A stretch of DNA of 64,000 nt from an uncultured Chloroflexia bacterium (GTDB lineage Bacteria; Chloroflexota; Anaerolineae; JAAYZQ01). The stretch spans positions 608,001 through 672,000 of the forward strand of contig CAVOXA010000014.1 in assembly GCA_963700285.1 (NCBI GenBank), read 5' to 3'. Every line of letters starts with the position of its first letter. Positions within the stretch are counted from its first letter, which is position 1. The notes below the pieces were generated by a model. It did not search any database and was not told the DNA's origin. It saw only the letters and a list, made by a program, of their open reading frames with translations. Shown piece after piece: positions 1 through 64,000 of this stretch. The translations under genes and the position numbers were made by a program.

Positions 1-45
1 CGTCGTTGCGAGCGAAGGCGCTTCTGCCGAAGCGAAGCAATCCCA
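1..45. repeat. Partial REP-like palindromic repeat (GTCATTGCGAG...GCAATC type)
   Basis: cgtcgttgcgagcg...gaagcaatcc resembles the element at 8824-8925; it lies at the window edge and its right arm is not evident. Confidence 0.45.
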
Positions 46-87
46 CTCTTACACAGGTGGGGATCGATTTTGCGGGATCTTGCGCCT

Positions 88-116
88 GTGCAAAAAGGGC
101 GTACCTATGCTATAAT
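88..116 (+). promoter_or_regulatory. sigma70-type promoter with extended -10
   Basis: GTGCAA-17 nt-TATAAT with TG at the extended -10 position, 54 nt upstream of the ATG at 171. Confidence 0.55.
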
Positions 117-170
117 GCCGCCGCTTAAGGTACTCGCATCCCAGCAGACAGGAGCGCTCAGCGCAGCACC

Positions 171-986
171 ATGACCCGACCCAGATGGTTCGTCGAACTC
201 GTCAAGATTCCGTTCCGGCAGCGCTTTTTCTTTGCCGGGATGACCAAGCTGCCGGTCGTCGGCAGTCTCGTCGACCGCATGCTCTTCGATGGGGATGACA
301 TTCTCTACCTGCCCATGGACAGAGTCATCGAGATCAACGAGGAGATCGACTGGCCGGAGGAAATGGTACTGCCCTCGCAGGTGGTCGAGCATTTCATCGA
401 GCAGGCCAGCTACCACTGGATCATCGACCATTGCCTGTGCCGCGACGCATCTGACTGCCAGGACTATCCCGTCGAACTGGGCTGCCTCTTCCTGGGCCAG
501 GCCGCGATGGGCATCAACCCCAAGATCGGCCGCCGGGTAACCAGGGAGGAAGCGCGGGATCACGTCCAGCGCTGCCGCGATGCCGGCCTGGTGCACATGG
601 TCGGCCGCAACAAGCTGGACACCGTCTGGCTCGGCGTCGGCCCCGGCAACAAGCTGCTCACCGTCTGCAACTGCTGTCCCTGCTGCTGCGTCTGGCGCAT
701 GCTGCCCAACATCACGCCCCGGATCAGCGCCAAGGTGAACAAGATGCCGGGCGTCAGCGTGGCCGTGACCGGTGACTGCCAGGGCTGCGGGCTGTGCACC
801 CAGGGCGTCTGCTTTGTCGACGCCATCCACTTAAACGACCATCGCGCCGTGATCAGTGAGGCCTGCCGCGGCTGCGGCCGCTGCGTCACGGTCTGTCCCC
901 AACAGGCCATCCAGCTTACCATCGAAGACGAACGGTTCGTCCAGAACGCCATCGACCGCATCGGCCCGCTGGTAGACGTCACCTGA
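171..986 (+). CDS. 4Fe-4S ferredoxin-domain protein
   Basis: CLCR..C, CNCCPCCC and two C-terminal ferredoxin motifs (CQGCGLC..C, CRGCGRCVTVCP); AGGAG upstream. Confidence 0.85.
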   Translation: MTRPRWFVELVKIPFRQRFFFAGMTKLPVVGSLVDRMLFDGDDILYLPMDRVIEINEEIDWPEEMVLPSQVVEHFIEQASYHWIIDHCLCRDASDCQDYPVELGCLFLGQAAMGINPKIGRRVTREEARDHVQRCRDAGLVHMVGRNKLDTVWLGVGPGNKLLTVCNCCPCCCVWRMLPNITPRISAKVNKMPGVSVAVTGDCQGCGLCTQGVCFVDAIHLNDHRAVISEACRGCGRCVTVCPQQAIQLTIEDERFVQNAIDRIGPLVDVT

Positions 987-1006
987 AATAAAAGGAGATG
1001 CGAGTT

Positions 1007-1702
1007 ATGCACAAACCCATCGGCATCATCGGCGGCATGAGCCCCGAGTCCACAGTGGCCTATTATGAGTACATCACCCGCACCTACACCGAGCGCTATG
1101 GCGACTATGGCTACCCCGAGATCCTCATCTACAGCGTCAGCTTTCAGCCCTACGTCGACTGGCCGAGGGCCGATCGATGGGACCTGGTGGCCGCCGGGCT
1201 GAGCGAGGCCGCGCACAAGCTGGAGGCCATGGGCGCCGGCTGCATCCTCATCGCCACCAACACCATGCACATCGTCTTTGACGAGGTGCAGGCCAGCGTG
1301 GACGCGCCCATGATCAGCTTGCTGGACGCCGTTGGGGCAGCCATCCAGGAGCGGGGCCTGAGCAGGGTGGGGCTGCTGGGCACCGAGTTTACGATGGAAA
1401 AACCGTTCTACCGGGACGCCCTGGCGGAGCAGGGCATCGAGGTCCTGGTGCCGGGCGCCGAGGACCGCCGCTTTGTGAACGCGGTCATCTATGACGAGCT
1501 GGTCGCCGGGCAGATCCTGGACGCGTCGCGGGCCGGGTACCTGGCCGTCATCGAGCGGCTGGCCGGGCGCGGCGCTGAGGGCGTCATCCTGGGCTGCACC
1601 GAGATCCCGCTGCTGGTCAGTGAGGCGGATGCCGGGCTGCCGCTCTTTGATACGACGGCGATCCATGCGGAGGCGGCGCTACGCTTTGCGGTGGAGGGGT
1701 AG
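1007..1702 (+). CDS. Aspartate/glutamate racemase family protein (RacX/YgeA-like)
   Basis: IGIIGGMSPEST N-terminus, ATNTMH and LGCTEIP motifs (Thr/Cys catalytic pair as in YgeA); GGAG 9 nt before ATG 1007. Confidence 0.9.
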   Translation: MHKPIGIIGGMSPESTVAYYEYITRTYTERYGDYGYPEILIYSVSFQPYVDWPRADRWDLVAAGLSEAAHKLEAMGAGCILIATNTMHIVFDEVQASVDAPMISLLDAVGAAIQERGLSRVGLLGTEFTMEKPFYRDALAEQGIEVLVPGAEDRRFVNAVIYDELVAGQILDASRAGYLAVIERLAGRGAEGVILGCTEIPLLVSEADAGLPLFDTTAIHAEAALRFAVEG

Positions 1703-1756
1703 GCGGCCCGCCCCAGGCGCATCAGGATATCCCGGCAGAATCCCCGCCCGGCGATC

Positions 1757-1798
1757 AAAGATCAGAGGACAGGTTGCAGGGTCCAGGGCACAGGGTGC
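1757..1798 (-). repeat. 7-bp periodic tract downstream of VR1
   Basis: GCACCCT GTGCCCT GGACCCT GCAACCT GTCCTCT GATCTTT directly after the stop codon. Confidence 0.75.
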
Positions 1799-4033
<2,235 letters not shown>

Positions 4034-4049
4034 GGTGCAGCACCTCCTG

Positions 4050-4281
4050 GTCGGCGGGTGGCCCCGCCCGAACGGTCGCCCGAGTCCCTTCCGGGACGGC
4101 TACTGGCTCAGGCGGGGCCGGTCCTCTTTGGCCGTCCTGACCTCCGGGTCAGGCTGTGATCCTGGGGTCAGGCAGCGACCGGGGCCGCGGTCTGGAGTCC
4201 CCTCAGAAAGGGTGGCGCTGGCCGCTGGTGAGGGATTGCTGGTCACCACCGGCATTCCCCTGGCCATCCTCCCGGCGACTG
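4050..4281 (-). ncRNA. Structured spacer 3' of TR (putative DGR RNA Sp region)
   Basis: Non-coding stretch with hairpins CCTGACC-TCCG-GGTCAGG (4136-4153) and GCCGCTGGTGA/TCACCACCGGC (4221-4253), and a long stem GGCCCCGCC(C/T)GA enclosing GTCCC-TTCC-GGGAC. Confidence 0.55.
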
Positions 4282-4318
4282 CTGGCGACGCGAAACCCGT
4301 TGTTGTTGTTCCTGTTGT
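4282..4318 (-). repeat. DGR template repeat, 3' remnant
   Basis: AC AAC AGG AAC AAC AAC AAC GGG TTT CGC GTC GCC AG, followed by CAGTCGCC (IMH*-like) where both VRs have GGGTCCCC. Confidence 0.9.
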
Positions 4319-4668
4319 GTGGGCGCCCTTGCCCACGCGGCAGGCATAGCTGTCGTGGATCATGCGCGCTTCAAAGATGGGCCAGGTGACCTGCATCAGG
4401 GCGTGATGGACCACCCGGTCGCGGAAGGGCGCGGCAGAAATGCGCCGGGTCTTGGGCTCGCGGATGGTGAAATGGCGATAGGGGCCGGGCTGGTAGGTCT
4501 TTTCTCGCAGCTCCTCGTGCAGCGCCCAGAGGTTCTGCTCCAGGTCCAGCTCAAAGGCGGCCACCGTGGGCCACTTGCGCTTGCCGCCCCGCCGGGCGCG
4601 CCGCCAGGCCAGCCAGAGGTTGTCAAATCGTAGATCTTGGGATAGAGCCCCTTGAATGTCCGGGCCAT
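4319..4668 (-). pseudogene. DGR reverse transcriptase, N-terminal ~115 codons only
   Basis: MARTFKGLYPKIYD..NLWLAWRRARRG..FELDLEQNL..YQPGPYRHFTIREPKTRRISAAPFRDRVVHHAL..DSYACRVGKGAH, then an abrupt switch to TR sequence; one frameshift near 4625; no YxDD. Confidence 0.9.
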
Positions 4669-4704
4669 GCGCTCTCTACCTCAAAAACCGCCAATTCCGA
4701 TCGC

Positions 4705-4724
4705 CTGGGGGGCACGCCCCCCAG
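4705..4724. other. GC-rich perfect inverted repeat downstream of VR2 (candidate DGR homing hairpin/cruciform)
   Basis: CTGGGGGGC-AC-GCCCCCCAG, about 65 nt past the target1 stop. Confidence 0.55.
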
Positions 4725-4740
4725 ACCCCCCAGCAGGGCC

Positions 4741-4789
4741 AGGATTCAAAGGACAGGGTACAGAGCGCAGGATACAGGAGACAGGGTGC
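4741..4789 (-). repeat. 7-bp periodic tract downstream of VR2
   Basis: GCACCCT GTCTCCT GTATCCT GCGCTCT GTACCCT GTCCTTT GAATCCT. Confidence 0.75.
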
Positions 4790-4913
4790 CTATCCGAGGG
4801 GACCCCTGGCGACGCGAAACCCGCCGTTGTCGATCCTGACGTCCGGGTCGTCGCTGAAACGGAACGCGCACCGCACGGAGGAGGCGTCACTGTACCAGGC
4901 ACCGCCGCGCAGG
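4790..4913 (-). repeat. DGR variable repeat VR2 and IMH
   Basis: GTC AGG ATC GAC AAC GGC GGG TTT CGC GTC GCC AG versus TR: 6 mismatches, all at TR adenines; encodes RGGAWYSDASSVRCAFRFSDDPDVRIDNGGFRVARGPLG*. Confidence 0.92.
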
Positions 4914-7900
4914 ACCTTGTACCGTCCCGATCCTGCTCCTCGCGGATCCCGGGCAACGGCATCAGCCGGCGACGGTAGGTATCCTCCGCATACCAATCGC
5001 GGCACCACTCCCAGACGTTGCCGGCCAGGTCCAGCAGCCCCTCGGCGCTGGCGCCGTCGGGAAAGATGCCCACCGGCGTGGTGCCGCTCCAGGCCCAGCT
5101 CCTCGCGTGTTGGCCCTGCCCGCCTGCCACTCGTCGCCCCAGGGGTAGCGGCGGCCCTCCGGCCCCCTGGCGGCCCGCTCCCACTCGGCCTCGGTGGGCA
5201 GGCGGTAGGTCGTGGCCGTCGTCCAGCGCCGCCGTCAGCCAGCGGCAGTAGGCGACGGCCTCGTACCAGGTGACGCCCACCACCGGCTGGTTGGGGCCGT
5301 TGAACCGGTCGTCGTCCCAGTAGGCCGGCCGGTCGCGTACGTCCCCGACCAAGTCCTTGACCGTGCCCTCAGGCAGCCAGACGCCGGCCGCCCTGGCCTC
5401 GGCCCACCAGCGCTCGTCGGCATAGCCGCCGGCCTCCACGAAACAGCGCGAACATGGCGTTGGTCGTCGGGTAGCGGGCCAGGGCAAAGGCGTCCAGCTC
5501 CACCTGGTGCCGCGGCAGCTCGTCTTGTACCAGTCCTTCTCGTCTCGCGCACCAGCCGCTCCACCTCTGCCTCGTCGCTGCCCATCCAGAAGCGGCCGCC
5601 GGGGATGGCGATGAACTCGGGCAGGCACAGTCGGGCCCGTGAAGCGGGGGTCGCCCAGGCGGCCCAGCACGTCGCCGGCCTCGACCCGGGCCGCCACCGA
5701 CGTCGCCGGCGGGTTCCGCCACAGCACCTCGACCAGGCGGCGGGCCAGCTCGTCGCGGGCGCCGGCGTGCCAGCCCACGCGGCGGGGCGGGATCTCGAGC
5801 AGGGCGCGCCCGGCCCAGGCCAGGCCGTAGGCCCGCGGCATCGCCCTCCCCGGGCAGGTCGCCCAGCTCGTCCAGCAGGAAACGCCGCGCCTGCTGCGGC
5901 CACTGCAGCAGGTAGCCGGCGACCAGCAGCAGCACCTCGCGCCACCAGCTCTGGCCCGGCGTGGGCCTGCAGAAATGCGCCCCACTCGGCCGCTGCCGCG
6001 CAGGTTGTCCACCAGGTAGTTGGCGGCCAGGAACTCCTGCACCGTCAGGTGGTCGCCAAAGCTGTAGCCCTCCTCGTGGGCATAGAGCAGGCCGCTGCGC
6101 TCGGCCATCAGCGCCGACAAAGTCGGCCGCCTCGCGCTCGGCGCCTGGCGCTCCTCCAGCCCCAGGTAGTCGGCCATAAAGGGGGCCAGGATGCGCCGCA
6201 CCAGGTCGCGCTCGTCGACCACGACCAGGCCCTGGCGCGCGGCCGCCGTTCCGCTCGCTGCCGCGGCCCCCTGGTGGACCTGGTAGGCGGCGTAGGTCAG
6301 AGGTAGAGGCGGCGGTCCTCCGGCGGGCCAGCGGTCGCTCGCGCAGGCGCTGGGCCGCCTCGGCGCTCTCCTCCTCGTGCAGCCGCTCGCCCAGCAGCAC
6401 GTCCACGTAGGCGTTGTACAGCTCGGCGCGCTGCTCGGGCAGCTCGCGGTCGGCATAGTGGATCAGGGTCGCCGTCCAGACCATCAGCGGCGTCTTGACC
6501 ATCTCTTGCAGCAGCGGCGCGGCGTCGATGCGCGCCAGCAGCAGGCGGGCCGCGCTCGGCGGCCAGCGCCGGGATCCGCCTCCAGCCCGGCGTAGAGGCG
6601 CTTCGACCATCGGCGCCCACTGCTCGCGGGTCAGGTCGCGCACGGTGGCCAGGTGAAAGCGCTCGTCGAGGCGGGTGTTGGCGCCGGCGTAGGCCGCCAC
6701 GCGCGCCGTGACCAGCAGCCGGTTGCCCGGAAAGGCGTCGGCCAGGCCCTCGATGACCTGGCGCATGGCGATGCGGTGGTCGAAGTCGGCCACCTCGTCC
6801 AGGGCGTCCAGCAGCAGCCAGGCCCGTCCCGCGCGCACCAGGCCGCTCGAGAAAGCCGGGCGGCACGCAGTCGCGGGTGCCAGCGCTCAAAGTGGTCGTC
6901 CAGGAAGCGCAGCAGGCCCTCCACGTCGCGGCGGTAGGTCTCCGGCTCGGTCTGGCAGGCGTGCTCGAAGTCGCGCAGGGCGACGATAGACGGGCAGGGG
7001 CAGTCGCCCGGCCCGCTCTCCAGGCCCAGCTCGCGCGCGGGCCAGTCCGGGTCCCGCCTCGGCCAGCACGCTGGCCACCAGGCGCAGCACGGTGCGTCTT
7101 GCCGCAGCCGGCCGCGCCGATCAGGACCAGGTGGCCCGGCGCGGCCAGCACCTCGGCCAGGTCGATGTCGGTGCGGGACAGGTCGCGCTCCACGGCCCCG
7201 AGCTCCGTCTCCTTGCCCCGCAGGCGGCTTTCCAGGTCGGCCCGGCTGAGGTGCAGGTCGAAGCGCAGCGGCACGTAGATGCCGGGCCGGCCCTCGTCCT
7301 CCAGCAGGGAAAAGCCCGGCGGCGCGCCGCGCAGCTCGGAGAGCTGGCGGTAGGGGCGGGTCTCCAGCCGCCCGCACTGGCCGCGCACCACCTCCAGGTA
7401 GGCGGCGACCAGGTCGGGATCCGGCCGGAAAGGGATATCGTCGGCCCCTGTGTCGAGATCAGGCTCAAGCGGGAGCCCGGCCGGAGGTGCCTCGGCCAGA
7501 ATCATGTCGCCCAGTCCCTCCGTGCGGGCCGTGGGTTCCTGAATCAGCCCCCCATGTTCCACGTTCCAGCGACGCAGGCCATCCAGCACGTGGAGCTTGA
7601 GGTCGTCCACGGTGACAAAACCCTTGCCATCACGGTCGGCCGAGCCGCTGAACCCGTCCAGGAGATAGTAGGTAAAGACGCCGTGCTCTTTTTCCTCCCA
7701 CTCCTGGGCAACCTGCTGGGAGGAACTGGCCGCAAGCAGGGCAAAGCCTTCGGCCAATTCGTAGGCGTTGCGGATGAACGCGGGATCGGCCAGGTCCCGG
7801 CCGATCTCAACGCCCGTGTGACAGGCATCGAAGGTGAGCACCAGCCGGCGCGACTTGCTCTGGCGCATTTGCCGCTCAACCCACGACAGCGGCAGGGCCT

Positions 7901-8582
7901 TCTCGGCCAGGGTTGACCTGCGCGTCTCGCGCGTAATCAGTACCGGTACCCCATTCACTGTTTTGCCGTGACAGGAAAAGTGGACCCACAGGAGATCGTC
8001 CGGCCCGGCAACCTGGCAGAGCCGGGCCAGCTCACCCTCCACATTGTCGCGGGTGGGCTGCAGGTGTTCCTCGGCCGCGGCGTCGTGCAGGGCAACGGTG
8101 GTGTAGCCCCGGGCCTGGAGCGCAGCCTCCATGGCCACGACGTCGTTGACACAGAACCGGAGATCAGGAATGGCAGGATCGATGAAATGGTTCACGCCCA
8201 CCAAAAGCGCCCAGCGGGCGCGGATGGGCCCGGCCGGAGTATCAGGCTTTGGCCAAGGAACAGGAGACAGCCGCCGGCCGCCAGGCGGATTTTGCTCCTC
8301 CTGCCCGGTACGGCTGTACAGCGCTGGCTCGAAGCGGGCGTACTGGAGGGGGTTCGCCTCCTTGACATCGGCAAGGAGATCGTCCCAAAGGAGCCGGGTA
8401 CGGCAGTAGTCTATGACCTCGTCGACCATGTCGTCCAGGCCGTGGCCAGGGCCGAATCTAACTACAATGGGTTGGAAGAGTAGACGGTCCTGACAAAACC
8501 GGCGCAGGTCCTGAGGGGTAAAGGCCGCTAGCAATAGCTCTCGGATGGCGCCAACATTGTAGGATGCAGTCTGGTCAGTCAT
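4790..8582 (-). pseudogene. DGR target 1: EAD-like N-terminus + caspase-like C14 peptidase + STAND/NACHT NTPase + FGE-sulfatase/CLec (frameshifted below ~7100)
   Basis: Helical N-terminal AIRELLLAAF..DLRRFC..IDYC..NPLQY; HFSCHG/DACH His-Cys dyad; GAAGCGKT Walker A; LLLDALDEV Walker B; HLTVQEFLAA; [26 protein letters not shown]2; GGAGG before ATG 8582. Confidence 0.85.
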
Positions 8583-8738
8583 GGGGCCTCCCACATGCTA
8601 TGACTTTGCGGAGACGATGGGTCTCAACAGCGCCCAGGCTATCGAGTAGAATCGGAATACCACGGGCACCATCGCCACCCCGGTCGTGCCTCTGGCCGGC
8701 GAGAGCCGCGAGGTTTCTCTTTTCGTCAGGCACCCGGA

Positions 8739-8767
8739 ATTATATCATCGCTGATGGGAAAAAGCAA
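8739..8767 (-). promoter_or_regulatory. sigma70 promoter of the DGR transcription unit
   Basis: TTGCTT-17 nt-TATAAT on the minus strand with TG extended -10. Confidence 0.7.
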
Positions 8768-8823
8768 GCATCGTGTTGCAAGCCCGTTGGCAGGGGAAGG
8801 AGCGTAGGACTGCTGCAAGGTCA

Positions 8824-8925
8824 TCATCGCGAGCGTCAGCGCCTGTCCCGAGCCTGCCGAGGGAAAGCGATCTCTACCTGTGCCCTGGGGATTGCCACGG
8901 CGCAAACAGCGCGCCTCGCAATGAC
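8824..8925. repeat. REP-like nested palindromic element
   Basis: TCATCGCGAG...CTCGCAATGA outer arms, GCGATCTC/GGGATTGC inner arms, embedded CCTGTCCCGAGCCTGCCGAGGGA. Confidence 0.6.
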
Positions 8926-9009
8926 AGATCTGGCCGGCAGTGCATGTCGAGGGACAATGCAATAGCCCTGGGTGAACCCGAGAGCAGGGGAAGGAGCATG
9001 GTTCCGCCC

Positions 9010-9038
9010 TTGCTTGCAGCGCGCTACTATGCTATACT
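9010..9038 (+). promoter_or_regulatory. sigma70 promoter of the glycyl radical enzyme operon
   Basis: TTGCTT-17 nt-TATACT with TG extended -10. Confidence 0.7.
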
Positions 9039-9111
9039 TACCTTCCTGGAATCGGCCAGCTTTGGGCAAGCTGGGAGTTTCCAGGAAGGTGTCAGTAGAG
9101 GAGGCTCAAAG

Positions 9112-11520
9112 ATGACCCAAACCACATCCCAGGCGCCGGAGGCTACAGCCCTTTGGTCCCCGGCCAGCAACCTCTCCCCCCGCGTCCAGCGGCTGCGAGA
9201 CCAGTACTGGGACTTTTACGAACGCGATTACACCAACGAGGTACGCGCCTACACCACCGGCACCTCCTGGGACCAGGTCTATGTCCCCTGGAACTGGACC
9301 AACGTCTCCGAGATGATGATCTTTTTCGCGGGAGCCAAGGCATACCTGCTGGCCGGCGCCAGCCCGATTTCGCTGCCGCCCGGCTTCTGGGACCTGCCGC
9401 TGGTGGTACGGCGGGCCGTCTTTTTCAAGCGCGTCGTGGAGGAGTACCTGCCGGTGCAGATCCTCGAGGGCGAGCTGGTTGTAGGCTCCCACTTTTCCAC
9501 CGCGCTCTCCCGCTCGCTGACCCGATCCGAGGCGCGCCAGTTCGCCAAGATGGAGAAGCGTTTCATAAAAGATGTCCAGCGGCTGGACAGGCTGGGCATC
9601 GGCAACTGCGGCGCCGTGCCCGGCCACCTGATCCCCGACTATGCCCGGGTGCTGCGGGAGGGTTGGCGGGCCATCAAGGCTGAGGCCGACGCCGCGGCCG
9701 GCGACCCGGGAGCAACAACCCAACGGCGGGAGCTGGCCCGGGCCATCTCTATCTGCGCCGATGGCGTGCGCGCCCTGGCCGAACGCTACGCCAGCCAAGC
9801 CGAGGCCTCGGCCAGGAACGAGGCTGACCCGCTCCGCCGGGCCGAGCTGGCCGAGACAGCGCGCATCTGCCGCAAGGTACCCTGGGAGCCCGCCGAGACC
9901 TTTCCCGAAGCCCTGCAAGCCCTGTGGTTGACTCACATGCTGGTCATGGTGGCCGAAGGCTACCCCGGTCCCGGCGTTTCCCCGGGCCGCATCGACCAGT
10001 ACCTCTACCCAACCTTCCGCGCCGGCCTGGACTCGGGCGAACTCACGCGGGAGCAGGCCAGAGAGTGGCTCCAGTGCCTGTGGATCAAGCACAACTATGC
10101 CTACGACTATCAGGGTTGGGTGGGCACCAACCAGGGGATCAACGCCTCTTTTGGCCAGCTCGTGACCTTGGGCGGCATCGATGAGCAGGGCGAGGACGCC
10201 AGCAACGAGTTGACCTTCCTGCTCCTGGAGGTCATCCAGGAGATGAACCTGTTGGAACCCAAGCCCAACGTGCGCCTCCACCAGAATACACCCGCGCCGC
10301 TTCTGGACCGGGTAGTGGACATGGTTGCCCAGGCCCAGGGCAGCCCATTCCTGCTCAACTTTGACGAAAAGTCAATGGCCGGGCTGCGCTGGCAGGGCCT
10401 GCCCGAGGCGGAGCTGTGGGACTATGCGCCCGTCGGCTGCCTGGAGAACACGCTGCAGGGCAACGACCGCTCGGGCACGGTCGACGTCAACCTGAACCTG
10501 GCCAAGGCCGTGGAACTGGCCCTGCACGATGGCCGGGACGCAGCCACCGGCGAGCAGGTTGGCCCGCGCACGGGCGATCCACGGACCTTTGCTACCTTTG
10601 AGCAGTTCCTCGCCGCGCTCAAGGCTCAACTGAGCGCCAGCATGGAGCTGCTGATCGCGGCCAACAATATCGCCGATAGGGGCCGGGCTCGATTCGAACC
10701 CACACCCTACCTGAGCGCGCTGGTAGACGGCTGCCTGGAGAACGGCCTGGACATCACCGCCGGCGGCGCCCGCCACAACTATCTGACCGTCGAAGGGGTG
10801 GCCCTGGCCACCACGGCCGACAGCGCCGCGGCCATCAAAAAGCTGGTCTTTGACGATGGGGCTGTGACCATGGACGAGCTGGTGCGCGCCCTGGACGCCA
10901 ACTTTGAGGGGCATGAAGCGCTGCGCCAGATGCTGCGCTACAAAGCACCCAAGTTTGGCAACGACGATGGCGATACCGACGCGCTGGCCTGCGACATCAG
11001 CCGCCTCTGGACGACAGAGGCGTTTGAGCACGTTGCGCCCGAGACCGGCAAGCGCTACCGGGGCGGCTATCTGTCCTGGAACTACTGGGTGGCCTACGCG
11101 CCCAAAACCGCGGCCACCCCGGACGGCCGCCTGCGCGGCCAGTTTTTGAGCAACGGCGTCTGTCCCGTGAACGGCGCTGACCGGCTGGGGCCCACGGCCG
11201 TGGTCAAGAGCGTGGGGCACCTGGGGCTGGAGACCGCGCCCAACGGCGGGTCGCACACCATGAGCTTCTCACCCAGCCTGCTACAGAGCCCGGAGAACCG
11301 GGGCAAGCTGGCGGCGCTGCTGCGGGCCTATGCCCACGTCGGCGGCACCTGCTTGCAGATCAACGTCGTCGACCCCGGCACCCTGCGGGCCGCGCAGCAA
11401 GATCCAGACGCCTATCGCAACCTGTTGGTGCGGATCACGGGCTATAACGCCTATTTTACGATGCTGGGCAAAGAGATCCAGGACGAGATCATTGCTCGCG
11501 AGAGCCACGGGCTGGGCTAA
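9112..11520 (+). CDS. Glycyl radical enzyme (PFL-like family, substrate unknown)
   Basis: GRIDQYLYP, VGCLE Cys loop, ATPDGR, C-terminal LLVRITGYNAYF glycyl radical motif; GAGGAGG before ATG 9112. Confidence 0.92.
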   Translation: MTQTTSQAPEATALWSPASNLSPRVQRLRDQYWDFYERDYTNEVRAYTTGTSWDQVYVPWNWTNVSEMMIFFAGAKAYLLAGASPISLPPGFWDLPLVVRRAVFFKRVVEEYLPVQILEGELVVGSHFSTALSRSLTRSEARQFAKMEKRFIKDVQRLDRLGIGNCGAVPGHLIPDYARVLREGWRAIKAEADAAAGDPGATTQRRELARAISICADGVRALAERYASQAEASARNEADPLRRAELAETARICRKVPWEPAETFPEALQALWLTHMLVMVAEGYPGPGVSPGRIDQYLYPTFRAGLDSGELTREQAREWLQCLWIKHNYAYDYQGWVGTNQGINASFGQLVTLGGIDEQGEDASNELTFLLLEVIQEMNLLEPKPNVRLHQNTPAPLLDRVVDMVAQAQGSPFLLNFDEKSMAGLRWQGLPEAELWDYAPVGCLENTLQGNDRSGTVDVNLNLAKAVELALHDGRDAATGEQVGPRTGDPRTFATFEQFLAALKAQLSASMELLIAANNIADRGRARFEPTPYLSALVDGCLENGLDITAGGARHNYLTVEGVALATTADSAAAIKKLVFDDGAVTMDELVRALDANFEGHEALRQMLRYKAPKFGNDDGDTDALACDISRLWTTEAFEHVAPETGKRYRGGYLSWNYWVAYAPKTAATPDGRLRGQFLSNGVCPVNGADRLGPTAVVKSVGHLGLETAPNGGSHTMSFSPSLLQSPENRGKLAALLRAYAHVGGTCLQINVVDPGTLRAAQQDPDAYRNLLVRITGYNAYFTMLGKEIQDEIIARESHGLG

Positions 11521-11616
11521 ACCTCCCGCAGGCTTCACGCGGGAGGCAAGGTGGACGCGTCCAACGATCTTGATGGGCGTCGGGGGCCAGACTCGGCAGC
11601 AAGCCTGCGGGAGGTT
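11520..11616. repeat. 16-bp perfect inverted repeat with an alternative short hairpin
   Basis: AACCTCCCGCAGGCTT (11520-11535) / AAGCCTGCGGGAGGTT (11601-11616); CCTCCCGC can instead pair with GCGGGAGG (11539-11546). Confidence 0.65.
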
Positions 11617-11625
11617 GGGCTGGAG

Positions 11626-12960
11626 ATGACACAGCAACTGCACGCCGATGTCATTGTCGTCGGGGCCGGAACCACCGGCGCCTATTTCGCCTGGCGCCTG
11701 GGCCAGGCCGGCTTCCTCACCGTTGTCCTGGAGAAGAAGCGGCTCCTGGATCTGGGCCAGGACATTGACATCTTTCATATGGACGAGGTCCGCTTTGAGC
11801 AGTTTGGCCTGGCCCCGCCCAAAGGCGACGAGCTTTTGGGCCACCATCCTACCGGCCTGGCCTGGTCGCCCGACCTTCAGGTGCGCAACGAGGTCCCCTA
11901 CCCCTTTTATGTCATGTCCAAGCCCGCCTTCCACCGGCGCTTGCTGCGCAACGCGATCGAGGCCCGGGCCGAGATCCTGGAGGAGGTGACCGTCGTCGAG
12001 CCCATCATCGAGGAGGGTACCCTCACCGGCGTGCGGGCTGAGGCCGGTGGCGAAGCGCTGGAGGCCCGGGGCCGCATCGTGGTCGACGCTTCGGGCATCG
12101 ACGGCGTCGTGCGCACGCGGCTGCCGGAGGGCTTTGGCCTTGAGACCGATGCCATCTCTGACGATGACACGCTGTTCGTCTGCCTGGAATTCCGCGATGA
12201 CCTGGGCGAGGGATTTCCAAAAGGGCTCAATTTCTACCCCTATCACAAGGCATTCTGGAACCCCAGCCGGGGAACGGGCTCGATCCTGGGCATTGGGCAG
12301 CCGGGCAGCTACGACTATGCCTGGCAGAAACATGCCGAATGGCGGGAGGCCTACTTTGGCGATCCCGGCCGCGTGGTCAAGCGCACCCAGGGCCGCACAC
12401 CCTACCGCCGCTCCCCCTACTCGCTGGTGGGCGATGGCTTCATGGTCATGGGCGACGCCGCCTTCCAGACCAAGCCCTTTTCGGGGGAAGGCGTCACCTC
12501 CTCCTTCACTGCCTGCCAGATCGCGGCCGAGGTGGCGGCCGAAGCCCTTAGACGCAACGACGTAAGCCGCCGTGCCCTGTGGCCCTACAACGTCCGCTAC
12601 TTTCGCGACCAGGGGGCCAAGTTCGCCTCCCTGTTTGTCCAACTGCCGGCCGCCGCAGAGCTGTCGCGGCGCGAGGTGGACTACCTCTTTCAAAAGGACC
12701 TCATCTTCAGCAGCGAGGACTTTTTCCAGATGAATCTCAATTATGAGACCGAGATGAGCCTGGGCAAGACCCTGTCCATGGGCTCAAAGCTGCTGTGGGG
12801 CGTGCTGACCGGTCGATTCTCCTCGGCCAGCTTCAAGCGGTTGCTGGCCGTGTCCTCCACTGCTGACAAGATCAAATCCCTCTACCGGGAATATCCCGAG
12901 TCTCCGGATCAGTTTGAGCCGTGGCTGGCGCAGGTCAAGCCACTGTGGGGCGAGGCATAA
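11626..12960 (+). CDS. FAD-dependent oxidoreductase, geranylgeranyl reductase-like
   Basis: DVIVVGAGTTGA Rossmann motif, VVDASG, MGDAAFQTKPFSGEGV. Confidence 0.85.
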   Translation: MTQQLHADVIVVGAGTTGAYFAWRLGQAGFLTVVLEKKRLLDLGQDIDIFHMDEVRFEQFGLAPPKGDELLGHHPTGLAWSPDLQVRNEVPYPFYVMSKPAFHRRLLRNAIEARAEILEEVTVVEPIIEEGTLTGVRAEAGGEALEARGRIVVDASGIDGVVRTRLPEGFGLETDAISDDDTLFVCLEFRDDLGEGFPKGLNFYPYHKAFWNPSRGTGSILGIGQPGSYDYAWQKHAEWREAYFGDPGRVVKRTQGRTPYRRSPYSLVGDGFMVMGDAAFQTKPFSGEGVTSSFTACQIAAEVAAEALRRNDVSRRALWPYNVRYFRDQGAKFASLFVQLPAAAELSRREVDYLFQKDLIFSSEDFFQMNLNYETEMSLGKTLSMGSKLLWGVLTGRFSSASFKRLLAVSSTADKIKSLYREYPESPDQFEPWLAQVKPLWGEA

Positions 12961-13757
12961 TGGCCGCGTCCCTTGCTGACGAACCCATCCTGACTCCGCA
13001 GCACACATTGGCCCTGAGAGGCGTAGATGTGACGACGGTCCGCTTTGACCTGGCCGTGTTTTGCTTCCGCGGCCCGCTTGCGAGCAGGCTGGTGATCGAG
13101 GCTCTGGGGGCAGGCAAAGCGGAATGGCCCCTGCTATACGGTATTCCATGTCATAGCGCTACCATTGACGGTTTGCGTGTGGCCGTCCTGCCCCAAGTGA
13201 TCTATGGCGGGCCTGTGACGGCCATCTTGCTCGAAGAGCTGGCCTGCCTGGGGGTCAAGACAGCCATCGGCGTTGGTGCGGCCGGCTCGCTGATTAGCGA
13301 CGCCCACGTGGGCCAGGTTTTCATCGCCGAGAGGGCGGCCGTCCAGGACGGAACGTCGCGCGAGTATTCGCGCTCGAACAGCCACGAAGCGTGGGCGAAT
13401 CCCAATCCTCAGCTTCTGGCGTTGACCCAGGCGCTGGCAGCCAGGGAGAATGCGATTCCACTCCCGGGCGCAGTCTGGACCACCGACGCCCTCTACCAGG
13501 AACGCCCATCCAGCGTGGCGTGCTGGCAGCAAGCGGGCGCGGATCTCGTGAATCTCGAGTGCGGCCCCTTCTACGCCGTCGCCAGGGCGGTAGGTATCCG
13601 TGCCGTGTACCTGGGTCTGGTCACCGACCATGTGTCGGCGGAACGGGGCTGGCAGGCCAAACACTGGGGCCGGAAAAGTGCCGCCGACCCGCTGATTATG
13701 CGTGTCGTGTGTGGCATTGCGGACGCCATGGCAAGAGAGGAACACTCACATGTGTGA
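12960..13757 (+). CDS. Nucleoside phosphorylase family protein (PNP/UDP fold)
   Basis: GGPVTAILLEELACLG, GAAGSL, DGTSREY, WTTDALYQE, LVNLEC; ATG overlaps the upstream TAA. Confidence 0.8.
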   Translation: MAASLADEPILTPQHTLALRGVDVTTVRFDLAVFCFRGPLASRLVIEALGAGKAEWPLLYGIPCHSATIDGLRVAVLPQVIYGGPVTAILLEELACLGVKTAIGVGAAGSLISDAHVGQVFIAERAAVQDGTSREYSRSNSHEAWANPNPQLLALTQALAARENAIPLPGAVWTTDALYQERPSSVACWQQAGADLVNLECGPFYAVARAVGIRAVYLGLVTDHVSAERGWQAKHWGRKSAADPLIMRVVCGIADAMAREEHSHV

Positions 13758-15123
13758 CACCCTGGTCGCGGTTGGCGAGGCCACGGCAGACGGCAGCGTC
13801 ATCCTGGCCAAGAACAGCGACCGGCAGCCCAACGAAGCCCACCTGCTGGCCCACGTCCCCCGCGCCCAACACGCGCCCGGGTCAAGGGTCCAGTGCACCT
13901 ACATTGAGGTACCCCAAGTTGGCGAGACCTTTGAGGTGCTGCTGTCCAAGCCCTTCTGGATCTGGGGCTGCGAGATGGGGGCCAACGAGTACGGTGTGGC
14001 CATTGGCAATGAGGCTGTGTTCACCAGGGAGCCCTACGACAAGGGGCCCGGCCTGATCGGCATGGACTTTATCCGGCTGGCGCTGGAGCGGTCCGCTACG
14101 GCACGCCAGGCGCTGGACGTTATTGTCAATCTCCTGGCCGAACACGGCCAGGGCGGCAACTGCGGCTTCCACCACAAAGAATTCTATCACAACTCGTTCA
14201 TCCTCGCCGACCCAGGCGAAGCCTGGGTACTGGAGACAGCGGGCAAGTTCTGGGCCGCCGAACAGGTGCGCGACGTGCGCGCTATTTCCAATGGCCTGAC
14301 CATTGGCGCAGAGTGGGATCTGGCCTCGCCAGGGCTGGTGGCGCATGCCATCGAGAAGGGCTGGTGCCGGTCCCGGGATGACTTTCATTTCGCCCGCTGC
14401 TACTCCGACCTGGTGATGACACGGTTCAGCGCTTGCCGGACTCGCCAGTGCCGGTCAACAGAGTTGCTGGAAGCGGAAAGAGGCCGCATCTCTGTGGGTA
14501 CGATGATGGCCACCCTGCGCGACCACGGGCCCCAGGCGGAGCAGGATCCGGCGTGGAACCCAGGCCGGGGCTGGTTGATGGACACGATCTGCGTGCATGC
14601 CGGGTTTGGCCCGACGCGCCCCGGCCAGTCTACAGGAGCGATGGTCGCCCATTTGAAGCCTGACCTGCCGGCCACCTGGTTGACCGGAACCTCGGGCACC
14701 TGTACCGGTATCTTTAAGCCGGTGTACCTGGGTGGCAGCGGGCTGCCAGATCTCGGGCCTGAGCCTGAGGGCACCTTCGATACCGGCTCGCTGTGGTGGA
14801 GCCACGAGCGGCTGCACCGGGCGGTCATCCGTGACTATGCGGCGCGGCTAGCCCTCTACCGGGAGAGCAGGGACTCTTTGGAAGCTGCGTTCCTGTCCGA
14901 AGCGGCAGAGATGTACCTGCGGCACCATGGGCAGAGCGCGGGGGAACGCGTAGAGGCTCTGAGTGCATTCACCGCTGGCTGCTTTCACAGAGCCGCTGGG
15001 GCCACTGCCCACTGGGCTGAGGCTGTGTTGTCGAAACCGGTCCAACACCGGCCACCAATCCTGTTCGCCACGTCCTGGGACAGGTTCAACAGGCAGGCGG
15101 ATTTCGCCGAGGGCCTACGTTGA
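13750..15123 (+). CDS. Peptidase C69/secernin-like Ntn hydrolase
   Basis: MCDT N-terminal nucleophile, AKNSDRQPNE, WGCEMGANEYGVAIGNEA, YHNSFILAD. Confidence 0.88.
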   Translation: MCDTLVAVGEATADGSVILAKNSDRQPNEAHLLAHVPRAQHAPGSRVQCTYIEVPQVGETFEVLLSKPFWIWGCEMGANEYGVAIGNEAVFTREPYDKGPGLIGMDFIRLALERSATARQALDVIVNLLAEHGQGGNCGFHHKEFYHNSFILADPGEAWVLETAGKFWAAEQVRDVRAISNGLTIGAEWDLASPGLVAHAIEKGWCRSRDDFHFARCYSDLVMTRFSACRTRQCRSTELLEAERGRISVGTMMATLRDHGPQAEQDPAWNPGRGWLMDTICVHAGFGPTRPGQSTGAMVAHLKPDLPATWLTGTSGTCTGIFKPVYLGGSGLPDLGPEPEGTFDTGSLWWSHERLHRAVIRDYAARLALYRESRDSLEAAFLSEAAEMYLRHHGQSAGERVEALSAFTAGCFHRAAGATAHWAEAVLSKPVQHRPPILFATSWDRFNRQADFAEGLR

Positions 15124-15155
15124 TGCTTGACTCTTGAAGGGTTAGGGAGAACAGA

Positions 15156-16100
15156 TTGACCGAGATGACTCTGACAGGCACCACCTTCAACATCCAGCGG
15201 TTCAGCACCGAGGACGGCCCTGGCATCCGGACCACGGTCTTTTTCAAGGGCTGCCCGCTGCGCTGCGCCTGGTGCCACAACCCCGAGGGGATCTCACCCC
15301 GGCCGGAGTTGATGTGGTACGATGTGCGCTGCATTGCCGCCCGCGACTGCCTGAGCGTCTGCCCGGTGGATGCCCTGGATCTGACGCCGCAGGGCATGCG
15401 CATCGACCGCCAGCGCTGTGATGCCTGCGGCGCCTGCACCGACGCCTGTCCCGCCGCCGCCCTGGAGGTGATTGGCCAGAAGTGGACGCCTCATGAGCTT
15501 TTTTCCGAGGTGATAAAGGACCGGATCTTTTTCGAAACCTCCGGCGGTGGCGTGACCCTCTCCGGCGGCGAGCCGATGATGCAGGCTGATTATCTCCTGG
15601 AACTGCTGCCACTGCTCCGCGAGGCCGAACTCCATGTGGCGCTGGACACTTGTGGCGCGGCGGCCTGGCCCCGCTACGAGGGGATCCTGCCCTCGCTTGA
15701 CCTAGTCCTCTACGATCTCAAGTTCTTTGACCCGCGCAGCCACCTGGTCGCCACCGGCTTTGACAACGGCGCCATTCTGGACAACGCCCGCCGCATCGCC
15801 GCCGCAGGCATGCCCCTTTGGATCCGCACGCCCGTGATCCCGGGCTACACCGCCGATCCGGCCAATATTTCAGCCCTTGCCGACTTTATCAAGGCCGAAC
15901 TCCCTACCGTCGAGCGCTGGGACCTGCTGGCCTACACCAACCTGGGCGGACCCAAGTACCAGCGCCTGGACCTTGCCTATGCACTGGAGGGCATTCCGCT
16001 CCTGACACGCAACGAGATGGAGGCGCTGCACGCCGTGGCGGTCCAGCGCGTGCCCGTGGCCGTGTGGTCCGGCGCGACCCAGCAGGAATCGCTGAGCTGA
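15156..16100 (+). CDS. Glycyl radical enzyme activase (radical SAM with ferredoxin insert)
   Basis: DGPGIRTTVFFKGCPLRCAWCHNPE, CDACGACTDACP, GGGVTLSGGEP. Confidence 0.93.
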   Translation: MTEMTLTGTTFNIQRFSTEDGPGIRTTVFFKGCPLRCAWCHNPEGISPRPELMWYDVRCIAARDCLSVCPVDALDLTPQGMRIDRQRCDACGACTDACPAAALEVIGQKWTPHELFSEVIKDRIFFETSGGGVTLSGGEPMMQADYLLELLPLLREAELHVALDTCGAAAWPRYEGILPSLDLVLYDLKFFDPRSHLVATGFDNGAILDNARRIAAAGMPLWIRTPVIPGYTADPANISALADFIKAELPTVERWDLLAYTNLGGPKYQRLDLAYALEGIPLLTRNEMEALHAVAVQRVPVAVWSGATQQESLS

Positions 16101-16114
16101 AGGGAAGGAGTATC

Positions 16115-17086
16115 GTGAGCCTGAATCAGGCCGGACTACAACTGCTCGAGGCATTCGAACGGGGTCTGGACCCAAGGTACCCGGAGCGCAGCCAGATACC
16201 GGCCCACGTCCTGGGCTATGGCGAAATCAGCACCGTCTTTGCCATCCAGGCGGAGGGTCTAGAAGGTCTGGCCTTCAAACGCTTGCCCCTGTTCCAGGAT
16301 GCGGCAGAGGTGGAACGGTATCGCGCTGCTTATGACGAGTACAACCGCCTGCTCCAAACGGAGATTGGCCTGAGCCTGCCGGCTCACAGTTGCGTGGAGC
16401 TGGAGCATGGTGATCGCCCCATCTTGTACATCATCCAGCAGCAACTGCCCTCAGCCAGCATCGGACACCACGCGCTGCACGTGCTTCCCCGCGACATGGT
16501 GCGCTTTCTGGTCCGGCGCGCCCTCCAGGAGATGCGCCTGGTTTGGGACTTTAACCAGCGCCAGCAACGCCTGCAGGTGGCCCTTGACGGCCAGATCTCG
16601 AACTGGTCCATCCAGGGCTTTGATCCCCAGAACCCGCAGGTGGCCCTGGACACGAGGCTGGCCTACCTGGACACAAGCACGCCCCTCTTTCGCGTCGATG
16701 GGGTGGAACAACTGGATCCGGAGTTGTTTCTGAGGAGCGCGCCATCTTTCCTGGCCTGGATCCTGCGCCTCTTCTTTGTGGAAGATGTGGTGAACCGCTA
16801 CTATGATTTTCACCGGGTGGCGGTGGACCTCGTGGCCAATTTCTACAAGGAACAGCGACCGGAACTGGTCCCCGATATCATCATCGAGGTCAACGATTTC
16901 TTTGCGGGGGAAGCCGCCGCACTGGAGCTCGAGCCCCTCACCGAGGAGGAGGTCCATTCCTACTATCGTGAGGATGCCCTGATCTGGAGGCTGTACCTGG
17001 CCATGCGCCGCATCGACCGTGCCCTCCGCACACGGATCTTGGGAAAAGAGTATCCCTATATCCTGCCCGGACAGATCGCGAGATAG
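16115..17086 (+). CDS. Conserved hypothetical protein (DUF6206-like) with protein-kinase-like motifs
   Basis: GTG after AAGGAG; LGYGEISTV, AFKR, LDGQISNW, YLDTS. Confidence 0.65.
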   Translation: MSLNQAGLQLLEAFERGLDPRYPERSQIPAHVLGYGEISTVFAIQAEGLEGLAFKRLPLFQDAAEVERYRAAYDEYNRLLQTEIGLSLPAHSCVELEHGDRPILYIIQQQLPSASIGHHALHVLPRDMVRFLVRRALQEMRLVWDFNQRQQRLQVALDGQISNWSIQGFDPQNPQVALDTRLAYLDTSTPLFRVDGVEQLDPELFLRSAPSFLAWILRLFFVEDVVNRYYDFHRVAVDLVANFYKEQRPELVPDIIIEVNDFFAGEAAALELEPLTEEEVHSYYREDALIWRLYLAMRRIDRALRTRILGKEYPYILPGQIAR

Positions 17087-17106
17087 CAGCAGTGGGAGGC
17101 AACCGC

Positions 17107-17922
17107 ATGTCCCTGTTAGCGAACGAACCCGGCCTGCTTGAGGCCCTCAGCCATGAAATGACGCCCAAGTTTCTGGCCACCCGTTCCGCCAGCGGCGTGC
17201 CAAACATCGTACCCTGTACTTCCATCATGCCAGCCGGGGACACCGAGGACCGGCTGATCCTCGGCAATTTCCTCCTGCACAAGTCGGTGGACAACCTGGA
17301 CGCCGACCCGCGGGTGGGCATCCTGGTCATGACCACTGATCTTCAAGGCTGGGTGCTGCAGGGGAACTTTCAGGGCTGGCAGCGGGCGGGTGACTATGTG
17401 GATCGCCTCAACAACACTGAACTGCTGCGCTACAACGCTTATACCGGCATCCGCAACGCTGGCATCATCCAGGCGGGAGCGGTGCTGCGGCGCTTTCAGA
17501 TCTCCAAGCCGCGGGTCCTGGCCGACTATTTGTTGGCTCGTGCATCGCGCGTCCCGGCGGCGCTCGAAGGGGCCACGGCCATGCCCCTGCCGGTGCGAGA
17601 GCGATTTAGCCCCATGACCGCCGTGAGGGCGCTGGCCTTTCTGGATAGCCAGGGGTACCCGCTGGTCGCTCCCGTGCTTTCTCTCCAGCCGGCCGGGGAG
17701 AGCGCCCTGGTTTGTGCGCAAGGCCAATTTTCTGACCTCCTGGCCCCACTGGCACCGGGCGACCCCGTAGCCGCCTCCCTGCTGACGCTCGACGTCGTCT
17801 CTTTCCAGGCCAAGGGCCGATGGTTGGGGGAACACTACCTGCTCGGAGCCCGGCTGGGGGCCATGTCTGTGCAGGCCGTCTATGCCGGAGGGCCACCCAT
17901 CCCCGGCCGGCAGGTAGCCTGA
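17107..17922 (+). CDS. Pyridoxamine 5'-phosphate oxidase-like FMN-binding split-barrel protein (two domains)
   Basis: KFLATRSASGVPNIVP..KSVDNLDADPRVGIL and second unit LAFLDSQGYP..SFQAKG. Confidence 0.7.
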   Translation: MSLLANEPGLLEALSHEMTPKFLATRSASGVPNIVPCTSIMPAGDTEDRLILGNFLLHKSVDNLDADPRVGILVMTTDLQGWVLQGNFQGWQRAGDYVDRLNNTELLRYNAYTGIRNAGIIQAGAVLRRFQISKPRVLADYLLARASRVPAALEGATAMPLPVRERFSPMTAVRALAFLDSQGYPLVAPVLSLQPAGESALVCAQGQFSDLLAPLAPGDPVAASLLTLDVVSFQAKGRWLGEHYLLGARLGAMSVQAVYAGGPPIPGRQVA

Positions 17923-18071
17923 ATGCAGACACGCCGTTCTTGGCCGGTGGGGCTTGCTTTGACCCGAGGGGCGCCTGGCCGTGAAAGGATTGGTAGACCG
18001 TTCACGGGCATTCAACGGGTGGAGGGAACTGTACGTAACCGCGTAGCACAGCATGCAGGAGGAAGCGCATC

Positions 18072-18320
18072 ATGAAAAGAGAACCCGGTCTTTCTACTTT
18101 TTCCATCGTCGGCCACGATCCAGGGGCCCAGGAGTGGGGTATCGCCGTCCAGTCCAAGTTCCTGGCCGTAGGAGCCGTGGTCCCCTGGGCGCGCGCCGGG
18201 GTTGGAGCCGTGGCCACCCAATCCTACGCCAACACCGCTTTTGGTCCAGAAGGCCTGGCCCTGATGGCCCGTGGGCTGACGGCTGAAGAAACGCTCGGTC
18301 AACTCGTCGCCGGGGATGAG
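18072..18320 (+). pseudogene. Truncated DUF1028 (Ntn-hydrolase-like) gene
   Basis: [39 protein letters not shown]; similarity ends after about 80 codons. Confidence 0.75.
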
Positions 18321-18690
18321 CTGAGCCGGTGCACGCCAGAAATCCTGACACCCGAATCAGTCCGCCGCATCGTCACGCTCTGCGCGACCCATCCTCACTG
18401 GAAGCGGGAAGAAGTGTATCAACACCTGCAAGGCCAGAACGTGAGTGTTAGTCGGCGTCAAGCGCGCCAGGCCATGGAACGAGGTGCACCTCCTCGCTGG
18501 ACAAGCCTACGCCTGGGGATACAGCACCTAGCGGCGAGTGGGCCAGGCGCTGCAGGTCAGTGAAATGACCATCTACCCTCTACAACTGGCTGGGTACGAC
18601 CTAAGCCGCATGCCGATGACCTGGTTGTGTCGGGGATACAGCCTGGAACGGCCGATGAAACTGGACGGCGCAGATGTCCCCAGCCTGTGA
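18321..18690 (+). mobile_element. Probable transposase/IS remnant interrupting DUF1028
   Basis: [34 protein letters not shown] resembles a transposase HTH; a further fragment [13 protein letters not shown] follows; no IRs found. Confidence 0.35.
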
Positions 18691-18709
18691 CGGTTCCCAA
18701 AAGGTCACT

Positions 18710-18737
18710 TTGCAGACGCCAGAGGCTGTGGTATAAT
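18710..18737 (+). promoter_or_regulatory. sigma70 promoter
   Basis: TTGCAG-16 nt-TATAAT with TG extended -10. Confidence 0.55.
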
Positions 18738-18833
18738 GCCCCCCGTACCGGTGGCCCAGTTTTCCGCCGGCCAGGGTTCGCAGCTGCACAGGTTTGCATC
18801 AAAACCCGCATCAATCATAGGAGGAGAACGTCG

Positions 18834-19652
18834 ATGCTAGCAGAATGGTTCCTAAACCTCGATCCCATCATTCAGGCCCTGTTGGCAACCTGCTTCACCT
18901 GGTTCGTGACCGCTCTGGGTGCAGCGTTGGTATTCTTTTTCAAGACCATCAACCGCCGTGTCCTTGACGGCATGCTGGGCTTTGCCGCCGGGGTCATGAT
19001 CGCTGCCAGTTTCTGGTCGCTTCTGGCGCCTGCCATTGCCATGGCCGAGGAATCAAGCAGCCTCCCGGCCTGGGTTCCGGCGACCGCAGGTTTTTTGCTG
19101 GGCGGTGTCTTTCTCTGGGTTACGGACAAGGTGCTACCTCACATCCACGCCGGCTATCCTGACGAATCTGCTGAGGGTGTCAAGACAAGTTGGGAACGCA
19201 GCATCCTGCTGGTATTGGCCATTACCCTGCACAACATCCCCGAAGGTCTGGCCGTCGGCGTCGCTTTTGGGGCTGCGGCCGCGGGCTTTCCTGCTGCGAC
19301 GGTCGGCGCCGCTATCGCCCTGGCCGTGGGCATCGGCATCCAAAACTTCCCCGAGGGCGCCGCAGTCTCGGTCCCCCTCCGCCGGGAAGGCATATCGCGT
19401 CTGAAAGCTTTCGGATACGGCCAGGCGTCCGGGATGGTTGAGCCCATAGCCGGTGTGCTGGGTGCGGCAGCCGTGCTCCTTATCAGGCCCATCCTGCCCT
19501 ATGCCCTGGCTTTCGCCGCTGGGGCCATGATCTACGTTGTGGTCGAGGAGCTGATCCCCGAGGCCCAATTGGAGAGCATCAGCGACGTGGCGACGATCGG
19601 CGCCATGCTGGGCTTTGCCGTGATGATGACCTTGGACGTGGCTTTGGGCTAG
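18834..19652 (+). CDS. ZIP family metal transporter (ZupT/GufA-like)
   Basis: [23 protein letters not shown], multiple TM helices; AGGAGG before ATG 18834. Confidence 0.92.
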
Positions 19653-19743
19653 GCAAGCGCGTCGCGCGCCAGACACGCGAGAACACGTTGGCGTCACCAT
19701 AAGCCGATGGCAACATGGCGACGCCTCGTCTGTCTCTGGAGGA

Positions 19744-20436
19744 ATGACGGTGATCCAGCGGATTGAGGTCCGGGAAACCAACTGCTACCTGCTGAAGGGC
19801 GAGGGGGGAACCATCCTTATCGATCCCGGCCCGCCAGGCGGTGCCTCGACTGTCGTGGCCGAAGCCGAAAAAGCTGGCGTTCAGCCCACGGACGTCCGAC
19901 TGATCCTCATCAGTCATGGGCACCTGGACCACTATGGCGCCGCGAAAGAGGTCAAGGCGTGGTGTGGCGCGCCCATCGCAGCCTATCACAGCGAACCAGC
20001 CTTCAGTCAAGACCGCCGCAATGCCCTGCCACCGGCCCAGACCCTGCGGGGCAGCGTGGTTCGCTGGCTCTACCTTCTCCTCTCACCTTTGGCCCACCTC
20101 CAGCCACTTGAAGCAGACCACCTTCTGGGCGATGGTTCGAGTCTGGCCCAGTTTGGTGTGGATGCCCGGGTAATGCTGATACCTGGCCACTCGCCAGGCT
20201 CCTTGGCCGTAGTCACTGGCGATGGCGACGCTGTTGTCGGCGATCTTGTTGTCAACTATAGCGTGCCCAGCCAGCCAATCTACCTCTCAGACCGTAAAGC
20301 CTGGCAGCAAAGCTACGAGCGCATTGTGGTGTTGAGCCCGCGCATGGTCTACGTTGGCCATGGCGAGCCTTTTTCAGGGGTCAAGCTGGATCCCATCCAT
20401 CCCGCCCGCTACCAACTGCGTTGGTGGGTGAGGTAG
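19744..20436 (+). CDS. MBL-fold metallo-hydrolase
   Basis: SHGHLDH, PGHSPGS, GD, GHG. Confidence 0.88.
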   Translation: MTVIQRIEVRETNCYLLKGEGGTILIDPGPPGGASTVVAEAEKAGVQPTDVRLILISHGHLDHYGAAKEVKAWCGAPIAAYHSEPAFSQDRRNALPPAQTLRGSVVRWLYLLLSPLAHLQPLEADHLLGDGSSLAQFGVDARVMLIPGHSPGSLAVVTGDGDAVVGDLVVNYSVPSQPIYLSDRKAWQQSYERIVVLSPRMVYVGHGEPFSGVKLDPIHPARYQLRWWVR

Positions 20437-20458
20437 TTATCCCGCGTAGGAGACATCA

Positions 20459-20737
20459 ATGTCCGATGGATTGCGAGTTTTTCTCAGTACCTTCGCCCTA
20501 CTTTTTGTCGCGGAGCTGGGTGACAAGACCCAATTGGCCGTGATCAGCATGACGGCCAAACACAAAATGCCCATCTGGGTCTTTGTCGGTGCAGCGCTGG
20601 CCCTGGTCGCAGTCACACTGCTGGGCGTCGTCGGCGGCGAGGTCTTGACCCGCTTCATCCCGGAGATGGTATTGCGCAAGGCTGCCGCCGTGCTCTTTAT
20701 CGTCATGGGCGTGCTGATGTGGTTTGAGATCCTGTAA
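20459..20737 (+). CDS. TMEM165/GDT1 (UPF0016) single-domain Ca/Mn transporter
   Basis: AELGDKTQL signature, three TM helices. Confidence 0.9.
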   Translation: MSDGLRVFLSTFALLFVAELGDKTQLAVISMTAKHKMPIWVFVGAALALVAVTLLGVVGGEVLTRFIPEMVLRKAAAVLFIVMGVLMWFEIL

Positions 20738-20914
20738 TAAAAGTGCCCGTATGTGGTCTGGCTTGCATACAATGCAGCCCAAGCATTCTATGATCGAATC
20801 TATATTGGATAGCACAGGCACTTTTGTTCTGTCGCGCCAGTGCGCCACGGTTGGGTGATAGGACTGGTTGGTACAACACCTCCTGGCTGAGAGTGCGACA
20901 CGGAAAGGCGAATC

Positions 20915-21322
20915 ATGGCAAGAAATGTGACAAGAAGCGACAAAGAGTGGCGCGAACTGCTGGACGCGGAACAGTATCGGGTCACACGGCAGAAAGGGAC
21001 AGAGCGCCCTTTCAGCGGCCAATACTACCACCTCAAGGATCCAGGCAAGTATTTGTGCGTGGGCTGTGGCAACGAACTCTTTGATTCGGAGACCAAGTAC
21101 GAGTCTGGATCTGGGTGGCCGAGCTTTTGGGCGCCGATCTCGGAGGCGAATATCGATACGGAAAGAGATATCAGCCTGGGCATGACCCGGACCGAAGTGC
21201 TGTGTGACAGATGTGGCGCCCATCTGGGTCACATGTTCGAGGACGGTCCCCAACCAACAGGTCTCCGCTACTGCATCAATTCCGCCGCCTTGAGTTTTGC
21301 TGCCGACGATTCTAAGGAATAG
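20915..21322 (+). CDS. msrB: Peptide-methionine (R)-S-oxide reductase
   Basis: GTERPF, CxxC twice, GWPSF, HLGHMF, RYCINS. Confidence 0.96.
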
Positions 21323-21351
21323 GAGCTGTTTGGATGCAAAGTCCTGTGAGA

Positions 21352-22143
21352 ATGGCGGTACTTCTTCTGGCAACAATGCTCCTTGCCGCTTGCACGACCG
21401 CTCAAGGAGGGAAAACTCTGGTGAACCTGTCCGGTAGTAACCAGCAGGTGGAAAACGTGAGCGAGAAAAACACGGTTACAGACGCGGCAGATGAAAACCC
21501 ACCCACGAACAAGGCAGAACCCATTCAGACCAGGACGGCAACCTTTGCGTTAGGCTGATTTTGGGGACCAGACTCCCGGTTCGGGAGCCTTCCAGGAGTA
21601 GTACGCACCCGCGTGGGCTATGCCGGTGGGACCAAAGCAGATCCCACCTATCGGAGTCTGGGTGACCACAGCGAAACGATTCAGATCGACTATGACCCGG
21701 CCATAATCTCCTACGAGGAGTTGTTGGCAGTATTCTGGAACAGCCACAGCCCCACGTCACGACCCTTTTCCCAGCAGTACGCGTCCATCATCTTCTACCA
21801 CGACGAGGAGCAGGAGCAGCTTGCCACCCAATCAAGGGCTCAGGAGTCCGCCAGGCGCGGAGAGCAAGTGTTCACCGAGATCCGCCCTTTCTCCGAGTTC
21901 TACCTGGCCGAGGACTACCACCAGAAGTACTGGCTGCAGCAAGCGCCGGATCTGATGGAGCAGTTTCGTACCATCTATCCTGACACCGCGGATTTTTTCA
22001 ACTCGACGGCTGCGGCCCGCATGAATGGGTACGCCGGCGGAAACTCCACAGCCGCAGATCTGCAGTCAGCCCTGGCCGAATCGGGTCTGTCCACAGAAGC
22101 GCAGAAGAAGCTGCTTGAAATCGTGTCCAACGGCAGGCGCTAG
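21352..22143 (+). CDS. msrA: Lipoprotein peptide-methionine (S)-S-oxide reductase with in-frame UGA (selenocysteine)
   Basis: ORFs 21334-21558 and 21613-22143 share a frame; read-through gives ATFALG-U-FWGPD..RTRVGYAGG..DHSE..AEDYHQKY; LLAAC lipobox; start 21334 is also possible. Confidence 0.9.
21571..21589 (+). promoter_or_regulatory. Candidate bacterial SECIS hairpin
   Basis: CTCCCG-GTT-CGGGAG starting 14 nt after the UGA at 21556-21558, with G in the apical loop. Confidence 0.6.
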
Positions 22144-22158
22144 AGCCTCCGGCACTCG

Positions 22159-22193
22159 GGCCAGGAGTGGAGTCCAGTGACTCCACCCTGGCC
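22159..22193 (+). terminator. Hairpin after msrA
   Basis: GGCCAGG-A-GTGGAGTC-CAGT-GACTCCAC-CCTGGCC; no U tract. Confidence 0.45.
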
Positions 22194-22260
22194 AAAGCAC
22201 CTCCCATAGTACGCCATCCGGCAGTCCTGAACAACATCAAAGTGGTGGAGGCGATGGCCA

Positions 22261-23013
22261 ATGCATTTTGATATCCTGACCCTGTTTCCCAACCTGTTCG
22301 CTGGAGTATTCGAAGAGAGTATCACCCTGCGCGCCCGCGAGGTCGGACTGCTCACCATCAGCATCCACAACATCCGCGACTATGCGGCCGGGCGCCACCG
22401 CGTCACAGATGACACACCCTACGGTGGTGGGGGAGGCATGGTCATGAAGCCCGAGCCACTCTTTGCCGCCGTGGAAAGCATATTGGGCGACGGCATGGAT
22501 ACCACACCAATCATCATGCTCAGTCCCCAGGGGCGGCGTTTTACCCAGCAGGTGGCCCGTGAACTGGCTCGCCAGCAGGCGCGGCTACTGCTAATCTGCG
22601 GTCGCTATGAGGGCGTGGATGAACGGGTCCACCAGTATCTGGTTACGGACGAAATATCGATTGGCGACTATGTCCTATCAGGCGGCGAAGTGCCAGCCAT
22701 GGTCCTTGTCGAAGCGATCACCCGCCTGATCCCAGGGGTACTGGGCGACCCGTCGGCAACTTTTGAAGATTCACATGCAGAGGGGCTGCTGGAGTACCCT
22801 CAATACACCCGCCCACCTACTTTCCGCGGCCATTCTGTACCAGACGTCCTATTGTCCGGCCATCACGCCAAGATCGTACGCTGGCGGAGGCAGCAGGCAC
22901 TGCGTCGTACTCGAGAGCGCCGGCCGGACCTTCTGCAAAACGCTCGCCTTAGCAGCGAAGACCAGGCCCTTCTGTGCCAGATTGAGGCCGAAAGCGAACC
23001 ACCGGCCCAATAA
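22261..23013 (+). CDS. trmD: tRNA (guanine37-N1)-methyltransferase
   Basis: [48 protein letters not shown]. Confidence 0.97.
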
Positions 23014-23014
23014 C

Positions 23015-23043
23015 TTGCCTTTTCGGACGATTCATGTTATAAT
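23015..23043 (+). promoter_or_regulatory. sigma70 promoter
   Basis: TTGCCT-17 nt-TATAAT with TG extended -10. Confidence 0.7.
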
Positions 23044-23081
23044 CTGCTTGTTTCCTACATCAGGTCAACGGCAGAAGAGAC

Positions 23082-24743
23082 ATGAAATCCACTGAGACCA
23101 AGGCGACGTCCAGGGGACCAAGACCAAAGGGATCAGGCCCCGACCGGCTGACCCTGATCCTGATTGGGCTGGCCATCTTTTTTTCTGCTGTGGCGGCACT
23201 GCTCACGCTTGACATCCTGCTTTCGTCCGAGCCTGATGGCCAGATAGTCAGATCTCCTAGCCCGGCCACGGACACGCTGACCTATAGTGCTCCCCCGGCA
23301 ACTCCGATGGCGACAGTCACACCCGGTACACCCCCTCCGTGCGTCGCGCCCCAGGATTGGGGCACATACGTTGTCCAAGAAGGCGACACGCTCTATTCCC
23401 TTGCTGAAGAATCGGGGACCGACTTTCAGACCCTCAAGCGCGTGAACTGCTTGCAGAGATCCAACATTTGGGTTGGGCAGGAACTCTATGTGCTCGGGCC
23501 GCTAGCGCTGCCAACCTTCGCGACAGCTACGCCGGGCCAAGCCGCTGCCATCAGTGCCCCTGGGACACCAGAACCCGAGGCCACGATGGGTTCCGAGCCC
23601 GAATCCCAACAGGCCTCAGTGGAACCCATGACGGCCTTTGAGATCGACATCCCGAACCGTTTTGTCAACATTGTACTGCTGGGCACCGATGTGAACTTCC
23701 GGCGCCTGGATGGTACCTGGCGGACCGACAGCATCATCATCGCTTCGATAGACGTTGAGGATGGTTCTGTCGGCCTGCTGCACGTCCCTCGCGACCTGTG
23801 GGTCTACATCCCCAACTATGGCTACAACCGGATCAATACGGCGGATCTGTGGGGTGAACTGGACAAAGAAGGTGGTGGTCCAGAGAGGGTCAAGGAGACC
23901 ATCGAGTACAACTTGGGCATCCCCATCGACTACTATGTCAAGATGCATCGAGAGGGCTTCAAGAAGATCGTTGATACGCTTGGAGGCGTGGACATTGACG
24001 TTGCCTGTCCCCTGCCGGAATTGAGCCTGGACGCGGGCATGCACCACCTGGATGGTGAGATGGCCTACGAGTTCGTGCACACTCGGGAAACCAGCAGCGA
24101 CTATGATCGAGGCCGTCGCCAACGAAAAATGCTGATGGCTCTTTGGGAACAGGCGCTCACACCGGACATCATCACCAAACTACCACAACTGTGGGTCAGT
24201 ATGGGTGACACCTTCGAAACCGACATACCCATGGATCAAGCCCTGAACCTTGCTCGATTGGGCCTGCAGCTCAACTTCGAGGATATCGATACCAAAGCCA
24301 TCTCCGGCAAGGAAACCAAGAATTGGACCACGCCGGAGGGCCTCATGGTCCTTTTGCCCCGCGAGGAAGAACTGAAGATCCTCTTACAAGAATTCTATGC
24401 CCCAGACAAGCAGCCGGGACGCCAGGAAAAACGCGGCAAGATACGCGTGCAGGTGTTAAATGGGACAAATCGCCCCGATGCCGAACAACTGGCTGCGTCA
24501 GAACTAAAGCGGGAGGGGTACAAGATTGTCGGCAAGGATGTAGCCAATCGGCGTGACTATCGCCGTACTCAGATCATCGTACGCAGGGGTGATCCGGCTG
24601 CAGGCGAGAGCATAGCGCGCCAGTTGGGTATTCCTGTCGATTCCGTCCAGGATGAGACCAATGTGCCAGATCCGCCCAACCCCTCAGACCAGGTGGATAT
24701 CAGGATGATCCTGGGTACAGACTACGATCCCTGCCAGCGCTAA
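23082..24743 (+). CDS. LCP (LytR-CpsA-Psr) protein with LysM and LytR_C domains
   Basis: TM helix, YVVQEGDTLYSLA LysM, RTDS..VPRDLWV, DYDRGRRQ, VQVLNGT..ILGTDY. Confidence 0.9.
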   Translation: MKSTETKATSRGPRPKGSGPDRLTLILIGLAIFFSAVAALLTLDILLSSEPDGQIVRSPSPATDTLTYSAPPATPMATVTPGTPPPCVAPQDWGTYVVQEGDTLYSLAEESGTDFQTLKRVNCLQRSNIWVGQELYVLGPLALPTFATATPGQAAAISAPGTPEPEATMGSEPESQQASVEPMTAFEIDIPNRFVNIVLLGTDVNFRRLDGTWRTDSIIIASIDVEDGSVGLLHVPRDLWVYIPNYGYNRINTADLWGELDKEGGGPERVKETIEYNLGIPIDYYVKMHREGFKKIVDTLGGVDIDVACPLPELSLDAGMHHLDGEMAYEFVHTRETSSDYDRGRRQRKMLMALWEQALTPDIITKLPQLWVSMGDTFETDIPMDQALNLARLGLQLNFEDIDTKAISGKETKNWTTPEGLMVLLPREEELKILLQEFYAPDKQPGRQEKRGKIRVQVLNGTNRPDAEQLAASELKREGYKIVGKDVANRRDYRRTQIIVRRGDPAAGESIARQLGIPVDSVQDETNVPDPPNPSDQVDIRMILGTDYDPCQR

Positions 24744-24899
24744 AGCTGGCAGCCGGGGAATTCCAACTCTCGGCGAAAAGCCGGCACGTGGACCTAACCA
24801 AAACGTGAACGCCACAGACATGTCGGCTCGCCGTCCTCAACTCCTCACTGTGCTTGCCCATTTATCCAAGTACGTAAGCAGCCTCCGAACGGCCTTCCG

Positions 24900-24931
24900 G
24901 ATTGCCCAATGGGGGCAATCTGTGCTATAAT
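24900..24931 (+). promoter_or_regulatory. sigma70 promoter overlapped by an 8-bp inverted repeat
   Basis: TTGCCC-18 nt-TATAAT; GATTGCCC-AATGG-GGGCAATC. Confidence 0.6.
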
Positions 24932-24969
24932 CCGCGCGTTTTCCAGGCCGGTCCGACCGCAAGGAAGGT

Positions 24970-27068
24970 ATGAGACTCATAGAACTCAGATCAAGCGATA
25001 GACAACCAAGGCCCAATGGTCGGCGCACGGACTGGATGACCTATTTGCTCATTGCGGCAGCCATTCTCCTGACGGCCGCGGCCGTGTTCATCGGTGCAGA
25101 TCTATGGATGCGCTCACCTTTCAGTAGGGCTATCGTCCAGGCGCTGGGTATGATAGATGCTCCTATCGCAGCCTCTGCCCAGCTCGAGGCAGGCGAGTCG
25201 CCAACCGCACAGGCTGCTTCGGCGGCGCCGCCTGTTGGCCAGCCTATCGTTGAACCTGGGATCGCCGGTCCCAACACTCCCCCGCCGTGCGTGCCCCCGA
25301 ACGACTGGGGCCTCCATATCGTCCAGAAGGGCAATACACTTCAAACCGTGGCAGATCGCTATGGCGCCGAGGTCAAGACCCTGATGCGAGTAAACTGCCT
25401 AAACACCCAGACCATCTTTGTCGGCCAGCGCCTGTATGTACCCGGCGGTCTGGCTTTCCCCATGCTGGAAACTCCCATGGAGGGCTGGCCCTTCACTCCC
25501 GACTCTGGCGGCGCAAAGCTGGCCAGCGCCGTGCCACCGGCGGACGCTCCCTCGGCGACACCAACGAGTACTCCAACCAGGACTCACGCGGCAATCCCGA
25601 CGACCCCGGCCGGATCGCGATCTGGACCCACAGCTACACCCAAACCTGGAGACTCTCGGATTAGCCCGACAACAGCCCCAGGGGAGACAGCCAACCCAGT
25701 CTCTTCAACCCCATCACCCATATCAGCCACGGATCTTGTGACAGCTACCTCGTCGATCCCCCTGGCCACCGATACCCCTGCCCCCACGGGCCCTCCGACT
25801 GCTATCGCGGCATCTGGGCTGGAGACAGGCATGCCGGACGCGCCGCTCCCCCCCTCGCCGGCTCAGCCGCAAGCGGACTCCAGCCGGCACCGCTGGCGCC
25901 TTCAGCCGAGATCAACATCCTTGCAGTCCAGATACCGACTCCAGCCGCCACAGCTACGCCCAAAAGCGCCTTCCAGGTCAATATCCCCAACCGTTATATC
26001 AACGTCGTCTTGCTGGGCTCAGACAAACGGCCCAACTCGGGCGCATGGCGCACAGACACCATGATTATCGCCTCACTGGACGTTGAGACCAACGTCGTGC
26101 GTCTCCTCTCCATCCCTCGTGACTTGTGGGTCTTTATCCCCGGGCATGGCTACAACCGGATCAACTCCGCGGAGTTGTGGGGCGAACTGGCCAGAAAGGG
26201 CAGTGGTACGGAGCGTGTAAAGCAAACGATCCACCATAACCTGGGGATCCCAATCCACTACTATGCTCGCGTTGATTTCAAGGGCTTTATGAAGATTGTG
26301 GATTTTGTCGGCGGCCTGGACATAGATGTGGCCTGCCCACTCCCTGATATCGAGCTCAAGCCTGGACTGCATCACATGGACGGACAGCAAGCTCTGCGCT
26401 TTGCCCGCTCCCGCAAGAGTACCAGCGACTATGACCGCGGCCGCCGCCAACGCAAAGTTCTATTAGCCCTCTGGGATCAGGCCCTTACCATGGACATGAT
26501 TCCCAAGCTACCAGGGTTGTGGGTGACCATGTCCGATGCGTTTGAGACAGATCTGCCGCTAGATCAGGTTCTCAATCTGGCCTACGTGGGTGTGCAGCTC
26601 AAGCCCCAACACATTCTTAGCAAAGCCATTACTCGCACACATGTCAAGGGCTGGAGGACGCCGGGAGGTGCCTCGGTCCTGCTGCCCCGCGAAGAAGAGA
26701 TCCGGACGCTACTGGAGAATTTCTATGCGCCAAAAGAACAGGCTGATCTCGATGGCGTGGACAAGGTTGGGGTTCAAGTTCTAAATGGGACAAGCCGCGG
26801 TCAAACCGCGGCCCTGGCTGCCTACGCCCTGCGTTGGGAGGGATTCAAAGTGATTGGTACCGGCCAAGCCGACAGCCAGGACAACGCCTACACGCAGATC
26901 CTTGTCCACAACGGAGACCTGGGCGCTGGAGAGGAAATAGCCCGACAGCTAGAGGTACCACTCACCGGCATTCAGGATCTGTCTGGCATCGGGGACAAGC
27001 CCGAAGTACCGGCATCGGTAAACATCCAAGTTATCCTGGGCAAAGACTATGACCCGTGCAAGAGGTAG
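24970..27068 (+). CDS. Second LysM-LCP-LytR_C paralog, split by a one-base frameshift (probably the C7 run at 25848-25854)
   Basis: LysM and Pro/Thr linker in ORF 24970; LCP (RTDT, SIPRDLWV, DYDRGRRQ) in ORF 26010; adding one C joins them and restores AFQVNIPNRYINVVLLG, matching paralog 1. Confidence 0.8.
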
Positions 27069-27114
27069 GATGGGTAGCTGAATGCTTCGGACTGAGCACA
27101 TCCAGTCCAACAAG

Positions 27115-27153
27115 GATGCCCGTCCAGGGCTTCGTCCAAGCTGAACGGGCATC
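27115..27153 (+). terminator. Hairpin after the LCP gene
   Basis: GATGCCCGTCCAG...CTGAACGGGCATC. Confidence 0.4.
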
Positions 27154-27345
27154 AGGATGAGAGGCCGGTTGGCGCCTACCCGCACCAGGATCCGGCTTCT
27201 CTTCACCAAGTATAACGCCACAATACAGTGAAAGGTTCACTTGGCTGGCATTGGCCTTTTGACGCCAGGTCGACCCATTAAGTCCACGCTGTCTGCGTTC
27301 TTGACAGACCACCGGACCCTCGCTATGCTGGCCCCGGAGGTGAAC

Positions 27346-28194
27346 ATGGTTGCTCAACCGGCACCCAACCAGAACCTGCTCCATAAAGAAGCCTATGCCG
27401 ACGACCGTCACCTGGATGTCCGCTACCGCACCCACCAGCTCTACACGGTCGACCCAATTGACTTTGGCCGATGGACACTGGAACAGCTTTGGTCAGATGC
27501 CACGTGGCGCAGGGGTGAGCGAGTGCTGGATGTAGGTTGCGCCCGGGGTGATCTACTCCGGGCCATGGCCAGCCAGCGCGAGGGCTGGGGCATTCTGGTG
27601 GGATGCGATCGCTCGCCAGGCATGATCGCCATAGGGCTCCAGTTGGTAGACGGTCTGCCCATCCAGCTATACGTGGGTGACGCCCAAGCCTTGCCGATGC
27701 CAGACAGAGCCTTCGACGTCGTGATGGCCCGGCATATGCTCTACCACGTACCGGACATCGACAGCGCGATCGCAGAGGCGGCGCGTGTGTTGCTGCCTGG
27801 CGGCCGCTTTCTCGTTACCACCAACAGCGCTCACACCATGCCCGAATACTGGGAAGTACGAGATCGGGCTGGTCACCGGTTCCCCGCCATGGCCCCCGTC
27901 GAGAACGTCAATGAGCGATTCTCCCTGGAGAACGGCGGGGCCTACCTGGAACCCTATTTCGATCAGGTTGAGGTACATAGCCTGTATGGCACCTTGCGCT
28001 TCCCCAGCGCCGGACCTTTTGTAGACTATTTCGCCAGCACCCGCGCGCTCACCATGCATCCGGACCACACCGATTCCGAATGGCAAGCCGTCGTCGACTT
28101 TGTTCAGGCAGAAGCCGAGGGGATTATTGCCCGAGAGGGACGATTGGACGTGACCAAGGTTACGGGCGCCATCGTGGCGGTCAAGGGAAGCTGA
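27346..28194 (+). CDS. Class I SAM-dependent methyltransferase
   Basis: VLDVGCARG, GDAQALP, FDVVMARHMLYHVPD, RVLLPGG; GGAGG before ATG. Confidence 0.88.
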   Translation: MVAQPAPNQNLLHKEAYADDRHLDVRYRTHQLYTVDPIDFGRWTLEQLWSDATWRRGERVLDVGCARGDLLRAMASQREGWGILVGCDRSPGMIAIGLQLVDGLPIQLYVGDAQALPMPDRAFDVVMARHMLYHVPDIDSAIAEAARVLLPGGRFLVTTNSAHTMPEYWEVRDRAGHRFPAMAPVENVNERFSLENGGAYLEPYFDQVEVHSLYGTLRFPSAGPFVDYFASTRALTMHPDHTDSEWQAVVDFVQAEAEGIIAREGRLDVTKVTGAIVAVKGS

Positions 28195-28274
28195 ACTTTG
28201 GCAGGATCTGTGGAACCAACCCCAGATCGCCTTGGCTGCTCCGCAGCGTGCGGGCACTTCTCAGGGCGGGTGGA

Positions 28275-30152
28275 ATGAATCTTCGCAAGGCTCGTTGGGA
28301 GACCTTGGGATTGGTCCTGATCCTCCTAGCGGGTGCAACATTGAGGCTGTACGGGCTGAACTGGGATGGCGGCCACTGGCTGCACCCCGACGAGCGGCAG
28401 ATCTATTTTGTCACGATTGACCTGGGCTGGCCAAGCAGTCTGGCCGAGGCTCTGAGCCCGGACAGCCCGCTCAACCCTGGTTTTTTTGCCTACGGCTCCC
28501 TGCCCTTCTACTTGCTGAAACTGGTGGCTGTCCTCCTAGCAACTCTTTGGCCCGCCCTCGGCGACCCCAACAACCTGCACCTAGTTGGACGCCCTATCGC
28601 CGCTCTCTTTGATCTAGGTACCATCTACCTCACCTACCGCTTGGCCTCGATGCTTCTGCCGCCCTCACGCAGGCGGGGTGGACTGGAGTCTGGCGCGCTG
28701 CTGCCGGCCGCTCTGGCCAGCCTGGCCGTCCTGCACGTGCAACTCGCCCATTTCTACACATCCGACCCTCTCCTCACCTTCTTTGTTTTGCTCACTTTGA
28801 ACCTGGCTGTTGATGTAGCCCGCGGCGGCAGGCGCGGGCGCCAGGCGGCATTGGGCATTGCCTTTGGGCTGGCCATGAGCACCAAGGTTGTTGCAGCCCT
28901 ACTGATCGTACCCATTTTTGCCGCCTGCTATATGCGAGCCACCAGGGGCAGGATACCAGAACCAGGAGAAGAAGCCCAACCATCGAGCCTTCTACCGCCC
29001 GTGTCTGCGGCCATCCGCTGCGCGATCCCGGGATTGGTCCTGGCAGCCTGTGTCTTTATCATCGTCCAGCCCTACGCGCTCATCGACTGGCGAACCTTCC
29101 TGGGGGACACAATGCGCGAGTCGCAGATTGCCTGGGGCTGGCTCGATGCCCCTTACACCCGGCAGTATGCCGGCACCCTACCCTATCTCTACTCCATGTG
29201 GCAGGCAGCGCTGTGGGGCATGGTCTTGCCCTTCGGCTTGGCCGCATGGGCCGCTCTGGGCGTAACCCTGATCCGCTGGATACGCGGTGGTGCTTGGGCC
29301 ACCGCCCAGCTTCTGGCCTGGGCCGGTCCCTACCTGGCTTTCACCGGGTTACTGTACGCGAAATACCTCCGATATATGCTGCCGCTCGTACCCATCCTCT
29401 GCATACTGGTCGCTCAAATTATCTCCACTCGCAAGCCCGAAGAGGCTTTGTCCGCAGAGCCCGCGCCCGCTATCCCTCCCCCATCGTCTGTTGTCCGCCG
29501 TCCGTCGTCCATCCTGCATGCTCCATCAGTTGTTACCGCAATCGTTGTACTGCTGCTTCTTGTCTCATTGGCCTACGCCCTGGCCTTCGCGAGTATCTAC
29601 ATCGAGCCCCACACCTGGATCACGGCTTCGAAGTGGTTCTACGAGCACGCGCCAGCAGACAGCGTGCTGGCCCTGGAGGAATGGGACACGGCGTTGCCAC
29701 TGCCGCTGGAAATCGACGGACAGTCGCGGCGCATTGAGGAGTATAACACACACACGTTGGCCCTCTATAGTGAACCAGACGATGATACAAAGTGGCAGCG
29801 GATTACGGCCAATTTGGCTCAAAGCGATTATGTCATCATCGCCAGCCGTCGCCTCTACGGTTCCATCCCCCGTCAACCCGCTCGCTATCCACTGACCACC
29901 CACTATTACGAACGTCTTTTTTCTGGTGAACTCGGCTTTGAGCTAGCTATGGAATTCACCCGCGGCCCAAGCTGGCTCAACCCGCGCCTGCCGCCACTGC
30001 CCGGCGCTGCCCCGCAGCTACTCCTGCCCGACGAGAGCTTTGTCGTCTACGATCACCCACGGACATTGATCTTTCACAACGTCGAGAACCTGCCAGCAGG
30101 GGAGCTGATGCGCCGGCTGCAGCGACCACTCTGGCGGGACAATTCGCCATGA
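28275..30152 (+). CDS. GT-C fold membrane glycosyltransferase (ArnT/PMT-like)
   Basis: LRLYGLNWD..HPDER, FFAYGSLP, multiple TM helices, DESFVVYDHP. Confidence 0.8.
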   Translation: MNLRKARWETLGLVLILLAGATLRLYGLNWDGGHWLHPDERQIYFVTIDLGWPSSLAEALSPDSPLNPGFFAYGSLPFYLLKLVAVLLATLWPALGDPNNLHLVGRPIAALFDLGTIYLTYRLASMLLPPSRRRGGLESGALLPAALASLAVLHVQLAHFYTSDPLLTFFVLLTLNLAVDVARGGRRGRQAALGIAFGLAMSTKVVAALLIVPIFAACYMRATRGRIPEPGEEAQPSSLLPPVSAAIRCAIPGLVLAACVFIIVQPYALIDWRTFLGDTMRESQIAWGWLDAPYTRQYAGTLPYLYSMWQAALWGMVLPFGLAAWAALGVTLIRWIRGGAWATAQLLAWAGPYLAFTGLLYAKYLRYMLPLVPILCILVAQIISTRKPEEALSAEPAPAIPPPSSVVRRPSSILHAPSVVTAIVVLLLLVSLAYALAFASIYIEPHTWITASKWFYEHAPADSVLALEEWDTALPLPLEIDGQSRRIEEYNTHTLALYSEPDDDTKWQRITANLAQSDYVIIASRRLYGSIPRQPARYPLTTHYYERLFSGELGFELAMEFTRGPSWLNPRLPPLPGAAPQLLLPDESFVVYDHPRTLIFHNVENLPAGELMRRLQRPLWRDNSP

Positions 30153-30194
30153 GTGACGAACAATGCTATAATTGGCCGCTTGGGAGGAGCTGTT

Positions 30195-31271
30195 TTGAAG
30201 AAAGCGCGTTTCTGGATAGGCATCCTGATCAGCGTCATTGCCCTGGCTCTGGCCTTTCGCCAGGTGAACTTTGCCGCTGTTCTGGCGGCCCTGGCAGGCG
30301 TCAACTACTGGCTGCTGGCCGCTTCCCTGGTGCCGCTGGTCCTGTTCCTGGTTCTACGAGCCTTTCGCTGGCGATTGTTATTCTACCCGAAGCAAGGGCT
30401 TCATATCCGCAACCTGTTTGCCGTCATTAACATCGGCTATCTCCTGAGCAACATCTTTCCCGCTCGCCTGGGAGATGTGGCCCGCGCCTATCTCATCGGC
30501 GATACAGAGGATGTAAGCCGTGCGTCCGCATTCTCGACCGTCGTCGCCGAGCGCGTACTGGATGCCCTGTGTGCTGTCGGTGGCTTTTTCATCATTCTGC
30601 CCTTTGCTCCTCTGCCCGACTGGATGATCCGAGGGGGTCTTGTCGTTGGGGCCGCGGCTGTGGTAGCCGTGGTAGTGTTTGTCATCCTGGTTCGCCGCAG
30701 GGAATGGACCCTTCGCCTGTTGGACCGCATCCTTCGCGCCCTGCACTGGCCGGGCTGCGATACGATGACCCTGTTCTGGGCCAGGCTGGGCGAGCGGACG
30801 CGTCTGGGCTTTGTCGCCCACCTCCCCTGGGCTGACCGGTCGCAATTGGGCAGCATGGCCGGCTCGCTCATCGACGGCTTCAGCGGCATCACAACCCTGC
30901 GGCTGGGCCCCCCTCTCCTCCTGTGGTCAGTCCTCATCTGGACCACGATCAGCGTTTACTACTGGATAGTCCTGCTGGCCTTTGAGTCAGGTCAGCCTTT
31001 TGTCGCCGGCCTCGCCGTCGCCTCGGTGACCGCCTTGGGCATGACCATACCAGCGTCCCCTGGCTACATTGGCGTATTCGAGTTCTTGACCCGCGAAACC
31101 CTGGTCCTCTTTGGTATGATGCCCGAGCTGGCTCTGGGGTACGCACTGGTGGCCCATGCTATCGTCTATATTGTGTACACAATCCTCGGCCTGTTGAGCA
31201 TGATCCAACAGAACCTGAGCTATACCGAAATCCAGCAGAAAATCTCTACGGAAGCCCAGTCGTCAACGTGA
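30195..31271 (+). CDS. Lysylphosphatidylglycerol synthase TM-domain (flippase-like) protein
   Basis: LRAFRWRLL, PARLGDVARAY, ERVLD, PASPGYIGVFE; TTG after GGAGG, with TGCTATAAT at 30164-30172 upstream. Confidence 0.82.
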   Translation: MKKARFWIGILISVIALALAFRQVNFAAVLAALAGVNYWLLAASLVPLVLFLVLRAFRWRLLFYPKQGLHIRNLFAVINIGYLLSNIFPARLGDVARAYLIGDTEDVSRASAFSTVVAERVLDALCAVGGFFIILPFAPLPDWMIRGGLVVGAAAVVAVVVFVILVRRREWTLRLLDRILRALHWPGCDTMTLFWARLGERTRLGFVAHLPWADRSQLGSMAGSLIDGFSGITTLRLGPPLLLWSVLIWTTISVYYWIVLLAFESGQPFVAGLAVASVTALGMTIPASPGYIGVFEFLTRETLVLFGMMPELALGYALVAHAIVYIVYTILGLLSMIQQNLSYTEIQQKISTEAQSST

Positions 31272-32458
31272 AGATCCTGCTTGTTCTGACCTACTACCAC
31301 CCCCACGTCAGCGGACTGACCATTTATGTACAGCGGTTGGCCACAGCTCTTGCCCGCAAGGGACACCGAGTCACGGTGTTAACGTCGCACTATGACCCGG
31401 CGCTGCCTGCCGAGGAAGTGATCGACGGTGTGCATGTTGTGCGCGCGCCTGTACTGTTCCGGATCAGCAAAGGCGTGATTATGCCCACCTTTCCTCTGCT
31501 GGCTTGGCGCTACATCCGCCGGCACGACATTACAAGTGTCCACCTACCCCAGTTTGAGGCTGGCCTGCTCGGCTTGCTGGGACGCCTGGCGCGGAGGCCG
31601 CTGGTTCTCACCTACCATTGCGATCTCGAGTTGCCCAAGGGCCGGTTCAACCGTGTCGTAGATAGGGTAGTCTTTGCCAGCAACTATCTTGCCGGGCATC
31701 TGGCACAAACTGCGGTCGCCTATACCCAGGACTTTGCCCAACACTCCCTCTTTCTCTCGCGATTCCTGGACAAGGTACGCGTGATCGCGCCGCCGGTTAT
31801 CATGCCGGCACCGGACCTCACCAGCGTCGAAGCATTCCGTGCCCAACATGACCTGGTTGATCGCCAGGTCATCGGGATGGCCGCAAGGCTGGCCACGGAG
31901 AAGGGCGTCGAGGTGCTCGTCGGGGCCATGCCCCGGCTGCTGCAAGCCTATCCCCGACTGAAAGTACTCTTTGCCGGGCAGTACGAGTACGTGATGGGCG
32001 AGGAAGCCTACTACCGGCGCTTGATGCCGATGATCGACCATCTGGGATCCGAGCATTGGGAGTTTCTGGGCATTCTCCCACAAGCGCAGATGCCAGCCTT
32101 TTTTGCCGCTTGCGACGTGCTGGTCGTGCCCAGTCTGAACTCTACCGAGTCGTTCGGATTGGTGCAGGTAGAGGCGATGCTGTGTGGAACCCCCTCCGTC
32201 GCCAGCAATCTACCTGGCGTGCGCCAACCACCACTTGTAACCGGCATGGGCCAGGTGACAGAGATTGGCAATTCGGACGCCCTGGCCGAGGCTATCATCC
32301 AAATCATCCAGGATCCAGAGGACTATGCCCGGCCCAGGCAGGTCATCGAGGACACCTTCAGTCTGGAACGCACGGTCACCAGCTACGAGGCATTATTCGA
32401 AGAGCTGGTCTCCGGCGGCGCCCGGATCAGCCAACCCGTAAAAGCTCGCGAGGCGTGA
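31268..32458 (+). CDS. Glycosyltransferase family 4
   Basis: YYHPHVSG, ARLATEKG, ESFGLVQVEAM. Confidence 0.92.
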   Translation: MKILLVLTYYHPHVSGLTIYVQRLATALARKGHRVTVLTSHYDPALPAEEVIDGVHVVRAPVLFRISKGVIMPTFPLLAWRYIRRHDITSVHLPQFEAGLLGLLGRLARRPLVLTYHCDLELPKGRFNRVVDRVVFASNYLAGHLAQTAVAYTQDFAQHSLFLSRFLDKVRVIAPPVIMPAPDLTSVEAFRAQHDLVDRQVIGMAARLATEKGVEVLVGAMPRLLQAYPRLKVLFAGQYEYVMGEEAYYRRLMPMIDHLGSEHWEFLGILPQAQMPAFFAACDVLVVPSLNSTESFGLVQVEAMLCGTPSVASNLPGVRQPPLVTGMGQVTEIGNSDALAEAIIQIIQDPEDYARPRQVIEDTFSLERTVTSYEALFEELVSGGARISQPVKAREA

Positions 32459-32510
32459 CGGGTGATCGGCGATGCGTACCTCGTGAGTCATCATGCGTGA
32501 CGCGCGACCC

Positions 32511-33296
32511 ATGGACGACGACTTTCTCTGGCGGCATCTGAAAGACTTGCCTGCATTCCGGGCGTTGTTGCGGGCTGTTGAGGCCCGGCTTTATCAGGAT
32601 CTCTTGCCCCTCAAGGAGCCGGTCCTCGATGTGGGCTGTGGCGATGGTCATTTTGCATCGGTTGCCTTCCCCAGTCCTCTCGCGGTTGGCATAGACCCGG
32701 CGGGCGCTGTCCTCCGCGAAGCGCGGGAGCGAGGTGCCTATAGGATCCTGGCCCAATCCCTGGGCGATGCCCTTCCTGTTCCCGACAAAAGAATCGCTAC
32801 GGTTGTCAGCAACTCCGTACTCGAGCACATTCCCCAGGTTGATCCTGTCCTGACCGAGATCGCGCGCGTCCTCAAGCCTGGAGGGAGATTTATCTTTTGT
32901 GTACCCAGCGAGCACTTTACGGAACTGCTGTTTTTCACGCAGGCCTTCCGCCTGCTCGGGTTGAAAAACCTGGCCGGTTCTTACCAGCGGTATTTCGACC
33001 GTATCTCACGCCACCATCACTGTGACGGGATCGAGACATGGCAAGCACGCTTGGCCAGGGCCGACCTGCGCCTCTTGGATTCGTTTTACTACTTTTCTGA
33101 ACAAGCCTTGCACGCGCTGGATCTGGGCCACTACTTTGGCGCGCCCAGCCTGCTGACAAAGAAGCTATTCGACCGGTGGATCCTGGCCCCCTTCCACTGG
33201 AACCTGGCCTTGACTGAACGCTGGCTGCGCCCCCTCTACGAAGAACCTCTGCCTCAAGTTGGCGCCTACCTTTTCTTCATAGCAATCAGGAACTGA
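32511..33296 (+). CDS. Class I SAM-dependent methyltransferase
   Basis: VLDVGCGDG, SNSVLEHIP, RVLKPGG; start 32493 is also possible. Confidence 0.85.
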   Translation: MDDDFLWRHLKDLPAFRALLRAVEARLYQDLLPLKEPVLDVGCGDGHFASVAFPSPLAVGIDPAGAVLREARERGAYRILAQSLGDALPVPDKRIATVVSNSVLEHIPQVDPVLTEIARVLKPGGRFIFCVPSEHFTELLFFTQAFRLLGLKNLAGSYQRYFDRISRHHHCDGIETWQARLARADLRLLDSFYYFSEQALHALDLGHYFGAPSLLTKKLFDRWILAPFHWNLALTERWLRPLYEEPLPQVGAYLFFIAIRN

Positions 33297-33359
33297 TTGC
33301 GTCAGATTGCCGCAGTCAGGAACTGATTGCCGCAGTCAGGAACTGATTGCCGCAGTCAG
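33282..33359. repeat. 20-bp tandem repeat of hairpin units
   Basis: GATTGCCGCAGTCAGGAACT x2.75 (33305-33359), preceded by GCAATCAG-GAA-CTGATTGC spanning the stop codon. Confidence 0.85.
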
Positions 33360-33490
33360 AGCCCAAGTACCGCAGTGACTACTTTGGCGTTCCCGTGGAA
33401 CAATGCTATAATGCTTGGCGCGATCCCTCTGCAGGCTGCCTGCATGGGCATTGTGTCAAGGTCTTTCACTTCCAGAAGATCAGTTGGTGG

Positions 33491-35521
33491 TTGCGCGTGA
33501 CAAGAGGTCGTCGTACGGCAGCGCTTCTGCTCCTAGCAACTGCTCTGGGCTTGGCTGCGCTTGGACAGTCCTACTTTTTCTTCCGCCGGGGTTATTTGTG
33601 GGACGGTCTCGTCCTGCACGGCTTGGCGGCGATCTGTTTTGGGTTGGCCTGGCGAGCCACGACACCGAGTAACCGGAAACCTCTACGACCGGGAACCGGC
33701 TCCGTGCGGTTGAGCCAGTGGATCCATGGCCAGCCCATTCGAGCAGTCCTCATGTTGCTGGGTCTGATACTGGGACTGACCGCTGCGCTATTGTCCCAGA
33801 GTAGGGCCTGGAATCAATCCGCCCTCGATGCCGTGGCACTGTGGCTTCTGGGCATAGGCGCTGTGGCGGCAGCGGCGATCTGGCCCAGTTCCCCACGATC
33901 TGGCCGCCCTGAAGGCAGGCGGCTTCGGCTGGAACGCATGAGCCGGGATACGTGGCTGGAGATGGCCACCGTCGCCGCCGTGACACTGCTTGCCCTAATC
34001 CTGCGGGTCGCGGCACTGGATCGGGTGCCCTATACGCTTGGCGGCGACGAGGCCTGGCACGGTCTGCTGGCCCGGCAGGTACTCAGTGGCGAGTTGCGCA
34101 ATCCCTTTGTGATGGGCTACATGTCCATGCCCACATTTTTCTATTGGCCCATCAGCTGGTCTCTGCGGCTCGTGGGGAATGACATTATTGGCCTGCGGAT
34201 GCCAGCGGCTTTGGCGGGTATGGTGACCATACCCATCCTCTACCTTTTCGCGCGCCGCCTTTGGGGCAGGCGGATCGCCCTCCTCTGCGCTCTCTTCCTG
34301 ACCGCCTATGACTACCACATTCACTACAGCCGCCTGGGTGCCAACAACGTGTGGGATCCGTTTTTTGTAGTGTTAACGCTGTGGCTCGTTGATCTGGGCC
34401 TGACTTGCAGGGACAGGCTTGGCAGCTCCCGATTCTTCGCCCTGGCCGGCCTCGTGGCGGGCCTGAGTGTATTCTACTACACAGGGGCGAGGCTTCTTCC
34501 CCCCTTGGTTGCGGTGTACGTGACCTTCGTATGGATCAAGAGAACTAGATCCCAAAAAACAGGGGAATGGCCTGGCAGCTATGCGGGGCCCCTGCTCGCG
34601 CTGGCCATGGCTTTCCTCGTGGCCGCAGGACCCATGCTGGGCCTCGCACTGTCACATCCTGACGACTGGAACGCTCGGATCAACCAGGTTGGCATCATTC
34701 AATCTGGTTGGCTTGCGCAAGAGCCAGGCTTGACGGGCAAGACTTTGTTGCAGGTCCTGGTCGAACAGTTCCTTCGAGCAGCGGGAGCATTCCATGTCTT
34801 CCCCGACCGCACTGCGTGGTACGGCGCCGATCAGCCGCTGCTGGGTCCCGTGGCCGGGGGCTTTGCCATATTTGGAATGGCTTGGGCGCTGTTTCACTGG
34901 CGGGAGCGACGCCATTTCCTGGTGCTGATCTGGTTCTGGTCCGTCGTCCTCACTGGCGGCATGCTGACCGAAAGCCCACCCTCCAGCCAGCGATTGGTAA
35001 TTGCCATTCCGGCTGTGTCGATTCTTGTGGCCCTTGGGCTGGAGCGAACCGTAGCTCTACTCCGGCGGCTCCTCGATCTGAAACATGACCTGTGGGACGG
35101 CATCGTACCGGCCGCGCTGATGGCGGTGCTGATGATCGTAGCCGTACGCTTTTACTTTGTTGAATTTACCTCCGCGCGGCGCTACGGCAGCGCCAATGGC
35201 GAGACAGCGACGATGATGGCCTACTATTTACGGGAACTGGAAGGGAACCCCCATGCCTACTTGTTGGGGGCGCCCCGCCTTTATTGGGGCTTTGGCACGA
35301 TGGAGTTCATGGCGCCAAAAATACAGGGCTTTGACATCGTGGACCCCCTCGATGCACCTCCTGACTTTTTAGACACAAGCCAAGGAGCTATCTTTCTCTT
35401 TCTGCCTGAACGCGCCGGTGAACTCGGGTGGGTGACAAAGGCGTTTCCAGAGGGGGAAACGCACCAGTTCTATGATAAGGGTGGTGAACTCAGGTTCACG
35501 GCCTACACTGTGGCTCCCTAG
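33491..35521 (+). CDS. GT-C fold glycosyltransferase (GT39/PMT-like)
   Basis: LRVAALD..GGDE, HIHYSRLG, many TM helices; start uncertain, TGCTATAAT at 33404-33412 upstream. Confidence 0.8.
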   Translation: MRVTRGRRTAALLLLATALGLAALGQSYFFFRRGYLWDGLVLHGLAAICFGLAWRATTPSNRKPLRPGTGSVRLSQWIHGQPIRAVLMLLGLILGLTAALLSQSRAWNQSALDAVALWLLGIGAVAAAAIWPSSPRSGRPEGRRLRLERMSRDTWLEMATVAAVTLLALILRVAALDRVPYTLGGDEAWHGLLARQVLSGELRNPFVMGYMSMPTFFYWPISWSLRLVGNDIIGLRMPAALAGMVTIPILYLFARRLWGRRIALLCALFLTAYDYHIHYSRLGANNVWDPFFVVLTLWLVDLGLTCRDRLGSSRFFALAGLVAGLSVFYYTGARLLPPLVAVYVTFVWIKRTRSQKTGEWPGSYAGPLLALAMAFLVAAGPMLGLALSHPDDWNARINQVGIIQSGWLAQEPGLTGKTLLQVLVEQFLRAAGAFHVFPDRTAWYGADQPLLGPVAGGFAIFGMAWALFHWRERRHFLVLIWFWSVVLTGGMLTESPPSSQRLVIAIPAVSILVALGLERTVALLRRLLDLKHDLWDGIVPAALMAVLMIVAVRFYFVEFTSARRYGSANGETATMMAYYLRELEGNPHAYLLGAPRLYWGFGTMEFMAPKIQGFDIVDPLDAPPDFLDTSQGAIFLFLPERAGELGWVTKAFPEGETHQFYDKGGELRFTAYTVAP

Positions 35522-35606
35522 CGCTGCCTTGAACCCTGGCCATTCTGCTGCAGAGCCTTCCCTTGCGCCGTCGTATTCTGTACAGAACCGGGGGCTTTCG
35601 GGATTT

Positions 35607-36449
35607 CTAGATCCCCGTGGCCGATTCTCCTGCCCGAGAATCCCCAGAGTCACCGACCCCGTGGTTGCAGTTTGATGCACCGGCGTCTTTCCTCGCCTGC
35701 CACCACAGGATCAGCAGCCCTATCCCAGTCGCAAGAATCAATAGCAGATCGATCCCTTGGCTCAGTCGCCAAGGGCCGAGGTAGACCGTTTCGTCTCCGC
35801 GGGTGGACGCCAGAAGGAGCATACCGGCAGAGTAGAGGAAGACATACATCAGAAAGGCTGCACCGTGGAAGGACCAGCGCCTTCTTAGCAACCAGAAACC
35901 GACAAAGAGAAGCAGGGCATAGGTCAGGCCAACCACCTGGGTGGCAAATCGTGGCGCATCAACACCGAACAGATCAGGAAGGATGATGTGGCCAAAGCCC
36001 TCGCCAACCGCGCCGTAGGCGCAGCCCCCCACCAGGCAAGCTGTCCAGCCAAACACGATGCCAGCGGAAAGGCTCAATACGAGGGCATCAGCCAACTTCC
36101 AGAAAAAGTGCAGGCCTGCAGCCCGCCTGTGGGCGCCGGCATAGAGTATCACCGCCAACAACCCTCCAAGAAATGCCCCGTGGTAGGACAGCCCGCCTTC
36201 CCAGATCCGTGGTACCAGGGTCCAGCCCTCGGCAAAGACAGCCCAGTTGGCCAGCACGAATCCGATACGCCCACCCAAGAGTCCGCCGACGACAACCCAC
36301 AATCCAAGATCCAGTGCTGTCTCCCCTTTCCCGAGGATCCGTTTTCCCTCAGAGTAGGCTAGCAGTAGACCCAGGATGAGTCCCAGGTCAAGCAGAATGG
36401 TATAGGTGGGAACAGGCCATCGGCCAATCGTGAACAGCGTCGGATACAT
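35607..36449 (-). CDS. lgt: Prolipoprotein diacylglyceryl transferase family protein
   Basis: MYPTLFTIG, GGRIGFV, IWEGGLSYHGAFLGG, GCAYG. Confidence 0.75.
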   Translation of the reverse strand: MYPTLFTIGRWPVPTYTILLDLGLILGLLLAYSEGKRILGKGETALDLGLWVVVGGLLGGRIGFVLANWAVFAEGWTLVPRIWEGGLSYHGAFLGGLLAVILYAGAHRRAAGLHFFWKLADALVLSLSAGIVFGWTACLVGGCAYGAVGEGFGHIILPDLFGVDAPRFATQVVGLTYALLLFVGFWLLRRRWSFHGAAFLMYVFLYSAGMLLLASTRGDETVYLGPWRLSQGIDLLLILATGIGLLILWWQARKDAGASNCNHGVGDSGDSRAGESATGI

Positions 36450-36469
36450 AGTCGATAGACCGCTCGGGC

Positions 36470-38965
36470 CTACTCGCAAAGTCCTTCGACGATGCGCTCA
36501 TAGCGCTCGGTCAGCTCATCGGCTTCCCCGTCGCTGCCGGCCTCGGCATGGATATGGAACTTTGGGTAGTCTGGATCGGGCAGGATCAGCACCCATTCCG
36601 CTTCGCCCAGCAAGATCTTGATGCCATCGATGAGATCGGCACGGCGATCCTTGTACTGCTGGTTCAGCAGACGCATGACTTTTCCCTTATTCTCCCAGGC
36701 ACAAGAGACTTCGCGGTGCCTGATGGCAAAGGGCGGCAGCCCAGCCACAACGTCTGCGAGACTCGTATCCTGGGTGGCCAGGAACTCTAGCAGTTTAACA
36801 GCGGCCATCAGGCCATCAATGGTAGGATGAAAACGGGGAAAGACAAAGTTGCCCGTGCCGTCGGCGGCGACGACCACCCCCTCCCGCTCTGACATGTCCA
36901 TGAGCGCATGGGGATCCACCTTGCAGCGGAGTACCTGGCCGCCATGTTCAGCCGCGATCCGTTCAAAGATGCTGGGCATGTGGACCGGGACCACAATGGT
37001 GCCCCCTGGGTTTGCCCGCAGCGCCAGGGTGGCCAATGCTGCTGCGGCATGCACACCTGACACGCGCCCGCCGGTGTGATCGACCAAAAAGATCTTTTCA
37101 CCACCCACGTCAAAGCGGACCCCCAGGCGTGTATCCAAGGCACCGGTAATCAGGCTTAATTCCTTGAGCGCTTTGTCAAAGGTCTCGGGCGACACCGACA
37201 TCTTGTCGCCATCAACATGCGCTGCCAGAGGCACTACCTCGACGCCCAGATCACTCAGGATAGGAGATAGAACCTCAGAAGCAGGAGCGTAGGCATAGTC
37301 CACGACGATCTGGAATCCTGCCTGGCGGATGGCCTCGGCATCGACCGCATCCAGAAATCCCTGGGTATAGGTTTCAGCCACCTGGGGCGCATACTCAATG
37401 GTACCTATCTCATCCAGATAGACCCGTCGAAAGTCTTCGCGGAAGAAAATACGCTCGATGCCCCGCTCGGCGTCTTTGCTCATGTTGCGGCCCTGGTCAT
37501 CAAAGAAGCGAATATCCACCACGCGCCGGTCAAAGGGTGACAGACGAACGTGCACACACCCAACTGCGTCGGTCACTCGCGTGTAGTAGCGGGCCACCGG
37601 TATGGGCACTGAGCGCAGATCCCTGGCGTGCATGCCGGCAGAGGGCAGGCCGGAAATGACCGCGCGTTTGATCATCCGCGGACTGCGATGTGGATCGCGG
37701 TTAATGGTAACGCTACAGCCTTTGGGCAGGGTCGCCCCAAAGGCTGCACCCATCTTGGCCGCGAATTCGGGGGTCAAGTCCACGTTGACCACACCCGTGA
37801 CGCCAAATCGTCCAAAGAGCACGCGCCGGCCCCGCGCTCCCCAGATGATACTCGTCTTCACGATGGCGCCCGGCTCGATCTCTTTCTCAGGCCAGACCTT
37901 CACGTTGGCGTGGAGCACCGCTGCCTCACCAACGATGGAGCTATCGCCCAATACCACTCCCTCAAAGAGTACAGCCTTGCTCTTGATCGTGCATTGGCGA
38001 CCGACGATCGCCCCACGCAACTCGGCGCCCTCGCCAATGTAACAATTCCTCCAGATAATGCTGCGGTCGATGTGCGCCCTGTTGTCCACGATGGTATAGT
38101 CGCGGATTACCGTTGGACCATGAATGATCACACCGCCCTTGATCTTGACCTCTTCACCCAGGTAGATGGGCCCATAAAGCTGGGCATCGGGGGCAATCTC
38201 TACATTCTCGCCGCACCAGATATCACCGCCAATGTGCCGCCCCAGCTCCTCGGTCTGCACCCGGTGATGAAGCACATCACCTGTGGCACGCATATACTCG
38301 GCGATGTCGCCAACATCGGTCCAGTTTCCATCGGCCACATAGCCATAGATTGGCCGGCCAGACTCTAGCAATGTGGGAAAGATGTCCTGGCTCCAGTCGG
38401 TCTTGACACCTTCTTCCATGAGATCCAAAACAGAGGGATCGATCACATAGATACCGGTGTTTACCGTATCAGATATTACCTCACCCCAGGATGGCTTCTC
38501 CAAGAATTGGGTGATCTTGCCATCTGGATTGGTGATAATCACCCCGTACTCCAACGGGTTGGGAACACGATACAAGGTCAAAGTAGCCTCGGCGTCCTTT
38601 GCCTCATGGAAGTCGATGACCTGTTTGAGGTCAATATCGGTGACGGCGTCGCCACTGATGATGAGAAAGGGCTCATCCAGAAACTCCTGGGCATTCTTGA
38701 CACTGCCTGCCGTACCAAGGGGAGTCTCCTCAATCGCATAGTGGAGCTTCATGCCCAGGCTGCTGCCATCACCAAAGTAGCTCTGAATTACCTCTGGCAT
38801 AAAATGCAGTGTGATCACAACCTCGGTGATACCCTGACGTTTGAGAAGGTCTAAAATGTGGCCCATCACCGGTTTGGAGGCCATGGGAACCATCGGCTTG
38901 GGGCGACCGATGGTCAGGGGGCGCAGGCGCGAACCCTCACCGCCAGCCATTACGACTGCTTTCAT
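36470..38965 (-). CDS. Mannose-1-phosphate guanylyltransferase / phosphomannomutase-like fusion
   Basis: [21 protein letters not shown], hexapeptide beta-helix, then LFGRFGVTG phosphohexomutase domains. Confidence 0.92.
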
Positions 38966-39062
38966 CTTGTGCTCCTTTCAGCGGACCTGGAAGGTACTTG
39001 ATCGCCGCCACCCGAGCGGGTGTGAAACACCATGTCCAAGTTCAGAATCCTTGATCACCTGG

Positions 39063-39091
39063 ATTATACTCGAAAAGCCAGCCTGCGGCAA
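39063..39091 (-). promoter_or_regulatory. sigma70 promoter
   Basis: TTGCCG-17 nt-TATAAT on the minus strand. Confidence 0.65.
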
Positions 39092-39150
39092 GCGGCAGCC
39101 ACCACCTTTGTTCTATTCAATGGCAGATCGGCTCGGGTACGCTTGAACAC

Positions 39151-39179
39151 TTGACAGCAACAATCTACCGGGCTATACT
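39151..39179 (+). promoter_or_regulatory. sigma70 promoter
   Basis: TTGACA-17 nt-TATACT. Confidence 0.75.
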
Positions 39180-39274
39180 TGCGCCTGTCGCCGGTCCGGC
39201 TGCAGCCATGCCCTGGCAGCAGCGGAATGCCCTCGGCCAGGGGAATCAGATAGCCCACAGAAAGGATGCGCAGC

Positions 39275-40351
39275 ATGAGCCAGCAGAAAGAGATCCTGTC
39301 ACGATTCTACGGAGAGGCGGGCACGGGTACCCTCTACCTCCCGGACCTCACTCTTTGGTATGATTGGCATCATGGGCAAGATACCCTACCTCCTGAATGG
39401 CATGGCGCCACGCTGCCTGATATCGCCCGATCCATGGGCGTACCAGCATGGCTGCCCCTGAAACCATGGTGGGTCGAGATGCGGGGAGTGCAGATTGAGA
39501 TCATTGAGCAAGATGGCGAACGACTCGTCCGCTGGGAGACGCCCAGCGGAGAGATGCAAGCCCGCTGGATCTTTGGCCCCGACGGCGACTGGTGGCAGAC
39601 CGAGTATCCGGTCAAGACCGCAGGTGATCTCCGAACTGCCCTGGAAGCTGTCGAGGCCCGGACCTACGTGCTGGATCCGGCCGCGCTGGAGCGGAGCAGG
39701 CAGTCGGTGGGCCAAGATGGCATCTTGGCGCTAGAGATCCCACGCCGCCCCTATTCCGACCTGTTGCACGAGTTGCTGGGTTGGAACGAGGGACTATTGC
39801 TGCTGGGCGAGCCAGCGGTCCAGGAGGCGCTGAACTGCCTGGAGGAGAAGCTCCAGCATCTCGTAAGGGATGTCGCAACCCTGCCTGGAGACATTGTCTT
39901 TTCCCCGGACAACCTGGACGGTCAGTTCATCTCGCCCCGAATGTTCACAATGCATCTAGCCGGCAGCTACCGGCAGACAGCCGGGGTTCTGCACGAACAG
40001 GACAAACAATTCGTGGTACACGTCGGCGGGCCGATCCGGCACCTTATCAAACCCCTGGCCGAGGCGGACATCGACGGCATTGAGGGGATCGCTGGACCAC
40101 CACAGAGCAATGCCACACTGGCCGAAGCACGGGCGCTGGCTGGCCCGGATGTGACACTATGGGGCGGTATTGCCCAAGACCTGCTGGTTGAGACCTATGA
40201 AGAAGAGAGGTTCTCGGACGCGGTAGAGCAAGCTGTGTGCGAAGCCAAAGGCGACAGCCGCATGATCCTGGGTGTGGCCGACCGTGTACCGGTGAACGCC
40301 AACCTGGAGCGGCTCATGATGCTCCAGTCATTGATCCACCAGTTCTCATGA
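39275..40351 (+). CDS. Uroporphyrinogen decarboxylase / MtaA-CmuA-like superfamily protein
   Basis: EYPVKT, DNLDGQFISP, H..G, TLWGGI, ILGVAD. Confidence 0.7.
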   Translation: MSQQKEILSRFYGEAGTGTLYLPDLTLWYDWHHGQDTLPPEWHGATLPDIARSMGVPAWLPLKPWWVEMRGVQIEIIEQDGERLVRWETPSGEMQARWIFGPDGDWWQTEYPVKTAGDLRTALEAVEARTYVLDPAALERSRQSVGQDGILALEIPRRPYSDLLHELLGWNEGLLLLGEPAVQEALNCLEEKLQHLVRDVATLPGDIVFSPDNLDGQFISPRMFTMHLAGSYRQTAGVLHEQDKQFVVHVGGPIRHLIKPLAEADIDGIEGIAGPPQSNATLAEARALAGPDVTLWGGIAQDLLVETYEEERFSDAVEQAVCEAKGDSRMILGVADRVPVNANLERLMMLQSLIHQFS

Positions 40352-40401
40352 TCTTACGGGTATTTCAGGCCAGTCGATGTCGGAGCAGAAGCCATTGGCC
40401 A

Positions 40402-41151
40402 CTAATGGGGCAATTCGTCCAAGGTCCTGAGTAGTGCCAGGGTGGCAGCTACCACTTGATCCATTTGGGCTGCCCGAGTTATAGAGGCTTCGTTGTCGCC
40501 GACCTGGTGACCATACCAGCCGAACTGGGCGTGGTTGCCGCCCTCGATGGGGACCCAGGTGGTATCGGGCGGCAATAAGGGACGGGAAGTAGCGATCTTG
40601 TCCTCCGTTGCCAGACCATCCAACGTGCCATAGATGGAGGCCACAGCCATGTCACGGCCTGATAGATCATCGTCACTGGCTGGATAGGAGGCCCACAGTG
40701 CCAGCCCTTGGCTGGCGTCCGGGTTCTGATAGGCAAAGCGGGCGGCCATGGCTCCGCCCAGGGAATGGCCGCCAATGGCCCATTGCTGCACTTTGGGAAA
40801 GGCGGCCATCACATCTGCAGCACGGTCCGGGGCCAGGATGGCCAGACCCAAGGGCATGGGGACGATGGCAACCAGGTAGCCCTCCGCAGCCAGGGCACGG
40901 GCTGCTGGAGCGTAGGCACGGGGATCGACGCGCCCGCCCGGATAAAAGACAAGACCCGTGCTAGGCGCCTCTCCAGCCGCCTGGAACACGAGCCAAGGCT
41001 CAGTCTCAACTCGCACTTGGCCATCAGGTTGCAGCGCAGCCAATGCCTCAGGCATGGGAGCCGGCCCGCTGGTAGCCCAAAGCACAAAGCCGGCCACGGC
41101 GACAGCCGGCACGAGCAGCACCAGCCACCACCACCTTTTCAGTTTCCTCAT
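40402..41151 (-). CDS. Membrane-anchored alpha/beta hydrolase
   Basis: N-terminal TM, FYPGGRV, GHSLGG, GGNHAQFG. Confidence 0.9.
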   Translation of the reverse strand: MRKLKRWWWLVLLVPAVAVAGFVLWATSGPAPMPEALAALQPDGQVRVETEPWLVFQAAGEAPSTGLVFYPGGRVDPRAYAPAARALAAEGYLVAIVPMPLGLAILAPDRAADVMAAFPKVQQWAIGGHSLGGAMAARFAYQNPDASQGLALWASYPASDDDLSGRDMAVASIYGTLDGLATEDKIATSRPLLPPDTTWVPIEGGNHAQFGWYGHQVGDNEASITRAAQMDQVVAATLALLRTLDELPH

Positions 41152-41366
41152 GACAACCCTCCGGCTACCCTGATACCTGTCGCGATACTCGCAAAGGTCT
41201 CAAACTCCAGAGCAGCCCAGTTGTAGAGCGCATATGAACCGGGCGGCGATGGGTGGCATCCCTGCGGACTACACAACAAGCGAGCCCATCGCCAAGGCGA
41301 CGGGCTCGAAAACTTGTAGGATCCGGCAAGGGAAGCCACATCGGCAAACCCAAACACCCCCCTGGG

Positions 41367-41783
41367 CTAGCTGTGGCTTTCAGCCATATGCTCCGCCGAC
41401 TGCCTGACCAGTTCTCGCAAGGTCTCAAGATCCACATCCTCGAGCTTGTTGATGTAGAGACACGATTTTCCGGTCTTGTACTTGCCGAGATCCGCCAGCA
41501 GGGCATCATAGTCGTCAAAGCCCGACATGATATACAGCGTCAAATTCTGCTTTCGCGGAGAAAAGCCCACGAGAGGCCATTCGCCTTCACTTCCGGAGGC
41601 GTACCTGTAACGATAGCTGCCAAAGCCGACGATACTCGTACCCCACATCGCTGGTTCCTGTCCGGTCACCTCTTGCATAAGCTCCAGGATGGCCAAGCTG
41701 TCCTTACGTTTCTTCTCGCCGGGAACGCTGTCCAGAAAATCAACGACGCTGGCATCGGTCTTCTGAGTCTTGAGCTTGGCCAT
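41367..41783 (-). CDS. DUF1801 (YdhG-like) protein
   Basis: MWGTSIVGFGSY, GFSPRK, GKSCLYI. Confidence 0.85.
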   Translation of the reverse strand: MAKLKTQKTDASVVDFLDSVPGEKKRKDSLAILELMQEVTGQEPAMWGTSIVGFGSYRYRYASGSEGEWPLVGFSPRKQNLTLYIMSGFDDYDALLADLGKYKTGKSCLYINKLEDVDLETLRELVRQSAEHMAESHS

Positions 41784-41785
41784 GC

Positions 41786-42202
41786 CTATACCAGCTTGGC
41801 CTCCAGTCTAATTTCGGGTCCGGTCAGAGCTTTTGAGACGGGGCAGTCGTTCTTTGCGGCTTCGGCGAGCGCCATGAATTCTTCCTGGCCAACACCGGGA
41901 ACGTCAGCCTCCGTACGAAGCTTGATCAAGGCAATTGTGGGTCCCTCGCGAAGGTGGACAGCCGCCGTCGTGTAGATGCGCGTAGGCGTATAGCCCGCAT
42001 CGGTGAGCAGGGCCGCCAGGAACTGTGAAAAGCATGCGGCATGCGCCGCGCCGACCAGTTCCTCCGGGTTCGTCCCAGGCCCTTCCTCAAAGCGCGAGGA
42101 AAATGAATAGGGCCCCTCGAAAGCACCGCTGGCCAGCCTCACGCTGCCAGCGCCTTCTTTTAGGGTACCCTTCCAGTCAGCAGATGAAGTACGAATTGGC
42201 AT
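41786..42202 (-). CDS. osmC: OsmC peroxiredoxin
   Basis: YSFSSRFE, TNPEELVGAAHAACF, CPVSKAL. Confidence 0.93.
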   Translation of the reverse strand: MPIRTSSADWKGTLKEGAGSVRLASGAFEGPYSFSSRFEEGPGTNPEELVGAAHAACFSQFLAALLTDAGYTPTRIYTTAAVHLREGPTIALIKLRTEADVPGVGQEEFMALAEAAKNDCPVSKALTGPEIRLEAKLV

Positions 42203-42242
42203 TGTTCCCTCCCTTTCTCATCTTTCTGAAGTAGCAATCTCC

Positions 42243-42271
42243 AGAATACCCTACAAAGATGAACAAGTCAA
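42243..42271 (-). promoter_or_regulatory. sigma70 promoter of osmC
   Basis: TTGACT-17 nt-TATTCT. Confidence 0.6.
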
Positions 42272-42312
42272 GGCGTTTTGCATTAAACCTGCGTTAAGAA
42301 TGGAAGGGAAAG

Positions 42313-43143
42313 TCAAGCAAAGAGTTGGCAGGCAGGCCAAGCATCATAGTCGTAGTTATCTTCCGCCCGATCCTGGGGCACATAGCCCACCGACCGGCGC
42401 GCGTGCTCGATGTCCACCCAACGATAGTCATTGTTGGACATCCCATAAAAGATCTCAAAGCGCAGGTCGGCGGGGGCGTTGATGCAGCGCTCTATGATCT
42501 GGACCGTGTCGCGCTGGCTGACATAGATGTCGGCTCCCTGAGGGGGACGCGGGCGGTCTCGTTCCACCTGGCCAATGCGGATGCAGAGACACGAAATGCC
42601 GTGACGATGGGCGTAGACGCGGGCCAGCGACTCGGTCCAAACCTTGGTCGCAGCATAGAGGCCCCTGGGTTCGGCGGGGACCTCCGGGGTGATCATGGGG
42701 ACATCTGCCGGGATGTCAGCAAAACGGCGCTCCATCATCGCCTTGTACGGCTCCTGCTCCTGGTAGCCATCCGATACGGTGATGCTGCTGGCGGCCACGA
42801 TGCGCGGCACGCTGGCCAATCTGCAGGCCTCAAAGACTTGGTAGGTGGCAATGATATTGTTGTTGAGAAGGCTCTCCCAGCTTTCACCATCGGGATCCGC
42901 GGCCAGGTGGACGACGACGTCCATACCCTTCACAGCCTCCTGGATACCCTCTGGCTCGGACAGGCTGCATAGGCGGAACTTTTCCGGAGGAATGTCCAGC
43001 TTCCAGGATCTGGGAACCCGAACAGACGGCTCCTGCCTGTGATCCAAAGCATAGGCGTCATACCTGTCCTGCTGCTCGCGGAGCCGGGCATAGGTCATGT
43101 AGCCTATCTGCCCTGTTGCGCCGGTCACCAGTACCTTCTTCAT
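42313..43143 (-). CDS. NAD-dependent epimerase/dehydratase (uronate dehydrogenase-like)
   Basis: VTGATGQIG, VVHLAA, YAATK, RIG. Confidence 0.85.
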   Translation of the reverse strand: MKKVLVTGATGQIGYMTYARLREQQDRYDAYALDHRQEPSVRVPRSWKLDIPPEKFRLCSLSEPEGIQEAVKGMDVVVHLAADPDGESWESLLNNNIIATYQVFEACRLASVPRIVAASSITVSDGYQEQEPYKAMMERRFADIPADVPMITPEVPAEPRGLYAATKVWTESLARVYAHRHGISCLCIRIGQVERDRPRPPQGADIYVSQRDTVQIIERCINAPADLRFEIFYGMSNNDYRWVDIEHARRSVGYVPQDRAEDNYDYDAWPACQLFA

Positions 43144-43363
43144 CGCTTCGATATCACATCGTGCCTCCAATCCCACCGGTCGCCTTCAAAAATCCCTGGA
43201 TCCAACATGTATAGGCAGTGATAGCGTCAGCCATCGGAATTCCACCGACTTTCCGCAACGGCCTCCTTGGGCCAAGCCGCTTGTAGATAGTACCAGAACT
43301 GATGCCGGATGGCAAGTAGGCTATTGGGGGCAAGGGTGCATGCTGCACACTGGGCAGTCGGCT

Positions 43364-43687
43364 CTAGAGCGCCACGCCTCTCTCTGCCCTGACTTCATAG
43401 TGCTGCGATCGTTCGTCAAAGTGGGATAGTACTGCTCTCGCCTTCTCCGGAACAACCGCTACCTCATAGTCCTCCCCTGCAAACTCACGCACGTCATCCA
43501 GGGAGTCAAAGCGCATGATCGTGACGAATTCAACTGCTTCCCCGACGATGCGGCGAAGCAGTTGTATGTCCTTGAAACCAGGGATGCGGCGGTTCTGAAT
43601 GCCAACAAAAATCTCCTCCCTGAGCAGAGCCTCATACACGTCGGCGTTTGCCGGCGTTGTCCATCCGTGCCAGATTCGACTGATCAT
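43364..43687 (-). CDS. Antibiotic biosynthesis monooxygenase-like dimeric barrel protein
   Basis: MISRIWHGWT..LLRR..FAGEDY..HYEV; AGGAGG upstream. Confidence 0.8.
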   Translation of the reverse strand: MISRIWHGWTTPANADVYEALLREEIFVGIQNRRIPGFKDIQLLRRIVGEAVEFVTIMRFDSLDDVREFAGEDYEVAVVPEKARAVLSHFDERSQHYEVRAERGVAL

Positions 43688-43869
43688 CACCAACTTTCTC
43701 CCTCCTGCCAAAGTTCTTTACCCATCAACAATGCCCCGGTGCCATGCGCGAAAGTGTATTCATCACCGCCCGAGGAAACGGGCTCGTGCCCTTTCCATGG
43801 CCCACACCAGGCCGGGGCCCTCGCCCCCAAGGAGATGATAGCTGCCAACACCACGGGACTATGCGGCCT

Positions 43870-44001
43870 GGGGCCACGGAGGCCGGTAGGCACGATGACT
43901 GTCACCAATAAAGACCTCAAGTGGACACCCTTCCGCTGGAAACGCCCTCTTCTACCTCCAAATGAGCTCAGCCAGTGCCCGTCCCAAAGCACCTTGTACA
44001 C
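43870..44001 (-). pseudogene. Relic of crcB (first and last codons only) and of a DUF190 N-terminus
   Basis: GGAG..GTG TAC AAG GTG CTT TGG (MYKVLW) fused to GRALAELIWR*; then EGVHLR/VFIGDSHR; directly downstream of a fluoride riboswitch-like motif. Confidence 0.4.
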
Positions 44002-44018
44002 CGCTGACTTCTCCCAGA

Positions 44019-44073
44019 TGTAGGATTCACATGAGTCATCAGCCCATTGGCGGTTACGGTGGGCCCCATCACC
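44019..44073 (-). ncRNA. Fluoride (crcB) riboswitch-like aptamer, possibly degenerate
   Basis: GGTGATGGGGCCCACC-GTAACC-GCC-AATG-GGC-TGATGACTC...CTAC follows the GGYGAUG..CRCC-AAC-stem-GCUGAUGAC..CUAC layout. Confidence 0.6.
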
Positions 44074-44526
44074 ACGAACGCAATTCTCTAGAACCCGAAC
44101 ACTCGTACTTTGCAAAAGGCCATTGTGCGAGTAGACTGAACAGGTGACGATAGAGTACGTGGCAGGCAAAGCAGCCATTGCTTGAATACTCCACCAACTC
44201 CACGCAGAATGTCTCCTGCCAGAATTCTCTGCAGGACCGGCCGGTATTGTATCATGCCTCAGTTTCCTGAGCAACCTCAGATTTCTGGAGGTTCATGGTA
44301 GCATACCACAGCCGGCAAGAACCGCAAAACTGCCGCGTCAGGGGCCTGGGCAGAGAAGCCCCTGCTGGCCACTGCAGGGGCTGGGTCATCGGAGAACAAA
44401 AAGGCCGTTTCTCGCCCCTTGGTGGGTGGTTCGCATCACGATTACCGGAGGCGCTCGGCTGAGAAACCGTCATATCCTCGAGCTGCTTGACGGATGAGAG
44501 TATTCGGTCAGGACAGAGGCATGGAA

Positions 44527-44563
44527 AGACCTGGTAGGCCCACCAAGAGAGACCCGCCAGGTC
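44527..44563. terminator. Hairpin after the anti-sigma gene
   Basis: GACCTGGTAGG...CCCGCCAGGTC. Confidence 0.35.
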
Positions 44564-44597
44564 TGGATTGCCTGGGCTCGAGCCAGAAGAGGATCGG

Positions 44598-45326
44598 CTA
44601 CAAGCTACTGCCCAAAACCTTATCGCCTGTCGGACCGGGGCTGCCGCCCTCGGGTTCTATGGTAATGCCAAAGGCGGGATAGCTGGACAGAGGCTCGGGG
44701 GATGAGATCCACAAAGCCCCGTATCCTTCTGGATTGACTGAGAACACCCCCCCGCTGGTCCGTTGCCCATCGCGGATCAACCAGAACTGGTATTGATGAT
44801 CTGGGTCGAGGGCTGGCAGGCCATCTACGACCAACGTGCCGTACTCCCCATCCTCGCTAATGACCAGCGTCCCCACCGCAGCCGGCGCGACATCGGTACC
44901 GACCATAGCGACGACCTGCATACCTCCGGGGGTGACCAGCGGCCCTTCCTGGTTGGTTCGCTGCCACCACCACAGATTGCTGAGCACAAGCAGCGTGACC
45001 AGGGCCAGACTGGCCAGGCCCCAGGCAGGTCCTGCCCGCTGGAACAGGCCCGCGATATGTTGCCACCATGACTGGCGAGGTGTGGTGGTTGGCTCCCAGC
45101 GTGGCGTTTCGAGTTGCCCCAGGATCTGCTGCTTCAGGCTGTGCGGCGGCGCAGCATCAGGTGCCGCCAGGGCCAATCGATCGGAAACCGTCTGATAAGA
45201 CAGCAACTCGGCACTGCACCCCGGGCATGCGTCCAGGTGCTCGACAACCTGGATAGCCTCCTCTTCGTCGAGGCTGTCGAGGGCATAGGCCGGCAACAAC
45301 TCCATCACGTGAACATGATTCAACAT
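44598..45326 (-). CDS. Anti-sigma factor, RskA-like
   Basis: ELLPAYALDSL..HLDACPGC zinc-binding N-terminus, TM helix, YQFWLI, ITIEPEGGSPGPTG. Confidence 0.9.
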   Translation of the reverse strand: MLNHVHVMELLPAYALDSLDEEEAIQVVEHLDACPGCSAELLSYQTVSDRLALAAPDAAPPHSLKQQILGQLETPRWEPTTTPRQSWWQHIAGLFQRAGPAWGLASLALVTLLVLSNLWWWQRTNQEGPLVTPGGMQVVAMVGTDVAPAAVGTLVISEDGEYGTLVVDGLPALDPDHQYQFWLIRDGQRTSGGVFSVNPEGYGALWISSPEPLSSYPAFGITIEPEGGSPGPTGDKVLGSSL

Positions 45327-45366
45327 CTAGAACACCTTGGGCATTTAGACCTTTCCTACTAGATGA

Positions 45367-45391
45367 TACGCGAGGAAAGGAGTTTTGGATT
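45367..45391 (-). promoter_or_regulatory. ECF sigma promoter upstream of the anti-sigma gene
   Basis: AATCC-AAAACTCCTTTCCTCG-CGTA (16-nt spacer), same motif as 46638-46662. Confidence 0.7.
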
Positions 45392-45393
45392 CT

Positions 45394-45978
45394 TCAGCCA
45401 GCAGCTCGGTCTGCTTGCAGCATGTCGCGCAGCTTCTGCATCCCCAGGCGAATGCGCGTCTTGACCGTTCCCAGCGGCAGACCTAGGCTTTCAGCGATCT
45501 GGCTCTGAGTGAGACCCTGGAAATAGGCCAAGGCCAGCACCCGCCTCTGCTCTTCCGACAACTGGGCGATGGCGGCGTGGATACGCTCTCTCTCCATGGC
45601 TAGGGCTGCCACCTGTTCCGGGCCGTTGACAGAGGGTTCGACGCCGGGCTCGAGTTCAGCCCAGTCCACGCTGCGCTGTTCCGGACGCGAACCGCGGCGA
45701 CGCAACTGGTCGATGGCGCGGTGGCGGGTGATGCTGGTCAACCAAGTGGATACCTTGGCTCGGTCGGCACGATACTGCCGGGCGTGCTGCCAGACGCGGA
45801 GAAAGACATCCTGGGTGATCTCTTCGGCGGTGGCGGAATTGCCAACCGAGTTGAGGGCCAGACCAAAGACCAGCCGGCCATAACGGTCGTACAACTCACT
45901 CAGGGCCTCCGCACGAGCTTGTAGGATCAGTCGGACCAGAGCTTCATCGTCGAGTGTCGAACAGTCCAATTGTGACAT
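45394..45978 (-). CDS. ECF RNA polymerase sigma factor (SigK-like)
   Basis: ALSELYDRY, AEEITQDVF, WL..ITRHRAID, LAYFQGLTQSQIA..GTVKTRIRLG. Confidence 0.93.
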   Translation of the reverse strand: MSQLDCSTLDDEALVRLILQARAEALSELYDRYGRLVFGLALNSVGNSATAEEITQDVFLRVWQHARQYRADRAKVSTWLTSITRHRAIDQLRRRGSRPEQRSVDWAELEPGVEPSVNGPEQVAALAMERERIHAAIAQLSEEQRRVLALAYFQGLTQSQIAESLGLPLGTVKTRIRLGMQKLRDMLQADRAAG

Positions 45979-46016
45979 AGCATTCCAGTCGCAAGACGTT
46001 CGGGCCACCAGCAACT

Positions 46017-46154
46017 TCAAGGGGCTTCATTTAGTAGTTGTGGCGAGTCCTTCCAATCGTGGCTCTCGCCCGTCGCCACGCATCCCGGCAAATCGGGTGA
46101 ATGCGCGGAGTAGTTGCCATTCGCTCTTTCGACAACGATCAGAAAACGATACAC
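46017..46154 (-). pseudogene. hicB: HicB antitoxin, truncated
   Basis: Manual translation: MYRFLIVVERANGNYSAHSPDLPGCVATGES, then unrelated sequence. Confidence 0.7.
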
Positions 46155-46168
46155 CTTCGCTACCTGCC

Positions 46169-46359
46169 CTATCCCTCTTCTGGCCTCTGCACCTGCTTGA
46201 AGATGCTATTCAGAGACCCAGGAGAAAAATGGTGACTGGGATGGCCAGTAATCGTGACGCTGCCCGGTTTCGATGGGTGCTTGTGTTGCCGGTGACTGCC
46301 TCTCGTGGCAATTACCAACCATCTTTCTCAATCAGCTTGATGACTTCACGAACCTTCAT
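46169..46359 (-). pseudogene. hicA: HicA toxin with premature stop and frameshift
   Basis: MKVREVIKLIEKDGW* / ATRGSHRQHKHPSKPGSVTITGHP..PGSLNSIFKQ. Confidence 0.8.
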
Positions 46360-46637
46360 TGCCATTCAGATGCACTCTTCGATCAATGCTCGTGAGACAA
46401 CAGCTGCGGTCACCGTTTGGGCAAGTATACCACTACCAGGGCAGAAGTGCAAAAGAAATCTCGTCCACACGCGATTGCGCAGCGCCAGATCCTTGGGCTA
46501 CGGATGGAGGTAGACTTGTTGGTGGACCCGATCGAGGGCCAAATAGCGGTTGTGGCAAATTCCTCTCACAAGACGGGATTCAAACGACCAAAGCCTCTCC
46601 CTATGGCACATTTTTCTAAAATAAATCACCTAAAACA

Positions 46638-46662
46638 AATCCAAAACCCTCTCCATTGCGTA
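46638..46662 (+). promoter_or_regulatory. ECF sigma promoter upstream of the secreted repeat protein
   Basis: AATCC-AAAACCCTCTCCATTG-CGTA (16-nt spacer). Confidence 0.7.
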
Positions 46663-46742
46663 ACATAGGGTGAGCCGCACCACGGGCACCAACCGGTCGC
46701 CGGTGCAATACCAAAGCTCAAACCGAAAGGAAGGAACCCGAA

Positions 46743-47690
46743 ATGCTACGCAACCAAAAGCTGATCGCTGTGAGCCTGGGGCTGTTCTTGCTCCTGGCAC
46801 TCGCTCCCCTGGCAAGCGCCCAGGGGGTCACCGTCCAGGTGGCCGACCATCCAGAACTAGGCAAGATCTTGACCGATATGCAGGGCATGACCCTCTATCT
46901 TTTCACCCGGGACGGTGAAGATGTGAGCAACTGCTCCGGCCAGTGCGCCGTCAACTGGCCACCACTGTTGGTGGAGGAAGGACAGGAGCCTGCGGCCGGA
47001 CCGGGCCTGACAGGAGAGTTGGGCACCATCGAGCGTACCGATGGTGGGCGACAGGTGACCTACAAAGGTATGCCTCTCTACTACTGGTTCCAGGATAACA
47101 ATCCTGGCGATGCGACAGGACAGGACTTGGGGGATATCTGGTACGTAGTCCATCCCGACATCTCTAGCATGACGGTCGCCAGCCCTGTGGTGACGGCGAC
47201 GGAGCACCCCAGCCTGGGCACGATTTTGACCAACCAGGGCATGACCCTCTACCTCTTTACCACCGACAACGTCGACGTCAGCAATTGCTACGACCAGTGT
47301 GCTGTCAACTGGCCGCCACTGCTGGTCGGGGACGGGGCGCCTGTGGCCGGCACGGGAGTTGACGGGGAGCTGAGCATCATCGACCGGACCGACGGTGGGC
47401 GGCAGGTGGCGTACAACGGCATACCGCTTTACTTCTGGATCCGCGACGTCCGGCCGGGCGATGCGACAGGAGAGGGTGTGGGCGACGTATGGTTTGTCCT
47501 GAACTCCGAGACGACCGCTGACGCACTGACAGGGTCCACTGCCCAGACACAGCCGGAAGCACAGGCGCCGTCCGAGACGCTGCCACAGACGGGCGGAGCC
47601 ATGCCCTCCTGGGCGATGCTGCTGGTCATTGGTGGCGCGGCGCTTCTCGCTATGGGAGTGGGCCTCACGCTGGCGCAGAAGGCGCGCTAG
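46743..47690 (+). CDS. Secreted COG4315-type (Y-X4-D repeat) protein with LPxTG sorting signal
   Basis: Signal peptide; two units GMTLYLFT.D..SNC..QCAVNWPPL..QV.Y.G.PLY.W..D; LPQTGG + TM + KAR tail. Confidence 0.85.
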   Translation: MLRNQKLIAVSLGLFLLLALAPLASAQGVTVQVADHPELGKILTDMQGMTLYLFTRDGEDVSNCSGQCAVNWPPLLVEEGQEPAAGPGLTGELGTIERTDGGRQVTYKGMPLYYWFQDNNPGDATGQDLGDIWYVVHPDISSMTVASPVVTATEHPSLGTILTNQGMTLYLFTTDNVDVSNCYDQCAVNWPPLLVGDGAPVAGTGVDGELSIIDRTDGGRQVAYNGIPLYFWIRDVRPGDATGEGVGDVWFVLNSETTADALTGSTAQTQPEAQAPSETLPQTGGAMPSWAMLLVIGGAALLAMGVGLTLAQKAR

Positions 47691-47728
47691 ACCGCTCGTC
47701 CTACAGTCCTCGGCCTAGGCCCAGGCAC

Positions 47729-47763
47729 AAGCTCCCCGGCAGACTCCAGCTTCCGGGGAGCTT
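47729..47763 (+). terminator. Intrinsic terminator-like hairpin
   Basis: AAGCTCCCCGG...CCGGGGAGCTT followed by TGT. Confidence 0.55.
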
Positions 47764-48049
47764 TGTGCGGCTAGACGCTGTCGTTCGGAGGGATTACTTG
47801 GGTCGTCCAGTACCTGCGCAGGTGCAGCCATTACCCACATCTCGCGCAGGCCCCCGAGGTTTCTTCGTTCGCGGGGATCAGGGGGGTGTGACCAGGGTCT
47901 CGACAGCATGAGGCCCCAGAGAAGCATCCAAGGACCTTGGGGGTCAAGTGCAACCCGATCTCCGGGCAATCACCAGCAGCCCGTCCTAGTCATGCAAACC
48001 ATAGTGGCCCCGGAATCCACGTGAGTGACGTCTGAGTCTCTCGGATTGC

Positions 48050-48400
48050 ACGTGATCGCGCGGTTGCCCATGACCTTCAAGCCCTCCATGTGCATGGCCC
48101 CATGCCCGGCCATCAATTTGTCCCAGTTCCGCTTGCCCCCGCCTGCGACGAGGCGGCCCATCTCGGCGTAACGATTGGGACAATGGGCCATCAGCGTCAA
48201 CTTGTGGGCGGCATGGAAACGCACCAAAGAACCGGTAGTCCTTGCTGGACTGCCGGTCCTATAGTCCTTCAGCATCTCGGTCCAGCGATAGTGGGCGAAG
48301 ATGCACTCGACAGAATTCTCGCGCGGGGGCATGTCGTTGAGCCGGGTCTCCTCTTCCGGCGGCAGCAGCGGGAACCGGTTTATGACCTCACGGGGGAACA
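48050..48400 (-). pseudogene. DUF523/DUF1722 (YbgA-like) internal fragment
   Basis: FPLLPPEEETRLND..REN..IFAHYRW..LVRFHAAHKLTLMAH..Y..GRLVA. Confidence 0.7.
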
Positions 48401-48720
48401 TCATCCTCCGGTGCGACCATCAGCAGCGTATGCGTCCTGACAAAGGGCGCGCAGAGCGTCGGCCGGAACGGCTCCGGCGTTGCCGGAAGCACCCGCGTGA
48501 CACTGTTGTTCCATCCGGTGCCTGCACGACCCCCATAGTCAATGAACTAACGGAACGCCTGGATGGGCTTGAGAAGCGACGGCGTACCGGCTTGGTCGGA
48601 GGAGACAACCCGTGGTTCGCCCTCGCTCCATCCAGAGTTCCTGTGGTCGTAGAGCAGGACCGCCAGGCCGGCACGGGAAAACGCCTTCGCATACTTGTCC
48701 ACCATCATGTACACCGTGGC
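48400..48720 (-). pseudogene. Alpha/beta hydrolase fragments
   Basis: DKYAKAFSRAGLAVLLYDHRNSGWSEGEPR, then stop-containing FIDYGGRAGTGWNN..LLMVAPED. Confidence 0.55.
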
Positions 48721-48780
48721 TTGGGCACTGATTCTTTAACGCGAACAATAGGGCAAAGGGATGTGGGCGGCCAATACTCC

Positions 48781-49167
48781 CTATTTCTTCTTCTGTTTTG
48801 CCTCTGCCCGATCCAGGTTTTCCCTTACCCGAAACTCCACGATTCTGCTTATCAGGTCGAAAGGAATGGGATCACCGAATGAAAACCTCACCGTGCCCTT
48901 TGATCCGGAGTACGCGGACAGCTCATCCTTGAACTTGGCAATTCCTGTCGGCCCAGGATAGAACCCGATATGTTTTTTGAAAGCGGCAAAATGAACCAGA
49001 TTCCCCTTCAGAGCAAAAGTCGGCATCTGATAGCTGATTCTCTCTTCAGCGTCTGGTGCGGCTTTTCCAATGGTCATCCGTATCTTTTCCAGAATCTCTT
49101 GAACATCCTGTGGAAAGCCTGCGATGTATTCATCTATATTCTTGGGTGCTGGGTGCTCAGTTCTCAT
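48781..49167 (-). CDS. DUF1801 (YdhG-like) protein
   Basis: IDEYIAGFP, ISYQMPTF, HFAAFKKHIGFYP, SKGTVRF. Confidence 0.88.
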   Translation of the reverse strand: MRTEHPAPKNIDEYIAGFPQDVQEILEKIRMTIGKAAPDAEERISYQMPTFALKGNLVHFAAFKKHIGFYPGPTGIAKFKDELSAYSGSKGTVRFSFGDPIPFDLISRIVEFRVRENLDRAEAKQKKK

Positions 49168-49184
49168 AGCGCCCCCTTTAAGAA

Positions 49185-50414
49185 CTACTTCGCTAACACC
49201 TTCCCCAGTGCGGGGAAAGCCGCCATCATACTGTAGAATTCATTTCCGGCCGGTGTGGGAGTGGGATACGAACTGAACTTGGCGATCACGAGTTGCGCGG
49301 CTGGATCGATGTAAAGCATCTGTCCGCCGTAGCCCAATCCTTGGTAGGCACCGTGTTCGTTGTGTGTCATCCACCATTGGTGGTGATAGGAATAACCCTG
49401 ATTCATGGGGCTTGCCGCCGGCCCGCGCGCAAAAGCGTCCTGGTCGCCCCCCTTTTCGATATCTTTGACTACTGCGGCAGGGACAATTTGCTGCCCATTG
49501 AACTGCCCTTTTTGCAACAGCATCTGCCCAAAACGAGCCATATCCCGCAAGGTAGTGAGCAAACCGGACCCCGATGTCTCGGCGGCCGCCGAATCGACAA
49601 TCCAAAAAGCGTCCCGCTCGGCTCCCAACTTGGACCAGACGCGCTCGTGCATGATCTCGGCCAGCGATTGATTTAGCAGGCGCTTCATGATCCAGGCGAG
49701 TACGTCGGTATTCGGTGTGAGGTAGGCGAAACGCCAGCCGTGTTCGCCCACCTTTTTCATGGTCGGCAGAAATTCGTACACGGATGCCGGGCCAGCATAG
49801 CCTGCGGGCTTTTCTCTCCAACCCAACGCCATCGCATAGGTCAAATTCTCTGACACTGGATCAACCTGGTCGTCACAGAACCATACTGCAGTGGTCATGT
49901 CCATCACCTGGCGGATGGTGGCATCGGCAAAGCCGCTATCCTTTAGCTCTGGCAGATAGGTAGCGACCACGGCCTCGGGATCCAACATGCCTTCGTGTGC
50001 CAACAGCGCGGCAAGCGTGCCGGTCATCGACTTGCTGGATGAGGCCCAGGCGTGGAGGGTATGCGCCTGCATCCCATTCAAGTAATTTTCATAGATAATC
50101 TTTCCCTCGTGCAGAACCACGATGCCGTCGGTGTAACTAAGCTCGACCATATCCCCAAAAGTGAATTGCGTGCCCGCTCGGTTGTGGTAGGTGACCTGAT
50201 CCATGTCAAACGGGGCATAGTCCAGTTGGGCAACCGGCCCATTGCCGCGCCATACATCCACTGTGCGGTTCAGCTTTAACTCGTTCTGGAAACTCCAGCG
50301 ATTATAGGGGCCATAGAGCTGATTTTCGTGAGTGACAAGCTGCTCAGGCAATGGCGGAAATCCGCTCATCAACCCCAATTCGAATGCACTCTGCGGTTTT
50401 TGTTGGTCAAGCAC
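49185..50414 (-). CDS. Serine hydrolase, beta-lactamase fold (NylB/6-aminohexanoate-dimer hydrolase-like)
   Basis: SSSK (SxxK), FAYLTPNTDVL, GLGYGGQ; GGAGG before GTG 50414. Confidence 0.88.
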   Translation of the reverse strand: MLDQQKPQSAFELGLMSGFPPLPEQLVTHENQLYGPYNRWSFQNELKLNRTVDVWRGNGPVAQLDYAPFDMDQVTYHNRAGTQFTFGDMVELSYTDGIVVLHEGKIIYENYLNGMQAHTLHAWASSSKSMTGTLAALLAHEGMLDPEAVVATYLPELKDSGFADATIRQVMDMTTAVWFCDDQVDPVSENLTYAMALGWREKPAGYAGPASVYEFLPTMKKVGEHGWRFAYLTPNTDVLAWIMKRLLNQSLAEIMHERVWSKLGAERDAFWIVDSAAAETSGSGLLTTLRDMARFGQMLLQKGQFNGQQIVPAAVVKDIEKGGDQDAFARGPAASPMNQGYSYHHQWWMTHNEHGAYQGLGYGGQMLYIDPAAQLVIAKFSSYPTPTPAGNEFYSMMAAFPALGKVLAK

Positions 50415-50448
50415 GATATCCTCCGGGACGATGCATCCCTCTACCAGA

Positions 50449-52317
50449 TCAATACGACAATCCAAAACCAAATGGATAAAGCGGTTGCTCTGAATCGTAT
50501 GGGACGTCCGGTTTTTGGTTTCGAACAGCATCCATCGAGGATGGGAGTTCAAATGGCAATTTGCCTCGCGGATTGGCTTTGCCAAAGATCACATCCAATA
50601 CTGCTTCGTCACTGGCACCGAATTCGCCCAACAGCCCCTTGGCAGCGGCGTTGATTTCGGGAATTACCGCAGGCCGGTCCAGGTACAGTACCACGATGGT
50701 AGGGACTGCTCGCAGCAAGGCCAATATTTCGGCCTTGGCCTCCCCTTTGAAATCCAGGTCGCCGTGATGAAACCCACGCGCAAATGGATTTTTCGTCTCC
50801 ACCGGGTACCATGGGGTGTTCAAGCGTAGAATAGCGAGGTTGGCATCTGCGGGTGTTGTCACTACCTGCCCATACTGTGCCGCTACTGCGGCATCGATGT
50901 TTTCGACGTATATTTTCGGCTGGGCCTGCAATGGCAGAATGCTGTTCTCGTTTTTGAGCAGGGTCACTGCCTGTCTTTGCGAGGCGGCCCCTGCTTTCAC
51001 GAAATCAGGACGTCCCAGCACTTGTGGAACCTTGTCCGTGTCTACGAAGGGATTGTCAAAAAGCCCCAACTGGAATTTCTGGCGTAGCAGCCGCCGTATT
51101 GATTGGTCAATACGCTCGTTGGATATCTGTCCGTTTCGCATCAATTCCAGTACCAACTCGGGGCGACTTTCTCCGCCAAATTGATCCACGCCCGCATCAA
51201 GCACCTTTTGCACCCGCGCCACCTCGCTAAGGTGTTCCACGCCCCAAGCTCGCGCCGGCCAGATAGAGCCGGCCACGTCCGAATCTGTGATCAGCCCCCA
51301 GTCTGTACAAACCACGCCATCGTAGCGATATTTCTCGCGCAGCAGGCCTGTGATTATCGCTTTGTTGAACGACATCGCGACGTTTTCATCCGTTTGGTCT
51401 ATCGGGATGCCATAGTAGGGCATGATGGCGGCGGTCTGCGCGGCGAATGCAGCTTCAAAGGGAATTAGGTGATAGTACAAGTTGTTGCCGGGGTAGATCT
51501 GGCCTTTCTGAAACTCAAAGTGCGGATCCAACCCTTCATTCTGTGGGCCGCCACCGGGAAAGTGCTTGGTCATGCAGGCAACACTGTCCGGGCCAAGGCG
51601 TTCACCTTGGAAACCGCGGATATAGGCCTTGGTTAAAAGCGCTGCCAACTGGGCATCCTCCCCAAACGTCCCGTTGATGCGCGGCCAGCGCGGTTCGGTC
51701 GCGAGGTCAACCTGCGGGTGGAGTGCCACCCGAATCCCCACTGCCAGATATTCTTGCCGGACAATCTCGGCAAATTGTCTGACGAGATCAGGATCACCGA
51801 TAGCACCAAAGCCTAACGTTTCGCACCACTGTGAAAAATCGTTGGCGGCCATAGCAAAAATGTTCGGGCTGAAGTGGTTGCGTGGATCGGATGCGATCGT
51901 GACAGGAATGCCCAGCCGGGTCTGTTCAGCAAACCGTTGCAGATTGTTGTACCAAATGGCGACCACCTGCGGAGCCGGGATCGCCCATAGATTAAAGTGA
52001 TTCATTTTCTGGTCTGTCATTTGGGTGCTGGCTACTCCACCAGGCCCCGGCGGGCCCGGATCGTCTTCGATGGAACCATCGGTGTTGATGACCGACCCGT
52101 TGAAGAACAACATACCCGCTTTTTCTGCCGGCGTCATCTGACGCAACAGGTCTTCCACGCGTGCTTCGATGGGTTGCCGCGTATCCTCGAAAATGTCCAA
52201 TTTGCCGTTCTTGTTCAGGTCGCGGTATCCGAAGCCGTCGTCCGTTCTGACCAAATCAGATTGCTGCAGCACCAGCTTGTCAAGACTGTCTGTCGTTTCA
52301 GGTTGGATGGGTCCCAT
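50449..52317 (-). CDS. Glycoside hydrolase family 3
   Basis: RDLNKNG, ASDPRN, KHFPGGG, CTDWG nucleophile, GKLPFELP, YPFGFGLSY. Confidence 0.93.
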   Translation of the reverse strand: MGPIQPETTDSLDKLVLQQSDLVRTDDGFGYRDLNKNGKLDIFEDTRQPIEARVEDLLRQMTPAEKAGMLFFNGSVINTDGSIEDDPGPPGPGGVASTQMTDQKMNHFNLWAIPAPQVVAIWYNNLQRFAEQTRLGIPVTIASDPRNHFSPNIFAMAANDFSQWCETLGFGAIGDPDLVRQFAEIVRQEYLAVGIRVALHPQVDLATEPRWPRINGTFGEDAQLAALLTKAYIRGFQGERLGPDSVACMTKHFPGGGPQNEGLDPHFEFQKGQIYPGNNLYYHLIPFEAAFAAQTAAIMPYYGIPIDQTDENVAMSFNKAIITGLLREKYRYDGVVCTDWGLITDSDVAGSIWPARAWGVEHLSEVARVQKVLDAGVDQFGGESRPELVLELMRNGQISNERIDQSIRRLLRQKFQLGLFDNPFVDTDKVPQVLGRPDFVKAGAASQRQAVTLLKNENSILPLQAQPKIYVENIDAAVAAQYGQVVTTPADANLAILRLNTPWYPVETKNPFARGFHHGDLDFKGEAKAEILALLRAVPTIVVLYLDRPAVIPEINAAAKGLLGEFGASDEAVLDVIFGKANPRGKLPFELPSSMDAVRNQKPDVPYDSEQPLYPFGFGLSY

Positions 52318-52538
52318 TGTGTATTCCCCTATGAAGGAGTCATGTTTGAGAAGGAAGTAGGAGCAGATGGTTTCTGCATTGGCATTCTATCACCACCTCG
52401 CCCTTTGAGCAAACTGTCAAGGCCACGTCAAAACTCGCCCGTACGAACGAAGGGGGGCACAATCCGGCACTCTTCCATCTTTGTAGCCCGTCAACCGACC
52501 CACACGTTCGATGCCCCTTTGGAAGGCGTGCATACCGC

Positions 52539-52606
52539 CTACACATGATTCCGCAGCATGAACTCAATGGGGTAGGGAGGCAGGTGCACTTGCTGGTGTA
52601 CCCACG
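52539..52606 (-). pseudogene. DUF1722 (YbgA-like) C-terminal remnant
   Basis: WVHQQVHLPPYPIEFMLRNHV*; shares CACATGATTCCGCAGCATG with 60186-60204. Confidence 0.65.
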
Positions 52607-52623
52607 CAGAGAAAACTGTCTCT

Positions 52624-53851
52624 TCATTTCTTGACAATGACAACTACGACCGACAGCAAGCCCAGGACAGCCGCCCCGCCGACCAGCGCCGTCAGACCAA
52701 ACTGGTCGATGGCAACGCCGGCCCACAGCATTCCCAGGGAAAAACCCAGGGTAAAGGCCATGGAGGTAATGGCCTGCAGCCGGGCCTGGTACGCCGGGTC
52801 GGCCAGCTCCCGAATGCGGCTGGTGTTCCACACCGCCTGGGCGAAAGCGGGAGCGCCGAGTATGGCCAGCGGCGCCATCGAGATCAAGCCGATGGGTAGA
52901 TAGGCAAAGACGGCCACGGCCGCCGCGCTGACCAGGCCGAGGACGGCGTAACGGCGGGTGGGGTTGGTGCCTGCGCTGCGCATGCCGGCGTAAGCGGCGC
53001 CGGCAAAGGCCCCCAGGCTGGTCGAGGCGGCCAGCAGGCCCAGGTCGACGATCGAGCCGCCCTCGGCGTGGACGATGGCCGGCAGGAGTCCGATGGCCGG
53101 TCCGACGATCATGATGGTGACGAAAGTGAGCAGGAGCGGATGCAGGATGGATGGCTGCCGGGCCAGGTAGCGCAACCCATCAACCAGGTCAGATAACACC
53201 CGCTTGACGTCGAGAGACTGCGGCCGGCCGGCGGACTGCCGGCTGAGGTCGCGCAGGCCCCAGAGGCTACCCGCTGCGATGAGATATGTGGCCGCGTTCA
53301 GGATGAAGGCCAGCGTCAGCCCCAGGAACTCGAGCAGCACACTGCCGACACCGTTGACCACGACCATCGCGGTGGTCTCGGTCATCGAGTTGATGGCGAC
53401 CGCCGGGCGTACCTCGTCGGGGGGGACGACCTCGGTCAGGACGACTTTGTAGGCAGGCCGCGAGAACAGGGCGATCAGCCCGTTGATGACGGCCCAGGCA
53501 TAGATGTGCCAGACGGCGATGCGATCGACCAGGACCAGAACGAGCGACGACGGTGGTGGCGGCCGCCCCCACCATTTGCCACGTGATCAGCAGGCGGCGG
53601 CGGTCAACCAGGTCGGCGATGACGCCGCCCAGCGGCATGAACAGTAGAGGTATGGAGCCCAGGGTCGCGATCCAGCCGACGGCCAGGGCCGAACTGGTCA
53701 GCATCGCCACCAGCCAGGCCTGCGCCAGTTGTTGGAAGCGGTCCCCGGCGTAGGAACTGGCCATCCCCAGCCATAGTTGGCGGAAGCTGGCCCGGCGCAG
53801 GGGGGCCGGGATGGCTGAAGCCAGGCGGCTCTTTCCGGTGTTTCTTGCCAA
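52624..53851 (-). CDS. MFS transporter (one frameshift near 53545)
   Basis: FRQLWLG..GD..Q, GGVIADLVDRRRLL motif A; continues in ORF 52624-53385. Confidence 0.8.
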
Positions 53852-53878
53852 GATGCACCTCGGTATGCCTGTCGTGAT

Positions 53879-55042
53879 CTAGTCAAGAGCGTCTATCAAT
53901 TCCCGCGCTTCGTCAGCCAGACGATCGGCGAGGCATCCGACCTGGGCCATGTGATCAATGACCTCCTCAATCGGCCTGCCCCACATCTGCAATATCATGG
54001 GGTGCAAGTTCTCGTTGAGCACTATGGCCAGCCATCTTCCGGCATCGTTGAATTCGTACCGCAGACTCGCGGCTGCCGCATACCCCAACCGCACCTGTCG
54101 CGGGTCGCCCCGCCAACCGGCATCGCGCAGCCCTTCCAGGTAGCCCTCAAAGGCAATCTCCTCAAGCGCCTGCGCCTTGTCCAGCCCGACCTCGTAGAAC
54201 ATAACACTGCCCAGGATCAGGGGGACGAGCTCTTCACCAAGCGCCCCTCTCCCCGCAAAGGCCCAGTCGATGGCAACGGTTTGGGGATCGCCACCCGCCG
54301 TTCGTCGCGCGAACAGGTTGCGGCGGAATATGTCGATGTGGCACAACGTCTGGGGCAAACGGTCGAGAGCGTCGAGGTAGATCCCTCGTTCTTCCCACAG
54401 GCGGAAGTACCTGTCGCAGGCGTCACCCGACAACCAACGACGTATCAAGGCATGGTCCAGCGAATCGCGGAGCAGGGGCAGCGCGGACGCACAGCTTTCG
54501 GTGTTGTGCCGCAACCACCCCGAACTGAGCCACGGCCAGGAGGGCAATGGCCGGTCCACCAGGTAGGCGCCATTGAACTGGCCGGCGTGACGGGCGACGA
54601 GGCCATAGTGCTCCAGGGGCCAGTGCGAGCCGATTTCGTCCGCAACGTCCTCAAGCCACATCCAGCAGGCTCCATCTTGGTGTTCGATGACGTCGAAACA
54701 GCGTGGCGCCGCCAGGCCAGCCGGCAGGTCATCCAACCATCCCGACTGATAGGCGTCGGCTTCGCGCTTGTAGTAGTTCCAGGCGGAGATATGGGTGTTA
54801 TCTCCTTCCGGGTATACCGTTTTCAGGATAAGCGACCAGGACATCGTCTGCTCCCGATCGCGCCCCTGTCCCGCAAAGCGATAGATTGCGTTCCCCGCGC
54901 CGGCGCCGCCATGCAGTTGTTCGTAGTCCCAGTCCATCACCTCGACGGTTTCGCTGTTCAAAGCACTTTGCACAAGTGGCGTCAGCGTGGCTTGATCGAT
55001 TGCAGCCAATTGTGCTTGCGGTGTTTCAAGCTTTTCATCCAC
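53879..55042 (-). CDS. APH/choline kinase-like phosphotransferase, copy 3
   Basis: LILK, READAY, LCHIDIFRRNL, AIDWAF. Confidence 0.85.
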   Translation of the reverse strand: MDEKLETPQAQLAAIDQATLTPLVQSALNSETVEVMDWDYEQLHGGAGAGNAIYRFAGQGRDREQTMSWSLILKTVYPEGDNTHISAWNYYKREADAYQSGWLDDLPAGLAAPRCFDVIEHQDGACWMWLEDVADEIGSHWPLEHYGLVARHAGQFNGAYLVDRPLPSWPWLSSGWLRHNTESCASALPLLRDSLDHALIRRWLSGDACDRYFRLWEERGIYLDALDRLPQTLCHIDIFRRNLFARRTAGGDPQTVAIDWAFAGRGALGEELVPLILGSVMFYEVGLDKAQALEEIAFEGYLEGLRDAGWRGDPRQVRLGYAAAASLRYEFNDAGRWLAIVLNENLHPMILQMWGRPIEEVIDHMAQVGCLADRLADEARELIDALD

Positions 55043-55086
55043 CTCGTCACCTCCTCTTTGCTGTGCTTTCTCGTCGTCGCTCGGAC

Positions 55087-56248
55087 CTAGCCCAGGATGC
55101 CGATCAGTTCGCGTGCTTCGTCCAGCTTGCTGAACAAGGGACGTCTCATCCGGGCAACAGAGTCAAAAGCCTCTCCAATTGAAAGACCATATACCTGCTC
55201 CGCTGCCGGCGTGCAGGCTCTCGTCGAGTATGAGCGCCAGCCATCTGCCAACCTCGCCGAACAGGTAGCGTGCGCTTGCAGCTGTGTAGCCCAGACGCAC
55301 CTGCTGTGGATCGCCCTGCCATCCGACATCGCGCAGCCCTTGCAGGTAGCCCTCGAAGACGATCTCCTCGAGCTCCTGCAGTTTGTCCAGCTCAACCCCA
55401 GCGAGCGCAATGCTCATCCAAACGAGAGGGTTAAGGTCTGCCCCGATTGGGCCTCGCCCTACGAACGCCCAATCGATCACCACCGTCTGATCATCGCCAT
55501 CCGCCGTCTTGCGCGCGAAAAGGTTGAGGCGAAATATATCGAAATGGCAAATCGTCTGGGGCAGGCGGTCGAGGGCATCGAGATAGAGCTCTCGCTCTGC
55601 CCAGAGGCGGAAAAACTGATCGCTGTCTTCCTCCGGAAGCCACCGGCGAGCCCATGGGCGCGCCAGAGCCTTGCGGAGAGGCTCTATTGCGGGGGCGGAT
55701 TGCTCGATATAGTGCCGCAACCAGTTGGAACTCAGCCATGACCAGCCTGGCATTGGCCGGTCTACCAGGTAGGCACCATTGAACTGGCCCAAGTGGCGGG
55801 CGACAACGCCATAGTGTTCCAGGGGCCACTGCGAGCCAATTTCCTCCGCGACCTCCTCAAGCCAGATCCAGCACGTGCCATCCGGGTGGTCGAGGACGCC
55901 GAAACAACGCGGCGCTGCCATGCCGCCCGGCAGGTCATCCAACCAGCCCGACTGGTAGGCATCCGCCTCGCGCTTGAAATAGTCCCAGGCAGAGACGTCG
56001 GCGTTGCCACCTTCTGGCCGGAGTATTTTGAGGATCAGCGACCAGGGTATTGTCTGGCCCTGATCGCGCCCCTGCCCTGAAAAACGATAGACGGCAGTCC
56101 CCGCAGCAATACCGCCATGTAGCTGCTCAAACTCCCAGTTGACCACCTCGACGGTCTTGCTACCCAAGGCGCTTTGCACCAGCGGCGTCAGAGTGGTCTG
56201 ATCGATTGCAGCCAATTGGGCTGTCTGTTTTTCAAGCTTTTCATCCAT
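55087..56248 (-). CDS. APH/choline kinase-like phosphotransferase, copy 2 (frameshift near 55210)
   Basis: ICHFDIFRLNL, VIDWAF; C-terminus DEARELIGILG is in another frame and matches the paralogs. Confidence 0.8.
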
Positions 56249-56292
56249 CTTGTCACCTGCCCCTTGCTGTGCTTTCTCGTCGTCGCTGTGGC

Positions 56293-57465
56293 CTAGCCCA
56301 GGATGTCCATCAGCTCCCGCGCTTCGTCGGTCAGGCCGTCACACAAGCTCCCCACCTGGGCCCAATGGTCTTCGATCTCCTCCATCGAGCGTCCAAATAC
56401 CTGCTCCAAGAAAGAATGCTGGCTCTCGTCGAGTATCATATCCATGGCTCTGTTGAGTTCAGCGAACCTGAAGCGTAAACTCGCGGCCGTATACCCCAGG
56501 CGCACCTGCCACGGGTTTCCCCGCCAGCCGGCATCGCCCAGCCCTTCCAGGTAGCCCTCAAAGACAACATCCTCAAGCGCCTGTGCCTGGCCCAAGTCAA
56601 TTTCATTGAAAGCGACACTGGCCAAAACCAGGGGGACAAGCTCCGCCCCGATCGCGCCCCGCCCGGCAAATGCCCAGTCGATCACCACTGTTTGATCGTC
56701 GCCATCCGCCGTCTTGCGCGCGAACAGGTTGCGGCGAAATAAGTCGAGGTGACACAGCGTCTGGGGCAGGCGGTCGAGGGCGTCGAGAAAGAGGTTGCGC
56801 TCTTCCCACAGGCGGAACAACCTGGCGCCGGCGTTACCTGGATAACCGCGGCGAACCAGCGGGTGGTCCAGGGAATTGCGGATGAGGGGGATTGCGGGAG
56901 CAGACAGGGAGATATAACCCCGCAGCCAGTCCGAGCTGAGCCACGGCCAGGAGGGCAAGGATCGTTCCATCAGGTAGGCACCGTTGAACTGGCCGGCGTG
57001 GCGTGCGACGAGGCCAAAGTGCTCCAGGGGCCAGTGCGAGCCGATTTCGTCCCTGACGTCCTCAAGCCAGATCCAGCACGTGCCGTCCGGGTATTCGAAG
57101 ACGCCGAAACAACGTGGCGTCACCAGGCCACCCGGCAGGTCATCCAACCATCCCGACCGATAGGCGTCGGCTTCGCGCTTGTAATAGTTCCAAGCGGAGA
57201 CATTGGCGTTGTTCTCTGCCGGGCATAACGTTTTGAGGATGAGAGACCAAGGCACCTTTTGCCCTTGGTCGAGCCCTTCTCCGGAAAAACGGTAGATGGC
57301 CGTTCCCAAGCCTGCACCGCCATGTAGTTGTTCATAGTCCCAATCCAGCACCTCGACGGTTTCGCTGTTCAAAGCGCTCTGCACGAGTGGCGTCAGGGCG
57401 GCCTGATCGATTACGGCCAATTGTACTGCCTGTATTGCAGATGTTGTTTCAAGCTTTTCATCCAT
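56293..57465 (-). CDS. APH/choline kinase-like phosphotransferase, copy 1
   Basis: LCHLDLFRRNL, VIDWAF; GGAGG before ATG. Confidence 0.85.
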   Translation of the reverse strand: MDEKLETTSAIQAVQLAVIDQAALTPLVQSALNSETVEVLDWDYEQLHGGAGLGTAIYRFSGEGLDQGQKVPWSLILKTLCPAENNANVSAWNYYKREADAYRSGWLDDLPGGLVTPRCFGVFEYPDGTCWIWLEDVRDEIGSHWPLEHFGLVARHAGQFNGAYLMERSLPSWPWLSSDWLRGYISLSAPAIPLIRNSLDHPLVRRGYPGNAGARLFRLWEERNLFLDALDRLPQTLCHLDLFRRNLFARKTADGDDQTVVIDWAFAGRGAIGAELVPLVLASVAFNEIDLGQAQALEDVVFEGYLEGLGDAGWRGNPWQVRLGYTAASLRFRFAELNRAMDMILDESQHSFLEQVFGRSMEEIEDHWAQVGSLCDGLTDEARELMDILG

Positions 57466-57894
57466 TCGGTCACCTCCCCTGGGTAGCCCTGAGTATAGGG
57501 CTGGGGTCTGGTCAAACAGTCAAAGACGCATAGATTCAATCCTGGTATTGCAGATGCGCCCAACGGATAGGGATTCATGTGGCGTGAAGGGGTCACACAA
57601 AACAGAGTTGATCCAAGACGCATGCATTGTAGCCGTATTTGGAGTCCAAGGCAAGTACTTCATCGGGGAGCTGTGCTTGCCGACGCATCAGGCCACCTGC
57701 CGGACAGCGTGAGCCGTGCCCACCCACCGCCGCTTGCAAGACTCGCCTCAAAGGCCGACACCTTTGCAGGCAAGGCCAGGTAGTTGAAAGCCCAGGGGTG
57801 GGCTTCGGCTCCGCACAGGGTTAGCCCGCGCCTGCCCTGAACATTCGTTTCCGTAGTAACGTGTGACGCTTCGTGCGCCGTTCGGCCCAAGCCT

Positions 57895-59853
<1,959 letters not shown>

Positions 59854-60054
59854 GGCGAACCTCCTTCGAGTGGTCACTGGCAGCCCACCCGGTTCCGATG
59901 AACGGGCTAAACTGTGTTTCTACAGAACTCCTCTGCCTTCGCACTCCGAATAGTTGACCATAAAGAATCTGTCTGTAGAAGTACCCATCGTCTCATGTTC
60001 CAGAGATTTTCTGTGCCATGTCTCCTACCGGAACTCATTACTGCACCACTTGAC

Positions 60055-60083
60055 ATTATATCACAGCTCTGTTCGCTGAGCAA
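60055..60083 (-). promoter_or_regulatory. sigma70 promoter of the propeller gene
   Basis: TTGCTC-17 nt-TATAAT with TG extended -10. Confidence 0.65.
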
Positions 60084-60185
60084 TACCATTTTCCCGGGGA
60101 CTCTCGTGCAACAACTGGAGGGGAGTGGGCAGCGAATCAGTGAGCCTCTCACCTGATTCAGCCGCCCATTGTGGCTGGGCGCCTT

Positions 60186-60480
60186 CACATGATTCCGCAG
60201 CATGCGTGCCTTCCGATCCGGATGCAGGTAGACCTGCTGGTGCACCGGGCAGGCACCGGATAGCAGTTGTGGCGAATCCTTCTTGGAGACAAAGCCGTGA
60301 AGACCAGCATCTGCCAGGTCTTCCACCCGCTGTCCAGCACAGGCTGCCATGGTCTCAGTATGGTCTCTGCCAGTTTCGGGTGCGATCAAACGTAGATCCT
60401 CAGGGTCGCCAACCTGGCGCAGACTTTCCCGAGGTGTTGGCAGCCCCATCTCTACTTTCGGAAGACGGGCACCCCTTCAG
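60186..60480 (-). pseudogene. DUF523/DUF1722 (YbgA-like) gene with internal deletion
   Basis: MGLPTPRESLR..GRDHTE.M..LHGFV.KKDSP joined directly to HQQVYLHP..MLRNHV. Confidence 0.7.
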
Positions 60481-60484
60481 CAAA

Positions 60485-60604
60485 GAGGCCCGGACTGGCT
60501 CCAAAGCTATCTGCATAGTAGGGCAAGAGGGGCAGGATCAAGCCAAAGCCGAGCATATCGACAAGGACGATAACAAATACGGTGACGAGACGGCTTTTCT
60601 TCAC
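60485..60604 (-). pseudogene. TetA-like MFS transporter, N-terminal remnant
   Basis: [38 protein letters not shown], then fused to DUF523 sequence. Confidence 0.65.
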
Positions 60605-60687
60605 AAGGACACTCCCCCCTGATTGCCCTAGAGCTCTACCGGCTCGGGATTCGATGCCTCTGCGCCCCGCTGCGCCCTGCCATCAGC

Positions 60688-62139
60688 TCATGTTTTGGCC
60701 TGTTCGCCTATCTCGCGCACCAAGCCACGGAAAATGAGGCTATGGAAAGGATACAGAACGTACCAGTACAAGAAGCCCATCAGGCCCTTCGGGGCCATGA
60801 GAATCGTCTGCACAACCTGTGTCTGGTTGTCGTTCAAGGGCACAGCTTCGAGCTGGAGCCAGGCCTCGCCGGGCAGGACCATCTCGGTCCGCAGCCGCAC
60901 CATGCGGCCAGGCTCGATTGCCTCCACCCGAAAGAAGTCGAGCGCGTCCCCGACCCGCAGATCGTCAGGGTCACGGCGTCCGCGGCGCAATCCAGGACCA
61001 CCCACCAGCCTATCGCCTAGGCCGCGCAGCCGCCACAAGGCATCGCCGTAGAGCCAGCCCCGTTCACCACCAAGCCCAGTGAACACGGCATACACCTCCT
61101 CCGCTGGCGCATCCGCCACGCTCTGTCGGCGTTCAATTTGTAGGCCTTTCTCCGTGGTAAGCTCTACCGGGCGGAAATCACCCTGGCTGGAGGCCAGCGA
61201 GTCGCTCCAACGGGTCTCCACTTGCGCGGCTTCCAGGTCGGAAAGGGCGCGCTGCACAGCCACCTCATAGCCTACCGGCTGGATCTCGGGAAAGAGAGTC
61301 CGCGCTGCATCGTCACGGACCACCACCTCGTTGCGCATGCCCTCGATCAGAGGGTACACGATGCCAGAAGGCACTGGCGTCATCCAATGCACCCAGTGCG
61401 CCGAAAGACGCGGCGTCAGCACCGGCACAGGGATCAATAAGCGCCAAAGGCCGCGCACTTTGGCGTAGCCTTTCATCATGTCCCCGTACGTCAGCACGTC
61501 AGACCCGCCTACCTCGATGATCCTTCCTGCGCTTTCGGGCACTTGCAGGGCGCCTACCATATAACTAAGGACATCGCGAATCGCAATCGGCTGGATCCGG
61601 GTATACACCCACCGAGGGCAAATCATGATCGGCAGCCGCTCGGTAAGATAGCGGACCATCTCGAAAGAGAGGCTGCCTGTACCCACGATAACAGCCGCCC
61701 GGAATTCTGTGACGGGAACGCCTGCTTCTTGAAGAGCCTGACCAGTTTCCTGACGGGATCGCAAATGTACGGATAGTTTGCTATCCGGATCTCCCAGACC
61801 GCCCAGATAGACAATACGTTCGATGCCTGCATCCTTGGCTGCGAAACCAAAGTTTCGAGCAACCACGATATCTCGATCCCGGTAATCGCGCGTATCTGTC
61901 AGGCTATGGATCAGATAGTAGGTTGCCCAGACCCCCTTCATCGCAGGAGGCAGGGTCTCAGACCGCAGGGCATCTCCTTCCACAACCTCCACCTTGTCAG
62001 TCCAGGATCGCCCTTCGAGTCGTCTGGCGTCTCGCACCAGGCAGCGGACACGATAGCCAGCTGCAAGCAGACGCGGAACCAGCCGCCCACCGATATAGCC
62101 TGTCGCCCCTGTAACCAGAACCAGTTTCCCCTCTGCCAT
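60688..62139 (-). CDS. YbjT-like NAD(P)-binding oxidoreductase with C-terminal DUF2867
   Basis: VTGATGYIGGRL, YYLIHS, HLRSR, GSLSFEM, GG..GW, PKGLMGFLYWY. Confidence 0.9.
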   Translation of the reverse strand: MAEGKLVLVTGATGYIGGRLVPRLLAAGYRVRCLVRDARRLEGRSWTDKVEVVEGDALRSETLPPAMKGVWATYYLIHSLTDTRDYRDRDIVVARNFGFAAKDAGIERIVYLGGLGDPDSKLSVHLRSRQETGQALQEAGVPVTEFRAAVIVGTGSLSFEMVRYLTERLPIMICPRWVYTRIQPIAIRDVLSYMVGALQVPESAGRIIEVGGSDVLTYGDMMKGYAKVRGLWRLLIPVPVLTPRLSAHWVHWMTPVPSGIVYPLIEGMRNEVVVRDDAARTLFPEIQPVGYEVAVQRALSDLEAAQVETRWSDSLASSQGDFRPVELTTEKGLQIERRQSVADAPAEEVYAVFTGLGGERGWLYGDALWRLRGLGDRLVGGPGLRRGRRDPDDLRVGDALDFFRVEAIEPGRMVRLRTEMVLPGEAWLQLEAVPLNDNQTQVVQTILMAPKGLMGFLYWYVLYPFHSLIFRGLVREIGEQAKT

Positions 62140-62164
62140 TTCTTCCCCTTTCAGCTTGTGACAA

Positions 62165-62196
62165 CCTGGTCAGAGGAGCATTCTCCCCTGACCAGG
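62165..62196. terminator. Intergenic hairpin
   Basis: CCTGGTCAGAGGAG-CATT-CTCCCCTGACCAGG. Confidence 0.45.
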
Positions 62197-62221
62197 CACC
62201 ATGTCGTGCCTTGATTCGACT

Positions 62222-63337
62222 CTAGACTGCTAGTTCACTGCGTAGTCGCATCTGCCTGAGCAGACCATCGCGCGTGATGAGCCCCAACAAGCTGCCGTTC
62301 TCCACTACGGCCACCTCGCTCAATTGATCCTCCGTCATCTTCTGGAGAATCGTCCACGCGTCATCGTCTGGGTTCGCTTTGTAGGCGGAGGCTACATCCG
62401 TCATCACATGGCCTGTCGTAAGCTGGCCACGCTGCTCGCCGGAGAGACCCCTGATCTCATTCAGTGTGATGACACCTTGGGCGGCATCCCCGTCAGAGAC
62501 AAAGAAACAGCGTTGGCCATCCCGCAGAACGTAATCCTCCACCAGGCGATCTAGTGTCAGATTCGTAGGCACGGCCATACACCGGTCTACAGCTAGATTG
62601 CGAGCCTTGACACCCGTTAGCATCTTTTGCAGGCGAGCCTGCTGATAACTGGCCTGCGCGGCCCCATTCAGGTACAAGCCGATGAACACAAGCCAGAGGC
62701 CGTTCCACAGACCACCCATAAGGGTCAGACCCAGGCCAAAGGCGATGAACAGGACCGCTATCGCTTGGCCTGATCGAGCAGCCCAACGGGTTGCCCGGGT
62801 CATATCGCCCTTGAGGTGCCAGATTGCCGCGCGCAAGACACGGCCACCGTCAAGTGGGAAGCCAGGGATCATGTTGAAAGCCGCCAGCAACAGGTTGACG
62901 CGGGTCAGGTAGGACAATGTTGCGGCTATAGTAGGCTCGTTCGCAAAGAGAACCCCCAGGGCTCCGAAAGCGCCTGCCAGACTGAGGCTTGTCAGTGGAC
63001 CAGCAATGGCGATGCGAAACTCCGCACGAGCACTCGAAGGCTCACGGCCAATCTGGGCGACTCCACCAAAGATGAAGAGAGAGATGCTCTTTACAGGAAC
63101 CTGTTCACGAAGAGCCAGGACTGAGTGTCCCAGCTCATGCAAGAGGACGGACGCAAAGAGCAACAGGGATGCGACCGTGCCGACTGCCCAGTACTCGATG
63201 GTGGACCAGCCAGGATAGGCCTGGGGGAAAAAGCCCACAGCCAGAGACCACGTCAGCAGAACCGCAATAAGAAACCAGCTTATGTGAAGCCGAATGGGTA
63301 TTCCCATAATCCTGCCAACAGGCAGAGAACCCTTCAT
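62222..63337 (-). CDS. Site-2 protease (M50) with CBS domains
   Basis: HELGH, NMIPGFPLDGGR, two CBS domains. Confidence 0.93.
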   Translation of the reverse strand: MKGSLPVGRIMGIPIRLHISWFLIAVLLTWSLAVGFFPQAYPGWSTIEYWAVGTVASLLLFASVLLHELGHSVLALREQVPVKSISLFIFGGVAQIGREPSSARAEFRIAIAGPLTSLSLAGAFGALGVLFANEPTIAATLSYLTRVNLLLAAFNMIPGFPLDGGRVLRAAIWHLKGDMTRATRWAARSGQAIAVLFIAFGLGLTLMGGLWNGLWLVFIGLYLNGAAQASYQQARLQKMLTGVKARNLAVDRCMAVPTNLTLDRLVEDYVLRDGQRCFFVSDGDAAQGVITLNEIRGLSGEQRGQLTTGHVMTDVASAYKANPDDDAWTILQKMTEDQLSEVAVVENGSLLGLITRDGLLRQMRLRSELAV

Positions 63338-63451
63338 TGTAGTACCCCCTTTCGAAACCAGTCGAGAGTTGATTGATCGAGGGTAGCTGCCCTACGTTAG
63401 GCCCCTGGGTCCTACAAACTTGAACCCCTCCTGACCCTCAACCGTAATCCC

Positions 63452-63480
63452 AGCATACCACAAGAAAGGTATTTTGTCAA
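63452..63480 (-). promoter_or_regulatory. sigma70 promoter
   Basis: TTGACA-17 nt-TATGCT with TG extended -10. Confidence 0.7.
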
Positions 63481-63524
63481 GATATTGCACAGATAATTTA
63501 ACATATTTCTAATTGCCTTCTGTG

Positions 63525-63860
63525 CTATGCCTCATTAGACCTGTGTCCCATCCAGAAGCGTCGCCAGCTACCGCCACTGGTCTGCAGGGCAACAAGTGCA
63601 TACAGGCTGGCAGTCCAAAAGCCCAGAATCATCATCAACACGACCCAGATGATGGACCGCAGCGCTGACTTTTCGCGATAGATGATCCAACCGGAAAAAA
63701 GGACAAAGCCAGCATAGAGGTCTACCAGTGAGACCATGCCCCAGGGCATCGCTAGCAAGTCCTTCCCCTCCCCAGCAAAATCCCCCACAGTGAAACCATA
63801 GATCAGCACACCAGTCATGGCCAGGAAACATAGCAATGCTACGAGCTTGGCAAGTCTCAT
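63525..63860 (-). CDS. Small membrane protein (DUF1475-like)
   Basis: PWGMVSLVDLYAGF..WIIYRE; AAAGGA before ATG 63860. Confidence 0.7.
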   Translation of the reverse strand: MRLAKLVALLCFLAMTGVLIYGFTVGDFAGEGKDLLAMPWGMVSLVDLYAGFVLFSGWIIYREKSALRSIIWVVLMMILGFWTASLYALVALQTSGGSWRRFWMGHRSNEA

Positions 63861-64000
63861 CTGTCTATTTCCTTTCGCTTCCTGCCTGGGCTTGCACGAG
63901 AAGCAGGGGCACCGTCGCGCCACGCACTACTCGGTCGGCCACGCTGCCCAACAACCATCTACTCAACCCTGAGTGACCGCGCGTGGACATCACGATCAAG

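Follow-up and report, generated by a model that had tools for sequence, protein, structure and literature searches.

Across related loci, the conserved unit is formed by three genes, which encode an oxygen-sensitive glycyl radical enzyme (GRE), its activating enzyme (activase) and a tandem split-barrel protein (SB), and not by all seven genes of the operon in which they lie here; GRE and SB are strictly co-inherited. We lean towards reading this cassette as that of a likely two-subunit GRE, in which the activase would install a radical on Gly777, SB would lie over the likely substrate channel, and a hydroxylated, non-anionic substrate would undergo 1,2-elimination or ring opening. Since the clade is highly conserved across many bacterial and archaeal phyla, we regard it as a marker of a widespread anaerobic reaction, so far unnamed.

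Gene content and conservation of the cassette

The window (i.e., the whole stretch of 64,000 nt analysed here) contains the following features, with gene starts picked from ribosome-binding sites:

9010..9038, plus strand: putative sigma-70-type promoter with an extended -10 (sequence, visual reading)
9112..11520, plus strand: GRE of an uncharacterised clade, core gene (PF02901 and PF01228; below all NCBIfam cut-offs; model TM 0.76-0.82 to eliminases/isomerases)
11626..12960, plus strand: GGR-like FAD oxidoreductase, accessory, family-restricted (NF041080, 200 bits vs. a cut-off of 580)
12960..13757, plus strand: nucleoside-phosphorylase-fold (PNP-fold) protein without the motif Arg, recent passenger (PF01048; alignment)
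13750..15123, plus strand: C69 Ntn amidohydrolase with N-terminal Cys, an accessory gene that recurs in Anaerolineae (PF03577, over cut-off)
15165..16100, plus strand: activase with a ferredoxin insert, core gene (TIGR02494, 322 bits vs. a cut-off of 174)
16115..17086, plus strand: DUF6206 protein, probable kinase-like fold, accessory (PF19709; invariant G36, K55 and D186)
17107..17922, plus strand: SB (PNPOx/FMN-binding-like), predicted GRE subunit, core gene (model pLDDT 92; 3in6 match; co-occurrence; complex model)

The seven ORFs are all intact and lie on the plus strand (9112-17922; GC3 of 0.74-0.85). As the preliminary description had it, they are tightly spaced or overlapping (intergenic gaps of 105, -1, -8, 41, 14 and 20 nt in gene order), and profile searches against Pfam and NCBIfam upheld its family labels. 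The single promoter it proposed is plausible on visual reading (TTGCTT-17-TATACT with TG), although this element was absent from the list of a consensus scan.

The neighbourhood of the GRE proved to be conserved for the three core genes. Among the 50 related loci that extend 4 kb or more downstream, the activase and SB were each present in 46, vs. three for C69, two each for the GGR-like and DUF6206 genes, and none for the PNP-fold gene; in a set of 80 loci, the activase lay near the GRE in 62, C69 in three, the GGR-like and DUF6206 genes in two each and the PNP-fold gene in none. Within the phylum, the clade GRE (at least 736 bits, next best 445) and a full-length SB occurred in the same nine of 301 genomes. 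SB was likewise found in all 11 GRE-positive relatives, and elsewhere in the genome in all five tested cases of a locus lacking it. Pairwise identities over 48 loci gave a partial r of 0.67 for GRE-SB vs. 0.09 for activase-SB, a descriptive comparison only.

The clade GRE, 55-85% identical across taxa, was found in Chloroflexota, Planctomycetota, Deltaproteobacteria/Myxococcales, Actinomycetota and Clostridia MAGs, and also in Bathyarchaeota, Thorarchaeota and Promethearchaeota MAGs; a sister subclade (~48% identical) retains the signature motifs. According to a 2026 review (PMC13450708), no archaeal PFL-like GRE has an assigned function.

The split-barrel protein and its predicted complex with the GRE

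SB had been called a double FMN split barrel, and it does comprise two barrels, but only barrel 1 could be matched to the FMN type: Lys59 and Asn63 are kept there in 96% of 52 homologues, whereas the Lys/Asn motif is absent from barrel 2. The nearest matches of barrel 1 are FMN-binding proteins (Desulfovibrio-type, Swol_0183 and HupZ; Z 14.2-16.1, rmsd 1.9-2.7), with the 3in6 match at Z 16.1, rmsd 2.7 and 126 aligned residues, and a profile match to HupZ at E=1.6e-6. These proteins are single split barrels with ~18% identity to SB, which has two barrels per chain and, in our model, is bound to the GRE.

The complex, modelled with the GRE as a monomer and without its residues 753-802, scored 0.71, vs. 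0.00 for the best of three controls; the score mark, which 116 of 157 solved pairs and 2 of 215 mismatched ones reach, is roughly applicable here, our own alignments having been used. Between model runs, 86% or more of the contacts are shared, partner pLDDT is 82 or higher, and the model supports direct GRE-SB binding. SB is predicted to contact GRE residues 65-82, 284-285, 333 and 657-664, sitting on elements mapped to the likely substrate channel or its entrance (alpha8' and cap helix, as described in PMC13450708); Trp656 aligns with HypD Thr645 on beta8, and the next helix spans residues 660-665. Because the cap-helix region (335-348) has a pLDDT below 50, the shape of the pocket is uncertain. 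At the predicted interface, SB residues, among them the near-invariant Arg108-Tyr112 loop, show higher conservation than the remainder of SB (0.65 vs. 0.55, p=0.017 by comparison with random residue sets), whereas GRE residues do not differ in this way from the remainder of the GRE (0.74 vs. 0.76, p=0.66).

A subunit of the SB kind has not been described for the GRE family, and small subunits are known for only three GREs, all of them iron proteins of enigmatic role, according to the same review. In practice, the GRE should be expressed together with the SB gene, and the complex model points to residues for mutagenesis.

SB could instead be a GRE-coupled flavoenzyme, acting at the mouth of the channel to reduce or oxidise either a radical intermediate or a reactive product (imine, enal or aldehyde), with net redox, a reading that we consider doubtful. 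It is favoured by the likeness of barrel 1 to FMN-binding proteins, the retained Lys59 and Asn63, the position of the Arg108-Tyr112 loop, and an acyl-CoA dehydrogenase orthologue (66-94% identical) that adjoins the cassette in three phyla and occurs in five of nine clade genomes vs. three of 292 others. However, the sister subclade no longer has Lys59, which weakens flavin binding as a reading, the motif is confined to one barrel, and in the genome of the window no dehydrogenase of this kind exceeds 37% identity. One may also speculate, with comparably low confidence, that in sediment bacteria, Bathyarchaeia and Asgard archaea a flavoprotein-capped GRE degrades lipid- or amide-derived head groups (e.g., glycerol ethers or N-acyl amino alcohols), coupling radical cleavage to flavin redox on the product; its function would then be the first assigned to an archaeal-type PFL-like GRE.

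The proposed reaction and the accessory genes

The GRE (802 aa) has the C-terminal Gly loop, central Cys loop and ten-stranded barrel of PFL-like GREs (Pfam over cut-off, TM 0.81), with the previously noted GCLE and RITGY motifs at residues 442-445 and 774-778. Gly777 and Cys443 are invariant in 69 sequences, and C443-L-E445 is likewise invariant. Pyruvate formate-lyase has an adjacent Cys-Cys pair; none occurs across this protein, in agreement with the preliminary description, and that identity was rejected (TIGR01255, 80 vs. a cut-off of 994). GCLE had also been taken to separate the GRE from CutC and diol dehydratases with GCVE; being compatible with the eliminase motif CXE, it does not do so by itself. 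This CXE Cys loop is a mark of GRE 1,2-eliminases and isomerases but is not exclusive to them, the decarboxylase HPAD also having Glu two residues after Cys (Cys503/Glu505).

In the two-subunit eliminase that we propose, the activase would generate the glycyl radical on Gly777 and SB would bind across the likely substrate channel as its gate, like the beta subunit of benzylsuccinate synthase (BSS), perhaps carrying one flavin. The Cys443 thiyl would abstract H from a carbinol carbon, and a neighbouring C-O or C-N bond would break; by analogy with glycerol dehydratase and HypD, the acid-base chemistry would fall to Glu445 and His172. The pocket positions (Ala168, Pro287, Gly288, Asn460, Trp656 and the invariant Asp458) point to a pocket larger than glycerol's and without a known anion-binding Arg, which suggests a polyol, an amino alcohol or a lipid-derived head group as substrate.

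It is distinctly unlikely that the GRE decarboxylates its substrate, or that it activates hydrocarbons by addition to fumarate with a split-barrel accessory subunit in place of an Fe-S protein. The GREs whose small subunits are described in PMC13450708 are all decarboxylases or succinate synthases, aromatic residues are conserved in the pocket (Tyr284, Trp656 and Tyr658), and one paper (PMC6472368) proposes that divergent GREs encoded in sediment MAGs of Chloroflexi, Bathyarchaeota and Thorarchaeota add alkanes to fumarate. Grouping with Archaeoglobus PFL2/Vallitalea enzymes would place our GRE among these; PFL2 (2f3o, Archaeoglobus; 29% identity) scores like the eliminases against it. On the other side, the GRE reaches only 244 and 273 bits with the HPAD and IAD models (cut-offs 1150 and 1100), eliminases outrank BSS, MASS and HPAD by a wide margin in sequence comparisons (and BSS and MASS in structural ones too), and His172 and Glu445 fit the eliminase arrangement. 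Membership of the HPAD/BSS/MASS class was rejected: the operon holds no genes for small Fe-S or rubredoxin-like subunits, and since its gaps are at most 105 nt there is no space for Fe-S subunit genes.

More improbable still is the pathway first proposed, in which all seven genes would serve one dedicated catabolic route (amide hydrolysis, phosphorylation or phosphorolysis, radical elimination and flavin-dependent reduction); as a general pathway it is largely refuted. Besides the tight spacing, it draws on the recurrence of C69 and DUF6206 inside the operon (L007, L031, L095 and L096, with C69 between GRE and activase in the latter two; C69 also in L024; both on the activase/SB contig L094), and on amide/peptide hydrolases making up nine of 28 inserted families vs. 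five of 72 flanking proteins (Fisher p=0.0025, from a post hoc hand classification with unequal units). Against it stand the rarity of the four genes across the 80 loci, the unrelated genes that also sit between GRE and activase (HepT/nucleotidyltransferase pair, PD-(D/E)XK nuclease, nitroreductase, WD40 protein), a C69-DUF6206-DUF1028 group without GRE (L097), and the putrescine-aminotransferase-like gene with which DUF6206 is elsewhere paired, which in this genome lies apart and appears frameshifted.

The PNP-fold protein is missing from those loci and has Gly for the Arg of the IRxG-type motif (alignment with solved 1jds and 1odi). In nucleoside phosphorylases this Arg binds phosphate. A DeoD/Udp-type phosphorylase was rejected, all NCBIfam scores being far under cut-off. 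The gene is present in two of 41 genomes, its own included, with no close match in 40 relatives and only one at 32% identity. Among 30 relatives where no clade GRE was found, homologues occurred in seven (GGR-like), eight (C69) and eight (DUF6206). The kinase-like label of DUF6206 is backed by its motifs (G36, K55 and D186 invariant, D158 and N163 at least 90%, in 73 sequences) but not by the PDB profile search, whose best kinase hit was a MAP kinase at E=0.34. In our reading, the GGR-like and PNP-fold genes are passengers. C69 and DUF6206, which recur in a minority of Anaerolineae operons, are accessories at the level of the lineage, with a possible part in releasing or processing the substrate. 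Several loci of the Anaerolineae type repeat the order GRE-C69-activase-DUF6206-(aminotransferase)-SB, so that in this lineage the GRE may be supplied by amide hydrolysis. Overall, the accessory genes do not name the substrate, since they lead in different directions (amide hydrolases, acyl-CoA dehydrogenase, SCP2).

The activase scores as a dedicated radical SAM activase (TIGR02494), with CX3CX2C in 56 of 56 activases. That SB is its electron donor, substituting for a flavodoxin, and not a GRE subunit, is highly improbable: the SB gene mostly follows the activase gene directly, and the second Cys of the activase's first auxiliary motif is usually replaced (retained in 6 of 56), but in L120, whose activase is relocated, and in L121 the SB gene comes immediately after that of the GRE; SB identities track the GRE, and the GRE-SB model passes.

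Comparison with characterised glycyl radical enzymes

The GRE is 26-30% identical to solved GREs, scores under every curated NCBIfam cut-off and matches no characterised enzyme. It retains His172 (aligned with glycerol dehydratase His164 and HypD His160), Cys443, Glu445 and Gly777, while the specificity residues of HypD, CutC and IslA/HpsG were not found at the aligned positions.

Its top structural matches (TM 0.81-0.82) are glycerol dehydratase (1R8W/1R9D) and the GRE propanediol dehydratases (5I2G, 9RCO), which also have a long-type activase; equivalents of glycerol dehydratase His164, Cys433 and Glu435 are retained. However, identity is 28-29%, the N-terminal ~150 residues hardly align, and several residues with roles in that enzyme differ: His281/Ser282 become Pro287/Gly288, Tyr640 becomes Leu654, and Tyr339 corresponds to Gly348 or Leu350 (ambiguous alignment). 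Its Asp447 (beta6) corresponds to Val457 ungapped or to the invariant Asp458 with a one-residue shift. No subunit is described for these dehydratases, unlike the SB predicted here.

HypD (trans-4-hydroxy-L-proline dehydratase, 6VXC) shares the fold, CXE and the His160 equivalent, but its Arg156, Asp278, Asp339, Tyr450 and Thr645 are Ala, Pro, non-Asp, Asn and Trp in the GRE (440 vs. a cut-off of 1100 bits), and this identity was rejected. So was that of CutC (choline trimethylamine-lyase), which has the same fold and CXE and the best single-sequence PDB score: Asp216 and Tyr506 are replaced by His172 and Asn460, and the score is 386 vs. 1050 bits. The microcompartment (BMC) genes often found with CutC are indeed absent from the locus, yet BMC shell genes occur on other contigs of the genome. 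For the sulfite lyases IslA/IseG/HpsG and for HpfG, the two Arg and one Gln that anchor the sulfonate are Ala168, His172 and Gly652 (mapped through HypD), with scores of 417 and 386 vs. a cut-off of 1000, and these were also rejected.

The catalytic subunits of BSS, MASS and HPAD are only 22-24% identical to the GRE, and their small subunits are HiPIP- or rubredoxin-like iron proteins where here we find a tandem split barrel. If the complex model is right, SB would nevertheless resemble BSS-beta in architecture, as a small partner placed over the substrate channel.

Seven genes in the window and the three that travel together

All seven genes of the preliminary description were intact ORFs on one strand, separated by gaps of -8 to 105 nt, and their family labels were borne out by Pfam and NCBIfam: a PFL-like glycyl radical enzyme (GRE), a GGR-like FAD protein, a PNP/UDP-fold (phosphorylase-fold) protein, a C69 Ntn hydrolase, a GRE activase with a ferredoxin insert, a DUF6206 protein and, through a weak PNPOx match, a tandem split-barrel protein (SB). 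Their spacing suggests co-transcription; the single promoter proposed earlier corresponds to a promoter-like element at 9010-9038 that is visible by eye but falls below the threshold of a consensus scan. Three of these genes form what we call the cassette:

Window 9112-11520, plus strand: GRE
Window 15165-16100, plus strand: activase
Window 17107-17922, plus strand: SB

The activase has Ala in place of the second Cys of its first auxiliary cluster motif, a position that is Ala in 34 of 56 activases from the uncharacterised group of this GRE (the clade) and Cys in 6. After the operon, an HTH_32 insertion-sequence-like piece, which has further copies elsewhere in the genome, truncates a DUF1028 gene (window 18072-18563) at ~83 residues; this gene is uncut, after SB, in two related loci (L007 and L094). 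On the other side of the operon lies what looks like a broken or mis-assembled conflict or DGR-type locus:

Window 2376-8594, minus strand: run of frameshifted ORFs that encode EAD7 plus a caspase-like domain, an FGE-sulfatase domain within an NTPase-like stretch, and a KAP NTPase
Window 4100-4668, within this run: reverse-transcriptase-like fragment (by eye)

A genome scan for GRE relatives gave 514 pattern matches, of which 298 were confirmed and the best 80 kept (55-85% identity, all from MAGs). At these 80 loci we found the activase in 62 and SB in 54, against C69 in three, GGR-like and DUF6206 in two each and the phosphorylase-fold gene in none; leaving out the 30 loci with <4 kb of downstream sequence, the counts were 46, 46, 3, 2, 2 and 0 of 50. 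The neighbourhood is thus conserved as GRE, activase and SB, and not as seven genes. Genes inserted among these three at related loci were many and unrelated to one another (acyl-CoA dehydrogenase, nitroreductase, creatininase, adenosine deaminase, a HepT/nucleotidyltransferase pair, a nuclease, a WD40 protein). SB was present elsewhere in the genome for all five SB-less loci tested (three of the four long ones, two short), and in four of five archaeal genomes. Among 301 genomes of the phylum, the clade GRE occurred in nine and full-length SB in exactly those nine, with weak, mostly single-barrel matches in seven more; among 41 relatives, SB accompanied the clade GRE in 11 of 11, all these counts coming from related and hence non-independent genomes in sets that may overlap and were counted separately. 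Two additional SB-positive relatives (75-77% complete) carried a contig-cut GRE immediately upstream, at 54% and 43% identity.

The seven-gene pathway was accordingly dropped as a conserved unit, its accessories being found in 0-3 of 80 loci and the phosphorylase-fold gene being nearly unique to its own genome; what stands is a minority, Anaerolineae-type pattern with C69 and DUF6206. We rejected the proposed phosphorolysis step because the phosphorylase-fold gene was unique to the window's genome among those searched (0 of 80 loci; a single match, at 32% identity, among 40 relatives) and its protein aligns a Gly with the motif Arg of solved phosphorylases. Homologues of GGR-like, C69 and DUF6206 occurred in 7, 6 and 9 of 11 GRE-positive relatives and in 7, 8 and 8 of 30 GRE-negative ones. 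The in-operon arrangement of C69 and DUF6206 is a minority pattern, but real: three loci (L031, L095, L096) read GRE-C69-activase-DUF6206-aminotransferase-SB, and L094 reads GGR-C69-activase...DUF6206-SB. In seven examined loci (L031, L095, L096, L100-L103) DUF6206 adjoins a class III aminotransferase, nearest to putrescine aminotransferase in L095; the pair lies away from the GRE in four of the seven, and in the window's genome the partner aminotransferase sits on a different contig. DUF6206, probably kinase-like, and this putrescine-aminotransferase-like gene constitute a separate, unstudied two-gene module, with or without a GRE. A profile search gave no confirmation of the kinase fold, a second Pfam domain was absent from all 21 longer DUF6206 forms, and we found nothing on DUF6206 in the literature.

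Placement and spread of the GRE clade

The earlier reading of the GRE as uncharacterised held, as its NCBIfam scores were all below cut-off (488 vs. 678 bits for the general PFL2-3 model, 440 vs. 1100 for HypD, 417 vs. 1000 for HpsG, 386 vs. 1050 for CutC, 273 vs. 1100 for IAD and 244 vs. 1150 for HPAD). Its AlphaFold2 model (pLDDT 88) is about equally close to glycerol/propanediol dehydratases, HypD and CutC (TM 0.80-0.82, 26-30% identity). GRE scores across the 301 genomes drop from 736 to 445 bits with none in between. A quick tree of 41 rows, none of them a characterised enzyme, shows only that 35 clade rows group (SH-aLRT 99) apart from six other GREs of these genomes. Hosts of the best 80 relatives span bacteria (Chloroflexota, Planctomycetota, Deltaproteobacteria/Myxococcales, Acidobacteriota, Actinomycetota, Clostridia) and archaea (Bathyarchaeota, Thorarchaeota, Promethearchaeota). 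The clade is therefore a real, widespread group of uncharacterised GREs with a strictly co-inherited SB partner that is predicted to bind.

L008, whose record is titled Acidobacteriota, groups with Dehalococcoidia loci in both GRE and gene order, and is possibly misbinned. A sister subclade (L114-L122; ~840 aa, 45-48% identity) retains the cassette and active-site motifs, differs at SB Lys59 and at residues 660-664, and may use another substrate. The window's genome (G000) has two further GREs, one with a GCVE loop (G000:C1:1433411-1435810; no activase on that contig by tblastn) and a divergent one (G000:C10:2070751-2074088) that carries a CCHGP motif and is accompanied by an activase of its own.

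SB as a predicted subunit of the GRE

Several observations link SB to the GRE itself. At L120, in the sister subclade, the activase has been relocated, yet SB still adjoins the GRE, and across 48 loci SB pairwise identities follow those of the GRE (partial r 0.67) far more closely than those of the activase (0.09). A complex model of GRE 14-752 with SB 8-268 scored 0.71 against 0.00 for the best of three controls, on a scale whose mark is reached by 116 of 157 solved versus 2 of 215 mismatched pairs and is only roughly valid with our own alignments; runs shared at least 86% of contacts, with partner pLDDT of at least 82. The modeled SB interface includes the near-invariant Tyr109-Tyr112, Pro160, Thr227 and Pro263-Pro264 and is more conserved than the rest of SB (mean 0.65 vs. 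0.55, p = 0.017), while the GRE interface is no more conserved than its remainder (0.74 vs. 0.76, p = 0.66). The modeling supports direct binding, and SB is probably a GRE subunit. On the GRE, predicted contacts fall on a clade-specific helix (65-82), Tyr284-Pro285, Tyr333 and 657-664; since the last segment is assigned to alpha8' by strand-helix order and the alignment of Trp656 with HypD Thr645, we infer that SB would sit over the substrate channel.

SB itself was modeled (pLDDT 92) as two alike beta domains. The structures closest to the first of these (barrel 1) are split barrels of the FMN-binding type, namely 3in6 (Z 16.1, rmsd 2.7, 126 aligned), HupZ (Z 15.6) and the Desulfovibrio FMN-binding protein (Z 14.2). 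Lys59 and Asn63 of barrel 1 are retained in 96% of SB homologues, barrel 2 lacks this motif and the sister subclade lacks the Lys, so a flavin may bind at one site. Whole-SB searches returned no solved chain with a tandem split barrel spanning both domains, structure searches with GRE or SB matched no solved GRE-SB-like complex, and none of 7999 longer candidates was an SB fusion, which is weak evidence. We know of no solved complex of this kind.

The review PMC13450708 describes only HiPIP- and rubredoxin-like GRE subunits, does not mention FMN, pyridoxamine or heme, and gives no archaeal PFL-like GRE an assigned function. Listings and abstracts yielded no literature on a GRE/split-barrel pair, although subscription papers and supplements, which lie outside that search, could contain the clade.

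Neighboring genes and likely chemistry

Gene neighbors offer two kinds of hint. Amide and peptide hydrolases made up 9 of 28 inserted families versus 5 of 72 flanking proteins (a post hoc comparison), and lipid or acyl-CoA genes likewise recur beside the cassette. A single acyl-CoA dehydrogenase orthologue (66-94% identity) adjoins it in three phyla:

L008:6879-8165: acyl-CoA dehydrogenase orthologue
L017:3166-4440: acyl-CoA dehydrogenase orthologue
L053:8288-9520: acyl-CoA dehydrogenase orthologue
L076:14544-15773: acyl-CoA dehydrogenase orthologue

This orthologue occurs in 5 of 9 clade genomes versus 3 of 292 others (8 of 301 overall), is absent from the window's genome, and falls outside curated families (its highest scores, 243-260 bits against a cut-off of 640, are to acryloyl-CoA reductase); no common pathway was found among its other neighbors. 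The lipid-binding domain SCP2 appears as a stand-alone gene in L043 and L120, as a clustered homologue in L047, and fused to a second GRE in L094 and L012. This second, uncharacterised GRE (~950 aa) lies inside or right after the cassette:

L094:7343-10240: second GRE
L012:15180-18008: second GRE
L003:4011-4607: fragment of second GRE

It has a GCVE loop, is 40% identical to the clade GRE and bears SCP2 at its N-terminus, which suggests a long-chain substrate for this second enzyme. The amide-hydrolase and lipid/acyl-CoA hints diverge, and neither names the substrate of the clade GRE. For divergent GREs in similar MAGs, which may or may not include this clade, PMC6472368 proposes alkane activation.

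The active site was compared by alignment, with residue roles from PMC13450708, PMC7077986 and PMC8473560. His172, Cys443 and Glu445 coincide with the eliminase core, Asp458 is invariant, and the active-site motifs persist at ~48% identity in the sister subclade. In contrast, the anion-binding Arg residues of HypD and IslA are replaced by Ala168 and Gly652, HypD Asp278 by Pro287, the beta6 Tyr by Asn460 and the beta8 packing site by Trp656. As judged from these residues, the pocket would be roomy, polar and non-anion-binding, and the substrate is probably a polyol or an amino alcohol that undergoes 1,2-elimination or has its ring opened. The GRE belongs to none of the tested families; it resembles the GRE eliminases in its core and, if the complex model holds, has a channel-capping partner as BSS does.
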